Assembly (NCBI GenBank): GCA_902780845.1
Contig: CACZGZ010000001.1
Coordinates: 1 to 54,873, forward strand
Reading direction: 5' to 3'
From: an uncultured Eubacteriales bacterium
GTDB lineage: Bacteria; Bacillota; Clostridia; Peptostreptococcales; Anaerovoracaceae
DNA: 54,873 nucleotides
Within the stretch, counting starts at the first letter, position 1. Each line of letters begins with the position of its first letter. The notes beneath the pieces were generated by a model. That model had not been told where the DNA came from. It was given only the letters and a program-made list of their open reading frames with translations, and ran no database searches. A program made the position numbers and the translations under genes. This document shows, in pieces, positions 1 to 54,873 of this stretch.

Positions 1-1364
1 GGTCCGCAAAGGAGTATCATGCAGATAGCGTTAGGGATGATCATCAGAGCGTTGAAGATATCGGAGATGTTCCATGCGATATCGAAGGCTGTGATGCAAG
101 CGATGAAGGAAACTGCGGAGAATACGATTCTGTATGCCAGTGTGACGTTGGTGCTCTTTGTGAGATACTCAAGAGCTTTCTCACCGTAGTATTCCCAACC
201 GAGGATGGTGGAGAATGCGAAGAGTGCAAGTGAGATAGCTACGATCCATGCACCTGCCTGTCCGAGTACGGACTGGAATGCTGCGATGGTAAGAGGTGCA
301 CCCTGAAGCACGATCTTTCCGGATGCATCGTTTACGTTCTCCATAACGCCGGATGTCAGGATGGAAAGTCCGGTTACGGAACATACGATGAAGGTATCCC
401 AGAATGTACCGGTCATGGAAATGTAACCCTGCTTGATGTAGTCCTTGGAAGTGGTGGCAGCTGCTGCGATAGCAGCGGAACCCATACCAGCCTCATTGGA
501 GAAGCATCCACGAGCAACACCCTTTCTCATAGCCTGCATCATGCCTGCTACTACGGAACCTGCAACACCGCCTCCAACAGCCTGAACGGAGAATGCCATT
601 CTGAACATGTCTACGATAGCCTGAGGAAGAACCTTGATGTTAATGATGATAACAACAAGAGCAGATACGAAGTAGAGGATAGCCATTGCAGGAACTACCA
701 GAGATGATACTCTGGAGATGGACTGGATACCTCCGATTACTACTACGAGTACCAGGATGAATACTACAGCAGCTACTGCATAAGGGCTTACGCCGGATAC
801 AGTATTGAATGCGGATGCGATGGAGTTGCCCTGTGTAAGGTTACCGATACCGAATGATGCGATTACAGCGAATACTGCGAAGCAGATAGCAAGGAATCTT
901 CCGAATCCTTTTGCCTTCTCGCCGTAAACCTCGGGAATACCTCTTTCCATGGTAACCATTGGTCCGCCGAGCATCTCGCCCTTATCGTTCTGTGTACGAT
1001 AACGAAGAGCAAGCGCACACTCAGTAAACTTGGAAGTGAGTCCGAATGCAGCTGAGATCCACATCCAGACTAAAGCTCCGGGACCGCCTGCTGCAAGCGC
1101 TGATGCAACACCGGCGATGTTTCCGGTACCGATGGTAGCAGCAAGAGCTGTACAGAGAGCTGCGAAAGGAGAAACGTCTCCTTCACCCTCAGCCACACGA
1201 GCTTCTTTGGATAAAGTTGATTTGATAGCGTATCCTAATGTACGCCATGACAGGAATCCACACCTGAACGTCAGGTAGATACCTGTACCGACGAGTATGA
1301 TGAGCATGAAAGGCCCCCATACGAAATCGTCGATCTTCACTAGAAAATCATTGAAAGCTTCCAT
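1..1364 (-). CDS. Alanine/glycine:cation symporter (AGCS) family transporter; N-terminus present, C-terminus runs off the left window edge
   Basis: Absent from the ORF track because no stop lies in the window. Reverse-strand translation from ATG 1364-1362 reads MEAFNDFLVKIDDFVWGPFML... and stays open to position 1. It contains the AGCS signature ATIGTGNIAGVASALAAGGPGA (about 1081-1140). GGGAGGAAAGGA RBS lies upstream. Confidence 0.85.
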   Translation of the reverse strand, partial: MEAFNDFLVKIDDFVWGPFMLIILVGTGIYLTFRCGFLSWRTLGYAIKSTLSKEARVAEGEGDVSPFAALCTALAATIGTGNIAGVASALAAGGPGALVWMWISAAFGLTSKFTECALALRYRTQNDKGEMLGGPMVTMERGIPEVYGEKAKGFGRFLAICFAVFAVIASFGIGNLTQGNSIASAFNTVSGVSPYAVAAVVFILVLVVVIGGIQSISRVSSLVVPAMAILYFVSALVVIIINIKVLPQAIVDMFRMAFSVQAVGGGVAGSVVAGMMQAMRKGVARGCFSNEAGMGSAAIAAAATTSKDYIKQGYISMTGTFWDTFIVCSVTGLSILTSGVMENVNDASGKIVLQGAPLTIAAFQSVLGQAGAWIVAISLALFAFSTILGWEYYGEKALEYLTKSTNVTLAYRIVFSAVSFIACITAFDIAWNISDIFNALMIIPNAICMILLCG

Positions 1365-1459
1365 AATATGATTCCTTTCCTCCCATATGTGATACTATCC
1401 TGATAAAAAACGGATATGGGAAAAAATAATAAAACCCGGATAGTATCTCCGTTTAATAA

Positions 1460-1488
1460 ATTTTAGTACTTTAGTGTGTTATTGTCAA
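1460..1488 (-). promoter_or_regulatory. Sigma-A type promoter of the AGCS gene (TTGACA-17-TAAAAT)
   Basis: Reverse strand reads cTTGACAataacacactaaagtacTAAAATtt. The -35 is 1488-1483 and the -10 is 1465-1460, giving a leader of about 90 nt to the ATG. Confidence 0.6.
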
Positions 1489-1680
1489 GAAACCCGAGCA
1501 ATGTATACAAAAATAGTACAATACACAACTGTTATACCAACTGCAAAAAATTTTTCATGTATTATGTTAATTATTTTGTAAAAATATGATATACTCTCTT
1601 ATAAATATTGCCGATATTGCAACTTTATACTAAAACGGCATACACATCTAAAAGGTATTATCTGAAAGGAGATTATTCTA

Positions 1681-3231
1681 ATGAAGAAAGCATTCAAAAT
1701 GCCTACGGCATTGACCATCGTAATGATCTTCCTCATCATCGTAGGGATCATGACATGGTTCGTGCCCACATCTGTGGTAATTGAGAATGACGCAGGCGAA
1801 AAAGAGATCGTCTTCAACGCTGCTTTTGATGAAGACGGCAATGTGATCGAAAATGCAGGAACAAGCCCGGTAGGACTCTGGGACCTTTTCACCGCTCCTA
1901 TCAACGGTATGACAGATGCTGTTGAAGTCGCATCCGCCATCCTGGTATCCGGAGGTCTCATCGCAGTCCTGACCAAGGTAGGCGCCATGGACGCAGCTAT
2001 CGGCGGACTTTTAAGAAAGTTCAAAGGAAGCACCCTCATCATCATCCTCATGATCGTATTCTCTCTCATGGGTACAGTATACGGAGCATGGGAAGAGATG
2101 CCCGCTTACGCACTTATCATCCTGCCCATGTTCGTGGCAGCAGGATATGACTCCATCACAGGCTTCCTGGTAATCATGATCGGTACCATCGCAGGTAATA
2201 TGGCTGACGTAGTTAACCCCTATGCAGTCGGAGCCGCAGTTGCCGCCATCGGCAACCCCGAGCTTTCCATCGGAGACGGCATCCTTCTGAGACTTGTGCT
2301 CTATGTGGTCATCCTCGTAATGGGTATCCTCTACGTATTGAGATACGCTAAGAAAGTAAAAGACAACCCTCAGGCCTCTCCCGTTTACGGAGTAGAGATG
2401 AACATCGCTCACGAAGAAGCCAGCACGAATGAATTGGTGGAACTCACTCCCAAGAGGATCTGGTCACTGGTAGTATTCGGTATCGTTATCCTTCTTTGCG
2501 TTCTGGGCTACGTTCCCTGGGATTCCATCGAGACCGCCAACGGTACCCTGTTCGACGGTATCAATGCATTCAAGTATGCTCTGAGCGATTCCGTTATCGG
2601 TAAGTTCCTCGGCATACCCAACTTCACCGAATTCGCATGGTGGTACTTTGTTGAGTTCTCAGCAGTATGGCTGCTTGGTGCCGTAGTTATCGGCTTCATC
2701 AACAAGATGCCCGAAAAGGAATGGGTAAAGACCTTCACACAGGGTGCTGCTGACCTGGTAGGCGTAGTACTCGTACTTGCTACCTCCAGAGGTATCTCCA
2801 TCTTCATGGGTGACAGAACATACGGCATGAGCATCACCTTCATTTACTGGATCCAGAACGCTCTGACATCCGTACCTCTCTGGGCATTCGTAATCGCTGC
2901 AGTAGTTGCTTACCTCCTCATCGGTATCTTCCTGCAGTCCACCTCCGGCGTATCCGGAATCACGATGCCTATCTTCGGAGCTGTTGCAATGGCACTCTTT
3001 GCAAACTCCGCAGTAGGTTCAGTAGGCGGACAGGCATTACTCATCTCAGCATTTACATTAGGTATCAACTTCATCTGCGGATTCTATCCTGAATCCACAA
3101 ACATGGGTATCTGCGAAATGGCCAACGTACCTTACAACGTATTCCTCAAGGTATGGCTGAAGATACTTATCCCGATGCTTATCGTAGGCACCGCGATAAT
3201 CTCAATTGCGCCTTATATCCATCTGGTATAA
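1681..3231 (+). CDS. YfcC-family (DcuC superfamily) integral membrane carrier, putative amino-acid/peptide transporter
   Basis: 516-aa polytopic ORF. The N-terminus MKKAFKMPTALTIVMIFLIIVGIMTWFVP and the central ...AAGYDSITGFLVIMIGT...VNPY... block match my memory of E. coli YfcC. RBS GAAAGGAG lies 9 nt upstream. Confidence 0.8.
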   Translation: MKKAFKMPTALTIVMIFLIIVGIMTWFVPTSVVIENDAGEKEIVFNAAFDEDGNVIENAGTSPVGLWDLFTAPINGMTDAVEVASAILVSGGLIAVLTKVGAMDAAIGGLLRKFKGSTLIIILMIVFSLMGTVYGAWEEMPAYALIILPMFVAAGYDSITGFLVIMIGTIAGNMADVVNPYAVGAAVAAIGNPELSIGDGILLRLVLYVVILVMGILYVLRYAKKVKDNPQASPVYGVEMNIAHEEASTNELVELTPKRIWSLVVFGIVILLCVLGYVPWDSIETANGTLFDGINAFKYALSDSVIGKFLGIPNFTEFAWWYFVEFSAVWLLGAVVIGFINKMPEKEWVKTFTQGAADLVGVVLVLATSRGISIFMGDRTYGMSITFIYWIQNALTSVPLWAFVIAAVVAYLLIGIFLQSTSGVSGITMPIFGAVAMALFANSAVGSVGGQALLISAFTLGINFICGFYPESTNMGICEMANVPYNVFLKVWLKILIPMLIVGTAIISIAPYIHLV

Positions 3232-3242
3232 AAAATCTTCAT

Positions 3243-3276
3243 GCAGGGCAGTAAACTGCTGCCCTGCAATTTTTTT
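3243..3276 (+). terminator. Rho-independent terminator after the YfcC-family gene
   Basis: GCAGGGCAG-taaactg-CTGCCCTGC stem-loop followed by AATTTTTTT. It lies inside the 5' extension of track ORF 3241-4626, which argues for the later start of that gene. Confidence 0.8.
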
Positions 3277-3294
3277 AGAATAACGGTAGAAAAT

Positions 3295-4626
3295 ATGAAA
3301 GATTATATAAAGATAATAGAAGATAACAAGGAAGAGATGCTTCAGACCCTGGCTGATCTGGTAGCCATACCCTCTGTGGTATCCGCTCCGGATGGCGACT
3401 ATCCCTACGGTGCCGAGGTCCAGAGAGCTTACGAGTTCATGATGGCCAAGGCCGAAAAGGACGGTTTCATCACAAAGAACGTTGACAACCAGGGCGGTCA
3501 CCTGGACTTCCCGGGTAAGACGGACGATCTTATCGCAGTGGTCGGACACCTCGACGTGGTCCCCGCAGGAGACCCCGCCAACTGGAACACTGATCCCTTC
3601 AAGGCCGAGATCATAGACGGAAAGATGTACGGAAGAGGCACCATCGATGACAAAGGACCCCTTCTCGCAGGCTACTATGCGGTCAAAGCCTTAAAGGAAG
3701 CAGGCTTCGAACCCACAAAGACCATCCGCGTGATGCTGGGTCTTGACGAGGAGACAAACTGGTACGGCATGGAGTACTATATGGAACGCGAGAAGGCTCC
3801 CGTTGCGGGCTTCTCCCCCGACGCTGAGTTCCCCGTGATCCACGGTGAAAAGGGCATGATCTCCTTCAACCTCACGAAGAAGATCGACCTTTCAGGAGAA
3901 GGCGGCTTAAGACTCATCTCCCTTAAAGGCGGCACCGTTTCCAACGCCGTCCCCGACAGCGCAAAAGCAGTGATAGCCTACGGAGATAAGGTCACAGAGA
4001 TCACCGCAAAAGGCGTCTCCGCCCACGCATCCACACCGGAGCTCGGAACAAATGCGATCTCAGTCCTCTTCGATATGCTCGGATCCAAAGAATTCGCCCA
4101 GAAGGACGCCAACGACATAATCGGTTTCTTTAACGACCGCCTGGGATTCGATATCAACGGAGAAAGGTTCGGCATACCTTTCGAGGATGAGCCCTCCGGC
4201 AAGCTTACCCTTAACGCAGGCATCGCCGAGATCGAGAACGATCAGGCCAAGCTGGTGATCGACGTGCGTTACCCCGTGACCTTCACCCTTGAACAGGTCA
4301 TGGAAGGCGTACACAAGGTCTGCGACCCCTTCGGCTGGGAGATCACCGAGAATACCGGAGCGGGCCCGCTTTACAAGCCTGCCGACGATCCTCTTGTAGT
4401 GACCCTCATGGACATCTACAAAAAATACACAGGTCAGCACGACGCCAAGCCCATCACAATGGGAGGCGCCACCTACGCCAGAGCGGTGCCGAACACAGTG
4501 GCCTTCGGCCCGGTCTTCCCCGGCGAAGTCGACCTCTGCCACCAGCCCAACGAGTACATCGACATCGAAGACATGGTGACCAGCACCAAGATCTTCGCAG
4601 AAGCCCTGTACGAGCTGGCAAAATAA
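3295..4626 (+). CDS. pepV: M20-family metallo-dipeptidase (PepV/Sapep type)
   Basis: M20 motifs VGHLDVVPAGD, YGRGTIDDKGP and LGLDEETNW are present. The start is moved to ATG 3295 (MKDYIKIIEDNKEEM...) because 3243-3276 is a terminator hairpin. Confidence 0.8.
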   Translation: MKDYIKIIEDNKEEMLQTLADLVAIPSVVSAPDGDYPYGAEVQRAYEFMMAKAEKDGFITKNVDNQGGHLDFPGKTDDLIAVVGHLDVVPAGDPANWNTDPFKAEIIDGKMYGRGTIDDKGPLLAGYYAVKALKEAGFEPTKTIRVMLGLDEETNWYGMEYYMEREKAPVAGFSPDAEFPVIHGEKGMISFNLTKKIDLSGEGGLRLISLKGGTVSNAVPDSAKAVIAYGDKVTEITAKGVSAHASTPELGTNAISVLFDMLGSKEFAQKDANDIIGFFNDRLGFDINGERFGIPFEDEPSGKLTLNAGIAEIENDQAKLVIDVRYPVTFTLEQVMEGVHKVCDPFGWEITENTGAGPLYKPADDPLVVTLMDIYKKYTGQHDAKPITMGGATYARAVPNTVAFGPVFPGEVDLCHQPNEYIDIEDMVTSTKIFAEALYELAK

Positions 4627-4643
4627 TCCAAATCAAAACGAAT

Positions 4644-4672
4644 AAAGCTACCGGCGTGCCGGTAGCTTTTTT
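4644..4672. terminator. Bidirectional rho-independent terminator between convergent pepV and the 4671-5459 gene
   Basis: AGCTACCGGC-gt-GCCGGTAGCT stem flanked by AAA on one side and TTTTTT on the other. Confidence 0.75.
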
Positions 4673-5459
4673 ATAGGAAATGTTTCCTGATTAGTTCTTC
4701 TACAGATTTGACCTCCAGTGGAAATTTTCTTGTCTCCAAGGTTATGAGCAGATCATCTCCAAGAACAAAGCCATTTCTTTCATAAATATGAAGTTTAAAA
4801 ACGTTATCATTTGCGTATGACAGGCTGTCCATCATACCAAAATGCTCGACCCAGATCTCTTTGCGCTCCCGAACATTAAGCCCGACGAAATCAGGTCTCA
4901 CCCAGCCTTTACCCTTCAGGTACAGCTTCGGTTCAAAGACATGAGGCACGTTGAACCTATCAAATGAGTCCGCCCAGAGTTGTTCTGATTTTGATCTGAC
5001 CCTGTAGCCTTCCGCCGTAAGAATCTCAGGGTCATTGTCATCAAATCCCATGGGTTCGCATTTTTTGCTCTCCAGCCATTGCCTGATGAACTCGTCATCA
5101 GGGAGTCTGACCGGCGTGACCAGTTTCTGTCTGACCGGCGAGAGCGAGTTGTAGATCTCTTCAGCGGAACTCATTTGCTGCTCTATCATCTCATCCAGAA
5201 GCCGCAGTTCCTCTTCGGCAGCATTTAAGATTTTTAGATCATAATCCTTTTGAGCAAGTTTCTTTATAGTTTCGACATCTTTTCTGGAAATGTATTTTTT
5301 TATCCCTTTTCTGACAGAATAATATGATGTATACCCTTTGTACGTCATAGTTCTCAGATTTCCATCGGGATATTGTTCAATAAAACCTTTCTTTTCAGCT
5401 AAAACGTCTTCAAGATACCTTTTCCTGGCATCAAGTAAATTTTTAAAATTGTTGTTCAT
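4671..5459 (-). CDS. Hypothetical protein: N-terminal coiled-coil-like region plus C-terminal PD-(D/E)xK-like (restriction-endonuclease fold) domain
   Basis: Start set at ATG 5459 (MNNNFKNLLDARK...), 5 nt after an AGGAGGG RBS. The track start at 5531 has no RBS. The C-terminal pattern RVRSKSE...(30 aa)...RPDF...EIWVEHFGMMD is nuclease-fold-like. The family assignment is from memory only. Confidence 0.6.
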   Translation of the reverse strand: MNNNFKNLLDARKRYLEDVLAEKKGFIEQYPDGNLRTMTYKGYTSYYSVRKGIKKYISRKDVETIKKLAQKDYDLKILNAAEEELRLLDEMIEQQMSSAEEIYNSLSPVRQKLVTPVRLPDDEFIRQWLESKKCEPMGFDDNDPEILTAEGYRVRSKSEQLWADSFDRFNVPHVFEPKLYLKGKGWVRPDFVGLNVRERKEIWVEHFGMMDSLSYANDNVFKLHIYERNGFVLGDDLLITLETRKFPLEVKSVEELIRKHFL

Positions 5460-5504
5460 GTTTCCCTCCTGATTATTCATAATCTTTAATTTGAAAAAAA
5501 CCTG

Positions 5505-5688
5505 ATAGGTCTTCTTTTGCAAAATACCCAATTAGGACCTATTATTTTGCTGATTTTTGAACAATATAGCAAGAAAAATAGGTCTGAAAATATCAAAGCA
5601 ACAAATCAGACCTACTATTTCTATTCATTCTGTGAATAAGTTCCAAAATTATAGGTCTATTTTTTGATTTTTAGAGAATAAGACCTAT
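5505..5688. repeat. Three inverted-repeat units ATAGGTCT-N22/24-AGACCTAT at an exact 73-bp period
   Basis: Left arms ATAGGTCT at 5505, 5578 and 5651. Right arms are AGGACCTAT at 5534-5542, AGACCTAC at 5608-5615 and AGACCTAT at 5681-5688. The spacers between arms are unrelated in sequence. Confidence 0.7.
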
Positions 5689-5748
5689 ATCCCGGAACCC
5701 CTTCTATGTCCAACAGTCCATTCCCCAAAATACCCTTGCTCAAACTGC

Positions 5749-7578
5749 TCATTTCTTCCCCCACACCTCTGAGATCGCTGCGTCTTCGTACTGGCGCATC
5801 CAGAGGGTGTAGTAGTATCCTTTCTTTGCGAGCAGCTCCTCGTGTCTTCCCTGCTCTACGATCTTTCCGTCGTCCACGACCAGGATGATATCGGCGTTCT
5901 TTACGGTAGACAGCCTGTGGGCGATCACTATGGATGTCCTTCCCTTTATTACCTGGTCGATTGCGGCCTGGATCTTTTGTTCCGTAATGGTGTCCACGGA
6001 AGCCGTCGCTTCGTCCAGCACCACGATCTTCGGATCTGCGATTATCGCTCTCGCAAAAGATATAAGCTGCTTTTCTCCCGTCGAAAGAAGGTCCCCTCCT
6101 TCTCCGACATCTGTCTCTATCCCCTTCTCAAGTTTATCGAGAACGCCTTCCAGCGACACCAGTCCGATGGCGCGCTGTATCTCTTCCTCCGTCGCATCAG
6201 GCTTTCCGTAAATCATGTTGTCCCTGATGGTCCCCGAGAAAAGGTGCGGCGCCTGAAGCACGTATCCGAGAGCCGAATGGAGCCAGAGCTGTGAGCGCTC
6301 CCTGGCGTCCTTTCCGTCGATCAGAAGTCTCCCGCGAGTCGGCTCGTAGAACCTGCAGATGATGTTCGCCAGGGTGGATTTTCCCGCTCCCGTCTCGCCG
6401 ACGATCGCCACGTTTGTTCCAAACGGTATCTTAAGGTTAAAGTCTTCCAAAATATACTCGTCACCGTCCGGATATTTGAAATCCACGTGTTCGAATTCTA
6501 TATCTCCCTTGATGGGTTCCCAGTTTTCAGTCTTCGGATCGAAGCAGTCGCCGTATTTTGCGATGACTTCCTCGCTGTCTGTGACAGTTGGCTTCAGGTT
6601 AAGCAGGTCCGTGAACCTTCCGATATTTACCTGAGCCTGTACCAGAAGCGCCAGCACTTCCACAAGCCATCTGACGGGCTCCATCAGATCCTGTGCGTAG
6701 CTCATGAAGAGTGAGAAGGTTCCTACCTGATCAGCTGCAAGGATCCCGCCCTTCCAGAGCACCAGAGCCAGTGCGCAGGACGAAGCCATGTTCGTGATCA
6801 TGGAGAAGGCTCCGTAGGTCCTTGCGGACTGCATGACCTTCCTCTTCATGTGGGAGGTCTCCTTCATGAACTCCTCGTCGGTCTTTTCCTCGATGGCCAG
6901 GGACTTGATGGTCTTGGCCCCGGTTATTCCCTCGTTGAAGTTTCCCGTGATGGTGGAGTTTATCTCCCTGATCTGGTGATGCAGGTCGAAGAGCCTTCCC
7001 TGGAAGAAGGCGAAAAGCACGATGATCACGGGCACCACCAGGAATACCAGCCCGGTGAGTTTCACGTCGATGCCCAGCATTACAACCGCAGCGCCCAGCA
7101 CATAAAGCGCAAAATACGTTCCGTCGAAGAGCTGCCAGGTGAAGAGCTCACCTATCCTCGAGGTATCGCTCATGACCCTTGCGTGGATGTAGCCCACGCT
7201 GTTCTGATTGTAGTAGTCGAAGGACAGTTCCTGAAGGTGAGCGAAGGCCTTATCCCTCATATCCCTGTCCATGCTGACCTCGGTGGCAAGACAGCCCTTG
7301 ACTCCGAAGTAGCTGATTACAGCCGTCAGCACTATGAGAAGCACGTATACAAACGCGAACGGAACTATGCCGTCAAGCGTTGACTCCCTGACGAAGTGGT
7401 CAAGGGCGAACTTCTGGAGCACCGGCCTCAGGACATCCGAAATACTGCAAAGTATCTGCGCCGTGACCAGTCCTATGAACTGCTTTTTATATGGTTTCGC
7501 AAAGGGAAGTATCCTCGGGATGCCGAAGAAAGGAAGAGCTATGCGCTTTTGTTTCGTGTCCGATCTTTTATCAGTCAT
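5749..7578 (-). CDS. ABC exporter, fused permease/ATPase subunit (multidrug/lipid-type, heterodimer partner B)
   Basis: 609 aa. N-terminal 6-TM domain, Walker A GETGAGKST, signature LSTGEKQ, Walker B IVVLDEA. Its start overlaps the upstream partner by 8 nt (7571-7578). Confidence 0.9.
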   Translation of the reverse strand: MTDKRSDTKQKRIALPFFGIPRILPFAKPYKKQFIGLVTAQILCSISDVLRPVLQKFALDHFVRESTLDGIVPFAFVYVLLIVLTAVISYFGVKGCLATEVSMDRDMRDKAFAHLQELSFDYYNQNSVGYIHARVMSDTSRIGELFTWQLFDGTYFALYVLGAAVVMLGIDVKLTGLVFLVVPVIIVLFAFFQGRLFDLHHQIREINSTITGNFNEGITGAKTIKSLAIEEKTDEEFMKETSHMKRKVMQSARTYGAFSMITNMASSCALALVLWKGGILAADQVGTFSLFMSYAQDLMEPVRWLVEVLALLVQAQVNIGRFTDLLNLKPTVTDSEEVIAKYGDCFDPKTENWEPIKGDIEFEHVDFKYPDGDEYILEDFNLKIPFGTNVAIVGETGAGKSTLANIICRFYEPTRGRLLIDGKDARERSQLWLHSALGYVLQAPHLFSGTIRDNMIYGKPDATEEEIQRAIGLVSLEGVLDKLEKGIETDVGEGGDLLSTGEKQLISFARAIIADPKIVVLDEATASVDTITEQKIQAAIDQVIKGRTSIVIAHRLSTVKNADIILVVDDGKIVEQGRHEELLAKKGYYYTLWMRQYEDAAISEVWGKK

Positions 7579-9406
7579 GGCGCACCTCCTCTCCGCTTAT
7601 TCCGAGCTGGATCTCATATATCTTCTGATATATGCCGCCTGCGGTCTTGAGTTCCTCAGGCGTTCCCTGCTCTGTGATCCTGCCCTTGTCCAGGACCACC
7701 ACCTTGTCCGCCTTGGACAGGGTCGTTATCCTGTGTGAGATTATGATGATCGTAGCCGTTCCGAACCTCTCCTCAAGGGAAGCCCTGATCCTGGCGTCCG
7801 TCTTGTTATCCACCGCGGACAAAGAATCGTCAAGTATCATGATGGGCGCGTCCTGAGTGAGTGCACGGGCAATCGCTGTCCTCTGCTTCTGTCCTCCTGA
7901 AAGGGTCACTCCCCTCTCTCCCACGAAGGTGTCGTAGCCTTCACTGAAACCTTCGATCGCTTCAGTAAGGCACGCAGCTTCAGCGGCCCTTTCTATGTCC
8001 TTTAACTGCAGATGTTCGTTGGCTATTCCAATATTGTCTTTTAACGATCTGGAGAAGAGATATGGCTCCTGAAGCACCATCGCGATGTTTTTTCTGAGGT
8101 GCTGGGTCCTGATATCCCTGATATCCACTCCGCCGATGGTTATTCTGCCGCGGCCCTCCGGTATATCGTAGAGCTTGTCCAGAAGGAGCATCAGCGTGCT
8201 CTTTCCGGAACCGGTTCCTCCGAGGATGCCCAGGGTGGATCCCGCAGGTATCTCTATATTTATATCCTTCAATATGTCATGACCCTCTTCATAGCAGAAG
8301 GTTATGCCCTCGAAACGGATGTCTCCCGTCATGTCATAGTCAGCTGCTCCCGGACGGTCGTGTTCCTCTTCTGAATCCATGATGTAGGCAAGTCTGTCAA
8401 GGGAAACTCCCGCCTTTGCCATCTCTGAAAGCATCCTTCCGAGCCTCCTTATGGGGAAACTCAGCATGCCGTTATACGATACGAAGGCCACGTATTCGCC
8501 GGAAGTCATCTCACCTTTAACTGCGAGAACCGCTCCGAATACCGTCACCAGCAAGATCTGGAGACCGCAAAGTATATCCTGAATGGAGAAGAACTTGCCT
8601 ATGACGTGACCCATGTGCACCCAAAGGCTGCAGTAGTAGTCGTTCTGTTTTTTGAAGCGCTCCTTCTCCAGTTTTTCGTTTGCAAAGGCGCGGACCACCC
8701 TGACTCCCGTCAGGTTCTCCTGAACTATGTTGGAGACGAGTCCCTCGTTCTCATCGCACTCCTTGAATCCAGTGTGCATCTCCTTTCTGAAGAGCACTGA
8801 ATATGCGAGGATGATGGGGATGGGAACGGTAGCGATAATTGCCATTTTCACGTTCATGCTGAACATGAAATAAAGCGACATGGCTATCAGTATGGTTATC
8901 CTGAATACGGTGGTCAGCTGTTCAGCCACGAAGGTCCTTATCCTGTCTACGTCCGTGGTGCAGCGCTGGATGATGTCTCCGGTGCTGTTCTTCATGTGCC
9001 AGGCATAGGGAAGCCTCGAGATATGTGAAAAGAGGGTATCCCTCATGTTCTTCACCAGAACTTCGGAACCCGCGGTGTTAAGCATGGTGGTTCCGAACTG
9101 GGCAGCCACCCTGATCAGTCCCAGGCAGGCTATAGCCAAAGCCGGTATCCAAAGGTTCTGACCTATATGACTGAAACCTCCCAGGTCTTCCACGACGGAG
9201 TTCACCCATTCCGGGAACTGTGATTCCTTGCCGCCTATGGCGTTATCTATGGTCCCTCTGATGATCTGAGGGTTCAGCATGTCCACCAAAGTCATCAGGG
9301 CCGAGCTTAAAATGCTCAGCACAAAAAGAAGCTTACTGCCCTCCAGGAACTGAAGGAGAAGCTTCGTTTGTGATCTTTTGACGTTGGCTTCGGTTGTTTT
9401 CTGCAT
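7571..9406 (-). CDS. ABC exporter, fused permease/ATPase subunit (heterodimer partner A)
   Basis: 611 aa. TM domain followed by Walker A GGTGSGKST, signature LSGGQKQ and Walker B IMILDDS. Confidence 0.9.
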   Translation of the reverse strand: MQKTTEANVKRSQTKLLLQFLEGSKLLFVLSILSSALMTLVDMLNPQIIRGTIDNAIGGKESQFPEWVNSVVEDLGGFSHIGQNLWIPALAIACLGLIRVAAQFGTTMLNTAGSEVLVKNMRDTLFSHISRLPYAWHMKNSTGDIIQRCTTDVDRIRTFVAEQLTTVFRITILIAMSLYFMFSMNVKMAIIATVPIPIILAYSVLFRKEMHTGFKECDENEGLVSNIVQENLTGVRVVRAFANEKLEKERFKKQNDYYCSLWVHMGHVIGKFFSIQDILCGLQILLVTVFGAVLAVKGEMTSGEYVAFVSYNGMLSFPIRRLGRMLSEMAKAGVSLDRLAYIMDSEEEHDRPGAADYDMTGDIRFEGITFCYEEGHDILKDINIEIPAGSTLGILGGTGSGKSTLMLLLDKLYDIPEGRGRITIGGVDIRDIRTQHLRKNIAMVLQEPYLFSRSLKDNIGIANEHLQLKDIERAAEAACLTEAIEGFSEGYDTFVGERGVTLSGGQKQRTAIARALTQDAPIMILDDSLSAVDNKTDARIRASLEERFGTATIIIISHRITTLSKADKVVVLDKGRITEQGTPEELKTAGGIYQKIYEIQLGISGEEVRHD

Positions 9407-9408
9407 TA

Positions 9409-10350
9409 CTACTTTCTGTTTTCTTTTTCCTGTTTGCGTTTGTCGTTTATGATTTTGACGTGCTCGTCAGTTATGAGAGTCACGTTGTTTTCCTTAGCCC
9501 AGGCTACGCAGCCGTTCAGAACAGTCTTCAGGAAGGGTCTGGGCACCTTGACGAAGTTCATCAGGGCTTCGTCGGTGAACTTGATGGTATCGTCACAGCG
9601 GTTAGCAGCGTACTTGATGGATGCGATGTCAACTTCCTTGGGCGCAGGGATAGGCTCCGAGATGGGTTTTTTGAATCCCTTCGGGAACTGGGTGTACCAG
9701 AAATTCGTGGAATCGCGGTAGCCGTAGTCCACGGGCACCGGCGGGAAGTTGTTCTTATTCACGCCGTCCACGATGGCATTGTAATACTCATCCTTCATAA
9801 GGATATCATCGATGTTCAGTATGAAGTGGGCGCCGTACTTGGACGTGATGCCGTTAAAGTCATTATATGGGCCGGGATGTCCGTCGTCAATATCATCCGC
9901 TGAGAACTTTCCTGCATTCTCAAGTTCCTTGTTCCAGGTGCACTCGAAGACCTGGAAGGCCTCTGCGATGACCTGAGGGCGGTCCGCTTCGCCGGGACCT
10001 GCCTGGCCGTCTTCCATGGTGAAGAGATTCTGCTTCATCTTCTCCTCGGAAGGTCCGGGATAACCGAGTCTCACAGCTTCCTTGAAGTACTTCCTGTCGT
10101 CGGGAATGAAGTTGATGGCGCACTTGCCCCTCTTAAGAAGGTTATGGCAGGTGTTGGATGTGTTCCTGCATTCCAGGAGCATGGCATATCTGCCCTTTCC
10201 TGCTATATAGTAAGGGAAGCAAAGGGAGTAAGATCCCAGGTTCAGGCTTCCGTCGTCATTTAACGTGCTGATGACCACCGTCGGCATGGGAAAGAATGCC
10301 GAGGTCTGATAGAAATTGTCTACGATCCTTAAATTCCTGAATGAACTCAT
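9409..10350 (-). CDS. Flavin-reductase-like (FMN-binding split-barrel) domain protein with an unassigned C-terminal extension
   Basis: 313 aa. The N-terminal pattern ...FFPMPTVVISTLNDDGSLNLGSYS..FPY... resembles flavin reductase-like domains. Its stop TAG lies 2 nt before the ABC gene start, implying co-transcription. Confidence 0.5.
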   Translation of the reverse strand: MSSFRNLRIVDNFYQTSAFFPMPTVVISTLNDDGSLNLGSYSLCFPYYIAGKGRYAMLLECRNTSNTCHNLLKRGKCAINFIPDDRKYFKEAVRLGYPGPSEEKMKQNLFTMEDGQAGPGEADRPQVIAEAFQVFECTWNKELENAGKFSADDIDDGHPGPYNDFNGITSKYGAHFILNIDDILMKDEYYNAIVDGVNKNNFPPVPVDYGYRDSTNFWYTQFPKGFKKPISEPIPAPKEVDIASIKYAANRCDDTIKFTDEALMNFVKVPRPFLKTVLNGCVAWAKENNVTLITDEHVKIINDKRKQEKENRK

Positions 10351-10399
10351 TTCATATCTCCTCTTCTAAAGATTTACTCCATTATATCATCATTTATAA

Positions 10400-10428
10400 T
10401 GGAAATGTGAATCTTTTTACATTATAAT
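10400..10428 (+). promoter_or_regulatory. Candidate sigma-A promoter of the CoA-transferase gene (TGGAAA-17-TATAAT)
   Basis: -35 TGGAAA at 10400-10405 and -10 TATAAT at 10423-10428. The -35 is only a partial match. Confidence 0.4.
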
Positions 10429-10482
10429 CTAGTTAGCGCAAAACATACTTTGCGCATCTCTTACACAGGAGCAAAGAACGAA

Positions 10483-11820
10483 ATGAAGGATTTTTATGCT
10501 GAATATAAAAGAAAGCTCCGCACACCCGATGAGGCGGTAAAGCTTGTGAAGAGCGGAGACTGGGTGGACTACACGGCAAATGTCTGCTTCCCCCATCTTC
10601 TGGACGAAGCTCTCGCGAAGCGCGTGGACGAGCTCTACGATGTAAAGGTCAGAGGAAGCCTCTGCTTCGGTCCAATCAGGATAGTCGAAGCAGACCCTAA
10701 AGGCGAGCACTTCTGCTATAACAGCTGGCATTTCTCCGCATACGAGAGAAAGCTTGCGGACAAGGGGCTCTGCAGCTTCATACCCATGCTGTTTTCGAGA
10801 AACGGCCTCTACTACAAGCACTTCCTGGAGGTGAACGTGGCCATGATGTCCGTGTGTCCAATGGACCGCCACGGATACTTCAACCTGTCCTGCGCAACCG
10901 GCGTCGCCAAGGCCATCCTGGACAAGGCAGACATCGTCATACTGGAAGTCAACGAGAATCTCCCCAAGATCTGCGGAGGCTTCGATCAGGTCATACATAT
11001 TGATGAAGTCGACTGCGTAGTCGAAGGCGAGCACGGAGAACTTCCTCAGTTCCCCATCCCTCAGACCACTCCCGAGGAAGAAATGATAGCGGACCACCTT
11101 CTGGAGCATATCCACGACGGAGCCTCCCTTCAGCTCGGAATCGGAAGCCTTCCCAACGTGGTGGGCGCCAAGCTGGCGGAGTCGGATCTCAAGGATCTCG
11201 GAATGCATACCGAGCTTCTGGGAGATGCATATTATCAGCTGTACAAGGCGGGCAAGCTTACCAACAAATGCCTCAATCTCCACAGAGGCCAGGGCATGAC
11301 CGGAATCGTCTTCGGTACGAAGGAGATGTATGACTGGGTGGACGACAACCCTACGGTGATCATAGCGCCCCTCACCTACGTGAACGACGTGAGGGTCATC
11401 GGAAGCATAGATAACGTAGTATCCATAAATAACTGCGTTGAGGTGGACCTCTACGGACAGATAAGTTCCGAGAGCCGCGGGACGCGCCAGATATCGGGAA
11501 CAGGCGGTCAGCTGGACTTCCTTGAGGGCGCCGCCCTATCCAAAGGCGGCAAGGGATTCATCTGCCTGACCTCCACCTACACTGACAGAAACGGCATCAA
11601 GCATTCCAGGATCAAACCCACCCTGGAGGGTGATATCGCCACAGCCCCCCGTACCCAGGCCTACTTCATGGTGACCGAATACGGCTGTGTGAACCTGGTG
11701 GGAAGGAGCACCTGGGAAAGAGCCGAAATGCTGATATCCCTGGCACATCCCGACTTCAGGGATGAACTGATAGCAGCAGCCGAAAAGCAAAACATCTGGA
11801 GAAGATCAAATAAAAGATAG
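10483..11820 (+). CDS. Acetyl-CoA hydrolase/transferase family enzyme, butyryl-CoA:acetate CoA-transferase type
   Basis: From ATG 10483 the protein (MKDFYAEYKRKLRTPDEAVKLVKSGDWVDY...ISGTGGQLDF...AHPDFRDELIAAAEKQNIWRRSN) appears collinear with my memory of the Roseburia But enzyme. Substrate specificity is not determinable from the sequence. Confidence 0.8.
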   Translation: MKDFYAEYKRKLRTPDEAVKLVKSGDWVDYTANVCFPHLLDEALAKRVDELYDVKVRGSLCFGPIRIVEADPKGEHFCYNSWHFSAYERKLADKGLCSFIPMLFSRNGLYYKHFLEVNVAMMSVCPMDRHGYFNLSCATGVAKAILDKADIVILEVNENLPKICGGFDQVIHIDEVDCVVEGEHGELPQFPIPQTTPEEEMIADHLLEHIHDGASLQLGIGSLPNVVGAKLAESDLKDLGMHTELLGDAYYQLYKAGKLTNKCLNLHRGQGMTGIVFGTKEMYDWVDDNPTVIIAPLTYVNDVRVIGSIDNVVSINNCVEVDLYGQISSESRGTRQISGTGGQLDFLEGAALSKGGKGFICLTSTYTDRNGIKHSRIKPTLEGDIATAPRTQAYFMVTEYGCVNLVGRSTWERAEMLISLAHPDFRDELIAAAEKQNIWRRSNKR

Positions 11821-11842
11821 ACCCTTTCGGGTCTATTTTTTT
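11818..11842. terminator. Bidirectional terminator between the CoA-transferase gene and the convergent 11848-12519 gene
   Basis: TAGACCC-tttc-GGGTCTA followed by TTTTTTT. The stem starts at the stop codon. Confidence 0.75.
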
Positions 11843-11847
11843 ATTGA

Positions 11848-12519
11848 TCATCCTAGGACCTTCCTTATATCCGCCTCTCTGGCATTCGGGAACAGTCCCG
11901 AGATATGTCTGAACAGTTTCTCGTAGGATTCCTCCGGTTCCTTGCAGTAGGTCTTCTCATAGAAACCTTCTCCGAAGAATTTCTCCGGGGTGGCGTATTC
12001 CGCAACGCCCCAGCCGTATTCACGGCCGTACTTGTCCGTCATATATTTGAAGTCGTTAACCAGCACGAAGGTCTGCATCTGAAGGCGGGTGATGATGGTG
12101 TCGAAGCCTTTGTTCCCGCCCTTTCTGTAGTTTCCGAGAGCCTTGAGGCCCTTGGTAAGTACCGGCTCGTTTGCTTCTACCAGCTCGTAGAGCTTCATAT
12201 CGTTATAGCTCACCAGCTCGTCTCCGATCATTCCCTCGTAGTCGTAGCCGTCCCTTCTGTAGTTGGCGAAGTCCGGGAACCATTCTTTGCTGACGAAGGC
12301 GGCTTTTTTCTCAAAAAACTTTCCGTACCCGCAGCCCGTGTCCCTGATGACAGGACCCTTCCAGTCCCAGACCCTGAAGTCTCCTTCAGCGTACCAGATC
12401 GCAGGGTCCGCCAGTTCCTCCACGGAGAAGCCCTCTATCCTGCACCTGAAAAACGGCAGGAACCCCCACTCGTTTATCAGGTCCTCCATATCCTGTTTTG
12501 TTCTGATCAAGTATTTCAT
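11848..12519 (-). CDS. Hypothetical protein, AlkZ-related / winged-helix DNA-glycosylase-like family (tentative)
   Basis: 223 aa with native-like composition. The N-terminus ...LINEWGFLPFFRCRIEGFSVEE... resembles short proteins I recall being annotated AlkZ-related. This was not verified by search. Confidence 0.45.
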   Translation of the reverse strand: MKYLIRTKQDMEDLINEWGFLPFFRCRIEGFSVEELADPAIWYAEGDFRVWDWKGPVIRDTGCGYGKFFEKKAAFVSKEWFPDFANYRRDGYDYEGMIGDELVSYNDMKLYELVEANEPVLTKGLKALGNYRKGGNKGFDTIITRLQMQTFVLVNDFKYMTDKYGREYGWGVAEYATPEKFFGEGFYEKTYCKEPEESYEKLFRHISGLFPNAREADIRKVLG

Positions 12520-12525
12520 GCTTCG

Positions 12526-12554
12526 ATTTTATCACAGCGTCTGTCTTTATTCAA
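12526..12554 (-). promoter_or_regulatory. Strong sigma-A promoter (TTGAAT-17-TGaTAAAAT) placing the transcription start site (TSS) on the ATG of the 11848-12519 gene
   Basis: Reverse strand reads TTGAATaaagacagacgctgTGaTAAAATcgaagcATG. The -35 is 12554-12549, the -10 is 12531-12526, and only 6 nt separate the -10 from the ATG at 12519. Confidence 0.55.
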
Positions 12555-12573
12555 TCCGCACAGGCACCGGCGC

Positions 12574-12611
12574 AAAAAATAACAGGGCCTCCGGGTCATC
12601 ACTCCGGAGGC
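12574..12611 (-). terminator. Rho-independent terminator downstream of the Lar-like gene
   Basis: Reverse strand reads GCCTCCGG-(9-nt loop)-CCGGAGGC followed by CCTGTTATTTTTTG. Confidence 0.65.
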
Positions 12612-12796
12612 TGAGTCGTTTCATCGATTATTCATTCTTTATTCGTTTTGAAAGGTTTTTTGGAAAGGAATTATGAAAAAGTTTAGTTTTCTTATCTCTT
12701 GCAATTTTAATATAACCCTTCAATGTGACTGTTTTTTGAAGATTTGGGGACTGTAATTTGTACGTTTAATATCATTTATGTATTTTACGCCAAATA

Positions 12797-13021
12797 TCAG
12801 TCGCTGGGCTTCGGATTTCTTACCTTTCCCAGGTTCCAGACATAAGCCGCCTTCTTCGCAGCTTCAAGCCTGTCCTCTTCACCCTTGTACTCACAGAAAC
12901 CGCTGTGGGCTCCGCAGTCTGCGCAGACCACGTACCAGCTCCAGCCGTGCTCCTCTTCGAGCATACCGGGACCTCCGCAGTAGGGGCAGTCGAACAATTC
13001 TATCTCATCGTAAATGCTCAC
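12797..13021 (-). CDS. Small zinc-ribbon protein, Lar (restriction-alleviation) family-like
   Basis: 74 aa with a GTG start after an AAGGAAGGA RBS. CPYCGG...CADCGA double CxxC and a C-terminal ...EAAKKAAYVWN motif are typical of Lar-family proteins as I recall them. Confidence 0.6.
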   Translation of the reverse strand: MSIYDEIELFDCPYCGGPGMLEEEHGWSWYVVCADCGAHSGFCEYKGEEDRLEAAKKAAYVWNLGKVRNPKPSD

Positions 13022-13061
13022 TTTAATGTCCTTCCTTTCAAGATCTTTCGTTACAACAGGT

Positions 13062-13091
13062 ATTATAACACAAATGAAAGGAATTTGTTAA
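13062..13091 (-). promoter_or_regulatory. Sigma-A promoter of the Lar-like gene (TTAACA-18-TATAAT)
   Basis: Reverse strand reads TTAACAaattcctttcatttgtgtTATAAT. The -35 is 13091-13086 and the -10 is 13067-13062. Confidence 0.5.
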
Positions 13092-13175
13092 TACAGGATT
13101 CAGTTATGTTTTTCTCCCGCGGCTATTGTCCAGTCAATAAAGATGCAGCCACGGAATCATAACCGTTAGTTATAC

Positions 13176-13210
13176 AAAAACCTCCGGAAACATCATTCCG
13201 GAGGTTTTTT
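13176..13210. terminator. Terminator hairpin downstream of the sigma-54 activator gene (A-tract/T-tract on both sides)
   Basis: AAAAA-CCTCCGGAA-acatca-TTCCGGAGG-TTTTTT. Confidence 0.75.
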
Positions 13211-13241
13211 CGTATTGACTGACCGTCTTAAGCGTCGCATG

Positions 13242-14654
13242 TCATTTCTTTCCGAGTTTTGAGTAAAGCGATGAGAGGGATATACCGAGGGCCTTCGCCG
13301 CCTTTCTTTTCCCTTCAGTCGTATTGCCGTACAGTTTGACTGCCCGCTTTATCGCACGCTTTTCAAATGAGTTCACGAGTTCAGCAAGCGTTTCTGATCC
13401 TGAGATGTCGATATCCGCGGTATCCATTGCTGCATACTCATCGGTATTCATGTCTTCCGTAATCAGCTCTTCTCCTAAGTATCCGTCTGCTGCATTTCTT
13501 AAGGTGATACTGAGCGGAAGGCATTTCACGTCGATAATGCCGTCCCTTGCCATCATGGCTGAATACTCGACAGCATTCTTCAGTTCACGGATATTTCCGG
13601 GCCAGGTGTAGCTCATCATCAGCTGCTTGGCATCTTCAGTCATCTTATAGTTTCTCTTATACTGGATCTCCGCAGAATCCAGGAACCTCCTGGCCAGTAC
13701 GGGGATATCAAGCCTTCGCTCCCTGAGAGGCGGCACGTATATAGGTGCCACCGAGATGCGGTAAAAGAGATCCGAACGGAATTTTTTATCAGTGATATAT
13801 TGATTTATATCTACGTTGCATGCACAGATCACCCTTACGTCTGTATTGATCTCCCTGATACCGCCTATACGGCGGATCTTCTTTTCCTGAAGTACCCTGA
13901 GCAGTTTGGCCTGAAGGTCGTAGTCCATCTCCGAGACCTCATCCAGGAAAATAGTTCCCCCTTCAGCAGCTTCGAAAAGTCCCGCCTTGCCTCCCTTCTT
14001 AGCGCCTGTGAAAGCTCCTTCTTCATAGCCGAACAATTCGCTCTCCAGAAGCGTCTTGTTCAGAGCTGCGCAGTTTATGGCGACAAACGGTGCAGACCTT
14101 CTGCTGCTGGCATTATGTATCGCCTGGGAAAACAGCTCTTTACCGGTACCGCTCTCTCCCTGGAGCAGGACGGCGCTGTCAAACCCTGCTATCCTCTTCG
14201 CCAGCTCGATGGTGTTTCGTATCGCAAAGCTGTCACCCAGTATGCTGTCAAACGTATAGCGAGTCCCGTTAGTCAGGCTCATTCGTACTTTAAGCCTGTC
14301 TTCCTCCTTACGGAGTTCATAAAGCTGATCGCTCAGATAATTAGCATGATCCAGATTGGTGACGATGGAAACGGTGCCAACGACGCACTCATCCGATCTG
14401 ATCGGGTAAATATCTGCAAAATAGTCTTCGCCATTTTCTTTCCGGCGCAGAGAATGAAGCGGTATCCCTGTCTTAAGGACAGTTGGAGCTACAGCTCCGG
14501 GTCTCAGTTCTGTCAGATGCTTTCCCTTCACATCTGCCAGTTTTTTTCCGACAAATTCCCCGTAGCTGTCATTAAAGTATTCTATCCTGCCTTCTCCATT
14601 ACAGACCAGTATTCCCTGTTCAACGCTGTCCAGTGCCTTTTTTATCTTTTCCAT
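13242..14654 (-). CDS. Sigma-54-dependent transcriptional activator (EBP) with an N-terminal PAS-like sensor domain
   Basis: AAA+ core with Walker A GESGTGKE, the sigma-54-contact loop GAFTGA (EEGAFTGAKK) and Walker B IFLDEV. C-terminal Fis-type HTH KAAKALGISLSSLYSKL. Start set at ATG 14654 (MEKIKKALDS...), 8 nt after GGGAGGG. Confidence 0.9.
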   Translation of the reverse strand: MEKIKKALDSVEQGILVCNGEGRIEYFNDSYGEFVGKKLADVKGKHLTELRPGAVAPTVLKTGIPLHSLRRKENGEDYFADIYPIRSDECVVGTVSIVTNLDHANYLSDQLYELRKEEDRLKVRMSLTNGTRYTFDSILGDSFAIRNTIELAKRIAGFDSAVLLQGESGTGKELFSQAIHNASSRRSAPFVAINCAALNKTLLESELFGYEEGAFTGAKKGGKAGLFEAAEGGTIFLDEVSEMDYDLQAKLLRVLQEKKIRRIGGIREINTDVRVICACNVDINQYITDKKFRSDLFYRISVAPIYVPPLRERRLDIPVLARRFLDSAEIQYKRNYKMTEDAKQLMMSYTWPGNIRELKNAVEYSAMMARDGIIDVKCLPLSITLRNAADGYLGEELITEDMNTDEYAAMDTADIDISGSETLAELVNSFEKRAIKRAVKLYGNTTEGKRKAAKALGISLSSLYSKLGKK

Positions 14655-14675
14655 TACTTCTGCCCTCCCGGTCCC

Positions 14676-14716
14676 ATTATACACATACCGGGCATATATT
14701 TCCAATATTTTGGAAA
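14676..14716 (-). promoter_or_regulatory. Sigma-A promoter of the activator gene (TGGAAA-17-TATAAT) overlapped by a TTTCCA-N6-TGGAAA palindrome
   Basis: -10 at 14681-14676 and -35 at 14704-14699. The palindrome TTTCCAATATTTTGGAAA spans 14699-14716. Confidence 0.55.
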
Positions 14717-14724
14717 ATCTTTTC

Positions 14725-14756
14725 AAAAAACAAGAAAAAGGACGGGATCCGTCCTT
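14725..14756 (-). terminator. Rho-independent terminator ending the CitMHS/AtuA-like operon
   Basis: Reverse strand reads AAGGACGG-gat-CCGTCCTT followed by TTTCTTGTTTTTTG, 33 nt after the stop at 14789. Confidence 0.75.
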
Positions 14757-14788
14757 CTTCAAGCTCTATTATATTTCATATTTCCTGA

Positions 14789-15088
14789 TTATATTTCCAT
14801 GTCAAGAAGATATGAGGAAAAACCTTTTCCGTGCATGTCAACAGAGAGAGATCTGGTAACTCCGCCTCCGAGGGCAGCCTGCATTACGAAGTTGAGCGCA
14901 CAGATGTTGGGAAGTTCATAGCGTACGACTTCGCCCTTTACCATACCCTTAAAGTGTTCTTTTACTCTTTCCGGTGTAACTTTCTCTTTCAGCATTTCAT
15001 AATCAGCAGGATCGTATGCGATCAGTGAAACGTTGGAAATATTGCCTTTATCGCCTGTACGGGAGTGTGCAAGTTCATATAATTTCAT
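14789..15088 (-). CDS. AtuA-like ferredoxin-fold domain protein (equivalent to the C-terminal ~100 aa of long AtuA proteins)
   Basis: 99 aa with a GGAGG RBS. Sequence MKLYELAHSRTGDKGN...ALNFVMQAALGGGVTRSLSVDMHGKG. Positioned directly after the DUF1446 gene. Confidence 0.6.
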   Translation of the reverse strand: MKLYELAHSRTGDKGNISNVSLIAYDPADYEMLKEKVTPERVKEHFKGMVKGEVVRYELPNICALNFVMQAALGGGVTRSLSVDMHGKGFSSYLLDMEI

Positions 15089-15107
15089 ATCTTTACCTCC
15101 ATTTCCC

Positions 15108-16454
15108 TTAAACTGTGAAGATCTCTACCTGAGGAACCGCGTCATTCCTGTCGATCAGGATGGATGCGACAGAGACGATGTCTCTGGTCCTCTTAACTGC
15201 TCCGCAGCCGCCTGCAGGGCCGTTTGTGTAGAGGGCTTCGACTTCGTTCGGTACAAGGTCAGCCACAGCTTTGGAAGAAGCTCTGCCCGCTACGCGGACT
15301 CTGACCTCGGAGGGTTCTTCATTATACTTAAAGTCCGGATTCCAATAGAGGCTGTTGCAGCCGATGATGTCGTATTTGAATTCATCAAACTGACCGGGGG
15401 CTACGAGTTCAAGTCTCTCTTTGAGGATCTCGATTGCAAGTTTTGCTCTTTCAAGACAGCCGGGTCCGCCGTAGCTGATCTCGCCGTCTCCGATGAAGCA
15501 ATCCTTATAGCCAATGGAGCACTTGAAAGTATCGGTCTTAGGATAACCGGTAGCGCCTTCTACCTTTACGTAATCCTTTTCAACTTCGGTGAACTTGACC
15601 TGCTTGAAATCTGCCACTACGTCAGGTGTGATATACTTCTCAGGATCGTGGATCTCATAAACGATCTGCTCGGACAGGGTGGAAGGTGTTACCATTCCGC
15701 CGGAACCTTCTACCTTTGTGATCGCAAAAGATCCGTCTTCGTATATCTCTGCGAGAGGGAATCCCAGGTGTCCCATTCCGGGAACGTCCTTTTTGCCGGG
15801 TTCTGCATAGTATCCGCCTGTTGCCTGACCGCCGCACTCCAGCAGATGTCCCATCATCGTTCCCTTGCCGAGCTTATCCCAGTCATCCATTGCCCATCCG
15901 AACTCATAAATAGCGGGAGCCATGAAAATAGCGGGGTCAGCCACACGGCCTGTGATTACGACGTCAGCACCCTGCTCGAGAGCTTTGATGATACCTTCAA
16001 CTCCAAGATATGCGTTTGCTGATACGATGGTCCCGGGAAGTTTGCTGAGAGCCTCATGAGTCTCCCATACTTCGGTATCCATGTACTTATCGATGACAGG
16101 AAGGAGATCGTCGCCTGTTACGCATGCGATCTTCATTCCCTTAAGTCCGTGCTTTTCTGCGATCTCAACGCATTTTTTAGCAGCAGCTACGGGGTTAGCG
16201 CTTCCCATATTGGTGATGAGCTTGACCTTGTGCTCCCAGCAGAGAGGGAGAGCCTTTTCCATGCGGTGCTCGAGAAGTCCGTTGTATCCTTTTGTAGGAT
16301 CCTTAAGCTTGGCCTGCTGTCCGATAGCGATAGTTCTCTCAGCTAAGCACTCATAGCTTATGTAATCAAGATTCCCTTTTTCTATAAGTTCCAGGGAGGG
16401 TTCCACGCGGTCTCCCGCGTAGCCGGCTCCGGAGCCGATTCTGATTTTTTTCAT
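15108..16454 (-). CDS. DUF1446 / acyclic-terpene-utilisation AtuA-family protein (function unknown)
   Basis: 448 aa. The N-terminus MKKIRIGSGAGYAGDRVEPSLELIEKGNLDYISYECLAERTIA is characteristic of DUF1446 as I recall it. Confidence 0.7.
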   Translation of the reverse strand: MKKIRIGSGAGYAGDRVEPSLELIEKGNLDYISYECLAERTIAIGQQAKLKDPTKGYNGLLEHRMEKALPLCWEHKVKLITNMGSANPVAAAKKCVEIAEKHGLKGMKIACVTGDDLLPVIDKYMDTEVWETHEALSKLPGTIVSANAYLGVEGIIKALEQGADVVITGRVADPAIFMAPAIYEFGWAMDDWDKLGKGTMMGHLLECGGQATGGYYAEPGKKDVPGMGHLGFPLAEIYEDGSFAITKVEGSGGMVTPSTLSEQIVYEIHDPEKYITPDVVADFKQVKFTEVEKDYVKVEGATGYPKTDTFKCSIGYKDCFIGDGEISYGGPGCLERAKLAIEILKERLELVAPGQFDEFKYDIIGCNSLYWNPDFKYNEEPSEVRVRVAGRASSKAVADLVPNEVEALYTNGPAGGCGAVKRTRDIVSVASILIDRNDAVPQVEIFTV

Positions 16455-16480
16455 ATCATTAAACCTTTCTTATCAATATC

Positions 16481-17845
16481 TTATATTGCGACTGCACCGG
16501 TAATGATAGCGACTACCAGCATGATTATTGATACGAGCCATGCAAGAGGCAGAGTCTTTTTCTGGTGTTCACCGAGTTCAACTCCTGAAAGACCGATCAG
16601 CAGGAATGTGGATGCGGTAAGAGGTGAGATCGGGAAACCGAGGGTCATCTGTCCGAGGATAGCTGCTCTGCCGACGTCAGCAGATGCAACGCCGAATCCC
16701 TTTGCTGTCTCTGCCAGGACCGGAAGAACTCCATAGTAGAAAGAGTCGGGGTCGAAGAGCAGTGAAGCGGGTGTAGCGATGATACCTACGATCAGAGGGA
16801 AGAACTGTCCGAGGGCCTGAGGGATGATGTCTACGAGTGCTGATGCCATAGCTGTGATCATTCCCGTTCCCTTCATGATACCTGTAAAGCATCCAGCTGC
16901 GAACAGTACAGAGCACATCATGAGGCAAGCCTTTGCATGAGCGTCAACTCTTTCCTTGGAATCCTTTACCTTAGGATAGTTGATGAGGGTCGCAAGTACG
17001 TAGAATACCATGAATACTACTGCAGGTGCAAAACCTGAGAAGAGCAGGCAGAGAATGGCTGCAACGATCAGAAGAACGTTGATCCAGAAGTTCTTGGGTC
17101 TCAGGAGAGCCTTTTCAGCTTCTGAAAGCTCGGGTTCAACATATGCTGCAAGTGCTCCTCCTTCGCTATTGGCGATTCGGCTCTTTTCAGCTTTTCCGAG
17201 GAAGAATGCGATAACGAATACTGCTACGATACCTGCGATTACTGCGGGGAGATCGGGCATGAAGAATGCTGCAGGGTTTTCCTCTCCTAAAGCTGTAGCT
17301 GCTCTGATGGTGGGGCCGCCCCAGGGAAGTACGTTCATGGTACCTGCTGCAAGAGCAACGAGAGTAGCCAGCGTTGTCCTTCTCATCTTAAGAGCATCAT
17401 AGAGCGGCAGAAGTGCCGGGATGCAGATGAGGAAGGTTACAGCGCCTGAACCGTCGAGATGAACTATTGATGCAAGAAATACTGTGCCGATACAGATCTT
17501 GACGGGATCGGTACCTACGACATTCAGGATCTTTTTGATGATGGGTCTGAATGTACCTGCATCTGTGAGGATCCCGAAGAACAGGATCGAGAAGATGAAC
17601 ATTACGCCTGTTGCTGCAACAGAACCGATACCTGCGGAACCTGTGATAAATCCGCCTAAACTTTTGAAATTGGTTGCAGGATCGATGATCCCGGGTGCAT
17701 TCTCAGGATCAGTAACAAAGAAGAAGCAAGCGATGATTCCGGTTACGATGGGTACCGCGATGAGCGCTACCAGAGGTGAAAGCTTCTTTGTCATGATCAG
17801 AGCAAGCATCAGTACAACAGTGGCAAATCCTAAAACTGCTAACAT
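16481..17845 (-). CDS. CitMHS-family (citrate / divalent-metal-citrate type) organic-anion transporter
   Basis: 454-aa polytopic protein. The N-terminus [34 protein letters not shown] is typical of CitM/CitH-like carriers. AAGGAGG RBS. Confidence 0.7.
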
Positions 17846-17900
17846 TGTTTTTCCTCCTTAATGACTGTTGGATATTTGTTTATTTACTGTCAATCTATAG

Positions 17901-17916
17901 AGCAACAAGCATGCCA
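17901..17916 (-). promoter_or_regulatory. Sigma-54 (-24/-12) promoter
   Basis: Reverse strand reads TGGCATGcttgTTGCT, matching the consensus TGGCACG-N4-TTGCW with exact GG/GC spacing. The -12 GC lies about 57 nt upstream of the CitMHS ATG. Confidence 0.8.
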
Positions 17917-18030
17917 AATAATTAACCAATCCTTTTGCAGCGTTATTTTATTGATTTCACATCATATTGTGAGTATATTCACAGCATTTATTGTATTCGC
18001 TCACCAACAGCCGGAATCGGGCTCATAAAA

Positions 18031-18091
18031 TTTCCATTATTCTGGAATAAATCATTCCAAATTTATGGAATTAATTCCAATATTTTGTAAT
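18031..18091. promoter_or_regulatory. Candidate upstream activating sequence (UAS): three tandem TTCCA-N6-TGGAA palindromes
   Basis: TTTCCAttattcTGGAAT at 18031-18048, ATTCCAaatttaTGGAAT at 18054-18071, and ATTCCAatatttTGTAAT at 18074-18091. They lie 115-175 bp upstream of the -24 element. Confidence 0.55.
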
Positions 18092-18103
18092 TTATCAGGA
18101 TGC

Positions 18104-18143
18104 AATAAAAATATCCCGGGAATCTGAACCGTTCCCGGGATAT
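18104..18143 (-). terminator. Rho-independent terminator of the LtaS-family gene
   Basis: Reverse strand reads ATATCCCGGGAA-(9-nt loop)-TTCCCGGGATAT followed by TTTTATT. Confidence 0.75.
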
Positions 18144-18166
18144 TCTATGTTTCTGTTTGTTTTTTC

Positions 18167-20173
18167 TTATTTAACGTTTAAAAAGTACGGTGCGGAATAG
18201 CTGAGATACTTACCGGACCCGGAGTTGCTCAGCTGGCCGACCTTTATGAAACTGTCCTCAGTGATCACGAGCTCATTTACCAGCAGTTTATTGCTGTCCA
18301 GATAGTACGTCGGGTAAACTTCACCGTTCACAAATACCTTGCTGGACTGTGTGAAGTTCCATCCGTATACGTAGTAGAACTCGCCCGAGGTCTTCCTGAC
18401 AGACCTGATTGATATGGGGTCAATACCCATAACCATCTTTTTCTTCTTGTAGGGATTCTTTCCGCCGAAGATATAGCTTTCACCGTAAAGCATATCATAC
18501 TGGAGAGTCTGAAGATCCAGCTGATAGGATCCCTTATCCTGTGACGTCTGGTGGAACCTGAACATTTCTCCTACGTGAAGGTCTATGCTGTCGAACAGAG
18601 CAGCCACAGCCTGGTAGGCATGGATATCCTTTCCGGGATGATGCTCGAGCCCGATATTGTCCCAGACTACGTAATCAGTCTGATAAATGGTGGTCTCCTT
18701 AAGGTCACTGTCTTTAAGCCCGAGGGTCGGCAGATGGTCGCCGTAGAACATGATGACAGTAGGCTCGCCGCGTTCTCTTACATCGTCTATGAGGTCTTTT
18801 ACGAACTTATCCATTTCGTGAAGCTGGTTCACGTAATATTCCCACTGATAATTTGCTTCTATGGTCTCTGCGCCGGTTACCTGTATCTCGGGTTCTTCAA
18901 GAAGCTCTGCCGTAGGATATGCACCGTGTCCCTGCACTGAGACCGCGAATACAAAGTCGTTTCCTTTCGTCGAATCAAGGCAGTCCTCGATATACGGTAT
19001 CAGGGTCCTGTCCCTCATCCAGCCGATCTCATTCAGATCATCCTGATTGTTCATATATTCGCTGGATGTGAAGTCGCTGAAACCAAGGTTGGCGTAGACT
19101 TTTTTGCGGCTGTAGAAGGTTGCGTAATTATTATGTACAGCGTGGGCTTTCAGACCCAGATTTTCGAGAACGTATGCGATGGATTCGCCGGTCCTTTCCT
19201 TGAAAATACCCTTGTAAGGGTACTCACCCGTTCCGAAATATCTGAGAGACATCCCCGTCAGAGTCTCAAACTCAGTATTGACCGTACCTGCGCCTACCGT
19301 GGGCACAGTATAGTGACCGGAGGTATATTCCTCCGAAAGTTTATGCCAGTTGGGTATGGGATCTTCAGAAAAACTGAGGAATTCCACCCCTGTCGGGTCG
19401 AAAAACGTCTCAAGCTGAACGATGATAACATTAGGCACGTCCTCGACGTTTCCCGGATCAAGCTGGCCTTCCTGACTTATTATGCTGCTGATGAGCTCCT
19501 CAGAATAACCCTGCGGCTTATCGATACCCGTATCCGTCAGGGTAACGCTCAGGCAGTAAGGAAAGCCAAAGTCCTGATAAGCAAAAGCAATATTTCCGAA
19601 GTATGTTGAAAGCACCCTGGCCTCATAACAGTACTGGGTCAGTCCGAAAAAGCCAAGGGCTGCAGCCAGAAGGCAGGGTACGATGATCCTGAAGTCTCGC
19701 TTACCCCTGTATTTCGGGCATTTTAAAAAGAATATGATCAGCACTGCCGCAAGAATTGCCAAAGCAACTACCATTGCGACGCCCGCTGCTTTTGACATAT
19801 ATTTGGTAAGGACTCCGGCGCCTTCCAGTATCATCTTGAAGTCGGGACCCGTAAGCGGTGTGACACGGTTGGCAAGGATGAAGCCGTTGGCCAGTCCCAG
19901 CAGGAACCATACCATAAATACGAGAGTCCTCCAGAAAGCCCTTCTTCTGAAAAGAAATACTATAAGTGAAGTTAAGAATATCAGAAGCGCATTATAACAG
20001 AAGACCTTGGTGCTGTTATCCAGAAAGGCAAAGGCTTCACTGAAGGAATGGCGTGACATCGCTTCGATCACAAAATATAAAACGAAACTTCCGGCAAGCT
20101 GAAGCAGGACTGCAAACTTGTTGCAAAACTGAAGTATCGTTTCTTTTGACGGTATATTATAATTTTTGTTCAT
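18167..20173 (-). CDS. LTA-synthase (LtaS) family sulfatase-domain membrane protein with a C-terminal beta-rich extension
   Basis: N-terminal multi-TM region plus an extracytoplasmic alkaline-phosphatase-like domain (VIIVQLETFFDP, FYGDHLP). Start set at ATG 20173 (MNKNYNIP...) because the predicted TSS (about 20204) lies downstream of the track start at 20224. Confidence 0.8.
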   Translation of the reverse strand: MNKNYNIPSKETILQFCNKFAVLLQLAGSFVLYFVIEAMSRHSFSEAFAFLDNSTKVFCYNALLIFLTSLIVFLFRRRAFWRTLVFMVWFLLGLANGFILANRVTPLTGPDFKMILEGAGVLTKYMSKAAGVAMVVALAILAAVLIIFFLKCPKYRGKRDFRIIVPCLLAAALGFFGLTQYCYEARVLSTYFGNIAFAYQDFGFPYCLSVTLTDTGIDKPQGYSEELISSIISQEGQLDPGNVEDVPNVIIVQLETFFDPTGVEFLSFSEDPIPNWHKLSEEYTSGHYTVPTVGAGTVNTEFETLTGMSLRYFGTGEYPYKGIFKERTGESIAYVLENLGLKAHAVHNNYATFYSRKKVYANLGFSDFTSSEYMNNQDDLNEIGWMRDRTLIPYIEDCLDSTKGNDFVFAVSVQGHGAYPTAELLEEPEIQVTGAETIEANYQWEYYVNQLHEMDKFVKDLIDDVRERGEPTVIMFYGDHLPTLGLKDSDLKETTIYQTDYVVWDNIGLEHHPGKDIHAYQAVAALFDSIDLHVGEMFRFHQTSQDKGSYQLDLQTLQYDMLYGESYIFGGKNPYKKKKMVMGIDPISIRSVRKTSGEFYYVYGWNFTQSSKVFVNGEVYPTYYLDSNKLLVNELVITEDSFIKVGQLSNSGSGKYLSYSAPYFLNVK

Positions 20174-20210
20174 ATTTTCTTTCTGATCGTATAACAATTC
20201 CGACTGTCTA

Positions 20211-20238
20211 ATTATACCCGTCAAGCCTTATTTGTCAA
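20211..20238 (-). promoter_or_regulatory. Sigma-A promoter of the LtaS-family gene (TTGACA-16-TATAAT)
   Basis: Reverse strand reads TTGACAaataaggcttgacgggTATAAT. The -35 is 20238-20233 and the -10 is 20216-20211. Confidence 0.65.
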
Positions 20239-20310
20239 GAGTTTATGCTGTTTTCTAAAAACATCCTTTCCACAGATCTCATCTGAGATCGAGATATAAT
20301 GTAACAAATA

Positions 20311-20382
20311 AAAACCCCGGAAACCATTGAAGTCTCCGGGGTGTTTACTATTATTCTTACTCGATCGGCTTCATTGTGGGGA
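20311..20382 (-). repeat. Copy A of the 72-bp module: lysS-like 3' end (FPTMKPIE-stop) plus terminator hairpin
   Basis: The 27-mer at 20356-20382 is identical to 21728-21754. The hairpin CCCCGGA...TCCGGGG at 20315-20341 is followed (minus strand) by a T-tract and acts as the terminator for the XRE-TPR gene. Confidence 0.7.
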
Positions 20383-20534
20383 ATAATTCCAAGACTCCGT
20401 GATCTATGACAAAAGTTCATATATCGTTACAATGTCACGTTTCTTTAATATGGACTTTTACATATCTTCGTATCATCTTCCATATTATATGTCGTATTTG
20501 TATCGGGTTTTGTATCGGTTTAGCTGCGCACCGA

Positions 20535-21569
20535 TTACATAAGTTTATCGTAAGTACTTAGCCGCTTTATCCAGCGCCTGATCCTTTCTGAGGTCTCTCC
20601 TTCAGTGGTGTCCCAGTCGCTGGCCAGGAGTTCAAGTTCCTCTTCCAGTACTTTTACAGCTTCAGCATTTTTACCCTGTATCTCATAGATCATGGCTATG
20701 GACTCCAGGCTGTCCACATATTTGGGTGATGTCTGGTGCTCCAATGCCTTGCGGTATGACTTAACAGCGTCATCATATCTGACCTCCATTACAGCCACGT
20801 CAGCAAGGCTCAGGTCTACAAGCCAATCCTCCGGGAATTCCTCAGGGAGTTTATCCCAAATCTCATGAGCCTCATCGGACTTACCCTTATACCAAAGTAT
20901 AAGCCCGCGATAAAAGCTCGTGCGGTAAGTGTCATCTGCCTTTGCCAGACTCTCCAAAACTGCTTCTGCCTCTTCGATTCGTCTGTCGTCCAAAAGGTTA
21001 TCCATAAGCCACAGGTGTGCACTCCTATTATCAGGGTGCTTCCTAACGAAGTCCTGTAAATATCCTATCAATTCATAGTGATTTCTCACGCACCAGTCGG
21101 GTATGAAGCCGTTCATGGCTCCGTTTAGTTCTGAAAGTGCATCTCTGTTGTCGGGATCGATAGCAAGGGCAGCCTTGGCTTCTTCGGCTGCAGCTTCTTT
21201 GAGGAAGTCAGCCTGGTGATTGTAAAGGTCTGCCTTCAGTCTATGGCAGTCTGATACGCGATAACTAGATGTGATCTTTTCATCGATCCAGCGCTCAGCC
21301 TGGTCGAATTCATCATGGGACAAAAGTCTTTTATCCCAGATCACGTTCTGAATACGGTCGAATTCTTTTTCTTCAGTAAGCCCGAAGAGTTCATCAAGAG
21401 ACACTCCAAAGTACACTGCGAGTTCCGGCAAAACACTCACATCCGGCATCGTAGTACCACGCTCCCATTTGGACACTGCCTGTGCAGTAACTCCCATGGC
21501 GGAAGCAAGGGCTTCCTGAGTTATACCGCGGGATGTACGCAGGCTGCGTATTTTATCTGTAAGTTCCAT
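20535..21569 (-). CDS. XRE-family HTH regulator fused to a TPR-like repeat domain
   Basis: The N-terminus LRTSRGITQEALASAMGVTAQAVSKWERGTTMPDVSVLPELAVYFGVSLDELF is a canonical HTH_3 domain. The following ~270 aa are helical-repeat/TPR-like. Confidence 0.8.
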   Translation of the reverse strand: MELTDKIRSLRTSRGITQEALASAMGVTAQAVSKWERGTTMPDVSVLPELAVYFGVSLDELFGLTEEKEFDRIQNVIWDKRLLSHDEFDQAERWIDEKITSSYRVSDCHRLKADLYNHQADFLKEAAAEEAKAALAIDPDNRDALSELNGAMNGFIPDWCVRNHYELIGYLQDFVRKHPDNRSAHLWLMDNLLDDRRIEEAEAVLESLAKADDTYRTSFYRGLILWYKGKSDEAHEIWDKLPEEFPEDWLVDLSLADVAVMEVRYDDAVKSYRKALEHQTSPKYVDSLESIAMIYEIQGKNAEAVKVLEEELELLASDWDTTEGETSERIRRWIKRLSTYDKLM

Positions 21570-21683
21570 TGTTTTTCTCCTTTACTGCTTTGATCATCGA
21601 TGTCATGTATATAATAGCAAAGAAATCCTTTGGTGAACAGCGTCTGTTTTAACAGCAAACTCAACCTGCGGTTGAACAATTAT

Positions 21684-21754
21684 AAAACCCCGGAAACCAT
21701 AAAGTCTCCGGGGTATTCGCTTTTGAGCTTACTCGATCGGCTTCATTGTGGGGA
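21684..21754 (-). repeat. Copy B of the lysS-like 3' end plus terminator module
   Basis: Hairpin at 21688-21713 and 27-mer at 21728-21754. It begins 3 nt after the stop of the heptad-repeat gene and serves as its terminator. Confidence 0.7.
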
Positions 21755-21757
21755 GTT

Positions 21758-24742
21758 TTATTCCTCTTCTCCTATGGCATCTGTTCTAATGATAAATCGG
21801 ACTGAACTGTCGCCGTCATAGGATCCTGAGAATGAATTATACTCATCGCTCATAGATTTGAGAGCCTTAAGCCTGTCTATAAGGTCACGTCCATCGCCTT
21901 CAAGCACGTCTGTAAGTTTATGGATACCGTCTCTGTCGAACTTGGCCATTCCGTCCTTTAGTTCTTTTGCTCCTTTAAGAAGAGTATCCACGCCATCAGC
22001 CAGGTCTCCGGTCCCGTCCTTAAGCTGAGATGTGCCGCTCTTTAATTCCTTGACTCCGTCAGCAGCTTCCGTAGCTCCTTTTGACAAGGTTCCTGCTCCA
22101 TCACTCAATGTTTCGGTGCCCTTCTTAAGAGCCTTGGCCCCACTTGCTACCTTGGAAGCGCCGTCAGACAGTGCAGATGCTCCTTCATCGACTTTCTTAG
22201 CTCCTTCGTTAAGCGCGGATAATCCGGTCTTAAGAGTATCTGTTCCCTCCTTAAGCGTCTGTGCACCTGTCGCCGCCTGAGATGCGCCATCTGATAAAGT
22301 CTTGGTTCCATCCTTGAGGGCGGATGCTCCTGTTGCCACCTGAGATGTACCGTCTGATAAACTCTTAGTTCCATCCTTGAGGGCGGATGCTCCTGTTGCA
22401 AGCTGGGATGTTCCATCATTAAGTTGAGATGCTCCATCAGCTGCACTCTTGGCTCCATCTGATACCTGAGAAGCTCCCGTAGCCAGGTCACTTGCACCTT
22501 TAGCTGCTTCGGATGCTCCTGATGCCAGTTTGGATGTTCCGTCCTTAAGAGCCTTGGCTCCCTGTGCTGCAGAGCCTGCTCCCTGAGATAATTCAGATGC
22601 TCCTGATGCCAGCTGCCCTACTCCGGAAACCAGAGATTTAGAGCTTTCCTGCATCTGATCCAGTCCGCCTGCTACAGTACCAAGGTTTTCTGCTGCGCTT
22701 GAGATGCCCCTTGCTACAGCGCCTGCTCCTGATGCCAGTCCATCGGCTCCATCCTTAAGCTGTGATGCTCCGGAAGCTATACCATCTGCACCGGAGCTGA
22801 TACTGCCCGCGCCTTCCTGAATGCTTCCTGCTCCGCCTTTGATGGCCTGAAGATATTGTTCTATTGCAGCTACTGTTTCTGCGTTTTCATCATTCTTGAT
22901 ACTTGAAAGGAGGTCCGATGCAGCTCCCGCTGCGTCTTTTATGCTGTCGGCGCCGGAACTGATACTGCCTGCGCCGGTCTTGATGGATCCTGCGGCATCC
23001 TTGATACCGCCGAGTCCTGAGGAAATGCTTTCTGCTCCGGACTTAAGGCTGGTTGCTCCGTTATACAGATCTCCTTCAAGAGCAGATTTGATCTGTGTTG
23101 TACCGTTATATAAGGCACCCACGCTTTCGGGCAGGTCTGCCACCTGGGACTGCATCTGGCTTAAGCCATCAGACACACTCTTAGCGCCTGTGCTAAGAGA
23201 ATCGATCCCGTCTGACAGAGTGCTCATGTTTTCTGATACCTGGGAGGCTCCTTCTGATACTGATGCAACACCATCCTTAAGATCGGATGCTCCGGTTGCC
23301 ACCTGAGATGCTCCACTTGATAACTGTGAAGTGCCTTCTTTAAGACTCGAAGCCCCGGCTGCCACCTGTGTTGCGCCATCCGAAAGATCCGAAGCTCCCT
23401 TATTTACTGCTTCTGCACCTGTGGATACCTGAGAAGCTCCGTCTGACAGGTCTGATGCTCCCTTGGCAGCAGCTGCTGCACCGTCAGAAACCTGTTTAAC
23501 GCCATCGGATAGATCTGTTGCCCCTTTATTGAGAACTTCACCACCTGCTTCGGCGTCTTTAGTGCCCTTGGCAAGTTCAGATGTGCCGGAAGCCAGATTG
23601 CTTGCTCCCTTGGAAACCTGAGAAGCTCCGTCCTTGAGATCCCCTGCTCCGGTATCAAGAGTCTTCGAGCCATCTGCCAGTTCTTTGGCTCCTGAAGCAA
23701 GCTGATCGTTACCATCCTTAAGCGCTCCTGCTCCTTTGTCGAGTTTATCGACTCCATCCTTAAGATCTGATGCGCCGTTATCCAGTTTGCCTACTCCGTC
23801 ATAGAGCTTCTGAGAGCCATCGGTAAGTTCCCCGGATGCACTGGTAAGCTGGCCAAGTGCTGACTCCAGTTCATCAAGTGTGTCTACATCGTCAAGCTCC
23901 ACATCCTTTAGAAGTGAGTTCTCAATGATGGTCATGGCTGTCATCAGAGAGAAATCCGTAACGTCCGCTTCTATGACTACGGACTCAGGGATATCGATAT
24001 CCGCAAAACATCCGTTAAGGTCTAAGCTTTCTTTCAGACCGGGCATTGCCATGCCTACTACGGCGGTCCTGTCTCCTGTGTTGATCACCTTGCCGTTTGA
24101 AACGGTAACACCTGCTGCTTTAGTGTTATCAAGAAGCAGTCCGGAGATCACCATGAAAGGTTCATAGAGGGTGACATTCCTGCCGTTTACCACTCTTGTC
24201 TCTGAAATGTTATTTGTATAATTGAAGGTTATCTTAAGATGGCCTGTTGCTCCTGCAGCTTCCTTTGCAGTGATTTTTTTGCCATCGAGTTCATATGATA
24301 TCTTAGTCGTAACGGGGAGTTCCTTGTTAGTAGTTCCCTGATAGTAAATGTCTTTACCGTCAGCGTTCCAGATGATCTCTCCGTCATCTCCCTTGGTGAA
24401 GGTCTCTTTTCCTTTCACGTTTTCGATGTTTTCCAGATCGGCATTGTCCTTGAGGGTGTCTTCGCCATCAGGATTCTTGAGCCAGTTGCTGACTATGGTC
24501 TCCTTAGGAGTCCCATCGGGCTCTGCTATAACATATACCGTCTCTTCCTTGCCTTCTTCAGAAGAGCTGCCTCCGGATCCCAGCAGTGATTCTGCAGCTT
24601 CCGTCAGCTGATCAGCTTCTTCTGATGTGGCAGCATATGCCTTGTCAATATTAATTACTTCGTACAGTTCTCCTCCTGTCATAAGGGCGAAGGTGAGCAC
24701 TGCCAGGATCAACGCTGTAAGCCTGTTTGCTCTTTTACTCAT
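21758..24742 (-). CDS. Large secreted/anchored protein with an N-terminal signal-anchor, a beta-rich domain and about 600 aa of x-x-x-Leu-x-x-Gly heptad repeats (YhgE/Pip-like repeat type)
   Basis: Start set at ATG 24742 (MSKRANRLTALILAVLTFAL...), 8 nt after GGAGG. Long runs such as GASDLSDGASQVSTGAEAVNKGASDLSDGATQV. Immediately downstream of an MMPL gene. Confidence 0.8.
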   Translation of the reverse strand: MSKRANRLTALILAVLTFALMTGGELYEVINIDKAYAATSEEADQLTEAAESLLGSGGSSSEEGKEETVYVIAEPDGTPKETIVSNWLKNPDGEDTLKDNADLENIENVKGKETFTKGDDGEIIWNADGKDIYYQGTTNKELPVTTKISYELDGKKITAKEAAGATGHLKITFNYTNNISETRVVNGRNVTLYEPFMVISGLLLDNTKAAGVTVSNGKVINTGDRTAVVGMAMPGLKESLDLNGCFADIDIPESVVIEADVTDFSLMTAMTIIENSLLKDVELDDVDTLDELESALGQLTSASGELTDGSQKLYDGVGKLDNGASDLKDGVDKLDKGAGALKDGNDQLASGAKELADGSKTLDTGAGDLKDGASQVSKGASNLASGTSELAKGTKDAEAGGEVLNKGATDLSDGVKQVSDGAAAAAKGASDLSDGASQVSTGAEAVNKGASDLSDGATQVAAGASSLKEGTSQLSSGASQVATGASDLKDGVASVSEGASQVSENMSTLSDGIDSLSTGAKSVSDGLSQMQSQVADLPESVGALYNGTTQIKSALEGDLYNGATSLKSGAESISSGLGGIKDAAGSIKTGAGSISSGADSIKDAAGAASDLLSSIKNDENAETVAAIEQYLQAIKGGAGSIQEGAGSISSGADGIASGASQLKDGADGLASGAGAVARGISSAAENLGTVAGGLDQMQESSKSLVSGVGQLASGASELSQGAGSAAQGAKALKDGTSKLASGASEAAKGASDLATGASQVSDGAKSAADGASQLNDGTSQLATGASALKDGTKSLSDGTSQVATGASALKDGTKTLSDGASQAATGAQTLKEGTDTLKTGLSALNEGAKKVDEGASALSDGASKVASGAKALKKGTETLSDGAGTLSKGATEAADGVKELKSGTSQLKDGTGDLADGVDTLLKGAKELKDGMAKFDRDGIHKLTDVLEGDGRDLIDRLKALKSMSDEYNSFSGSYDGDSSVRFIIRTDAIGEEE
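21960..23850 (-). repeat. Degenerate tandem coding repeats (21-nt heptad units, locally 63-bp units) inside the heptad-repeat gene
   Basis: For example, ttccatccttgagggcggatgctcctgttgc occurs at 22306 and again at 22369 (63-bp offset, equal to the 21-aa unit DGTKxLSDGxSQxATGAxxLK). Confidence 0.7.
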
Positions 24743-24757
24743 TTGAAATACCTCCAA

Positions 24758-26905
24758 TCAATTTGCAAGTTTGTCCATATGACCATGGTCATATTTCTTT
24801 TCTTTATTATCTTTATCTTCCTTGTGTCTGATGCCTATGGTAGTGTGTACCACTACCCAGTCAAGGAGCATCAGAAGTGAAGGCAGTACCAATATTACCG
24901 AGATCATGCTGACCATAGCTCCTCTTGCCAGAAGGTTACACATGGAGCTTATCAGGTCAATATTGGAATAAATGCCGACACCGATGGTCGCTGCAAAGAA
25001 GCTAAGCGCACTCACCAGGATGGAGGGCATGCTGTAGCTCAGCGCTTCAAGAATGCTTTCTTTCCTGTCATGATCAACTCTGAGCGCCTTGTACCTGGTG
25101 GTCACCAGGATCGCGTAGTCAACAGTCGACCCCAACTGGATCGTACTTATGGCGATAGGCGCGATGAAAGGCATGGTGAATCCGGTGTAGTACGGGATAC
25201 CCAGGTTAATGAAGATCGCGAATTCTATAACTGCCACCAGTATTACAGGAAGACTGATGGATCTCAGCGAAAGCAGGATTATCAGGAATACGAATCCGAT
25301 GGCCACCCAGGATACTACCTTGAAATCCTTGTCTGTTATCTCGATCAGGTCCTTGGTGCAGGGACCTTCTCCGATCAGCATTCCATTCTCGTCATAGTCC
25401 TTGAGGATGCTGTTGATGGCTTCTATCTGATCGTTACACTCATCAGTGGAAACTTTGTATTCTGAATTGATGATTATGAGCTGATAGTCATCATTTTTCA
25501 TTATATCTTTGATCCTGTCCGGGAGCATATCCTCAGGTACTCCCGCACTTAAAATGGAATTAAGTCCCAGTGTGTTGGTGACTCCATCCACAGCCTCGAT
25601 CTTGCCTATCATTTCAGAAGCTTCCTCAGCTGTAAGATCTGATCTGCAAATTATCATGTGCGTGGTTGCCGTATTGAACTTTTCTGTAAGTTTCTCCTCA
25701 GCTGTTGCGAAGAGGAAGTCTTCCTCTGACTCTTCAGACATCTGGTCTCCTGTAAGCACCTTGGTGAAATCATAGTATACAGGAGCATTGTTGTATCCGA
25801 TGGCAGCAGGGACAAGAACTATAAGGAAGATCACTATGATCGCTTTATAGTGTTTGATTATTCCCTTCGCAGGTCTTGTGAGATCCGGGATCAGCGACTT
25901 ATGCATCGTCTTTGTAAGAGGCTTATCAAGGATAAGTATCATGGACGGAAGGATGGTGACTGATCCGATAACTCCCAGTATACATCCCTTTGCCATAACG
26001 AGTCCCAGATCCATTCCCATCGTATAACTCATGAAGCACATGGCCAGGAAACCTGCCACAGTCGTCAGCGAGCTTCCTGTTACCGAAAGTATCGTGTCTC
26101 TGATAGCCAGAGCCATGGCTTCTTTATTATCCTTCATTGTATTCTTCTTGTCGCAGTATGCGTGCCACAGGAATATGGAATAATCCATGGTGACCGCCAG
26201 CTGAAGCACTGCCGCCAAAGCCTTGGTTATGTATGATATCTCTCCGAAGACCACGTTAGTTCCAAGATTGTACAGTATGGTAATTCCGATCCCTGCCAGG
26301 AATACCAGAGGTACCAGCCAGGAGTCAGTAAGAAGCATCATTGCCCCAAATGCACACAGAACAGCCATTCCCACATATATGGGTTCTTCTCTTTCACAGA
26401 GATTCTTAAGATCTGCAACCAGTGCGGATATCCCTGATACATAACAGTGTTCTCCTGCAATATCCCTGATCTTTTCAATTGCTTCTATAGTCTCATCGGC
26501 AGAAGACGATGTATCAAAGAATACTGCGATTACCGTAGAATCTCCGTTTATGAACACATCCTGCAGCTTCTGTGGAAGGAATTCCTTAGGTACGCTTATG
26601 TCTGCTATGCTGTCATACCAGATGGCGCTGTCAACATGAGGAACCTGCTCCACTTCCTGCCTGAGGGACGACACATCCTTATCATCCATCCCTTCAACTA
26701 TGATGAAACTGAATGCACCCTTGCCGAATTCATCCATCAGGATGTTCTGTCCTTCCACAGTATCTATCCCTTCGGGAAGATAGGTGAGCATATCATAGTT
26801 TATACGGGTCGTCTGGATCCCGATCACCGACGGGATCAAGAGCACCAGCGCGATTATGATTATCGGTATTCTGAATTTGACTACCACACGTCCAAACTTT
26901 TCCAT
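24758..26905 (-). CDS. MMPL-family (RND superfamily) membrane transporter
   Basis: 715 aa with two 6-TM bundles separated by extracytoplasmic loops. The N-terminus MEKFGRVVVKFRIPIIIIALVLL...INYDMLTYLPEGIDTVEGQN is typical of Firmicute MMPL proteins. Confidence 0.85.
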   Translation of the reverse strand: MEKFGRVVVKFRIPIIIIALVLLIPSVIGIQTTRINYDMLTYLPEGIDTVEGQNILMDEFGKGAFSFIIVEGMDDKDVSSLRQEVEQVPHVDSAIWYDSIADISVPKEFLPQKLQDVFINGDSTVIAVFFDTSSSADETIEAIEKIRDIAGEHCYVSGISALVADLKNLCEREEPIYVGMAVLCAFGAMMLLTDSWLVPLVFLAGIGITILYNLGTNVVFGEISYITKALAAVLQLAVTMDYSIFLWHAYCDKKNTMKDNKEAMALAIRDTILSVTGSSLTTVAGFLAMCFMSYTMGMDLGLVMAKGCILGVIGSVTILPSMILILDKPLTKTMHKSLIPDLTRPAKGIIKHYKAIIVIFLIVLVPAAIGYNNAPVYYDFTKVLTGDQMSEESEEDFLFATAEEKLTEKFNTATTHMIICRSDLTAEEASEMIGKIEAVDGVTNTLGLNSILSAGVPEDMLPDRIKDIMKNDDYQLIIINSEYKVSTDECNDQIEAINSILKDYDENGMLIGEGPCTKDLIEITDKDFKVVSWVAIGFVFLIILLSLRSISLPVILVAVIEFAIFINLGIPYYTGFTMPFIAPIAISTIQLGSTVDYAILVTTRYKALRVDHDRKESILEALSYSMPSILVSALSFFAATIGVGIYSNIDLISSMCNLLARGAMVSMISVILVLPSLLMLLDWVVVHTTIGIRHKEDKDNKEKKYDHGHMDKLAN

Positions 26906-26926
26906 TATATGTATAACCTCCTAGCT

Positions 26927-27021
26927 AAATGACCGTTGGTCATTTTCCAAGATGGTATTGTAGCACTAAAATGACCAATGGTCAATATTTTTTTTGAAAG
27001 AAAAATGACCAAAATTCATTT
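26927..27021. promoter_or_regulatory. Three TetR-type operator palindromes (AAATGACC-N3-GGTCATTT)
   Basis: AAATGACCgttGGTCATTT at 26927-26945 (perfect), AAATGACCaatGGTCAAT at 26969-26986 (one mismatch), and AAATGACCaaaATTCATTT at 27003-27021 (half-site conserved). Confidence 0.65.
26957..26985 (-). promoter_or_regulatory. Sigma-A promoter of the MMPL operon (TTGACC-17-TACAAT)
   Basis: Reverse strand reads TTGACCattggtcattttagtgcTACAAT. The -35 and spacer coincide with operator 2, and operator 1 lies just downstream of the predicted TSS. Confidence 0.6.
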
Positions 27022-27026
27022 TTTGT

Positions 27027-27055
27027 TTGACAATACCTTTTTTTAGTAATACAAT
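27027..27055 (+). promoter_or_regulatory. Sigma-A promoter of the tetR-family gene (TTGACA-17-TACAAT)
   Basis: TTGACA at 27027-27032 and TACAAT at 27050-27055. Operator 3 ends 5 nt upstream of the -35. Confidence 0.65.
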
Positions 27056-27095
27056 GTGCACGGAAAAGAATTTGTTACAACTTGATGGTGTTGAA

Positions 27096-27677
27096 ATGAG
27101 CAGAGTAGACGATAATAAATTACAGAAGAAGACCCGCCTGATGGATACGGCGTTCGACCTGTATACCACCCAGGGGATCGTCAAGACTACGATAGAGGAC
27201 ATTGCCAGAAAAGCAGGCATTGCCAAAGGCACCTTCTATCTTTACTTCAAAGATAAATATGATCTTCAGGAGAAGCTGATATCGCATAAATCCGAGCTGC
27301 TGTTCGATTACGCGCTTAAGAACTCCGGCTATAGCGAACTGGATACTCCCGAAGACAAGATCCTGGCCATTGTGGATGACATCCTGGATCAGCTTAAGGA
27401 GGAGAGGCTGACGCTGAAGTTTATCTACAAGAACCTGAACTGGGGAGTGTTCCAGAGAGCCATGTACAAGCCGGATGCAGATTATCTTCCTGTGCTCATG
27501 TCCATAATAGGCGAGCCGGGAAATCCGAAGAGACTGGAGATCGAGATATATACTATATTCGAGCTGGTAAGCTCCACCTGCTACAGCGTGATCCTGGAGG
27601 ATAAGCCCTGTAGCCTTGAAACATACAAACCTTATCTTCATAAGTCGATAAAAGCGATAATCAAGAGTTTCAAGTAA
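27096..27677 (+). CDS. TetR/AcrR-family transcriptional repressor
   Basis: From ATG 27096: MSRVDDNKLQKKTRLMDTAFDLYTTQGIVKTTIEDIARKAGIAKGTFYLYFKDKYDL, a canonical TetR N-terminal HTH. Divergent from the MMPL operon. Confidence 0.85.
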   Translation: MSRVDDNKLQKKTRLMDTAFDLYTTQGIVKTTIEDIARKAGIAKGTFYLYFKDKYDLQEKLISHKSELLFDYALKNSGYSELDTPEDKILAIVDDILDQLKEERLTLKFIYKNLNWGVFQRAMYKPDADYLPVLMSIIGEPGNPKRLEIEIYTIFELVSSTCYSVILEDKPCSLETYKPYLHKSIKAIIKSFK

Positions 27678-27751
27678 GAAAAGTGTGGAATCGCTCCCCC
27701 TGTACGCAAACAGAAAGGTACTTCCAAATAGCGTACTGATCCCAGATAGTA

Positions 27752-27796
27752 AAATGGCTGCCGCCTTAGGATCCCCTAAAGCGACAGCCATTTTTT
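27752..27796 (+). terminator. Rho-independent terminator of the tetR-family gene
   Basis: AATGGCTGcCGCcTTAGG-atc-CCTAAaGCGaCAGCCATT followed by TTTTT. Confidence 0.65.
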
Positions 27797-27812
27797 ATAG
27801 CAGGAACTACAA

Positions 27813-28134
27813 TTACTTCTTTACGGTAGCTTTTATGATTCCTGTAGAATAGTATCTCTGATTCTTGCTCTTCGGTCTGTCAGGTTTCTCCATAATAAGC
27901 TTCCCTTCTTTAATAAGTGGGTCAATGTACTTCCCCATAACATAGAATATAGTCTTGATTCCAAGAAAACCTGCGATTTCCTTTCTTGTTCTGGGTATGC
28001 TGCAGAATCTTAAAAGAGCATCCGTCTTATCCTTGCTATCTGTCTTCTTCTATCAGCTTGTTCTTCAGTTCTATGAGGCCCATTATAATGACCTTCTTTT
28101 CATCATATGTGAGTTTAACTTTAATGTCTGCCAT
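27813..28134 (-). pseudogene. Frameshifted/truncated small gene whose 3' part encodes a winged-helix domain typical of the C-termini of Schlafen/AlbA_2-type ATP-binding regulators
   Basis: A GGAGGAA RBS and ATG at 28134 give MADIKVKLTYDEKKVIIMGLIELKNKLIEEDR-stop. The +1 frame continues as DSKDKTDALLRFCSIPRTRKEIAGFLGIKTIFYVMGKYIDPLIKEGKLIMEKPDRPKSKNQRYYST...KK-stop (27813). The region is AT-rich (about 33% GC in a hand-counted 60-mer). Confidence 0.5.
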
Positions 28135-28224
28135 TTCAGGTTCCTCCTTTTTTCTTTAATTCTAATCATTTGCGTTTTCATATAACAAGTATGCGATTGT
28201 CTTTTTCATCTATTTTTTCGCATT

Positions 28225-28265
28225 AAAAAACCCCATAAACACTGCAATCGCATAATTTATGGGGT
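28225..28265 (-). terminator. Probable terminator of lysS
   Basis: Reverse strand reads CCCCATAAA-(17-nt loop)-TTTATGGGG followed by TTTTTT. The loop is long, so confidence is moderate. Confidence 0.5.
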
Positions 28266-28354
28266 CCAATTACATGTTTTTTTACATGTTTTGTATCGAA
28301 AAATATCGAAACGGCTATCCGAAACGCCGGGAAGCCTTGAAAATCAAGGGTTTC

Positions 28355-29899
28355 TTAGTCCAACGGCTTCATTGTCGGGAACAGCATGATGTCCCTGATG
28401 GAAGGTGCGTCGCAGATCAGCATGATGCATCTGTCGATACCTACGCCGAGTCCGCCTGTAGGAGGAAGTCCTACTTCGATAGCGTTTACGAAGTCTGTAT
28501 CCATAGGATGAGCTTCATCATCGCCTGCTTCGAGAGCCTTCTGCTGTTCAGCAAATCTCTGATACTGGTCGATAGGGTCGTTCAGCTCGGAGAATGCGTT
28601 TGCGATCTCCCAGCCGTTGATGTAAGCTTCGAATCTTCTTGTGATCCTGGGATCCTTAGGGTCACGCTTAGCAAGCGGTGAAACCTCTACGGGGTGTCCG
28701 ATAACGAATACAGGTCCGTCAAGATAGCCGGGCTCGTCCTCTACGAAGTGATCAAACATCTCAGCGATGACTTTACCTCTGGGAAGTCCCTTGACATCTT
28801 CGGGATCCATGCCGGCCTTGATGGCTGCTTCCTGAGCCTCTTCATCGGTAGTGATCTTCTCGAAGTCTACTCCTGTCAGATCCTTGATGCCGCCTTCCAT
28901 GGTGATCCTTCTCCAGGGAGGTGTTACGTCGAATTCCTTACCCTGATACTTCATGATAGGAGTTCCGTTTACCAGCATCTGTGCCTTGTATAAGAGCTGC
29001 TCGGTAACTTCCATGGTGAATTCCATGTTCTGGTAAGCAGCATAGCATTCCATGTTGGTGAACTCAGGGTTGTGGCGTCTGTCCATACCTTCGTTACGGA
29101 ACATCTTGCCCATTTCGTATACTCTGTCGAGGCCGCCAACGATACATCTCTTCAGGAAGAGCTCGTTGGAGATCCTGAGTTTCAGGTCAAGGTCGAGGGT
29201 GTTGTGATGTGTATTGAAAGGTCTGGCATTAGCTCCTCCTGCGATGGTGGTCAGGATAGGAGTGTCGACTTCCATGTATCCGAAGTCTTCTTCCAGAACT
29301 CTTCTGAATTCCTTGATGCACTTAGCACGCTTGATGAAGGTCTCCTTGACTTCGGGATTGATGATGAGGTCAACGTATCTCTGACGATATCTCTGATCCT
29401 GGTCCTTAAGTCCTGCCCACTTGTCGGGAAGAACCTGGATAGACTTGGAAAGAAGGACTACCTTGCTGGCCTTAACGGATGTTTCTCCGGTCCTTGTCTT
29501 GAAAACGGTACCCTCTATTCCGAGGATATCTCCTCTGTCGTAGGTCTTGAACCACTGATACTCATCAGCTCCGATCTGATCTCTTCCCACGAAGACCTGT
29601 ATCCTGCCCTGCTTGTCCTGGATATCAACGAAGGATGCCTTGCCCATGTGTCTGAATGCCATAAGTCTTCCTGCGATGGATACTTCCTGGCCGTCCATGG
29701 CTTCAAAATTATCCTTGATGTCCATTGAGTGGGCTGTAACGTCCCATTTCTCATGAAGGAAAGGATTCCTTCCTGCTTCCTGCAGAGCCTTCAGCTTTTC
29801 TCTTCTGATCTTTCTCTGCTCTGTAAGCTGTTCTTCCGTAACTTCGGCTTCCTGCACAGGTTCCTGAACTGCAGTCTGTCTGTTATCTTCTGTACTCAT
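28355..29899 (-). CDS. lysS: Lysine--tRNA ligase, class II
   Basis: 514 aa. OB-fold N-domain, motif 2 FRNEGMDRRHNPEFTNMECY, motif 3 GLGVGIDRCIMLI, C-terminus LFPTMKPLD. Confidence 0.95.
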   Translation of the reverse strand: MSTEDNRQTAVQEPVQEAEVTEEQLTEQRKIRREKLKALQEAGRNPFLHEKWDVTAHSMDIKDNFEAMDGQEVSIAGRLMAFRHMGKASFVDIQDKQGRIQVFVGRDQIGADEYQWFKTYDRGDILGIEGTVFKTRTGETSVKASKVVLLSKSIQVLPDKWAGLKDQDQRYRQRYVDLIINPEVKETFIKRAKCIKEFRRVLEEDFGYMEVDTPILTTIAGGANARPFNTHHNTLDLDLKLRISNELFLKRCIVGGLDRVYEMGKMFRNEGMDRRHNPEFTNMECYAAYQNMEFTMEVTEQLLYKAQMLVNGTPIMKYQGKEFDVTPPWRRITMEGGIKDLTGVDFEKITTDEEAQEAAIKAGMDPEDVKGLPRGKVIAEMFDHFVEDEPGYLDGPVFVIGHPVEVSPLAKRDPKDPRITRRFEAYINGWEIANAFSELNDPIDQYQRFAEQQKALEAGDDEAHPMDTDFVNAIEVGLPPTGGLGVGIDRCIMLICDAPSIRDIMLFPTMKPLD

Positions 29900-29953
29900 T
29901 AAAAGTTCCTCTCTTTATCTTTACTCCATCCGGCGCTGCCGGCTTTTCGATCC

Positions 29954-30436
29954 TTATCTGGTTATCTCCATTATCTGAAGTTTAAGAATACCGTCAGGTA
30001 CAACAAACTCTACCTTTTCTCCCTTTTTCTTGCCTATCAGATGCTGTCCTACCAGGGATTCATTGGAGATCTTGGGGAAGGGTTCCGCAAAGGGATCCGC
30101 TTCCGTAGTTCCTACGATAGCATAGGTGAAAACTTCCTTTGTCTTAAGGTTCTTGACTTTGACCTTGAGGCCTACGCCGACGAAGTCGTTTGAGATCTCA
30201 TCATCGTTTACGATCTCGGCGTTCTTGATCATGTTCTCGAGTTTGTTTATTCTCTCCTCGATATCCGCCTGTTCTTCCTTAGCTGCGTCATACTCAGCGT
30301 TTTCACTGAGGTCTCCGTAGGATCTTGCTTCCTTGAGTTTCTCTGCGACTTCCGCACGTCTTACGGTTATCAGTTCGTCATATTCCGCAACTATTTTGTC
30401 GTACCCTTCCTGGGTCAAAGTGAATTTTTCTGCCAT
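29954..30436 (-). CDS. greA: Transcription elongation factor GreA
   Basis: 160 aa. ...RRAEVAEKLKEARSYGDLSENAEYDAAKEEQ... is the GreA coiled-coil signature. greA-lysS synteny is typical of Firmicutes. Confidence 0.95.
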   Translation of the reverse strand: MAEKFTLTQEGYDKIVAEYDELITVRRAEVAEKLKEARSYGDLSENAEYDAAKEEQADIEERINKLENMIKNAEIVNDDEISNDFVGVGLKVKVKNLKTKEVFTYAIVGTTEADPFAEPFPKISNESLVGQHLIGKKKGEKVEFVVPDGILKLQIMEITR

Positions 30437-30492
30437 TTCTGTTTCCTCTCTGTTTTTTATCTTAAGTCTGCCTCGCGGCAGGCCGTGATATC

Positions 30493-31581
30493 TTATTTAT
30501 ATACTATATGTACGTTCCTCGTGTTGGTAAGGAATACCAGCGAAGCGTAGTTGATCTCAAACTCAACGATATCCCCCACCTTCCACTCTCTGGGCGAATC
30601 CTCGATATCGAGTATGGTGTGGTCTGAGGATGCTCCAAGGATCTCGACTCCTTCTTCCATGGGGAAGATCTCATCAATGCTCGCATAATCAACTTTGCCT
30701 ATACCTAAAAGCGCTCTCTTTCTTATACCTCTGTCAATATATGTGGGCTTGTGTCCGAAAGCGTCAACTGCGATCTCTCCCACAGGATGCGAAGGCTTAT
30801 CCTTTACCTCGATAACTTCAGCTTTAAGCCTGAAGTTGTCCTTCATGAGTTCAGGCTGAGGGCAGTTATAGAAGAGTTCCAGGTCTCTTGCCAGGATGAT
30901 TCCTTCTCCGACTCTCAGCATATTGATCCTCTCGGGCATATGTCCTTCCCAGATCCTCGGAAGACTGGTGGTGGCTCCTCCTGAAATGATCTCCAGCTTA
31001 CGTCCGATGGCAGCTTCGATCTTCTCTGCCACATCCACCAGTTCCTGCTCCTTCTCGAAGGTGGGATTGATGGATCCGTAGCATCCAAGATTGGTGCCGA
31101 TACCTGAAAGGTGAAGGTTATCCATCTCATCCTCTACGCGCTTGCAGACTCTTGTCATCTCGTCCTTATCCCAGAAGCCTTCTCTCAGGTCTCCCATATC
31201 CGCCATGATTATGACGTTATGTACCTTGCCCTGCCTTCCGGCTTCCTCATTCAGCGCTTCCAGCACGACCTCTTCACTGTTCAGGCTGTAGTCGCAGAGT
31301 CTGATGACTTCTTCAACTTCCGAAAGCATCGGAACTCTTATCATCATCATTGGCTTCGTGATACCTGCGTTTTTAGCATCCTCGATCTGCTCAAGTCTTG
31401 AGGATGCGATCCACTTAGCTCCCTCTTCATCATATGCTTTAGCTACCTCAGGAAGGCCGGTGGCTCCCTTGATAACTCCTGCTATATCAATTCCCATAGC
31501 TCCGCACTTCTCTACAACAGTCCTGATATTATGTCTTAAATGTGCGAGGTTGATCTCAACTCTTGGGTATCTTTCCTTCAT
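30493..31581 (-). CDS. PLP-dependent amino-acid racemase of the alanine/ornithine racemase (fold-type III) family
   Basis: Start at ATG 31581 (MKERYPRVEINLAHLRHNIRTV...), 8 nt after AAGGAG. Has the candidate PLP-lysine context GVIKGA. Substrate not assignable. Confidence 0.65.
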   Translation of the reverse strand: MKERYPRVEINLAHLRHNIRTVVEKCGAMGIDIAGVIKGATGLPEVAKAYDEEGAKWIASSRLEQIEDAKNAGITKPMMMIRVPMLSEVEEVIRLCDYSLNSEEVVLEALNEEAGRQGKVHNVIIMADMGDLREGFWDKDEMTRVCKRVEDEMDNLHLSGIGTNLGCYGSINPTFEKEQELVDVAEKIEAAIGRKLEIISGGATTSLPRIWEGHMPERINMLRVGEGIILARDLELFYNCPQPELMKDNFRLKAEVIEVKDKPSHPVGEIAVDAFGHKPTYIDRGIRKRALLGIGKVDYASIDEIFPMEEGVEILGASSDHTILDIEDSPREWKVGDIVEFEINYASLVFLTNTRNVHIVYK

Positions 31582-31680
31582 GATGATTCTCCTTCCGAAA
31601 CAATTCAGCCGCAGCGGTTCAACGTGCTTCAAACCGCAAAAAACTAACACAAGGGCCTTATATGCCTATTGTATTGTACT

Positions 31681-31709
31681 ATTTTAACACTTTTCCCCCT
31701 GAATGACAA
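31681..31709 (-). promoter_or_regulatory. Sigma-A promoter of the racemase gene (TTGTCA-17-TAAAAT)
   Basis: Reverse strand reads TTGTCAttcagggggaaaagtgtTAAAAT. The leader is about 93 nt. Confidence 0.55.
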
Positions 31710-31745
31710 CATTTAAAGACCATTTATTATCCAAAAAAGGCAAGC

Positions 31746-31780
31746 AAAAAGCGCCGAAAAGGGCTTCCGGCGCAAGTTTT
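31746..31780 (-). terminator. Rho-independent terminator of deoD
   Basis: Reverse strand reads GCGCCGGAAG-ccc-TTTTCGGCGC followed by TTTTTG. Confidence 0.75.
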
Positions 31781-31786
31781 TATCTT

Positions 31787-32494
31787 TTATGCTATCTCTA
31801 AAGCGATCTTCATCATCGTCGTGAAGGTGAGCTGTCTCTCTTCTGCAGTAGTAGCTTCACCGGTGAAAGGGTTGTCAGAGATGGTGCAGATGGCAAGAGC
31901 GTTCTTTCCTGCACGTGCAGCGTTCATATAGAGGGCTGCAGCTTCCATCTCGGTCGCAAGCACTCCCATCTTCTGCCATTCGCTGAGGCTTACCGCATCA
32001 TCGTAGAAGATATCGGATGAATAGAGGTTTCCGACTATCGGCTTGATACCCATATCTCTTGCGACGTTTACAGCCTTCTCCAGAAGTTCGTATGAACAGA
32101 TGGGCGCATAGGTTCCCGGAAGTCTGTACTGAAGCTGGAAGTTGGAATTGGTGCAGGCTCCCTGTCCGAATACAACGTCTCTTACCTTGAGTGAAGGATC
32201 CACCACTCCGGCGGTGCCCACCCTTATGATATTATCCACATCATAGAAGTTGAAGAGCTCGTATGAATAGATCGCCATGGACGGCATTCCCATTCCGGAC
32301 GCCATGACGGATACCGGTTTTCCCTTATATGTGCCTGTATAACCCTGGATGCCTCTTACGTTGTTAACGAGTTTAGCATCCTCCAGGAAATTCTCAGCTA
32401 TGAACTTAGCTCTCAGCGGATCTCCCGGCATGAGTACGGTCTTTGCAAAATCTCCAAGTTTAGCCTCGTTATGAGGAGTAGGTGTATTAGCCAT
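31787..32494 (-). CDS. deoD: Purine nucleoside phosphorylase, DeoD type
   Basis: 235 aa. ...VLMPGDPLRAKFIAENFLEDAKLVNNVRGIQGYTGTYKGKPVSVMASGMGMPS... is characteristic of hexameric PNP. Confidence 0.9.
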   Translation of the reverse strand: MANTPTPHNEAKLGDFAKTVLMPGDPLRAKFIAENFLEDAKLVNNVRGIQGYTGTYKGKPVSVMASGMGMPSMAIYSYELFNFYDVDNIIRVGTAGVVDPSLKVRDVVFGQGACTNSNFQLQYRLPGTYAPICSYELLEKAVNVARDMGIKPIVGNLYSSDIFYDDAVSLSEWQKMGVLATEMEAAALYMNAARAGKNALAICTISDNPFTGEATTAEERQLTFTTMMKIALEIA

Positions 32495-32567
32495 TTCTTT
32501 GCCTCCTTTTGCTGTTCTTCTTGTATTATATCAGTCCGGGAACTAAACCCGCAATACTTTTGATCAA

Positions 32568-35500
32568 TTAATCCACGGGGTTCCACTTGTTTCCTTCGAA
32601 GATGGTATCGAATCTGCAGATCCCCTTATATGTGCAGAAGGCGCAGGCCGATCTTTCCCCTGTCTTCATGGGGTTGATGGCGACCCTTCCCCTGAGGAGC
32701 TCCGCCGTCTTTTCGGCAACCGTTTCAGCCACCTTCTCTCTCATGGCCTCGAAATCCTCTTCCGAAAGTATCTTATCGCTGCTGGTCCCGACTATACCGT
32801 CTTTCGTCTTCCTCAGCGACACTATATCCGAAAAGCCTTCGAAGTCGCCTGCAACGCTCTGGATGACCTCAGGATCGTCCACCAGGACTCCGTTCATCCT
32901 GAATCCCTTGGTTATCTCTTTCTTAAGTTTCTCAGCGCCGTCGGGATCGTTTTCAGGGTCGTGCTCTCCCGTCATGTTTATCATGGGTTCTGTTATATGG
33001 AAGTAAAAGACTCCCGCCGGCTTTTTCTCACCGCCTAAGGCCGCTTCCAGATAGAGCATGAGCTGAAGCCGGTACCCCTTCTCCGCCTCATTTACGCTGA
33101 ACTTCTCGTCCCCCGTCTTATAGTCTATGATCTTGACCCTGTCTCCGGGAAGGAAATCCACGCGGTCGATCTTGCCCTCGATATACGCTTTGGCAGTTCC
33201 GTCGCCGTCCTTTATATCGATAACGACAGGCGGTATCCTCTGTCCTCTTCCGAAGGGCTCCTCGAATCTTCCTTCAAGGATAGCTCCGGCCCTGACCTGT
33301 TCCACCAGATTGGCTGCGACTTCCACCGCCGCGTTCTTTATTCGCCTCGTCCTGTACTCTTCCTCGTGTCCGAGTCCGAAAAGGCCCTCCCTGTACTGGG
33401 CGGCTTCCTCGTCCACGAAGCCTTCGATCATGGTCTTCAGATCCTCATCCGTTATGGTCATCCATGGCGACCCGGGATCTGTCAGCGGAAGTCCCGGGAC
33501 GCTAAGCTTATCTGTCATCTTCATCAGGCAGTTATGGTATACGTCTCCGATCTCACGGGACGCCACCTGGAACAGCCTTCTCTCCTCAGGATCCAGCCCA
33601 TACCTCACGAAATGCGAGAACGGACATCTGGAAAACCTCTCAAGTCTTGACGGGCTTATGCTCATGTCGTAGGACGGATCTTTTTTAAACAGCCTGGAAG
33701 CCATTTCCTTCCCCAGATCCTCCGCCTTGTTGGTAAAGCTGAGTCCGTCCCTGATCCCATTGAGCTTTTCGCTGTCATTTACCTTATACCAGTCCAGAGC
33801 CTCTTCCGTAAGTTCAGGGAGTGCCTCCCCTTCACTGTACCTTTCAAGGGCGTTAGCCAGATGCTTCAGACCTCCCGGTGCGCTGTTAAAGAGGAACTTC
33901 ATGTTCCTTTCGCTCACAGCATCCCTTTTAACTGAAACTTCCGGGAAGAGTTCCCTGAGTTTCATCCAGACAGATGAAGGCTTTGATGAGTTTCCGTCCA
34001 GATCGGACATGGAGTAGCTGATATAGAGCTTTTCTCCCGATCTTGAAAGATTCCTGTAGATACCCATCTTCTCCTCCATGAGGATGAAGGGATCGGTCTT
34101 GCAGAATTCGACGCCCTTTTTCAGGAAAAGTTCCTTTTCCTCTTCTCCGAAAAGCCCTCCTGTGTGCTTTCCGGAAGGCAATACTCCCTCGTTTGCACCC
34201 AAAACCAGAAGCGCCTTTATCCTGCCCGTCCTGGTTCTCTGCATGGTACCCATGACGAGACCGTCCTTTGCGGGAGGCAGCATTCCAAGCCTGATGCCTT
34301 CAAGTCCTGTCTCCAGAAGGTCCCTCATGTCCTGCCCGTCAAAGGGCTTGTCTCCCATGATCTCCCTGATCTGCTCCGAAGTGCTCAGGAAGGATTCCCA
34401 GACCTGGTCGGTCTCTTCCGCGAGGTCCTGCCTGTCCTGCTCCGCCTGCTCCAGTTCGAGCCTTTCTATTTTGGATGTAAGGTCCGCATCTTCTTTTAAT
34501 ATTTTGTAGAATCCGGAAATGAACTGATCGTAGGTCTCCGCTTTAAGGGCTTCCTTAAGGGCGGTCACTTCTCCGATCGCCTTCTGCCTCAGGCCGTCAA
34601 GCCTCTCCAGTTCCTCCGCCGCGTACTCAAAGGAGCCCTTTCTGAAAGGCTTGAGCCACATGCGGTTCCTGATCCTGTATTTTATCGCATAGTTTTCGAG
34701 GTCCGCTACCTCGTCGGTATCCATTCCGGAAAGTCCCGTCTTCAGCATCGATATGATGCTCTCTGTATCGTAATCTCCGATAGCCGCATCCATAAGATCC
34801 AGAATATATCTTATGATAGGGTTATCCAGAGCTTCCCTTCCCTGATCCATGAAGAGCTCCAGTCCGTACTCATCGAACACCCTCTTCACTATCGGGCCTC
34901 TGACGTCCTGATCGTTCAGGACGATCTTGATGTCACCTAACCTGTATCCCCTGTCCCTTATGAGGTGCAAAACATAGGCCGCAGCGTTTTCGGCTTCGCT
35001 GTAGAGGTTTCCTGCCTCCACGAATACCGGGATCTCATCCCCTTCATTTCCTCTGAAAGGTTCCGCGGGAAGGGCGTAGATCTCCCTTTCGATATGTCTT
35101 GCCGCGGCGTATTTTTTGTGATCCGGGTAGGTCTCGATGCTTTCAGGGATCGGCGTGAGCTTGTATCCGATCTTCCTCGCCTCAGCCTGCCTTATGAGGT
35201 TGCGGGTAACTATCCTTCCCAGTTCGAAGAGTTCGCTGTCCCTGCTCTCCTTATCATAGGAGCATGAAAGCACCACGTTCACTTCATCCGCATAGGTCAT
35301 TAGTTCGCCGATGACGGACATGGCCTTGGGCGCAAAGCTGTCAAAACCGTAGATCCATACCCTGTTTCCTCTGATCAGCTCCGACTGTCCGATCTTTCCG
35401 AGGAAAAGGTCTATGTAATCCTCCGAATCGGTATACTTTCCGCTTATGGCTTTCTCATACTCGCTGAATATGAGATCCAGATCCGAGAGTTTCCTGTATA

Positions 35501-35933
35501 CGTAGGAACCCTCTTCAACCTGGGACATCACTTCCTCAAGCTCATCAGGCCCTGCATTGTACTGCTTCATTTCTGAGATGAAATTGTTCACCATCTCAAG
35601 AAACGACGCCTTGCCTCCGACCCTTCTGAATATCTGGAGTTCATCTCCGTGTTCCCTTATGACCTGAGAAAGGATCATGTGCCTTCCGTACTTGTCTATA
35701 AAGGTCCTGGTAGAGCCTCCCAGTTCATTAAGAAGCCTGGATCCGAGCCTCGACATGGAGGTGACTTCCACGTCCATGAGAGCCTTCACTCCTGTCTCTT
35801 TGAAAAGTCTTCTCTCCGCCTCCAGGGTATACTGGTCGGGCACTATGATAAGCGCTCTCCCCTTGGGATCGACCTTTGAATATATGAACTTTTCATGGTC
35901 GACGGCTTCCCGTCCGAAGTAGATGTTGAGCAT
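32568..35933 (-). CDS. addB: Helicase-nuclease complex subunit AddB/RexB
   Basis: 1121 aa. The N-terminus MLNIYFGR...IIVPDQYTLEAE is AddB-like with a degenerate Walker A. The C-terminal RecB-like nuclease domain carries an Fe-S cysteine pattern (CPFSHF ... CAFCTYKGIC). Confidence 0.85.
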   Translation of the reverse strand: MLNIYFGREAVDHEKFIYSKVDPKGRALIIVPDQYTLEAERRLFKETGVKALMDVEVTSMSRLGSRLLNELGGSTRTFIDKYGRHMILSQVIREHGDELQIFRRVGGKASFLEMVNNFISEMKQYNAGPDELEEVMSQVEEGSYVYRKLSDLDLIFSEYEKAISGKYTDSEDYIDLFLGKIGQSELIRGNRVWIYGFDSFAPKAMSVIGELMTYADEVNVVLSCSYDKESRDSELFELGRIVTRNLIRQAEARKIGYKLTPIPESIETYPDHKKYAAARHIEREIYALPAEPFRGNEGDEIPVFVEAGNLYSEAENAAAYVLHLIRDRGYRLGDIKIVLNDQDVRGPIVKRVFDEYGLELFMDQGREALDNPIIRYILDLMDAAIGDYDTESIISMLKTGLSGMDTDEVADLENYAIKYRIRNRMWLKPFRKGSFEYAAEELERLDGLRQKAIGEVTALKEALKAETYDQFISGFYKILKEDADLTSKIERLELEQAEQDRQDLAEETDQVWESFLSTSEQIREIMGDKPFDGQDMRDLLETGLEGIRLGMLPPAKDGLVMGTMQRTRTGRIKALLVLGANEGVLPSGKHTGGLFGEEEKELFLKKGVEFCKTDPFILMEEKMGIYRNLSRSGEKLYISYSMSDLDGNSSKPSSVWMKLRELFPEVSVKRDAVSERNMKFLFNSAPGGLKHLANALERYSEGEALPELTEEALDWYKVNDSEKLNGIRDGLSFTNKAEDLGKEMASRLFKKDPSYDMSISPSRLERFSRCPFSHFVRYGLDPEERRLFQVASREIGDVYHNCLMKMTDKLSVPGLPLTDPGSPWMTITDEDLKTMIEGFVDEEAAQYREGLFGLGHEEEYRTRRIKNAAVEVAANLVEQVRAGAILEGRFEEPFGRGQRIPPVVIDIKDGDGTAKAYIEGKIDRVDFLPGDRVKIIDYKTGDEKFSVNEAEKGYRLQLMLYLEAALGGEKKPAGVFYFHITEPMINMTGEHDPENDPDGAEKLKKEITKGFRMNGVLVDDPEVIQSVAGDFEGFSDIVSLRKTKDGIVGTSSDKILSEEDFEAMREKVAETVAEKTAELLRGRVAINPMKTGERSACAFCTYKGICRFDTIFEGNKWNPVD

Positions 35934-35936
35934 TTT

Positions 35937-36584
35937 TTAAAGTGATTCTATGAGTTTTTTCAGGTCTTCCGGCGTTTCCACGTCGTAATCCTGAACTGCG
36001 TCCTTGATGATGGGTTCGCCGCTTCCGGTTATCCTCCAGCCTACCAGGGCTGATCTCACGCCTGCGTTATTCGCGCACTTGATGTCGAAGACTCCGTCTC
36101 CTATCATGAGCGCCTCTTCCGGTGCACTTTTCATCTTTTCAAGTCCCAGGAATATCGGTTCCGGTTCCGGCTTATGTTTATCTGTATCGTCACAGGTGAC
36201 CATCCCGTCGAAGAGATCGTTCTTATGGAAAAGATCCAGATATCTCAGGGTGGATTCAGTGGTCCTGGATGTCACGATGCACTGCTTATATCCCTTTTCC
36301 TTAAGATACTCCACCAGTTCGAACACCCCGGGTATGGCCTTGGCCCAGGTGTAGGCGATATCCTTCTGATATTCCCTGTAGATCTCAGCTGATTCCTTGG
36401 GAGGAACATCCGGGAACTCCCTGGCCATGGTGGCGAGGAGAGGTTCTCCGAAGCAGCTGGTTATGTGTTCCACCGGCATGAAGTGGCCATAGTAATGATT
36501 GTAAGTATGCTGCCATGACTGAAGGATCACGTCGTTCGTATCGAGGAGCGTTCCGTCAAAGTCCCAAAGTATGGTGTTTATCAT
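35937..36584 (-). CDS. HAD-IA family phosphatase (PpaX / phosphoglycolate-phosphatase-like)
   Basis: 215 aa with HAD motif I ILWDFDGTLLDT and the C-terminal motif IGDGVFD. Its start overlaps the tex stop (ATGA). Confidence 0.8.
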   Translation of the reverse strand: MINTILWDFDGTLLDTNDVILQSWQHTYNHYYGHFMPVEHITSCFGEPLLATMAREFPDVPPKESAEIYREYQKDIAYTWAKAIPGVFELVEYLKEKGYKQCIVTSRTTESTLRYLDLFHKNDLFDGMVTCDDTDKHKPEPEPIFLGLEKMKSAPEEALMIGDGVFDIKCANNAGVRSALVGWRITGSGEPIIKDAVQDYDVETPEDLKKLIESL

Positions 36585-38785
36585 TTTTGCTTTATCCCTT
36601 TCATTGTCAGACCAACTTTGCCGCGGTCATAGTCTATGGAAATTATCTTTACTCTCACGGTGTCGCCTACGGAAACCACATCCATGGGATGCTTGACGTA
36701 CTTATCGCTTAACTGCGATATGTGTACAAGCCCGTCGTTCTTGACTCCGATATCCACGAAGGCCCCGAAGTCCACAACGTTTCTGACGGTGCCTGTCATC
36801 TCCATATCCAGCTTGAGGTCCTCAAACTTCTTCACGTCGTTCCTGAAAACGACGGGAGGTGCGTCTTCGCGGGGGTCTCTCGCGGGTTTCTTAAGTTCCT
36901 CTATTATATCCGACAGGGTGAACTCGCCGACGCCTATTTCCTCCGCCAGAGTTTTAAGGCTTGCCTTGTATGAGGTCTTTCCCATGTTAAGCAGTTTGAT
37001 GCGGCTCTCTATGTCGGATGCTCCGCCCTGGGTAATGGCCTTCTCATCCATGCCCAGCTTCTCCATGAGGAGTTTAGCCGCTCCGTAGGATTCGGGATGC
37101 ACTGAAGTTGCGTCAAGCGGTTCAGTTCCTCCTGATATCCTCAGGAAACCTGCGCACTGGTTGAAAGCCTTTTCGCCCAGTTTGGGCACCTTCATGAGCT
37201 GTTTCCTGTTGGTGAAGGCGCCGTTCTCCTCGCGGTACGAAACTATATTCTTAGCTATGGCTGAATTGATGCCTGCAATATATGAGAGCAAAGAATATGA
37301 CGCCGTGTTGAGATCCACTCCCACGCGGTTAACGCAGTTCTCCACAACGTCCGTAAGGGCCTGTGAAAGCTGCTTCTGGTTGATATCGTGCTGATACTGT
37401 CCGACTCCGATGGACTTCGGATCGATCTTTACCAGTTCAGCCAGAGGATCCTGGAGCCTCCTTCCGAGGGACATGGCGCCTCTTGTGGTTACGTCCAGAT
37501 CCGGGTACTCTTCAGTCGCCAGCTTGGATGCCGAATATACGGAGGCTCCGGCTTCATTGACTATAGTATACTGGATGTCATATCCGTTTTTCCGGATAAA
37601 GTCGGCTACGACCTCCTCTGTTTCTCTGGAGGCGGTTCCGTTACCGACGACTATGATATCAGTATGGTATTTGTCTACGATCTTCTTAAGAGTAGCCTGA
37701 GCGCCTGCTATATCCTTCCTGGGTTCAGTCGGATAGATGGTGGTATACGCCTTAAGCTTACCGGTCTCGTCCAGTACCGCCACCTTGCAGCCCGTACGGT
37801 AGCCGGGGTCTATGGCGATCACTTTCTTCCCCCTGACAGGAGGTGCCATAAGGAGGTTCTCGGTGTTTTTGGCGAAGATCTTTACAGCCTCGGTCTCGGC
37901 GCGTTCTGTGAGCAGATTCCTCATCTCGCGCTCAATGGAAGGCGCCATGAGACGCTTGTACGCATCCTCTATGGTAGCGAGGAGCAGATCATAATAGATC
38001 GAAGGCTTTCCTCCCTTGGCAGGCCTTCTCACGATCCTCTTCTCGATGAGGCCGTATACCGTATCGGGCTCGATCGCGACCTTGACCTTAAGTTTCTTCT
38101 CTTTCTCGCCCCTGTTTATGGCGAGCACCCTGTGGTTAGGGATCTTAGCGATGCCTTCCGAGAAATCGTAGTAGTTCTCGTAGACGGTCTTCTCCTCCTT
38201 ATCCACAGCCTCGGTCACGATGACTCCGTGGGCCTGGGTCTTTTCTCTTACGGCTGCCACGATCTCCGGGTCGTCTGCTATCATCTCCGCGATGATGTCG
38301 AGAGCCCCCTGAAGGGCTTCCTCAGGAGTGTTCACTTCCTTTTCGGGATCCACATAAGCTTCTGCGAATTCCAGAGGATCTCCCTCCTGATCCATCTGAG
38401 CATAGATCTTCATGGCGAGAGGTTCCAGCCCTCTTTCCTTGGCCCTGGATGCGCGGGTGGCGCGCTTCTGCTTATACGGCTTGTACAGGTCTTCCACCCT
38501 CTGAAGGACTTCGGCCTTCTCTATCTCAGCCTTCAGTTCCTCGGTGAGTTTTCCCTGCTCGTCTATAAGGCGGATGACTTCTTCCTTCCTCTCCTCGAGG
38601 GATCTTAAGTATTCCAGCCTCTCATTCAGGTCTCTTAAAAGCTCGTCGGAAAGTCCGCCTGTGGCTTCCTTTCTGTATCTCGCTATAAAAGGGATAGTGT
38701 TCCCTTCATCAATAAGGGCCACGGTGTCAGCGACCTGTTTTTCTCTTATGCTGAACTCCGCGGCCAGTTTTTTTGTTATATCCAT
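36581..38785 (-). CDS. tex: Tex-family RNA-binding transcription accessory protein (YqgF/HhH/S1 domains)
   Basis: 734 aa. The N-terminus ...QVADTVALIDEGNTIPFIARYRKEATGGLSDE is the Tex signature. The C-terminal S1 domain is GTVRNVVDFGAFVDIG...HISQLSDKYV. Confidence 0.9.
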   Translation of the reverse strand: MDITKKLAAEFSIREKQVADTVALIDEGNTIPFIARYRKEATGGLSDELLRDLNERLEYLRSLEERKEEVIRLIDEQGKLTEELKAEIEKAEVLQRVEDLYKPYKQKRATRASRAKERGLEPLAMKIYAQMDQEGDPLEFAEAYVDPEKEVNTPEEALQGALDIIAEMIADDPEIVAAVREKTQAHGVIVTEAVDKEEKTVYENYYDFSEGIAKIPNHRVLAINRGEKEKKLKVKVAIEPDTVYGLIEKRIVRRPAKGGKPSIYYDLLLATIEDAYKRLMAPSIEREMRNLLTERAETEAVKIFAKNTENLLMAPPVRGKKVIAIDPGYRTGCKVAVLDETGKLKAYTTIYPTEPRKDIAGAQATLKKIVDKYHTDIIVVGNGTASRETEEVVADFIRKNGYDIQYTIVNEAGASVYSASKLATEEYPDLDVTTRGAMSLGRRLQDPLAELVKIDPKSIGVGQYQHDINQKQLSQALTDVVENCVNRVGVDLNTASYSLLSYIAGINSAIAKNIVSYREENGAFTNRKQLMKVPKLGEKAFNQCAGFLRISGGTEPLDATSVHPESYGAAKLLMEKLGMDEKAITQGGASDIESRIKLLNMGKTSYKASLKTLAEEIGVGEFTLSDIIEELKKPARDPREDAPPVVFRNDVKKFEDLKLDMEMTGTVRNVVDFGAFVDIGVKNDGLVHISQLSDKYVKHPMDVVSVGDTVRVKIISIDYDRGKVGLTMKGIKQK

Positions 38786-39895
38786 TAATTTTCTTCGTCT
38801 TTCTGCTGCAGTTTGGCGTTTATGAAGCCTTCGATCTCGCCGTCCATTACGGCGTTCACGTTGGAAACTTCAAATTGCGTCCTGTGGTCCTTGACCATGG
38901 TGTAGGGCTGGAATACGTAGGAACGGATCTGGTTGCCCCAGGTTCCCATACCCATGTCTCCCTTGAGTTCCTTGATATTGGCCTTTCTCTCCTCTTCAGC
39001 GCGCTCCATGAGTCTCGCTTTCAGTATCCTCATAGCCATATCCTTGTTCTGGAACTGGGATCTTTCGTTCTGGCAGGTGACCACGATGCCCGTAGGCAGG
39101 TGGGTGATACGGATAGCCGAATCAGTCTTGTTTACGTGCTGTCCGCCTGCTCCGGATGAACGGTAGGTATCTATTCTCAGATCCTCCGGGTTGATCTCAA
39201 CGTCGACGTCGTCATCGATCTCCGGTGTCACTTCCACCAGCGCAAAGGATGTCTGTCTCTTTCCCTGTGCATTGAAAGGTGAGATCCTGACCAGCCTGTG
39301 GGTGCCCTTTTCGTTCTTCAGATATCCGTAGGCGTTCTCGCCTTCGGCGATGATGGTGGCGGACTTTACGCCGGCCTCCGTGTCATCCTGGTAATCTATT
39401 ACCTTGACCTTCCAGCCCTTCTTCTCGCAGTATCTGGTATACATCCTGAAGAGCATCTCGGACCAGTCCTGAGCTTCCACTCCGCCGGCTCCTGCGTGGA
39501 TCGAAAGTATGGCGTTATTGCGGTCATACTTCCCGGTGAGCAGAGTCTTTATCCTCAGTTCCTCCAGGTCTTCCTTCAGTTTCTCAAAATCATCAACTAT
39601 GGAGTCCGCAGTCTCCTCGTCCTCTTCCATCTCACAGAGTTCGATCATCTCTTCGATGTCTTTGAGCCCTGTCTCGAGGCGGTCATAGGAATTCACCTTG
39701 TCCTCCATGGCGCTTTTTTCTTTCATTACCTTCTGGGCATATTCGATATTGTCCCAGAAATCCGGCTGTTCTATCTCCCGGTTTGTCCTTTCAAGTTCAT
39801 CTATGACCCTGTCCAGGTCAAAGAGACCGGCGAACGTCAGCCAGTACCGGTCTTAATCCCGGTATTTCCTGCTTGATCTGATCAAGTTTGAGCAT
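38785..39895 (-). CDS. prfB: Peptide chain release factor 2, expressed through a programmed +1 frameshift
   Basis: Frame 0 runs from ATG 39895: MLKLDQIKQEIPGLRPVLADVRRSL then TGA (39820-39818). The +1 frame continues DLDRVIDELERTNREIEQPDFWDN... into track ORF 38785-39726, which carries SPF and the GGQ motif (SSGAGGQHVNKTDSA). Confidence 0.92.
39815..39826 (-). other. prfB: prfB +1 frameshift site TCT CTT TGA C
   Basis: Reverse strand reads CGG TCT CTT TGA CCT. This is the canonical CUU-UGA-C slippery/stop context. Confidence 0.9.
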
Positions 39896-39947
39896 CAGTC
39901 TTTCCCCTTTCATGCTTATGCATATATTTTAAGATTTTAATTGTCCG

Positions 39948-40493
39948 TTATTCTTCTCTCGAAACGTTGTCTTCCAGAAGATATCCGTGTTCGGCTTCTC
40001 TTAATCCCGCGATCACCTGATCCTTATACTGAGCGTCCACGAAGAAAGCTTCACTTTTTAGCTTCTTTGGGAAGAAAACGATGGATCTTTTATTGAGAGC
40101 GACGCAGAGGATCTCGTCCCAGCTGTACCTGAGGGTCTTGTCGCCGCTTGTGTATGTCACGCTGTCCTCGTCCATCTCAAGCGTCTTAGTATCGTCGTCA
40201 TCCATCAGCTCATATACTTTCTTACGGGACCCGCTGTAGGACAGAAATACCGCAACTACGGCGATGGCCATGGCTGCCGTGACCGCCATGTAGATGGGGT
40301 CCTTTGTGGAAACTGCAAGGTAAAGAGCGACCATGGCAACTATAAAGAAGCCTATGATCCTTATTCCCATGTAGTTGGTAATGGTCTTGACCTGACGTCC
40401 GGGGTTGTTATGCACCCTTACGTAGTTCGTCCTGATATACGTTACCTCTTCGCAGAATCCGCGTGAGCCCTTTTCGTTAAGTTCTATCTTCAT
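39948..40493 (-). CDS. Hypothetical membrane protein (two central TM helices, YcxB-like architecture)
   Basis: 181-aa ORF between secA and prfB. Hydrophobic segments IRIIGFFIVAMVALYLAV and IYMAVTAAMAIAVVAVFL. No catalytic motifs. Confidence 0.5.
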   Translation of the reverse strand: MKIELNEKGSRGFCEEVTYIRTNYVRVHNNPGRQVKTITNYMGIRIIGFFIVAMVALYLAVSTKDPIYMAVTAAMAIAVVAVFLSYSGSRKKVYELMDDDDTKTLEMDEDSVTYTSGDKTLRYSWDEILCVALNKRSIVFFPKKLKSEAFFVDAQYKDQVIAGLREAEHGYLLEDNVSREE

Positions 40494-40512
40494 GTCTTAC
40501 CTCGCTGCTTGT

Positions 40513-43272
40513 TTACTGCATCTTTCCGTGGCAGTTCTTGTATTTTTTGCCCGATCCGCAAGGACAGAGTTCGTTTCTTCCTACCTTCGGAGTCTCTCTT
40601 CTGAAGGTCTCAGGACGCTTGGCCTCTTCAGGCTTGGGTGCTTCCTTAGGCATGTTGGGAGATGACTGACGGGCCGCCTGAGATCTTGCCTCATCACGGT
40701 ATTCGTCCTTTCTCTCCTCTTCCTGTGAAACTACGCTCTTTCTGGTCGTCGTGGTCTTCTTCGTTACGTTATAGCAGAACCTTACGGTCTCCTCCTGGAT
40801 GTCTGCTTCCAGTTCCTCGAACATGTCGAAGCCCTCGTTCGCATAAGCTACTGCGGGATCCATCTGTCCCAGGGATCTAAGGCCGATACCCTGCTTAAGG
40901 TCGTCCATGGCGTCGATGTGATCCATCCAGCGGTTATCGATAACGCGGAGCATTACCATCTTTTCGAGCTCGCGCATGGTCTCCTCGCCGATCTCCTTTT
41001 CCTTGAGAGCGTAGAGTTCGTACATAGTCTTAAGGACGTTTTCCTCAAGATCTTCCGGAGTCCAGTTATGCATCTTCTCCTCGTTGTATACCATCTCGGG
41101 CCAGTTGAAGGTGATGGATCTCAGCTTTTCGTTAAGAGATGCGAAGTCCCACTCCTCTGAGTACTTGGTACCGACAGTTACAGACTGTACGATGTTTCCA
41201 ACTAAGGTCTCCATCATGCCCATGATGTATTCCTTGACCTCGTCGTTGAAGAGAACTTTGCGGCGCTCGCCGTAGATGACTTCTCTCTGCTTGTTCATGA
41301 CGTTGTCGTACTGGAGAACGTATTTACGTACTTCGAAGTTCCTGGATTCCACCCTCTTCTGGGCGTTCTCGATGGTCTTGGAAAGCATGCCTGCAGCGAT
41401 GGCGTCCTCGGACATTCCGATCTTATCCATCAGACCCTGCATGCGGTCTCCACCGAAGAGCCTCATCAGGTCGTCCTCAAGGGAAATGTAGAACTGGGTG
41501 ATACCGGGGTCTCCCTGACGTCCGGCACGGCCTCTCAGCTGGTTATCGATACGCCTTGACTCATGGCGCTCTGTACCTATGATACAAAGTCCTCCCAGCT
41601 TCTTTACCAGTTCCTGCTCTTCCTTGAATTCCTTCGTGTATTTATCTCTCAGTTCAACGAATCTCTCGTGAGCCTCAACGATATCCTTGTCGTCTGTGGG
41701 AACAAAGGTACGTGCCTTGTAGATGAGTTCATCCGAATAGTCTTCCTTTGCCATCTGCCTGAGGGCTGCGAATTCGGGATTCCCTCCCAGGATGATATCG
41801 GTACCACGGCCTGCCATGTTGGTGGCGATGGTAACGGCATCTTTCTTACCTGCCTCAGCTACGATCTGAGCTTCCTTCTCATGCTTCTTTGCGTTCAGTA
41901 CTGAATGCGGCACGCCTCTTTTGTTCAGCATCTCTGAAAGGAGTTCCGATATCTCGATGGATACGGTACCTACGAGTACAGGCTGACCCGTAGCGTGCAC
42001 TTCGCAGATCCTGTCGATGATCGCCTTGTACTTGGCCTTCTGGGTGCCGAACACCGCGTCGTCCAGATCCTGACGGATGATCTCCTTGTTGGTGGGGATC
42101 TCAACTACGTCCATTCCGTAGATATCGCGGAATTCTTCTTCCTCAGTCCTTGCGGTACCGGTCATACCTGCAAGCTTGTTATACATCCTGAAGTAGTTCT
42201 GGAGGGTGATGGTCGCGAGGGTCTTGGACTCGGATCTGATCTTCATGCCTTCCTTGGCTTCGATAGCCTGATGAAGGCCGTTGGAGTAACGTCTTCCGTA
42301 CATCAGACGTCCGGTGAATTCATCTACTATGATGATCTCGCCGTCCTGGACGATGTAGTCTATATCCCTCTTCATCATGGCGTGAGCCTTCAGGGCGTTC
42401 AGCACGTGATGGTTGTATTCCATGCTCTCGGGATCTCCGAAGTTGTCAAGGTTGAAATATCTCTCAGCCTTGGCCACGCCCTCTTCTGTGAGCATTACCT
42501 TCTTGTCCTTCTCGTCCATGGTATAGTCTTCTTCGAGTTTCAGATCCTTTACGAACTTGTCAGCTTTCGCATAAAGGTCTGTGGAATCGTCTCCTCTTCC
42601 GGAGATGATGAGAGGGGTTCTGGCTTCATCGATCAGGATGGAGTCGACCTCGTCGACGATGGCGAAGTTGAGTTCCCTCTGGATCAGGTTCTCTTTATAG
42701 ATCGCCATGTTGTCGCGAAGGTAATCGAAACCGAATTCGTTGTTCGTACCGTAGGTGATGTCGCATTCATACGCGGCTTTTCTCTGGGCGTTGTCCAGCG
42801 AGTGGACCACACAGCCTACGGTGAGCCCCAGCCATGCGTAGATCTGGCCCATCCAGTCAGCGTCACGCTTGGCCAGATAGTCGTTTACAGTTACTACGTG
42901 AACGCCTTTTCCCTCAAGTGCGTTCAGATATACCGGAAGGGTAGCCACGAGGGTCTTTCCTTCACCGGTCTTCATCTCGGCGATCCTTCCCTGATGGATC
43001 GCGATACCGCCGACGATCTGCACCCTGTAGTGCTTCATGTTGAGAACTCTCCATGCAGCCTCCCTGCATACCGCAAAGGCATCCGGAAGGATATCGTCGA
43101 GAGTCTCGCCGTTTGCCAGACGCTCCTTGAGTTTCGGCGTCATGGCTCTCAGCTCGTCGTCATCCATGGCCTCATACTTCCCCTCAAGTGCCAGGACTTC
43201 GTCAGCGATCTTATCGAGCTTTTTTACTTCTTTAGAATTAACGTCCCCAAAAATTTTTTCAAGTAAACCCAT
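40513..43272 (-). CDS. secA: Preprotein translocase ATPase SecA
   Basis: 919 aa. The N-terminus [10 protein letters not shown]...[17 protein letters not shown]-box motor motifs ([29 protein letters not shown]) and a C-terminal zinc finger [14 protein letters not shown]. Confidence 0.97.
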
Positions 43273-43387
43273 TTTGATTTTCCGCCCTTCCGCAAAGCAT
43301 CTTTGCCGGGCTTTCCTTTCTGTAAAATGTATGTTTTTTGCGGTCCCGTGTGCGGGGCTGCTTCAAGTCCGATTTTCAGCGCTATAT

Positions 43388-43396
43388 ATTATATCA
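43388..43396 (-). promoter_or_regulatory. Extended -10 promoter element (TGaTATAAT) upstream of secA
   Basis: Reverse strand reads aagtaTGaTATAATatat, about 115 nt upstream of the secA ATG. No good -35 is present, which is consistent with an extended -10. Confidence 0.45.
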
Positions 43397-43439
43397 TACT
43401 TGAGTCAAGTATGCCAGTATATTGTGGTTCTTACGGGAT

Positions 43440-43760
43440 TTACGCGTATTACTGCAGTTTTCTAAAAAAGTACGCGTAAAATATGGCACGCCATTACGCG
43501 TACTTTTGCCGATTTCAGGAAAAAGACGCGTAAAATACGACAGACAATTACGCGTACTTTTGCGGATTTCGGGAAAAAGACGCGTAAAATACGACAGACA
43601 GTTACGCGTACTTTTGCGGATTTCGGGAAAAAGACGCGTAAAATACGACAGACAATTACGCGTACTTTTGCGGATTTCGGGAAAAAGACGCGTAATTGTA
43701 GTCAAAACTTTACGCGTATTATTTGCGTTTTCAAGGTTAGTACGCGTAAATCGACAAATC
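43440..43760. repeat. Tandem array of six 54-bp units (four near-identical, two degenerate flanking), each carrying two ACGCGT-centred palindromes
   Basis: Units start at 43440, 43494, 43548, 43602, 43656 and 43710. The consensus is TTACGCGTACTTTTGCGGATTTCGGGAAAAAGACGCGTAAAATACGACAGACAA. ACGCGT cores lie at 43442, 43472, 43496, 43526, 43550, 43580, 43604, 43634, 43658, 43688, 43712 and 43742. Confidence 0.9.
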
Positions 43761-43764
43761 TCAG

Positions 43765-43806
43765 CAAACAAAAACCGAGAAGCGCTGGGCTTCCCGGTCT
43801 GCGGTT
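43765..43806 (-). terminator. Rho-independent terminator of gap
   Basis: Reverse strand has an AACCGCAGACCGGGAAGCCCAGCGCTTCTCGGTT compound hairpin followed by TTTTTGTTTG. Confidence 0.65.
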
Positions 43807-43813
43807 CAAAATA

Positions 43814-44833
43814 TTAAAGGTTTCCGTCAACCTTTGCCATGTGGTGAAGCATGTTGAGGAGGTTGGAGCAGTAACCGAATTCGTTGTCGTAGTAAGCGAT
43901 GAGCTTGAAGAAGTGGTCGTTCAGCTCGATGGTCTGTCTGGCATCGAAGATGGATGTGCAGGGATCACCTACAAAGTCGCCGGATACTACTTCATCGTCT
44001 ACGTACTCGATAACGCCCTTCATGTAAGTCTCGGAAGCTTCCTTGATCTTCTCACGGAGCTGCCAGTGTGAAGTGGGCTTCTCGGTAACGATGTTAACGT
44101 CGATAACGGATACGTCAGCTGTGGGAACTCTGTAGGAGATACCTGTCATCTTTCCCTGAAGGGAAGGAATTACGAGGCCTACTGCCTTAGCTGCTCCCGT
44201 GGTGGAAGGAATAACGTTTCCGAATACGGATCTTCCTGTTCTCCAGTCCTTGAGGGACTTGGCGTCTACTACCTTCTGCTTGGCTGTTGCAGCGTGGATG
44301 GTGGACATGAGTCCTTCCTTGATTCCCCAGTTGTCCTCAACTACCTTCATGAGAGGTGCGAGGCAGTTGGTGGTGCAGGATGCGTTTGAAACTACCTGCA
44401 TGTCAGATGAATATGTCTCCTGGTTTACGCCGTATACGAAAGTGGGAGTTACCTTATCCTTGGCGGGAGCTGAAATGATGACGTGCTTGGCTCCTGCTTC
44501 GATGTGGTCCATAGCCTTGTCTGTGGTTACGTATGCGCCGGTGCAGTCGATAACATAGTCAACGCCTGCAGCCTTCCAGGGAATTTCCTTAGCGTCTGAA
44601 TACTTATATACCTCGATGTGCTTTCCATCGATGAAAACGCCTGTGTCATCGTGGTCCAGGCTCTTCGGGAATCTTCCGAAGATGCTGTCATACTTAAGCA
44701 TGTAAACCAGATAATCCAGGTCTGCGTTTCTCCAGTTAATAGCGCGGATGTCCACGTCCGGGCAATTCATTGCTGCGCGGATGATGACTCTTGCAATTCT
44801 ACCAAATCCATTGATTCCAACTCTGATCGCCAT
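43814..44833 (-). CDS. gap: Type I glyceraldehyde-3-phosphate dehydrogenase
   Basis: Start at ATG 44833 (MAIRVGINGFGRIAR...), 9 nt after AAGGAG. Catalytic motif SNASCTTNCLAP. Confidence 0.93.
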   Translation of the reverse strand: MAIRVGINGFGRIARVIIRAAMNCPDVDIRAINWRNADLDYLVYMLKYDSIFGRFPKSLDHDDTGVFIDGKHIEVYKYSDAKEIPWKAAGVDYVIDCTGAYVTTDKAMDHIEAGAKHVIISAPAKDKVTPTFVYGVNQETYSSDMQVVSNASCTTNCLAPLMKVVEDNWGIKEGLMSTIHAATAKQKVVDAKSLKDWRTGRSVFGNVIPSTTGAAKAVGLVIPSLQGKMTGISYRVPTADVSVIDVNIVTEKPTSHWQLREKIKEASETYMKGVIEYVDDEVVSGDFVGDPCTSIFDARQTIELNDHFFKLIAYYDNEFGYCSNLLNMLHHMAKVDGNL

Positions 44834-45024
44834 TTGATTGATCTCCTTTTCTCTTATGACTTTGATCATTTTTTGATTTCTCTTCTGCGCTTACGCGCAA
44901 ACTCTTACATATATAGTGTACACCAAGCCCCTGCTGTTTTCAAGGGCGATAGCGCTCAGATCGATAATTTTTTCTTTATGTAAAGGTTATGGTCTCTTAA
45001 GAAGAGCCGGAGTCGGAAACAATT

Positions 45025-45051
45025 GAAAACGCTGCCGGCCGGCAGCGTTTC
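45025..45051 (-). terminator. Terminator hairpin of rarA
   Basis: Reverse strand reads GAAACGCTGCCGG-CCGGCAGCGTTTTC, immediately after the stop at 45053. Confidence 0.6.
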
Positions 45052-45052
45052 T

Positions 45053-46378
45053 TCAGTCTTCTCTATGTGCCTTTTTCCAGTCTTTGATCTGTTTCAGGCG
45101 TTCTTTGTACTTGGATTCCAGGCCGTTTTCGGATGGTCTGAAGTATTCCTTTCCCTGAAGGGAATCCGGCAGGCACTGCATGGCGGTGATATGGCCCTCG
45201 TAGTCGTGGGCATATTTGTAGCCCTTGCCGTAGCCGACCTCTTTCATCAGCTTTGTGACTCCGTTTCTGATGTGAAGCGGTACGGGTTCCGCCATCATTT
45301 TCACGGCATCGTTTTTTGCGGTCATGTAAGCCACTTCCATGGCGTTCGACTTAGGTGCCATGGACATGTAGATGACAGCCTCTGCCAGGTGCACGGTGCA
45401 CTCGGGCATTCCGATGAAGTGGCAGGCCTGGTATGCGGCCACACCTATCTCCATGGCTCTGGGATCCGCGAGGCCGATGTCCTCTGCCCCGAATCTCAGG
45501 ACGCGTCTTGCCACGTACAAAGGATCCTCCCCGGCTTCCAGCATCCTGGCGAGCCAGTAGACTGCAGCGTCAGGATCGGAATTCCTCATGGACTTATGAA
45601 GAGCAGAGATCAGGTTATAGTGCTCTTCGCCGTCTTTATCGTATAATAACGATTTCTTGGAGATGCACTGTTCCAGGGTCTCGGGAGTTACTGTAGTCAC
45701 ACCCTTCTTGTCGACATCGCCATTTAAGATGACCATCTCGAGAGTGGAGAGCGCCGTCCTGGCATCGCCATTTGCGAAGTTCGCGATCATGTAAAGCATA
45801 TCCTCATCTATCTTTATCTCCTGGCCTCCGAAACCCCTCTCGTCTGATAAGGCGTGCTTGAGAAGCTTCACAAGGTCGTCTGCGGATAAAGCCTGGAGGA
45901 CGAATACTTTGCACCTGGAAAGAAGAGCTCCGTTGATCTCAAAGGACGGGTTCTCAGTCGTGGCTCCGATCAGGATTATGGATCCCTTTTCAACGAAGGG
46001 CAGGAATGCGTCCTGCTGGGCTTTGTTGAAGCGATGGATCTCATCCACGAAGAGGATAGTCTTCTCACCGAACTTGCGGTTCTCCTCGGCCTGCTGCATC
46101 ACCTGCTTGATCTCCTTGATGCCGGATGTGACGGCGGAAAAGTCGATGAAGGCGGCCTTGGTGCGCTTGGCTATGATCCTTGCCAGGGTGGTCTTGCCCA
46201 CTCCGGGAGGTCCCCAGAATACCATGGATGATACCTGGTCGCTCTCGATCAGCCTGCGGAGGACTTTGCCTTCTCCCAGCAAGTGCTCCTGGCCTACGTA
46301 TTCGTCCAGGTCTCTCGGCCTTAAGCGGGCAGCCAGCGGCTGCGGTATTTCGTTTTCAAATAGATTCAGCTGTTCCAT
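45053..46378 (-). CDS. rarA: Replication-associated recombination protein A (RarA/MgsA AAA+ ATPase)
   Basis: ...PLAARLRPRDLDEYVGQEHLLGEGKVLRRLI..., Walker A GPPGVGKTT, Walker B ILFVDEIHR, and a MgsA C-terminal domain. The start is ambiguous: ATG 46378 (chosen) or TTG 46408, which would overlap the upstream gene by 20 nt. Confidence 0.88.
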   Translation of the reverse strand: MEQLNLFENEIPQPLAARLRPRDLDEYVGQEHLLGEGKVLRRLIESDQVSSMVFWGPPGVGKTTLARIIAKRTKAAFIDFSAVTSGIKEIKQVMQQAEENRKFGEKTILFVDEIHRFNKAQQDAFLPFVEKGSIILIGATTENPSFEINGALLSRCKVFVLQALSADDLVKLLKHALSDERGFGGQEIKIDEDMLYMIANFANGDARTALSTLEMVILNGDVDKKGVTTVTPETLEQCISKKSLLYDKDGEEHYNLISALHKSMRNSDPDAAVYWLARMLEAGEDPLYVARRVLRFGAEDIGLADPRAMEIGVAAYQACHFIGMPECTVHLAEAVIYMSMAPKSNAMEVAYMTAKNDAVKMMAEPVPLHIRNGVTKLMKEVGYGKGYKYAHDYEGHITAMQCLPDSLQGKEYFRPSENGLESKYKERLKQIKDWKKAHRED

Positions 46379-46388
46379 TTTTTGTTCT

Positions 46389-47768
46389 TTATAAAGCGTA
46401 TCCTTCAAGGATCTTTCTCGCTACGAACACTCCGCTTGCGGATGCGTGTGACAGGGAGTGGGTGACTCCGGAGCCGTCTCCGATGACGTAGAGTCCCTTG
46501 CAGGTCGTCTCCAGGTTCTCATCCAGTTCAACGTTCATGTTGTAGAACTTGACCTCGACTCCGTACAGAAGAGTATCGTGGTTGGCAGTTCCGGGAGCGA
46601 TCTTGTCCAGTGCGTATACCATCTCGATGATATCGTCCATGATCCTCTTGGGGATCACCAGTGAAAGGTCTCCGGGAGTAGCGGAGAGAGTGGGTCTCAC
46701 AAAGCTCTCCTTAAGTCTGCTCTCGTTGGTCCTTCTTCCCTTGATGAGGTCTCCGAAGCGCTGAACGATCACGCCGCCGCCCAGCATATTGGAAAGACGG
46801 GCTATGCTTTCGCCGTACTCGTTGGATTCTTTGAAGGGCTCGGTGAAGTGCTTGGTAACCAGAAGCGCGAAGTTGGTGTTCTCCGTGTGGAGAGCGGGAT
46901 CTTCGTAGCTGTGTCCGTTTACCGTGACGATACCGTTGGTATTTTCGTTAACGACTACTCCGTGGGGGTTCATGCAGAAGGTCCTCACGAGGTCGTTATA
47001 GTTCTTTGTTCTGTAGACGATCTTTGACTCGTAGAGTTCGTCGGTAAGATGTGAGAATACTTCATGAGGAAGTTCGACTCTTACTCCGATATCCACACGG
47101 TTTGAATGTGTAACGATATCCAGGTCGTCGCAGACGCTTTCCATCCATTTGGATCCGGAACGGCCTACGGAGATGATGAGCTTGTCGCAGGCAAAGTCGC
47201 CCTTGGTGGTCTCGATCTCATAGCCTGTTTCGGTCTTCCTGACCTTGGTTACCTGAGTGTTGAAGAAGAACTCCACCTTTTCCCTAATCTCGTTATAGAG
47301 GTTCTCAAGAACCACGTAGTTCTTATCGGTTCCCAGGTGTCTCACCTGAGCATCCAGGAGCTTCAGGTCGTGCTCGAAGCATTTCTTCTTGATGCCTGAG
47401 TTGGCGGTGGAGAAGAGCTTCGTGCCTGCTCCGCCGTGGTCCATGTTTATCTCGTCAACGTACTTCATCAGGCGGATGGCCTTCTGATGTCCGATATACT
47501 CGTAGAGATTGCCTCCGAACTCGTTGGTTATGTTGTATTTGCCGTCGGAGAACGCTCCCGCTCCGCCGAAACCGCTCATGATGGAGCAGGTCTTGCAGTG
47601 GATGCAGGACTTGACCTTCTCTCCGTCTATGGGGCAGTGCCTCTTGGAGAGTTCGTTTCCCTGTTCAAAACATGCGATCTTGAGGCTGTGAGATTTTTTT
47701 GCGAATTCGTGAGCCGCAAAAACTCCTCCCGGGCCAGCGCCGACGATTATAACGTCATACTTAGTCAT
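46389..47768 (-). CDS. FAD-dependent oxidoreductase of unknown specificity (COG2509-like)
   Basis: 459 aa. N-terminal dinucleotide fold MTKYDVIIVGAGPGGVFAA, a cysteine cluster CPIDGEKVKSCIHCKTC, and a C-terminal GDGSG motif. Confidence 0.7.
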   Translation of the reverse strand: MTKYDVIIVGAGPGGVFAAHEFAKKSHSLKIACFEQGNELSKRHCPIDGEKVKSCIHCKTCSIMSGFGGAGAFSDGKYNITNEFGGNLYEYIGHQKAIRLMKYVDEINMDHGGAGTKLFSTANSGIKKKCFEHDLKLLDAQVRHLGTDKNYVVLENLYNEIREKVEFFFNTQVTKVRKTETGYEIETTKGDFACDKLIISVGRSGSKWMESVCDDLDIVTHSNRVDIGVRVELPHEVFSHLTDELYESKIVYRTKNYNDLVRTFCMNPHGVVVNENTNGIVTVNGHSYEDPALHTENTNFALLVTKHFTEPFKESNEYGESIARLSNMLGGGVIVQRFGDLIKGRRTNESRLKESFVRPTLSATPGDLSLVIPKRIMDDIIEMVYALDKIAPGTANHDTLLYGVEVKFYNMNVELDENLETTCKGLYVIGDGSGVTHSLSHASASGVFVARKILEGYAL

Positions 47769-47794
47769 TTTTTCTACCTCGGTCTAAAATAATA

Positions 47795-47818
47795 TGAGCC
47801 ATCAGTTCCCTGATGGCT
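47795..47818 (-). terminator. Terminator hairpin after the phosphoribosyltransferase gene
   Basis: GAGCCATCAG-ggaa-CTGATGGCTC followed (minus strand) by ATATTATTTT. Confidence 0.6.
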
Positions 47819-47832
47819 CCGGTTGCTTTCGC

Positions 47833-48387
47833 TTATTTCTTGATGGTTCCATCCGGGTTGAACACCGGCAGTTCCTCCAGATAGGTGATGTCCTCTCTTC
47901 CGAGAGCGTCTCCTTCTGCCAGCACTGCGAAACGTCCTACGATGTTTCCTCCGGCGCGTTCTACCAGGTTCTCCAGGGATCTCAGGGATTCCCCTGTGGA
48001 GATAACGTCATCCACGATGAGGACTCTCTTGTCCTTGATCATATCTATTTCTCTCTGACCGATGCAAAGCATCTGGATGTGATCCGTAGTGATGGAGTCA
48101 ACATCTGTGGTCAGCAGGTTTTCCATGTAAAGCTTGGGGCCTTTGCGGGCGATGACATAGTTGTCAGTGCCTGCCTGACGGGCCATTTCATAGCAGAGAG
48201 GAATTCCCTTAGCCTCTGCAGTCAGAAGAACATCAAACTCAGGCGCCTTCTTCAGAAGTTCTGCAGCGCTTGCCTTGGTGATCTCCACGTCGGAGAACAT
48301 GATGAAAGCTGCGATATAAAGGTCGTCTGTAACTTTGCAAAGGGGAAGCTGTCTCTTAAGTCCAGCAATTGTCATTTCATGATACAT
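47833..48387 (-). CDS. Type I phosphoribosyltransferase (Apt/Xpt-like purine PRT family)
   Basis: 184 aa with a GAGGT RBS 7 nt upstream. PRPP-binding loop RVLIVDDVISTGES. Confidence 0.7.
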   Translation of the reverse strand: MYHEMTIAGLKRQLPLCKVTDDLYIAAFIMFSDVEITKASAAELLKKAPEFDVLLTAEAKGIPLCYEMARQAGTDNYVIARKGPKLYMENLLTTDVDSITTDHIQMLCIGQREIDMIKDKRVLIVDDVISTGESLRSLENLVERAGGNIVGRFAVLAEGDALGREDITYLEELPVFNPDGTIKK

Positions 48388-48475
48388 ATGCTTTACCTCT
48401 CTTTAAATATTCGTATCCAACAGAGTTATTATACATTAAACGTTCTGCAGTTGCAAGTGAAGCCTTGAAAATAGG

Positions 48476-49420
48476 CTATCCATCGGCTTTTTCTTTTCTT
48501 CCGGAGTTCATGAGGACGATGGAGAAAAGCACGATGACCAGTCCGATGGCATTGATGATCCCGATGTTCTCGCTGAACACGAGCAAGCCGATCAGGGTGG
48601 CGATTATGGGTTCAACCGAAGCGATGATGGGAACTCTGGAAAGCTCCACATCATGGGATATGCCGTTCATGTAGAACAGGTAGGAACCCACCGTGGGGAT
48701 GAGTCCGTATCCGAAGCCCAGAAGCCAGAAGTAGGGGCTTGAGACCGCTGCGATCTTCGGTATGGGGTTCGTGAACACGGCAAGTGATATCCAGCCGAAG
48801 AGGAAGTTATAGAACACCAAAGTGAAGGGATCCACCTCATCCGAGGTAAACTTCCCCAGGATCGTTACCATGGCGTAGAAGAAGCCCGCTCCCACTCCGA
48901 GAAGGATGCCTATACCGGACACCTTGAGGACGCTTAAGTCACCGCCCGTGACCATGATGAAGCATCCCAGCAGGTTTATCACAAGCGAAATGCCCTTCCT
49001 GGCGTTTATCTCCTCCTTAAAGAGAAGTCTCGACAGGATGCTGACGAAGATGGGTGCCGTATAAAGAAGGACCGAACCCATGGCTACTCCCACGCTGTTT
49101 ATGCAGCCGCTGTACGACAGATTGAAGAAAGCCTGGGTGACTATACCCATCAAAACACACTGAAGGAGTCCCTTCTTGGAGATCCTGAAGTAGTTCTTTC
49201 CCGTCTTCATGCTCATGACGAGAAGAAGCGGTATCAGAATCAGCCAACCGCAAAAAATCCTCATGAAGGCAGTAAGACCTGTGTCCACTCCTATTTCGCT
49301 GAGTTTCCTCACGAAGAAGCCGATGCTTCCCCAGAGGACTCCCGCGCAGAGTACCATTATGTATCCGGCGGTGGCGTTGTCTTTTTTGTTGTTTAACGTT
49401 TTATCTTTTATGTCTGACAT
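48476..49420 (-). CDS. EamA/DMT-superfamily transporter
   Basis: 314 aa, about 10 TM segments arranged as two EamA-like halves. Confidence 0.75.
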   Translation of the reverse strand: MSDIKDKTLNNKKDNATAGYIMVLCAGVLWGSIGFFVRKLSEIGVDTGLTAFMRIFCGWLILIPLLLVMSMKTGKNYFRISKKGLLQCVLMGIVTQAFFNLSYSGCINSVGVAMGSVLLYTAPIFVSILSRLLFKEEINARKGISLVINLLGCFIMVTGGDLSVLKVSGIGILLGVGAGFFYAMVTILGKFTSDEVDPFTLVFYNFLFGWISLAVFTNPIPKIAAVSSPYFWLLGFGYGLIPTVGSYLFYMNGISHDVELSRVPIIASVEPIIATLIGLLVFSENIGIINAIGLVIVLFSIVLMNSGRKEKADG

Positions 49421-49433
49421 TGATGCTTTTAAA

Positions 49434-49459
49434 AGGCCGGCCCCCCTGGAAGCCGGCCT
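49434..49459 (-). terminator. Terminator/attenuator hairpin after the NCS2 permease gene
   Basis: Reverse strand reads AGGCCGGC-ttccaggggg-GCCGGCCT followed by TTTTAAAAG. Confidence 0.6.
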
Positions 49460-49472
49460 GATGTGTCTTGTA

Positions 49473-50876
49473 TTACATGGTGATCATGCAGAACTTCAGG
49501 ATGAAGAGCAGTGCGATGATGGTTACCATGATGTCTTTTGATTTATATTTTCCTGTGAAAATGGTGATAGCGGTGTAAGTGATGGCACCGATACCGATTC
49601 CGTTAGCGATGGAATATGTAAGGAGCATGGAGATGATGGTCATGAAGCCTACAGCTGAGGAAGCAAGGTCTGTCATGTCGATCTTCTTAACATTTCCGAG
49701 CATGAGAACTCCTACGTAAACGAGAGCAGGAGATGTAGCGCATGCGGGTACTACGGAAGCAAGAGGTGTCAGGAACAGGCAGAGGAAGAAGCATATAGCT
49801 ACTATCACTGATGTGAGACCTGTACGTCCGCCTGCGGATACGCCTGTTGCGGATTCAACGAAAGTGGTGCAGGTGGATGTTCCGAGCATTGCTCCGACAA
49901 CTGTTGCTGTGGAGTCTGCCATCATGCACTTGTCGAGGTTGATGGGGTCGCCGTTCTCGTCCAGCATGTCAGCTTCGGATGCTGTTCCGTAGAGGGTTCC
50001 GATGGTATCGAACATGTCTACCAGACAGAATGCAACTACCAGCATGATGCCGCCCAGCACGCCTCCGACCAGTTCAGGGCTGAATGCTGCATGCCATGAA
50101 CCTGCGGTGAATACTCCGAAGACTCCTACTTCAGCAAAGTCCTTGAAGGACTGTCCTACCTGTGAGTAGTCGAAGCTGGGTACTTCTCTTACGATGATGT
50201 AATAGAAGAAAGCTGTTACGAACATTCCTATGATGACGTTTCCTCTGACTCCGCGCTTTCCGAGGATGACGATGATGAGGAAGCCAACGAATGCCAGGAT
50301 GGCGGGAACTACGTTAAGGAGTTCGCCGTTAGCGATGGCACCGTGGATGTCAACGAGCTGAGTAAGGGTGTACTGATTGTCCTGGATGAAGCCTACGTTC
50401 TGGAATCCGATGTATGCGATGAAGAGACCGATACCTGCGGATACAGAGACCTTGAGTGCGGGAGGCATAGCCTTGGCGATGTACTGTCTTGCGCCTGTGA
50501 ATGACAGGATCAGGAATACGAGACCGGAGATGAATACGATAACGAGTCCGGCGTGATATCCTTCGACGGGGTCTCCTCCGTTCATAAGTTCAGGAAGTAT
50601 GAAGCTTACGAAGAAGAAGGAGTTGAGTCCCATGCCGCATGCCTGTGCAAAAGGCATCTTGGCATAGAGTCCCATGATAAGGGTTCCTATTACTGCTACC
50701 AGGATGGAACCTACGTAAACCGCGTTCCATACCTGACCCAGGCCCTCGCTGAAGCCGGTTACCTGGTTGGGGTTGACGATGATGATGTACGCCATCGCAA
50801 AGAATGTTGTAAGGCCTGCGAAGATCTCGGTCCTTACAGTAGAGCCTCTCTTAGAGATCTCAAAAAACTTGTCCAT
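49473..50876 (-). CDS. NCS2-family (AzgA/PbuG-type) adenine/guanine/hypoxanthine permease
   Basis: 467 aa. The N-terminus MDKFFEISKRGSTVRTEIFAGLTTFFAMAYIIIVNP is the hallmark of AzgA-type purine permeases. Confidence 0.88.
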   Translation of the reverse strand: MDKFFEISKRGSTVRTEIFAGLTTFFAMAYIIIVNPNQVTGFSEGLGQVWNAVYVGSILVAVIGTLIMGLYAKMPFAQACGMGLNSFFFVSFILPELMNGGDPVEGYHAGLVIVFISGLVFLILSFTGARQYIAKAMPPALKVSVSAGIGLFIAYIGFQNVGFIQDNQYTLTQLVDIHGAIANGELLNVVPAILAFVGFLIIVILGKRGVRGNVIIGMFVTAFFYYIIVREVPSFDYSQVGQSFKDFAEVGVFGVFTAGSWHAAFSPELVGGVLGGIMLVVAFCLVDMFDTIGTLYGTASEADMLDENGDPINLDKCMMADSTATVVGAMLGTSTCTTFVESATGVSAGGRTGLTSVIVAICFFLCLFLTPLASVVPACATSPALVYVGVLMLGNVKKIDMTDLASSAVGFMTIISMLLTYSIANGIGIGAITYTAITIFTGKYKSKDIMVTIIALLFILKFCMITM

Positions 50877-50932
50877 TGGTAATAATTCCTTTCTACTTTT
50901 TATTATTCACGCTGTCTTCCGGCAGCTTTTAA

Positions 50933-51919
50933 TTAACGGTCTTCTCTGAAGTAGTTCAGTCCCAGTCCCTGAGGAGGCTGATCCTCTCTCCTCTGCCTCA
51001 TGGATACCATGATGAGCACGATGGCAGTAGCTATATAAGGTACGATCTTATATATCTGCGTGGGCAGGAACGGGATGGGCAGTCTCAGATACAGGATGAG
51101 GAGAGCTCCGAAGAGAGCTGAACCCCAAAGCGCATTCATCGGTCTCCACAGGCAGAAGATTACAAGGGCTACGGCTACCCAGCCTTCACCTGAAAGTCCG
51201 CTGTGGTTCCAGACCGAGCCGGCGATGGTCATGGTGTACACCATGCCGCCTACGGCGCTGATGCCGCCGCCGATGACGGTGGCCAGGTATCTGTACTTCG
51301 TTACGTTGATGCCGGCGGCATCAGCCGTCGCCGGCGACTCTCCCACGGCCGAGAGGAAAAGTCCCTTGCGGGTCTTTTTCATGAACCAGGCCATCACGAG
51401 AGCCATTACTACGCCCAGATATACGAACAGATTGTAGCTGAAAAGTATCTGTCCGATGACCGGGATCTTCTGAAGCGCCTCCGGAAGTATGGGTTCCGCG
51501 AAGGCATCCTTTAAAGCGTTTGAGATGGTGACGTTTCCGCCCACCTTGATCCTCATGAGCTCTCCCACGAACTGGCCTACTCCGGTACCGAAGATGGTAA
51601 GGGCGAGACCCGTTACGTTCTGGTTTGCTCTTAAGGTTATGGTCAGGAAGCTGAAGATCAGGGATCCTATGCAGCCTATACCGAAGGAACAGAGGAGAGC
51701 GATTGCTACGGCCACTGCGCCGGATGCATTGTCCCCTGCTGCGTTTCCGTAGACGAAGGCTCCCATGAGACCGAAGGCTCCTCCCATGAACATGAGACCT
51801 TCAACACCCAGGTTGAGGTTTCCTGATTTTTCTGTAAGTATCTCTCCTGAAGTTCCGAAGAGAAGCGGTGTGCCGTTTATGATGGCGGCTCTGATAAGTC
51901 CTATTATATTGAAGTTCAT
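50933..51919 (-). CDS. ABC importer permease (BMP/nucleoside-type, YufQ/NupQ-like)
   Basis: 328 aa. ...INGTPLLFGTSGEILTEKSGNLNLGVEGLM... is typical of the second permease of BMP-family ABC systems. Confidence 0.85.
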   Translation of the reverse strand: MNFNIIGLIRAAIINGTPLLFGTSGEILTEKSGNLNLGVEGLMFMGGAFGLMGAFVYGNAAGDNASGAVAVAIALLCSFGIGCIGSLIFSFLTITLRANQNVTGLALTIFGTGVGQFVGELMRIKVGGNVTISNALKDAFAEPILPEALQKIPVIGQILFSYNLFVYLGVVMALVMAWFMKKTRKGLFLSAVGESPATADAAGINVTKYRYLATVIGGGISAVGGMVYTMTIAGSVWNHSGLSGEGWVAVALVIFCLWRPMNALWGSALFGALLILYLRLPIPFLPTQIYKIVPYIATAIVLIMVSMRQRREDQPPQGLGLNYFREDR

Positions 51920-53046
51920 TTAGCCGCCTCCTCTCCTGCTGCAGGCGCCGGTTTTACGGGCGCTGCCTCTTCATGATACTCTTCCTTTCCTCTGAATATC
52001 ATCTTGTAGTTGATGAAGAATTCGCATCCCAGCATGCAGAGCAGGATGATACCGGTGATGATATCCGAGATGGATGCGGGAACTCCGAGAGTTGTCTGAA
52101 TGCTGGACGCTCCCTTGGAAAGAACTGCCAGCATTATGGAGATCGCAACCATGGCGAAGGGATTGAGCTGTGCGAGCCATGTGACCGTGATAGCCGTGAA
52201 TCCCACGCCGCCTGCTACGTCTGAGTAGAGGGTCTGGTTGGCGCCGGATGCTACCATGAAGCCTACGAGGCCGGCGATACCGCCTGACAGGCAGGCCGTC
52301 CTGATGGTGACCTTCCTGACGTTCATTCCGGCATATCTTGCTGTGTTCTCGGATTCTCCCAGAACCTTTATCTCATAGCCGTGTTTTGTTTTGGACATGT
52401 AGATGTACATGAACACGGTGAGGATAAGCACTATGATCCAGCCGATGTGCACTCCGAACACCTTCGGAAGCACAGCTGACTGCTCGAACATGGGTATGAT
52501 CTGTGAACCCGGTTTGCCCTCCCAGGGGCCGCCCTGAAGCCAGCCGACGATGCCGATGGCTATGTAGTTCATCATCAGGGTGAACAGGGTCTCGTTGGTT
52601 CCCCAGTTGGCTTTGAAAAGCGCCGGGATCCCTGCCCAGATTGCGCCGAATACGATGGACGCTATACCCATCACTATGAGGAGGATGGGTGAAGGCATCG
52701 ATTTTGCCATATTTATCGCAAAGAACGTCGCCGCCATGGCTCCCATGGTGATCTGTCCTTCAGCACCGATGTTCCAGTACCTCATGGCGAAGCAGGGTGC
52801 GAGAGCAAGGGCAGTTCCGAGAAGCGGCACCGCCGTCTTCACTACCTGTCTGATTCCGGTGACCTTTCCGAGAGATCCGGAAAGGATGGTTCCATAGGCA
52901 GTCAGAGGATTTGCTCCTGCGATCATGAATACCAGTCCGCCGAGGATGATGGCGAAGACCAGAGCTCCGAGCCTGATGAGCCAGATCCTGGACTTGGCCA
53001 TATTCTGCCGTTTGGTAAGACGGATAAGAGGTTCTCTTTCTTTCAT
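51916..53046 (-). CDS. ABC importer permease (BMP/nucleoside-type, YufP/NupP-like)
   Basis: 376 aa, polytopic. It has a 4-nt ATGA overlap with the downstream permease. Confidence 0.85.
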   Translation of the reverse strand: MKEREPLIRLTKRQNMAKSRIWLIRLGALVFAIILGGLVFMIAGANPLTAYGTILSGSLGKVTGIRQVVKTAVPLLGTALALAPCFAMRYWNIGAEGQITMGAMAATFFAINMAKSMPSPILLIVMGIASIVFGAIWAGIPALFKANWGTNETLFTLMMNYIAIGIVGWLQGGPWEGKPGSQIIPMFEQSAVLPKVFGVHIGWIIVLILTVFMYIYMSKTKHGYEIKVLGESENTARYAGMNVRKVTIRTACLSGGIAGLVGFMVASGANQTLYSDVAGGVGFTAITVTWLAQLNPFAMVAISIMLAVLSKGASSIQTTLGVPASISDIITGIILLCMLGCEFFINYKMIFRGKEEYHEEAAPVKPAPAAGEEAAK

Positions 53047-54582
53047 TTAATTATCCTCCTTTCCGCCGAGCTTTGTCATTAGAAGTCCGACTTCTTCCTT
53101 AGTCGTCTTTCTGGCATCTACGATGCCCGATACCTTTCCTCCGCAAAGGACCAGTATCCTGTCGCAGAGTTCCAGAAGCACATCCAGATCTTCTCCTACG
53201 AAGATAACGGCAACGCCCTTCATCTTCTCTGCTGTCATCATATTATAGATCGTGAATGAGGTGTGTATGTCCAGTCCGCGGACTGCGTAGGCGCTCATGA
53301 GCACGGTCGGCGCCTGGGCGATCTCACGCCCTACCAGTACCTTCTGTACGTTTCCGCCGGACAGCTTTCTTACGGGGTAGTCGATTCCGGGAGTCTTTAC
53401 GTCCAGGTCTTCAAGTACCTTCTCCGCAAGCTTTTCAGGGCCCTTGGTATCGACGAAGATGCCTTTTCCCTTGTTCCAGGACCTGAGCATCATGTTCCCG
53501 GTCATTCCCATGCCGCCTACAAGGCCCATGCCCAGTCGGTCTTCGGGAACGAAGGCCAGGGATACTCCGGCATCCTTGATCTCCATGGGGGTCTTTCCCA
53601 CAAGTTCCGCGGGACTCTTTCCCTCAGGAGTATAGATTATGGATCCCTTGGAGATGTGTCTTAAGCCTGCTATGGATTCCAGAAGTTCCTTCTGTCCCGA
53701 ACCTGCAATACCGGCGATTCCAAGGATCTCTCCTCCGAAGGCTATGAAGCCCACGTCGTCGAGTCTTATCATTCCCTCGCTGTCTCTTACGGTAAGCCCT
53801 GCCACCGTGAGTCTCGGCTTGGGATCCACAGGCTCCGGCCTGTCTATATTAAGTGAGATCTTGTGTCCCACCATCATTTCCGTGAGTTCTTTTTCGTTGG
53901 TTTCAGCCGTCTTGACAGCACCGATGTATTTGCCCTTTCTGAGAACGGTGACAACGTCGGATATAGCCATTACCTCGTTCAGCTTGTGGGTGATGAGGAT
54001 GATTGACTTGCCGTCCTCCTTCATGGCCTTCAGCACATTGAACAGCTTCTCGGTCTCCTGAGGCGTAAGCACCGCCGTAGGCTCGTCCAGGATAAGGATA
54101 TCCGCTCCCCTGTAGAGGACCTTGATGATCTCTACGGTCTGCTTCTCGGATACGGACATCTCGTAGATCTTCTTATCCGGATCTATCTCGAAACCGTATT
54201 TCTCTCCGATCTCCTTTACTCTGGCGGAGATGACCTTCCTGTCCAGCTTGCCTTCTTCCTTCAGTCCCAGAACGATATTCTCAGCAGCCGTAAACACGTC
54301 CACCAGTTTGAAGTGCTGATGGATCATTCCTATCTTGTTGTCGAAGGCATCTTTCGGGGATTTGATGGATACCGGCTTGCCGTCGATCAGGATCTCTCCC
54401 TCATCGGGGAAATATATCCCGGCCAGCATATTCATGAGAGTGGTCTTTCCGGAACCGTTCTCTCCCAGAAGAGACATGATCACGCCGCGATCCAGATAAA
54501 GATCCACCGAATCATTGGCAACGTTGGATCCGAATCTCTTGGTTATCCCTCTGAATTCCACTGCATGTGTGGTTTCTGACAT
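53047..54582 (-). CDS. ABC importer ATP-binding protein with duplicated NBDs (YufO/NupO-like)
   Basis: 511 aa. The first NBD has Walker A GENGSGKTT and Walker B ILILDEPT. The second NBD has GIAGSGQKE and LSGGNVQK. Confidence 0.9.
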   Translation of the reverse strand: MSETTHAVEFRGITKRFGSNVANDSVDLYLDRGVIMSLLGENGSGKTTLMNMLAGIYFPDEGEILIDGKPVSIKSPKDAFDNKIGMIHQHFKLVDVFTAAENIVLGLKEEGKLDRKVISARVKEIGEKYGFEIDPDKKIYEMSVSEKQTVEIIKVLYRGADILILDEPTAVLTPQETEKLFNVLKAMKEDGKSIILITHKLNEVMAISDVVTVLRKGKYIGAVKTAETNEKELTEMMVGHKISLNIDRPEPVDPKPRLTVAGLTVRDSEGMIRLDDVGFIAFGGEILGIAGIAGSGQKELLESIAGLRHISKGSIIYTPEGKSPAELVGKTPMEIKDAGVSLAFVPEDRLGMGLVGGMGMTGNMMLRSWNKGKGIFVDTKGPEKLAEKVLEDLDVKTPGIDYPVRKLSGGNVQKVLVGREIAQAPTVLMSAYAVRGLDIHTSFTIYNMMTAEKMKGVAVIFVGEDLDVLLELCDRILVLCGGKVSGIVDARKTTKEEVGLLMTKLGGKEDN

Positions 54583-54665
54583 CGCTTTTTCCTTTCATTA
54601 GTGATGAAATACGCGTACAGCTCTTTTACATCATGCTACAAAGTCAAGCATGAGCCATAAAACAT

Positions 54666-54698
54666 AAAAACCCAAAAGAGGACTTATTCAGTCCTCTT
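54666..54698 (-). terminator. Intra-operon terminator/attenuator after the BMP-family binding-protein gene
   Basis: Reverse strand reads AAGAGGAC-tgaataa-GTCCTCTT followed by TTGGGTTTTTATG. Confidence 0.65.
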
Positions 54699-54723
54699 CC
54701 GGTAATATTGATCTTTTTAAAAA

Positions 54724-54873
54724 TTAGTAAGCCTCATTGAGCAGTTCGATTCCGTCGATCCTTAATGCAAAGTAAGGAGCTGACTGGAAGTATGATTCGT
54801 GGAACGCACCGTCAAATACAGCCTCTTCACTGTCGGGAGCAAAGTCTCCGTCTGTGTCGAGAGCGAATGCTGT
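54724..54873 (-). CDS. C-terminal end of a probable BMP-family ABC substrate-binding lipoprotein (5' part outside the window)
   Basis: The reverse frame is open from the window edge to TAA at 54726-54724 (...DTDGDFAPDSEEAVFDGAFHESYFQSAPYFALRIDGIELLNEAY-stop). The call rests mainly on its position upstream of the YufO/P/Q-like genes. Confidence 0.5.
   Translation of the reverse strand, partial: TAFALDTDGDFAPDSEEAVFDGAFHESYFQSAPYFALRIDGIELLNEAY

Follow-up and report, generated by a model that had tools for sequence, protein, structure and literature searches.

A dispersed family of 54-bp palindrome arrays in intergenic DNA of uncultured rumen Anaerovoracaceae

In Proteobacteria, interspersed palindromic arrays of the REP/BIME type are a textbook feature whose functions remain under debate. 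Among plasmid centromeres, sopC of the F plasmid comprises 12 tandem 43-bp units, each with an inverted repeat bound by SopB, and the iterons of R1 parC are comparable. The MIRU-VNTRs of Mycobacterium tuberculosis are tandem units of 40-100 bp at dispersed intergenic loci, tending to be oriented with the flanking genes; they sit inside operons and contain small ORFs that overlap those genes. NrdR-type operators consist of one pair of boxes per promoter and are tied to a regulon. Closest in architecture to the array presented here is REP325, a BIME-2 of E. coli found between yjdM and yjdN, in which six 77-bp units are built from the palindromes Y and Z2 and a constant linker (PMC4550694). REP325 has been implicated with HU in nucleoid condensation and gives rise to naRNA4 (PMC4550694). 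BIMEs have also been proposed as binding sites for gyrase, HU or IHF and as nucleoid-organising elements (PMC4550694; PMC2817692).

The DNA analysed here, referred to as the window, is a stretch of 54,873 nucleotides from an uncultured Eubacteriales bacterium of the Anaerovoracaceae (contig CACZGZ010000001.1 of assembly GCA_902780845.1), and it carries a six-unit 54-bp array between gap and secA. Both this array and BIME-2/REP325 are intergenic tandem clusters of about six units, with two palindromic motifs per unit in opposite orientation and a constant linker and spacers. As with BIMEs, related arrays are dispersed over many loci with unrelated neighbours. The REP/BIME layout is also reproduced: alternating linkers of 22 nt and 14 nt separate sites that switch between TTACGCGTAY and RTACGCGTAA, and all of the arrays examined are intergenic. 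However, the unit measures 54 bp against 77 bp in REP325, and its motif is a short and perfect palindrome of 8 bp, where REPs have a GC-rich hairpin of ~35 nt headed by GTAG; the conserved GT(A/G)G head of REPs, as defined in PMC2817692, is absent from the consensus. Unlike REPs, the arrays come with neither solitary units nor doublets and with a low apparent copy number, in host genomes that are seen only as fragments. No RAYT (Y1 transposase) gene occurs among the genes annotated in the window and at the array loci. REP/RAYT systems have been described in Proteobacteria, but the host here is a Firmicute, and whereas REP325 is co-transcribed, terminators set the present arrays apart from the gene upstream. 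Since the layout matches while the GTAG head and the copy-number pattern are absent, the array is best described as BIME-like in layout and not as a member of REP/BIME.

The other systems offer partial likenesses. Like sopC and parC, the array has fixed-length tandem units with a palindromic site, which in the plasmid systems is occupied by a dimeric protein that forms a higher-order complex. The present arrays differ in being chromosomal and at several loci, in carrying two sites per unit at an alternating 30/24 spacing, and in having no adjoining partition operon and no plasmid or phage match. They share with MIRU-VNTRs tandem units in the 40-100-bp range at dispersed intergenic loci, an orientation that tends to follow the flanking genes, and a copy number that seems to vary among strains, although polymorphism is not secure here. 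Unlike MIRUs, they have a terminator on one side and a promoter on the other, or sit where gene ends converge, no gene is called within them, and the constraint falls on perfect palindromes and their spacing. As in tandem NrdR boxes, which are paired at about three helical turns, palindromic sites ~30 bp apart from centre to centre could be bound by one oligomer; the sequence is different, 8-12 sites replace a single pair, and no regulon is associated with them.

The array between gap and secA

The features of the locus are as follows, in window coordinates.

43814..44833, minus strand: gap, encoding a type I GAPDH of 339 aa; upstream neighbour in the orientation of the array
43772..43800, minus strand: intrinsic terminator of gap, with a stem of 12 bp and then a T-run; it separates gap from the array
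43440..43749, minus strand: whole array of six 54-bp units; the canonical orientation of the family is on this strand
Within 43440..43749, minus strand: array unit as annotated, TTACGCGT[A/C]-22 nt-TACGCGTAA (40 nt) plus a 14-nt spacer
43710..43749, minus strand: unit 1, gap-proximal; an outer 40-mer, diverged but with both palindromes retained
43494-43533, 43548-43587, 43602-43641 and 43656-43695, minus strand: units 5 to 2, the inner 40-mers, with 14-nt spacers between them
43440..43479, minus strand: unit 6, secA-proximal; the other outer 40-mer, likewise diverged with both palindromes retained
43388..43417, minus strand: secA promoter, with a -35-like CTGGCA, an 18-nt spacer and an extended -10 TGaTATAAT that ends at 43388
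40513..43272, minus strand: secA, encoding 919 aa; downstream neighbour of the array

Along the minus strand, the gap stop codon is followed by the terminator (43800-43772), the array, the secA promoter, a leader of ~115 nt and secA. A preliminary sequence-only reading had given the order gap terminator, array, secA promoter; this order is right, except that it reads from right to left since both genes lie on the minus strand. The extended -10 of secA is ~43 nt from the end of the array, close to the ~45 bp estimated previously. The array does not fill nearly the entire spacer, as had been thought, and covers about 310-324 bp, or ~60%, of the 541-bp gap-secA intergenic region.

The six units are arranged head to tail over 43440-43749, with starts at 43440, 43494, 43548, 43602, 43656 and 43710. 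Each consists of TTACGCGT-N24-ACGCGTAA, a 40-nt imperfect inverted repeat, followed by a 14-bp spacer. The 12 ACGCGT cores start at 43442, 43472, 43496 and so on to 43742, in steps of 30/24/30 bp with no exception. On the array core, TRF returned a period of 54, 4.3 copies and 94% matches, while a repeat search gave unit-to-unit distances of 54/54/54. Both the six-unit tandem structure and the strict alternation of twelve cores described in the sequence-only reading are thereby confirmed. The concentration of sites is far beyond chance: all 12 occurrences of the oriented ACGCGTAA in the 55-kb window fall inside the array (0.59 expected; equalled in 0 of 100 shuffles), as do 8 of the 9 occurrences of TACGCGTA (0.18 expected; no shuffle as high). 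Just two further ACGCGT hexamers occur in the window outside the array. A model of the unit scores ~48 bits on the minus strand of the window array against ~18 bits on the plus strand.

Over the 40-mer, the inner units are 95-100% identical to one another and differ by 0-3 nt, a slightly wider range than the 0-2 nt first given. The outer units (43440-43479 and 43710-43749) are indeed degenerate with both palindromes retained, and they are 78% identical to one another and 68-75% identical to the inner units, so that the claim that they resemble each other more than they resemble the core holds weakly. The accompanying idea, an old array with a recently amplified or homogenised core, fits the finding, described below, that units are more alike within loci than between them. 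Less can be kept of the proposal that equivalent sites lie on one face of the DNA. At a helical pitch of 10.5 bp, the 30, 24 and 54-bp steps would correspond to 2.86, 2.29 and 5.14 turns, and equivalent sites would rotate by ~51 degrees per unit. Since none of these steps is integral in turns, the sites would spiral round the helix with no common face.

Within the species the array keeps this position. It is present at the same place in 18 of 18 contig loci with identical SecA or GAPDH, taken from rumen metagenomes and one NCBI MAG (GCA_017940475.1), and no gene is called inside it on any of the 18 contigs. The number of units per array among these contigs is 4, 5, 6 or at least 7. Two conspecific scaffolds contain runs of N inside the array, and one of them has at least seven units with distinct SNPs; k141 short-read assemblies are the source of four of the five contigs with 4 units. 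As the inner units are near-identical over >160 bp and the 4-unit contigs have this k141 origin, collapse during assembly is likely. Polymorphism in copy number is thus suggested, and is confounded by such collapse. The notion of a hypervariable minisatellite, raised in the sequence-only reading, is only weakly supported: unit counts of four, five, six or more are seen, but short-read collapse is likely.

Turning to related species, a search with the first 450 aa of SecA led to two sister-species loci, L157 and L158 (MAG GCA_017389245.1), in which this N-terminal region is 90% identical. The secA promoter block TATGATATAATATATAGCGCTGAAAAT is conserved in sister species that have no array: L157 keeps the promoter/leader block, and in L158 it differs at two positions. 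Upstream of secA, both loci have different genes, a terminator and an unrelated spacer of ~60-100 nt, and in these upstream regions the array and even the ACGCGT hexamer are absent altogether. A more distant locus with gap-lplA-secA synteny, L146 (GAPDH 83% identical), also has no array. It was reached through P0008, the seventh of seven GAPDH homologues looked up at 76-87% identity; the other six represent a paralogue in an rpoN-gap-pgk operon and are uninformative on gap-secA. A conserved position upstream of secA, which had been put forward as a check, is therefore not seen in L157, L158 or L146. Since promoter and leader are kept without the array in relatives, the array is a lineage-specific addition between terminator and promoter, and the secA promoter probably works without it in those relatives.

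Members of the family and their conservation

To survey other genomes, TTACGCGT-N24-ACGCGTAA was searched in one genome per GTDB species (185,579 species), and metagenome contigs were scanned with ACGCGTAA-N14-TTACGCGTA. The genome scan returned exactly one array, L019, along with 26 single chance matches. L019 lies in an Anaerovoracaceae MAG and has five units with the 54-bp period and the 30/24 alternation. Nearly all true metagenome matches came from one metagenome, Ga0256405. The 26 other genome matches and ~74 other metagenome matches are single and give no signal with the unit model, and small clusters of TACGCGTA in L053, L059 and L060 proved to be different, GC-rich iteron-like repeats. 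The array loci are as follows.

L076: the gap-secA locus of the window itself, recovered in the metagenome scan
L019: flanked by a dcuC-type transporter gene and a gene for a 501-aa membrane-anchored protein, whose ends converge on the array
L091: orthologue of L019 (blastn 88.6% over a 7.7-kb alignment); both arrays have five units
L063a and L063b: two arrays on one contig, 6.5 kb apart
L073: a further array locus
L089 and its orthologue L132: array downstream of rplL, between convergent gene ends
L133: array upstream of a divergent Fer4-PFOR operon

The array is thus not confined to a single locus, one of the two outcomes between which the sequence-only reading had proposed to decide: the same architecture recurs at six other, unrelated intergenic loci besides gap-secA, and 9 of the 9 arrays examined are intergenic. 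Their neighbours elsewhere (dcuC, rplL, the PFOR operon, flavodoxin/ferredoxin genes and a HAD hydrolase gene) are unrelated, and downstream of the arrays lie secA, genes for a Fer4 protein or PNPOx, or convergent gene ends. No regulator, transposase or partition gene common to the array neighbourhoods was found. In tetranucleotide composition, array loci correlate with the window at 0.76-0.96 and unrelated DNA, other Anaerovoracaceae included, at 0.1-0.5, which places the array loci in the same genome or in genomes very close to it. With a profile of 46 distinct units, no solitary unit was detected in the 55-kb window, in the array loci or in 709 kb of other retrieved loci, the sequence scanned outside the window amounting to about 850 kb. 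BLAST of the array against phages and plasmids gave no match, and two scans of viral contigs gave chance-like single matches only. Literature searches for TTACGCGTAA, TACGCGTAA, TTACGCGTA and TACGCGTA yielded only cloning primers and unrelated sites, and those for 54-bp tandem repeats nothing relevant. The gap-secA array is one member of a dispersed family found in a narrow group of uncultured rumen Anaerovoracaceae, and this family of palindrome arrays appears new to the literature and databases.

Across the family, arrays hold 4-6 or more units of 54 bp each, with the canonical consensus TTACGCGTA / TTtTTTgCGAAAtCggaGATaG / TACGCGTAA / 14 nt. The orientation of the unit is fixed by the profile, which scores ~48 bits on the canonical strand and ~18 bits on the reverse. 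Each unit contains two inverted sites of 9-10 bp, TTACGCGTA(Y) and (R)TACGCGTAA, with the perfect 8-bp palindrome TACGCGTA as core. Unit positions 1-8 and 32-40 are invariant, and 76 of 78 sites are intact. Because only pyrimidines occur at position 10 and only purines at position 31, every site reads TTACGCGTAY, with the two sites of each unit facing one another. Their centres are 30 bp apart across an inner segment that is semi-conserved, T-rich and then purine-rich, with a central GAAA at positions 18-21 (1.2-1.85 bits); across the spacer, which is free in sequence and fixed in length, the centres are 24 bp apart. Identity between loci follows this division.

Palindromes: 97% identity between loci
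Inner 22 nt: 52% identity between loci
Spacer, 14 nt: 31% identity between loci, about random

Only one length change was found in 48 units, a 31-bp interval in L073. The inner stem shows no covariation, pairing being no commoner than column composition predicts. Unit identity is higher within loci than between them; the last unit of L089 resembles the units of L063b. Avoidance of ACGCGT through restriction was considered and set aside, since the hexamer is rare yet not among the most depleted palindromes relative to Markov expectation.

The arrays also have a consistent setting. In 6 of 7 arrays the upstream gene is encoded on the canonical strand, and on 6 of 6 independent contigs this strand is the G-rich one; both biases would also fit a strand-specific process involving RNA or single-stranded DNA. 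In the window, L019/L091 and L073, the array is parted from its upstream gene by a strong intrinsic terminator. The window, L063a and L063b have a promoter downstream of the array, with TATGATATAAT as their common extended -10, and two array loci lie between convergent gene ends. From these placements, after terminators and before promoters or between convergent ends, it follows that most arrays would lie in non-transcribed DNA.

A possible protein-binding platform and its alternatives

The invariance of short palindromes alone, held at distances fixed to the base pair over free sequence, points to recognition by a protein complex of fixed geometry. Hairpins in RNA or DNA would not yield such a pattern, because stems covary and loop lengths drift, and neither would neutral minisatellite drift, because indels would build up at such divergence. 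We give about even credence to the reading in which the arrays are a multi-site DNA platform of fixed geometry for a putative sequence-specific protein. The multi-site protein-binding platform suggested in the sequence-only reading would accordingly still be the best fit to the conservation of sites and geometry. Protein binding and a cellular role are what we infer from this pattern, and they could take the following form. The arrays would act as double-stranded DNA, with a dimer of the putative protein on each palindrome. The two sites of one unit would be bridged across the A/T-tract inner segment, and successive units would stack into a regular higher-order nucleoprotein filament of ~300 bp. 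Such a filament would occupy an untranscribed gap, from a terminator to the next promoter or between convergent gene ends, and might serve as a chromosome-structuring hub, an insulator or a protein-loading site rather than as a dedicated gap/secA operator. As 30 and 24 bp are not whole helical turns, a simple model of cooperation on the same face does not follow.

Several observations count for or against such a platform. Units never occur singly, and the orthologous L019 and L091 arrays both hold five units. On the other side, no candidate gene for a binding protein is common to the array neighbourhoods, and the conserved sites could serve a mobilising enzyme and not a host architectural protein. 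A narrower version, to which we would attach only tentative and rather low confidence, is that the arrays are chromosomal loading or anchoring sites of a lineage-specific DNA-binding system, either centromere-like or a nucleoid hub. With ~10-12 high-affinity palindromes per array and several arrays per chromosome, oriented with the G-rich (leading) strand, nucleoprotein filaments would then organise, insulate or segregate the chromosome.

The alternative with most in its favour is that the repeats are selfish or neutral DNA of the REP/BIME, REPIN or MITE type without host function, a possibility that we take seriously while judging it on the whole improbable. The 40-nt imperfect palindrome would be a single-stranded hairpin for a transposase or nuclease, for instance of the Y1/HUH type, with the 9-mers as recognition or cleavage sites, and arrays would grow by tandem duplication and accumulate in harmless intergenic gaps. 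TTAC, the first bases of the array site, is the cleavage tetranucleotide of IS608, a weak lead in the same direction. The dispersed loci, the want of positional conservation, the absence of the array from sister species, the degenerate edge units and the closer likeness of units within than between loci, with subtypes common to several arrays, would all be expected of selfish DNA. The tie between orientation and the G-rich strand would be as well, IS200/IS605-type elements being strand-specific (PMC6006769), and the alternation of site orientation and of two linker types is BIME-like (PMC2817692). However, ~190 kb of array-bearing sequence yielded no transposase gene, and there are no GTAG head, no solitary units and no doublets. 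The sole GTDB representative genome with the motif has one locus, against the >100 copies typical of REPs (PMC2817692). Decayed sites are rare (2 of 78 mutated), the orthologous L019/L091 array is stable at five units, and a hairpin substrate does not require a spacer of fixed length and random sequence.

Transcription offers a further alternative, in which the arrays act as RNA: a series of hairpins could end transcription or obstruct read-through, the mRNA from upstream could be stabilised, or the transcript could be a structural noncoding RNA akin to naRNA4, for which REP325 is the precedent (PMC4550694). Compared with shuffled sequence, both strands fold much more strongly (z-scores of -6.4 and -7.5). 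Many units have a canonical-strand hairpin, TACGCGTAA-14 nt-TTACGCGTA, with a T-rich run behind it, the upstream gene of 6 of 7 arrays is on the canonical strand, and L063b begins 10 nt past a stop codon with no other terminator. Yet strong folding of both strands does not discriminate between them, and the stem positions never vary and are thus uninformative about pairing. The inner stem is without covariation, loop length is invariant although loop sequence is random, and the T-run is missing from the L089, L133 and L019 arrays. Strong canonical terminators precede the array in three loci, so that it is mostly not co-transcribed. An E-value scan of 42900-44200 against Rfam 15 found no family at threshold, only sub-threshold noise (best 26.4 bits against a gathering score of 245). 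The structured RNA that the sequence-only reading had listed as an option is thus left without covariation support and, in three loci, is split from the upstream gene by terminators; we consider an RNA-level element unlikely. Still less probable, to the point of being very doubtful, is a dedicated array of operator or activator sites for the secA promoter or gap. The array ends ~43 nt upstream of the secA extended -10, and the L063a and L063b arrays likewise end 23-41 nt upstream of an identical TATGATATAAT. Against this, L157 and L158 retain promoter and leader without array or ACGCGT, L146 with its gap-lplA-secA order has no array, the L019/L091 and L089/L132 arrays lie promoterless between convergent gene ends, and the genes adjoining different arrays have no pathway in common. 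The gap/secA control implied earlier is not supported: both kinds of outcome that the sequence-only reading had named as refuting are seen, in the dispersal of the family over unrelated positions and in the closest relatives, which lack the array while sharing the secA promoter and leader; the remark that the array matches no known gap or secA operator (CggR, Rex, cre) remains correct. Finally, the regular tandem layout recalls other known arrays, namely CRISPR, a ToxI-like repeat of a type III TA system, a plasmid-type centromere or repetitive coding sequence, all of which we regard as scarcely credible. CRISPR had already been dismissed, rightly: within any one array the segments separating the palindromes are almost the same, and cas genes are absent. 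None of the arrays adjoins a toxN-like or parA/parB-like gene, and a centromere on mobile DNA is at odds with the lack of phage, plasmid or viral-contig matches. A coding repeat would suit the unit of 54 bp (18 codons), the divisibility of 54, 30 and 24 by 3 and the two frames per strand that stay open through the array; it does not suit the lack of gene calls on 18 contigs, a conservation pattern that is not codon-like, or the terminator and promoter that flank the array.

In practical terms, these arrays break or collapse short-read assemblies of the rumen genomes that carry them, and they should not be annotated as regulatory sites of secA or gap. The family, so far confined to uncultured rumen bacteria, belongs to a Firmicute lineage and has an unusually clean signature: perfect 8-bp palindromes, base-pair-exact spacing, a random spacer of fixed length, arrays that are never single units, and placement in gaps that are probably non-transcribed. 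This signature is a sharply defined bait for the protein that may read it, and a means to test chromosome structuring and insulation against selfishness.

Paired arrays and the distribution of ACGCGT

Two arrays of the dispersed family lie in the same orientation on the metagenome contig L063.

L063 3742-4010: family array
L063 10497-10830: family array, same orientation

Together they flank on both sides a 6.5-kb block whose genes encode a Fer4 protein, an ornithine cyclodeaminase, a creatininase, a DUF1653 protein, an Rrf2 regulator and a macro-domain protein. An identical extended -10, TATGATATAAT, comes after each array, and the two arrays are closer in sequence to each other than to arrays at other loci.

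Within array-bearing loci, ACGCGT is confined to the arrays. Among relatives, the scan covered L144-L150 (5-9 kb each) and the sister-species loci L157-L158 (4.1 and 2.5 kb) and found zero occurrences. In the window, the rarity of ACGCGT is largely accounted for by lower-order composition.

The 8-mer and other repeats outside the array

Outside the array, the window holds a single copy of TACGCGTA (context AAATACGCGTACAG), which precedes the start of an ABC-transporter ATPase gene by about 28 nt.

54609-54618: TACGCGTA copy
53047-54582, minus strand: ABC-transporter ATPase gene

Since 0.18 occurrences are expected per window, this copy could have arisen by chance. The 8-mer also occurs in small clusters of iteron-like repeats on unrelated, GC-rich viral contigs, with examples such as GTACGCGTAGTAC and GTTACGCGTAACGTTACGG at 21-bp spacing. 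These repeats have TACGCGTA alone in common with the array family.

L059 9170-9420: iteron-like cluster
L053 8427-8650: iteron-like cluster
L060 2400-2455: iteron-like cluster

The window also has tandem repeats within a 999-aa ORF, which adjoins an MMPL-family gene and has only weak coiled-coil-type Pfam matches. The ORF probably encodes a repetitive protein of the surface or envelope.

21758-24757, minus strand: 999-aa ORF
22262-22439 and 23712-23797: 63-bp, 21-bp and 42-bp tandem repeats

The gap paralogue and the secA leader

Many Anaerovoracaceae have a second GAPDH gene within an rpoN-gap-pgk-(gap)-tpi-secG operon (L144, L147, L149, L154, L155), and the gap adjoining secA in the window is a paralogue separate from the GAPDH of that operon. 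The secA promoter and first leader bases, TATGATATAATATATAGCGCTGAAAAT, are near-identical in the window species and the two sister species, despite differences in the genes upstream of secA.

Window 43388-43425: secA promoter and first leader bases
L157 ~1930-1975: equivalent block
L158 ~985-1030: equivalent block
Window 43259-43300, minus strand: short leader ORF, ATG CTT TGC GGA ..., 13 codons

Enclosed by a conserved hairpin-like block (CCGGCAAAGATGCTTTGCGG), the short ORF extends over the secA start codon in a different reading frame from secA; its equivalent in sister species L157 has 5 codons only, compared with 13 in the window. This ORF may serve in translational coupling or encode a leader peptide.
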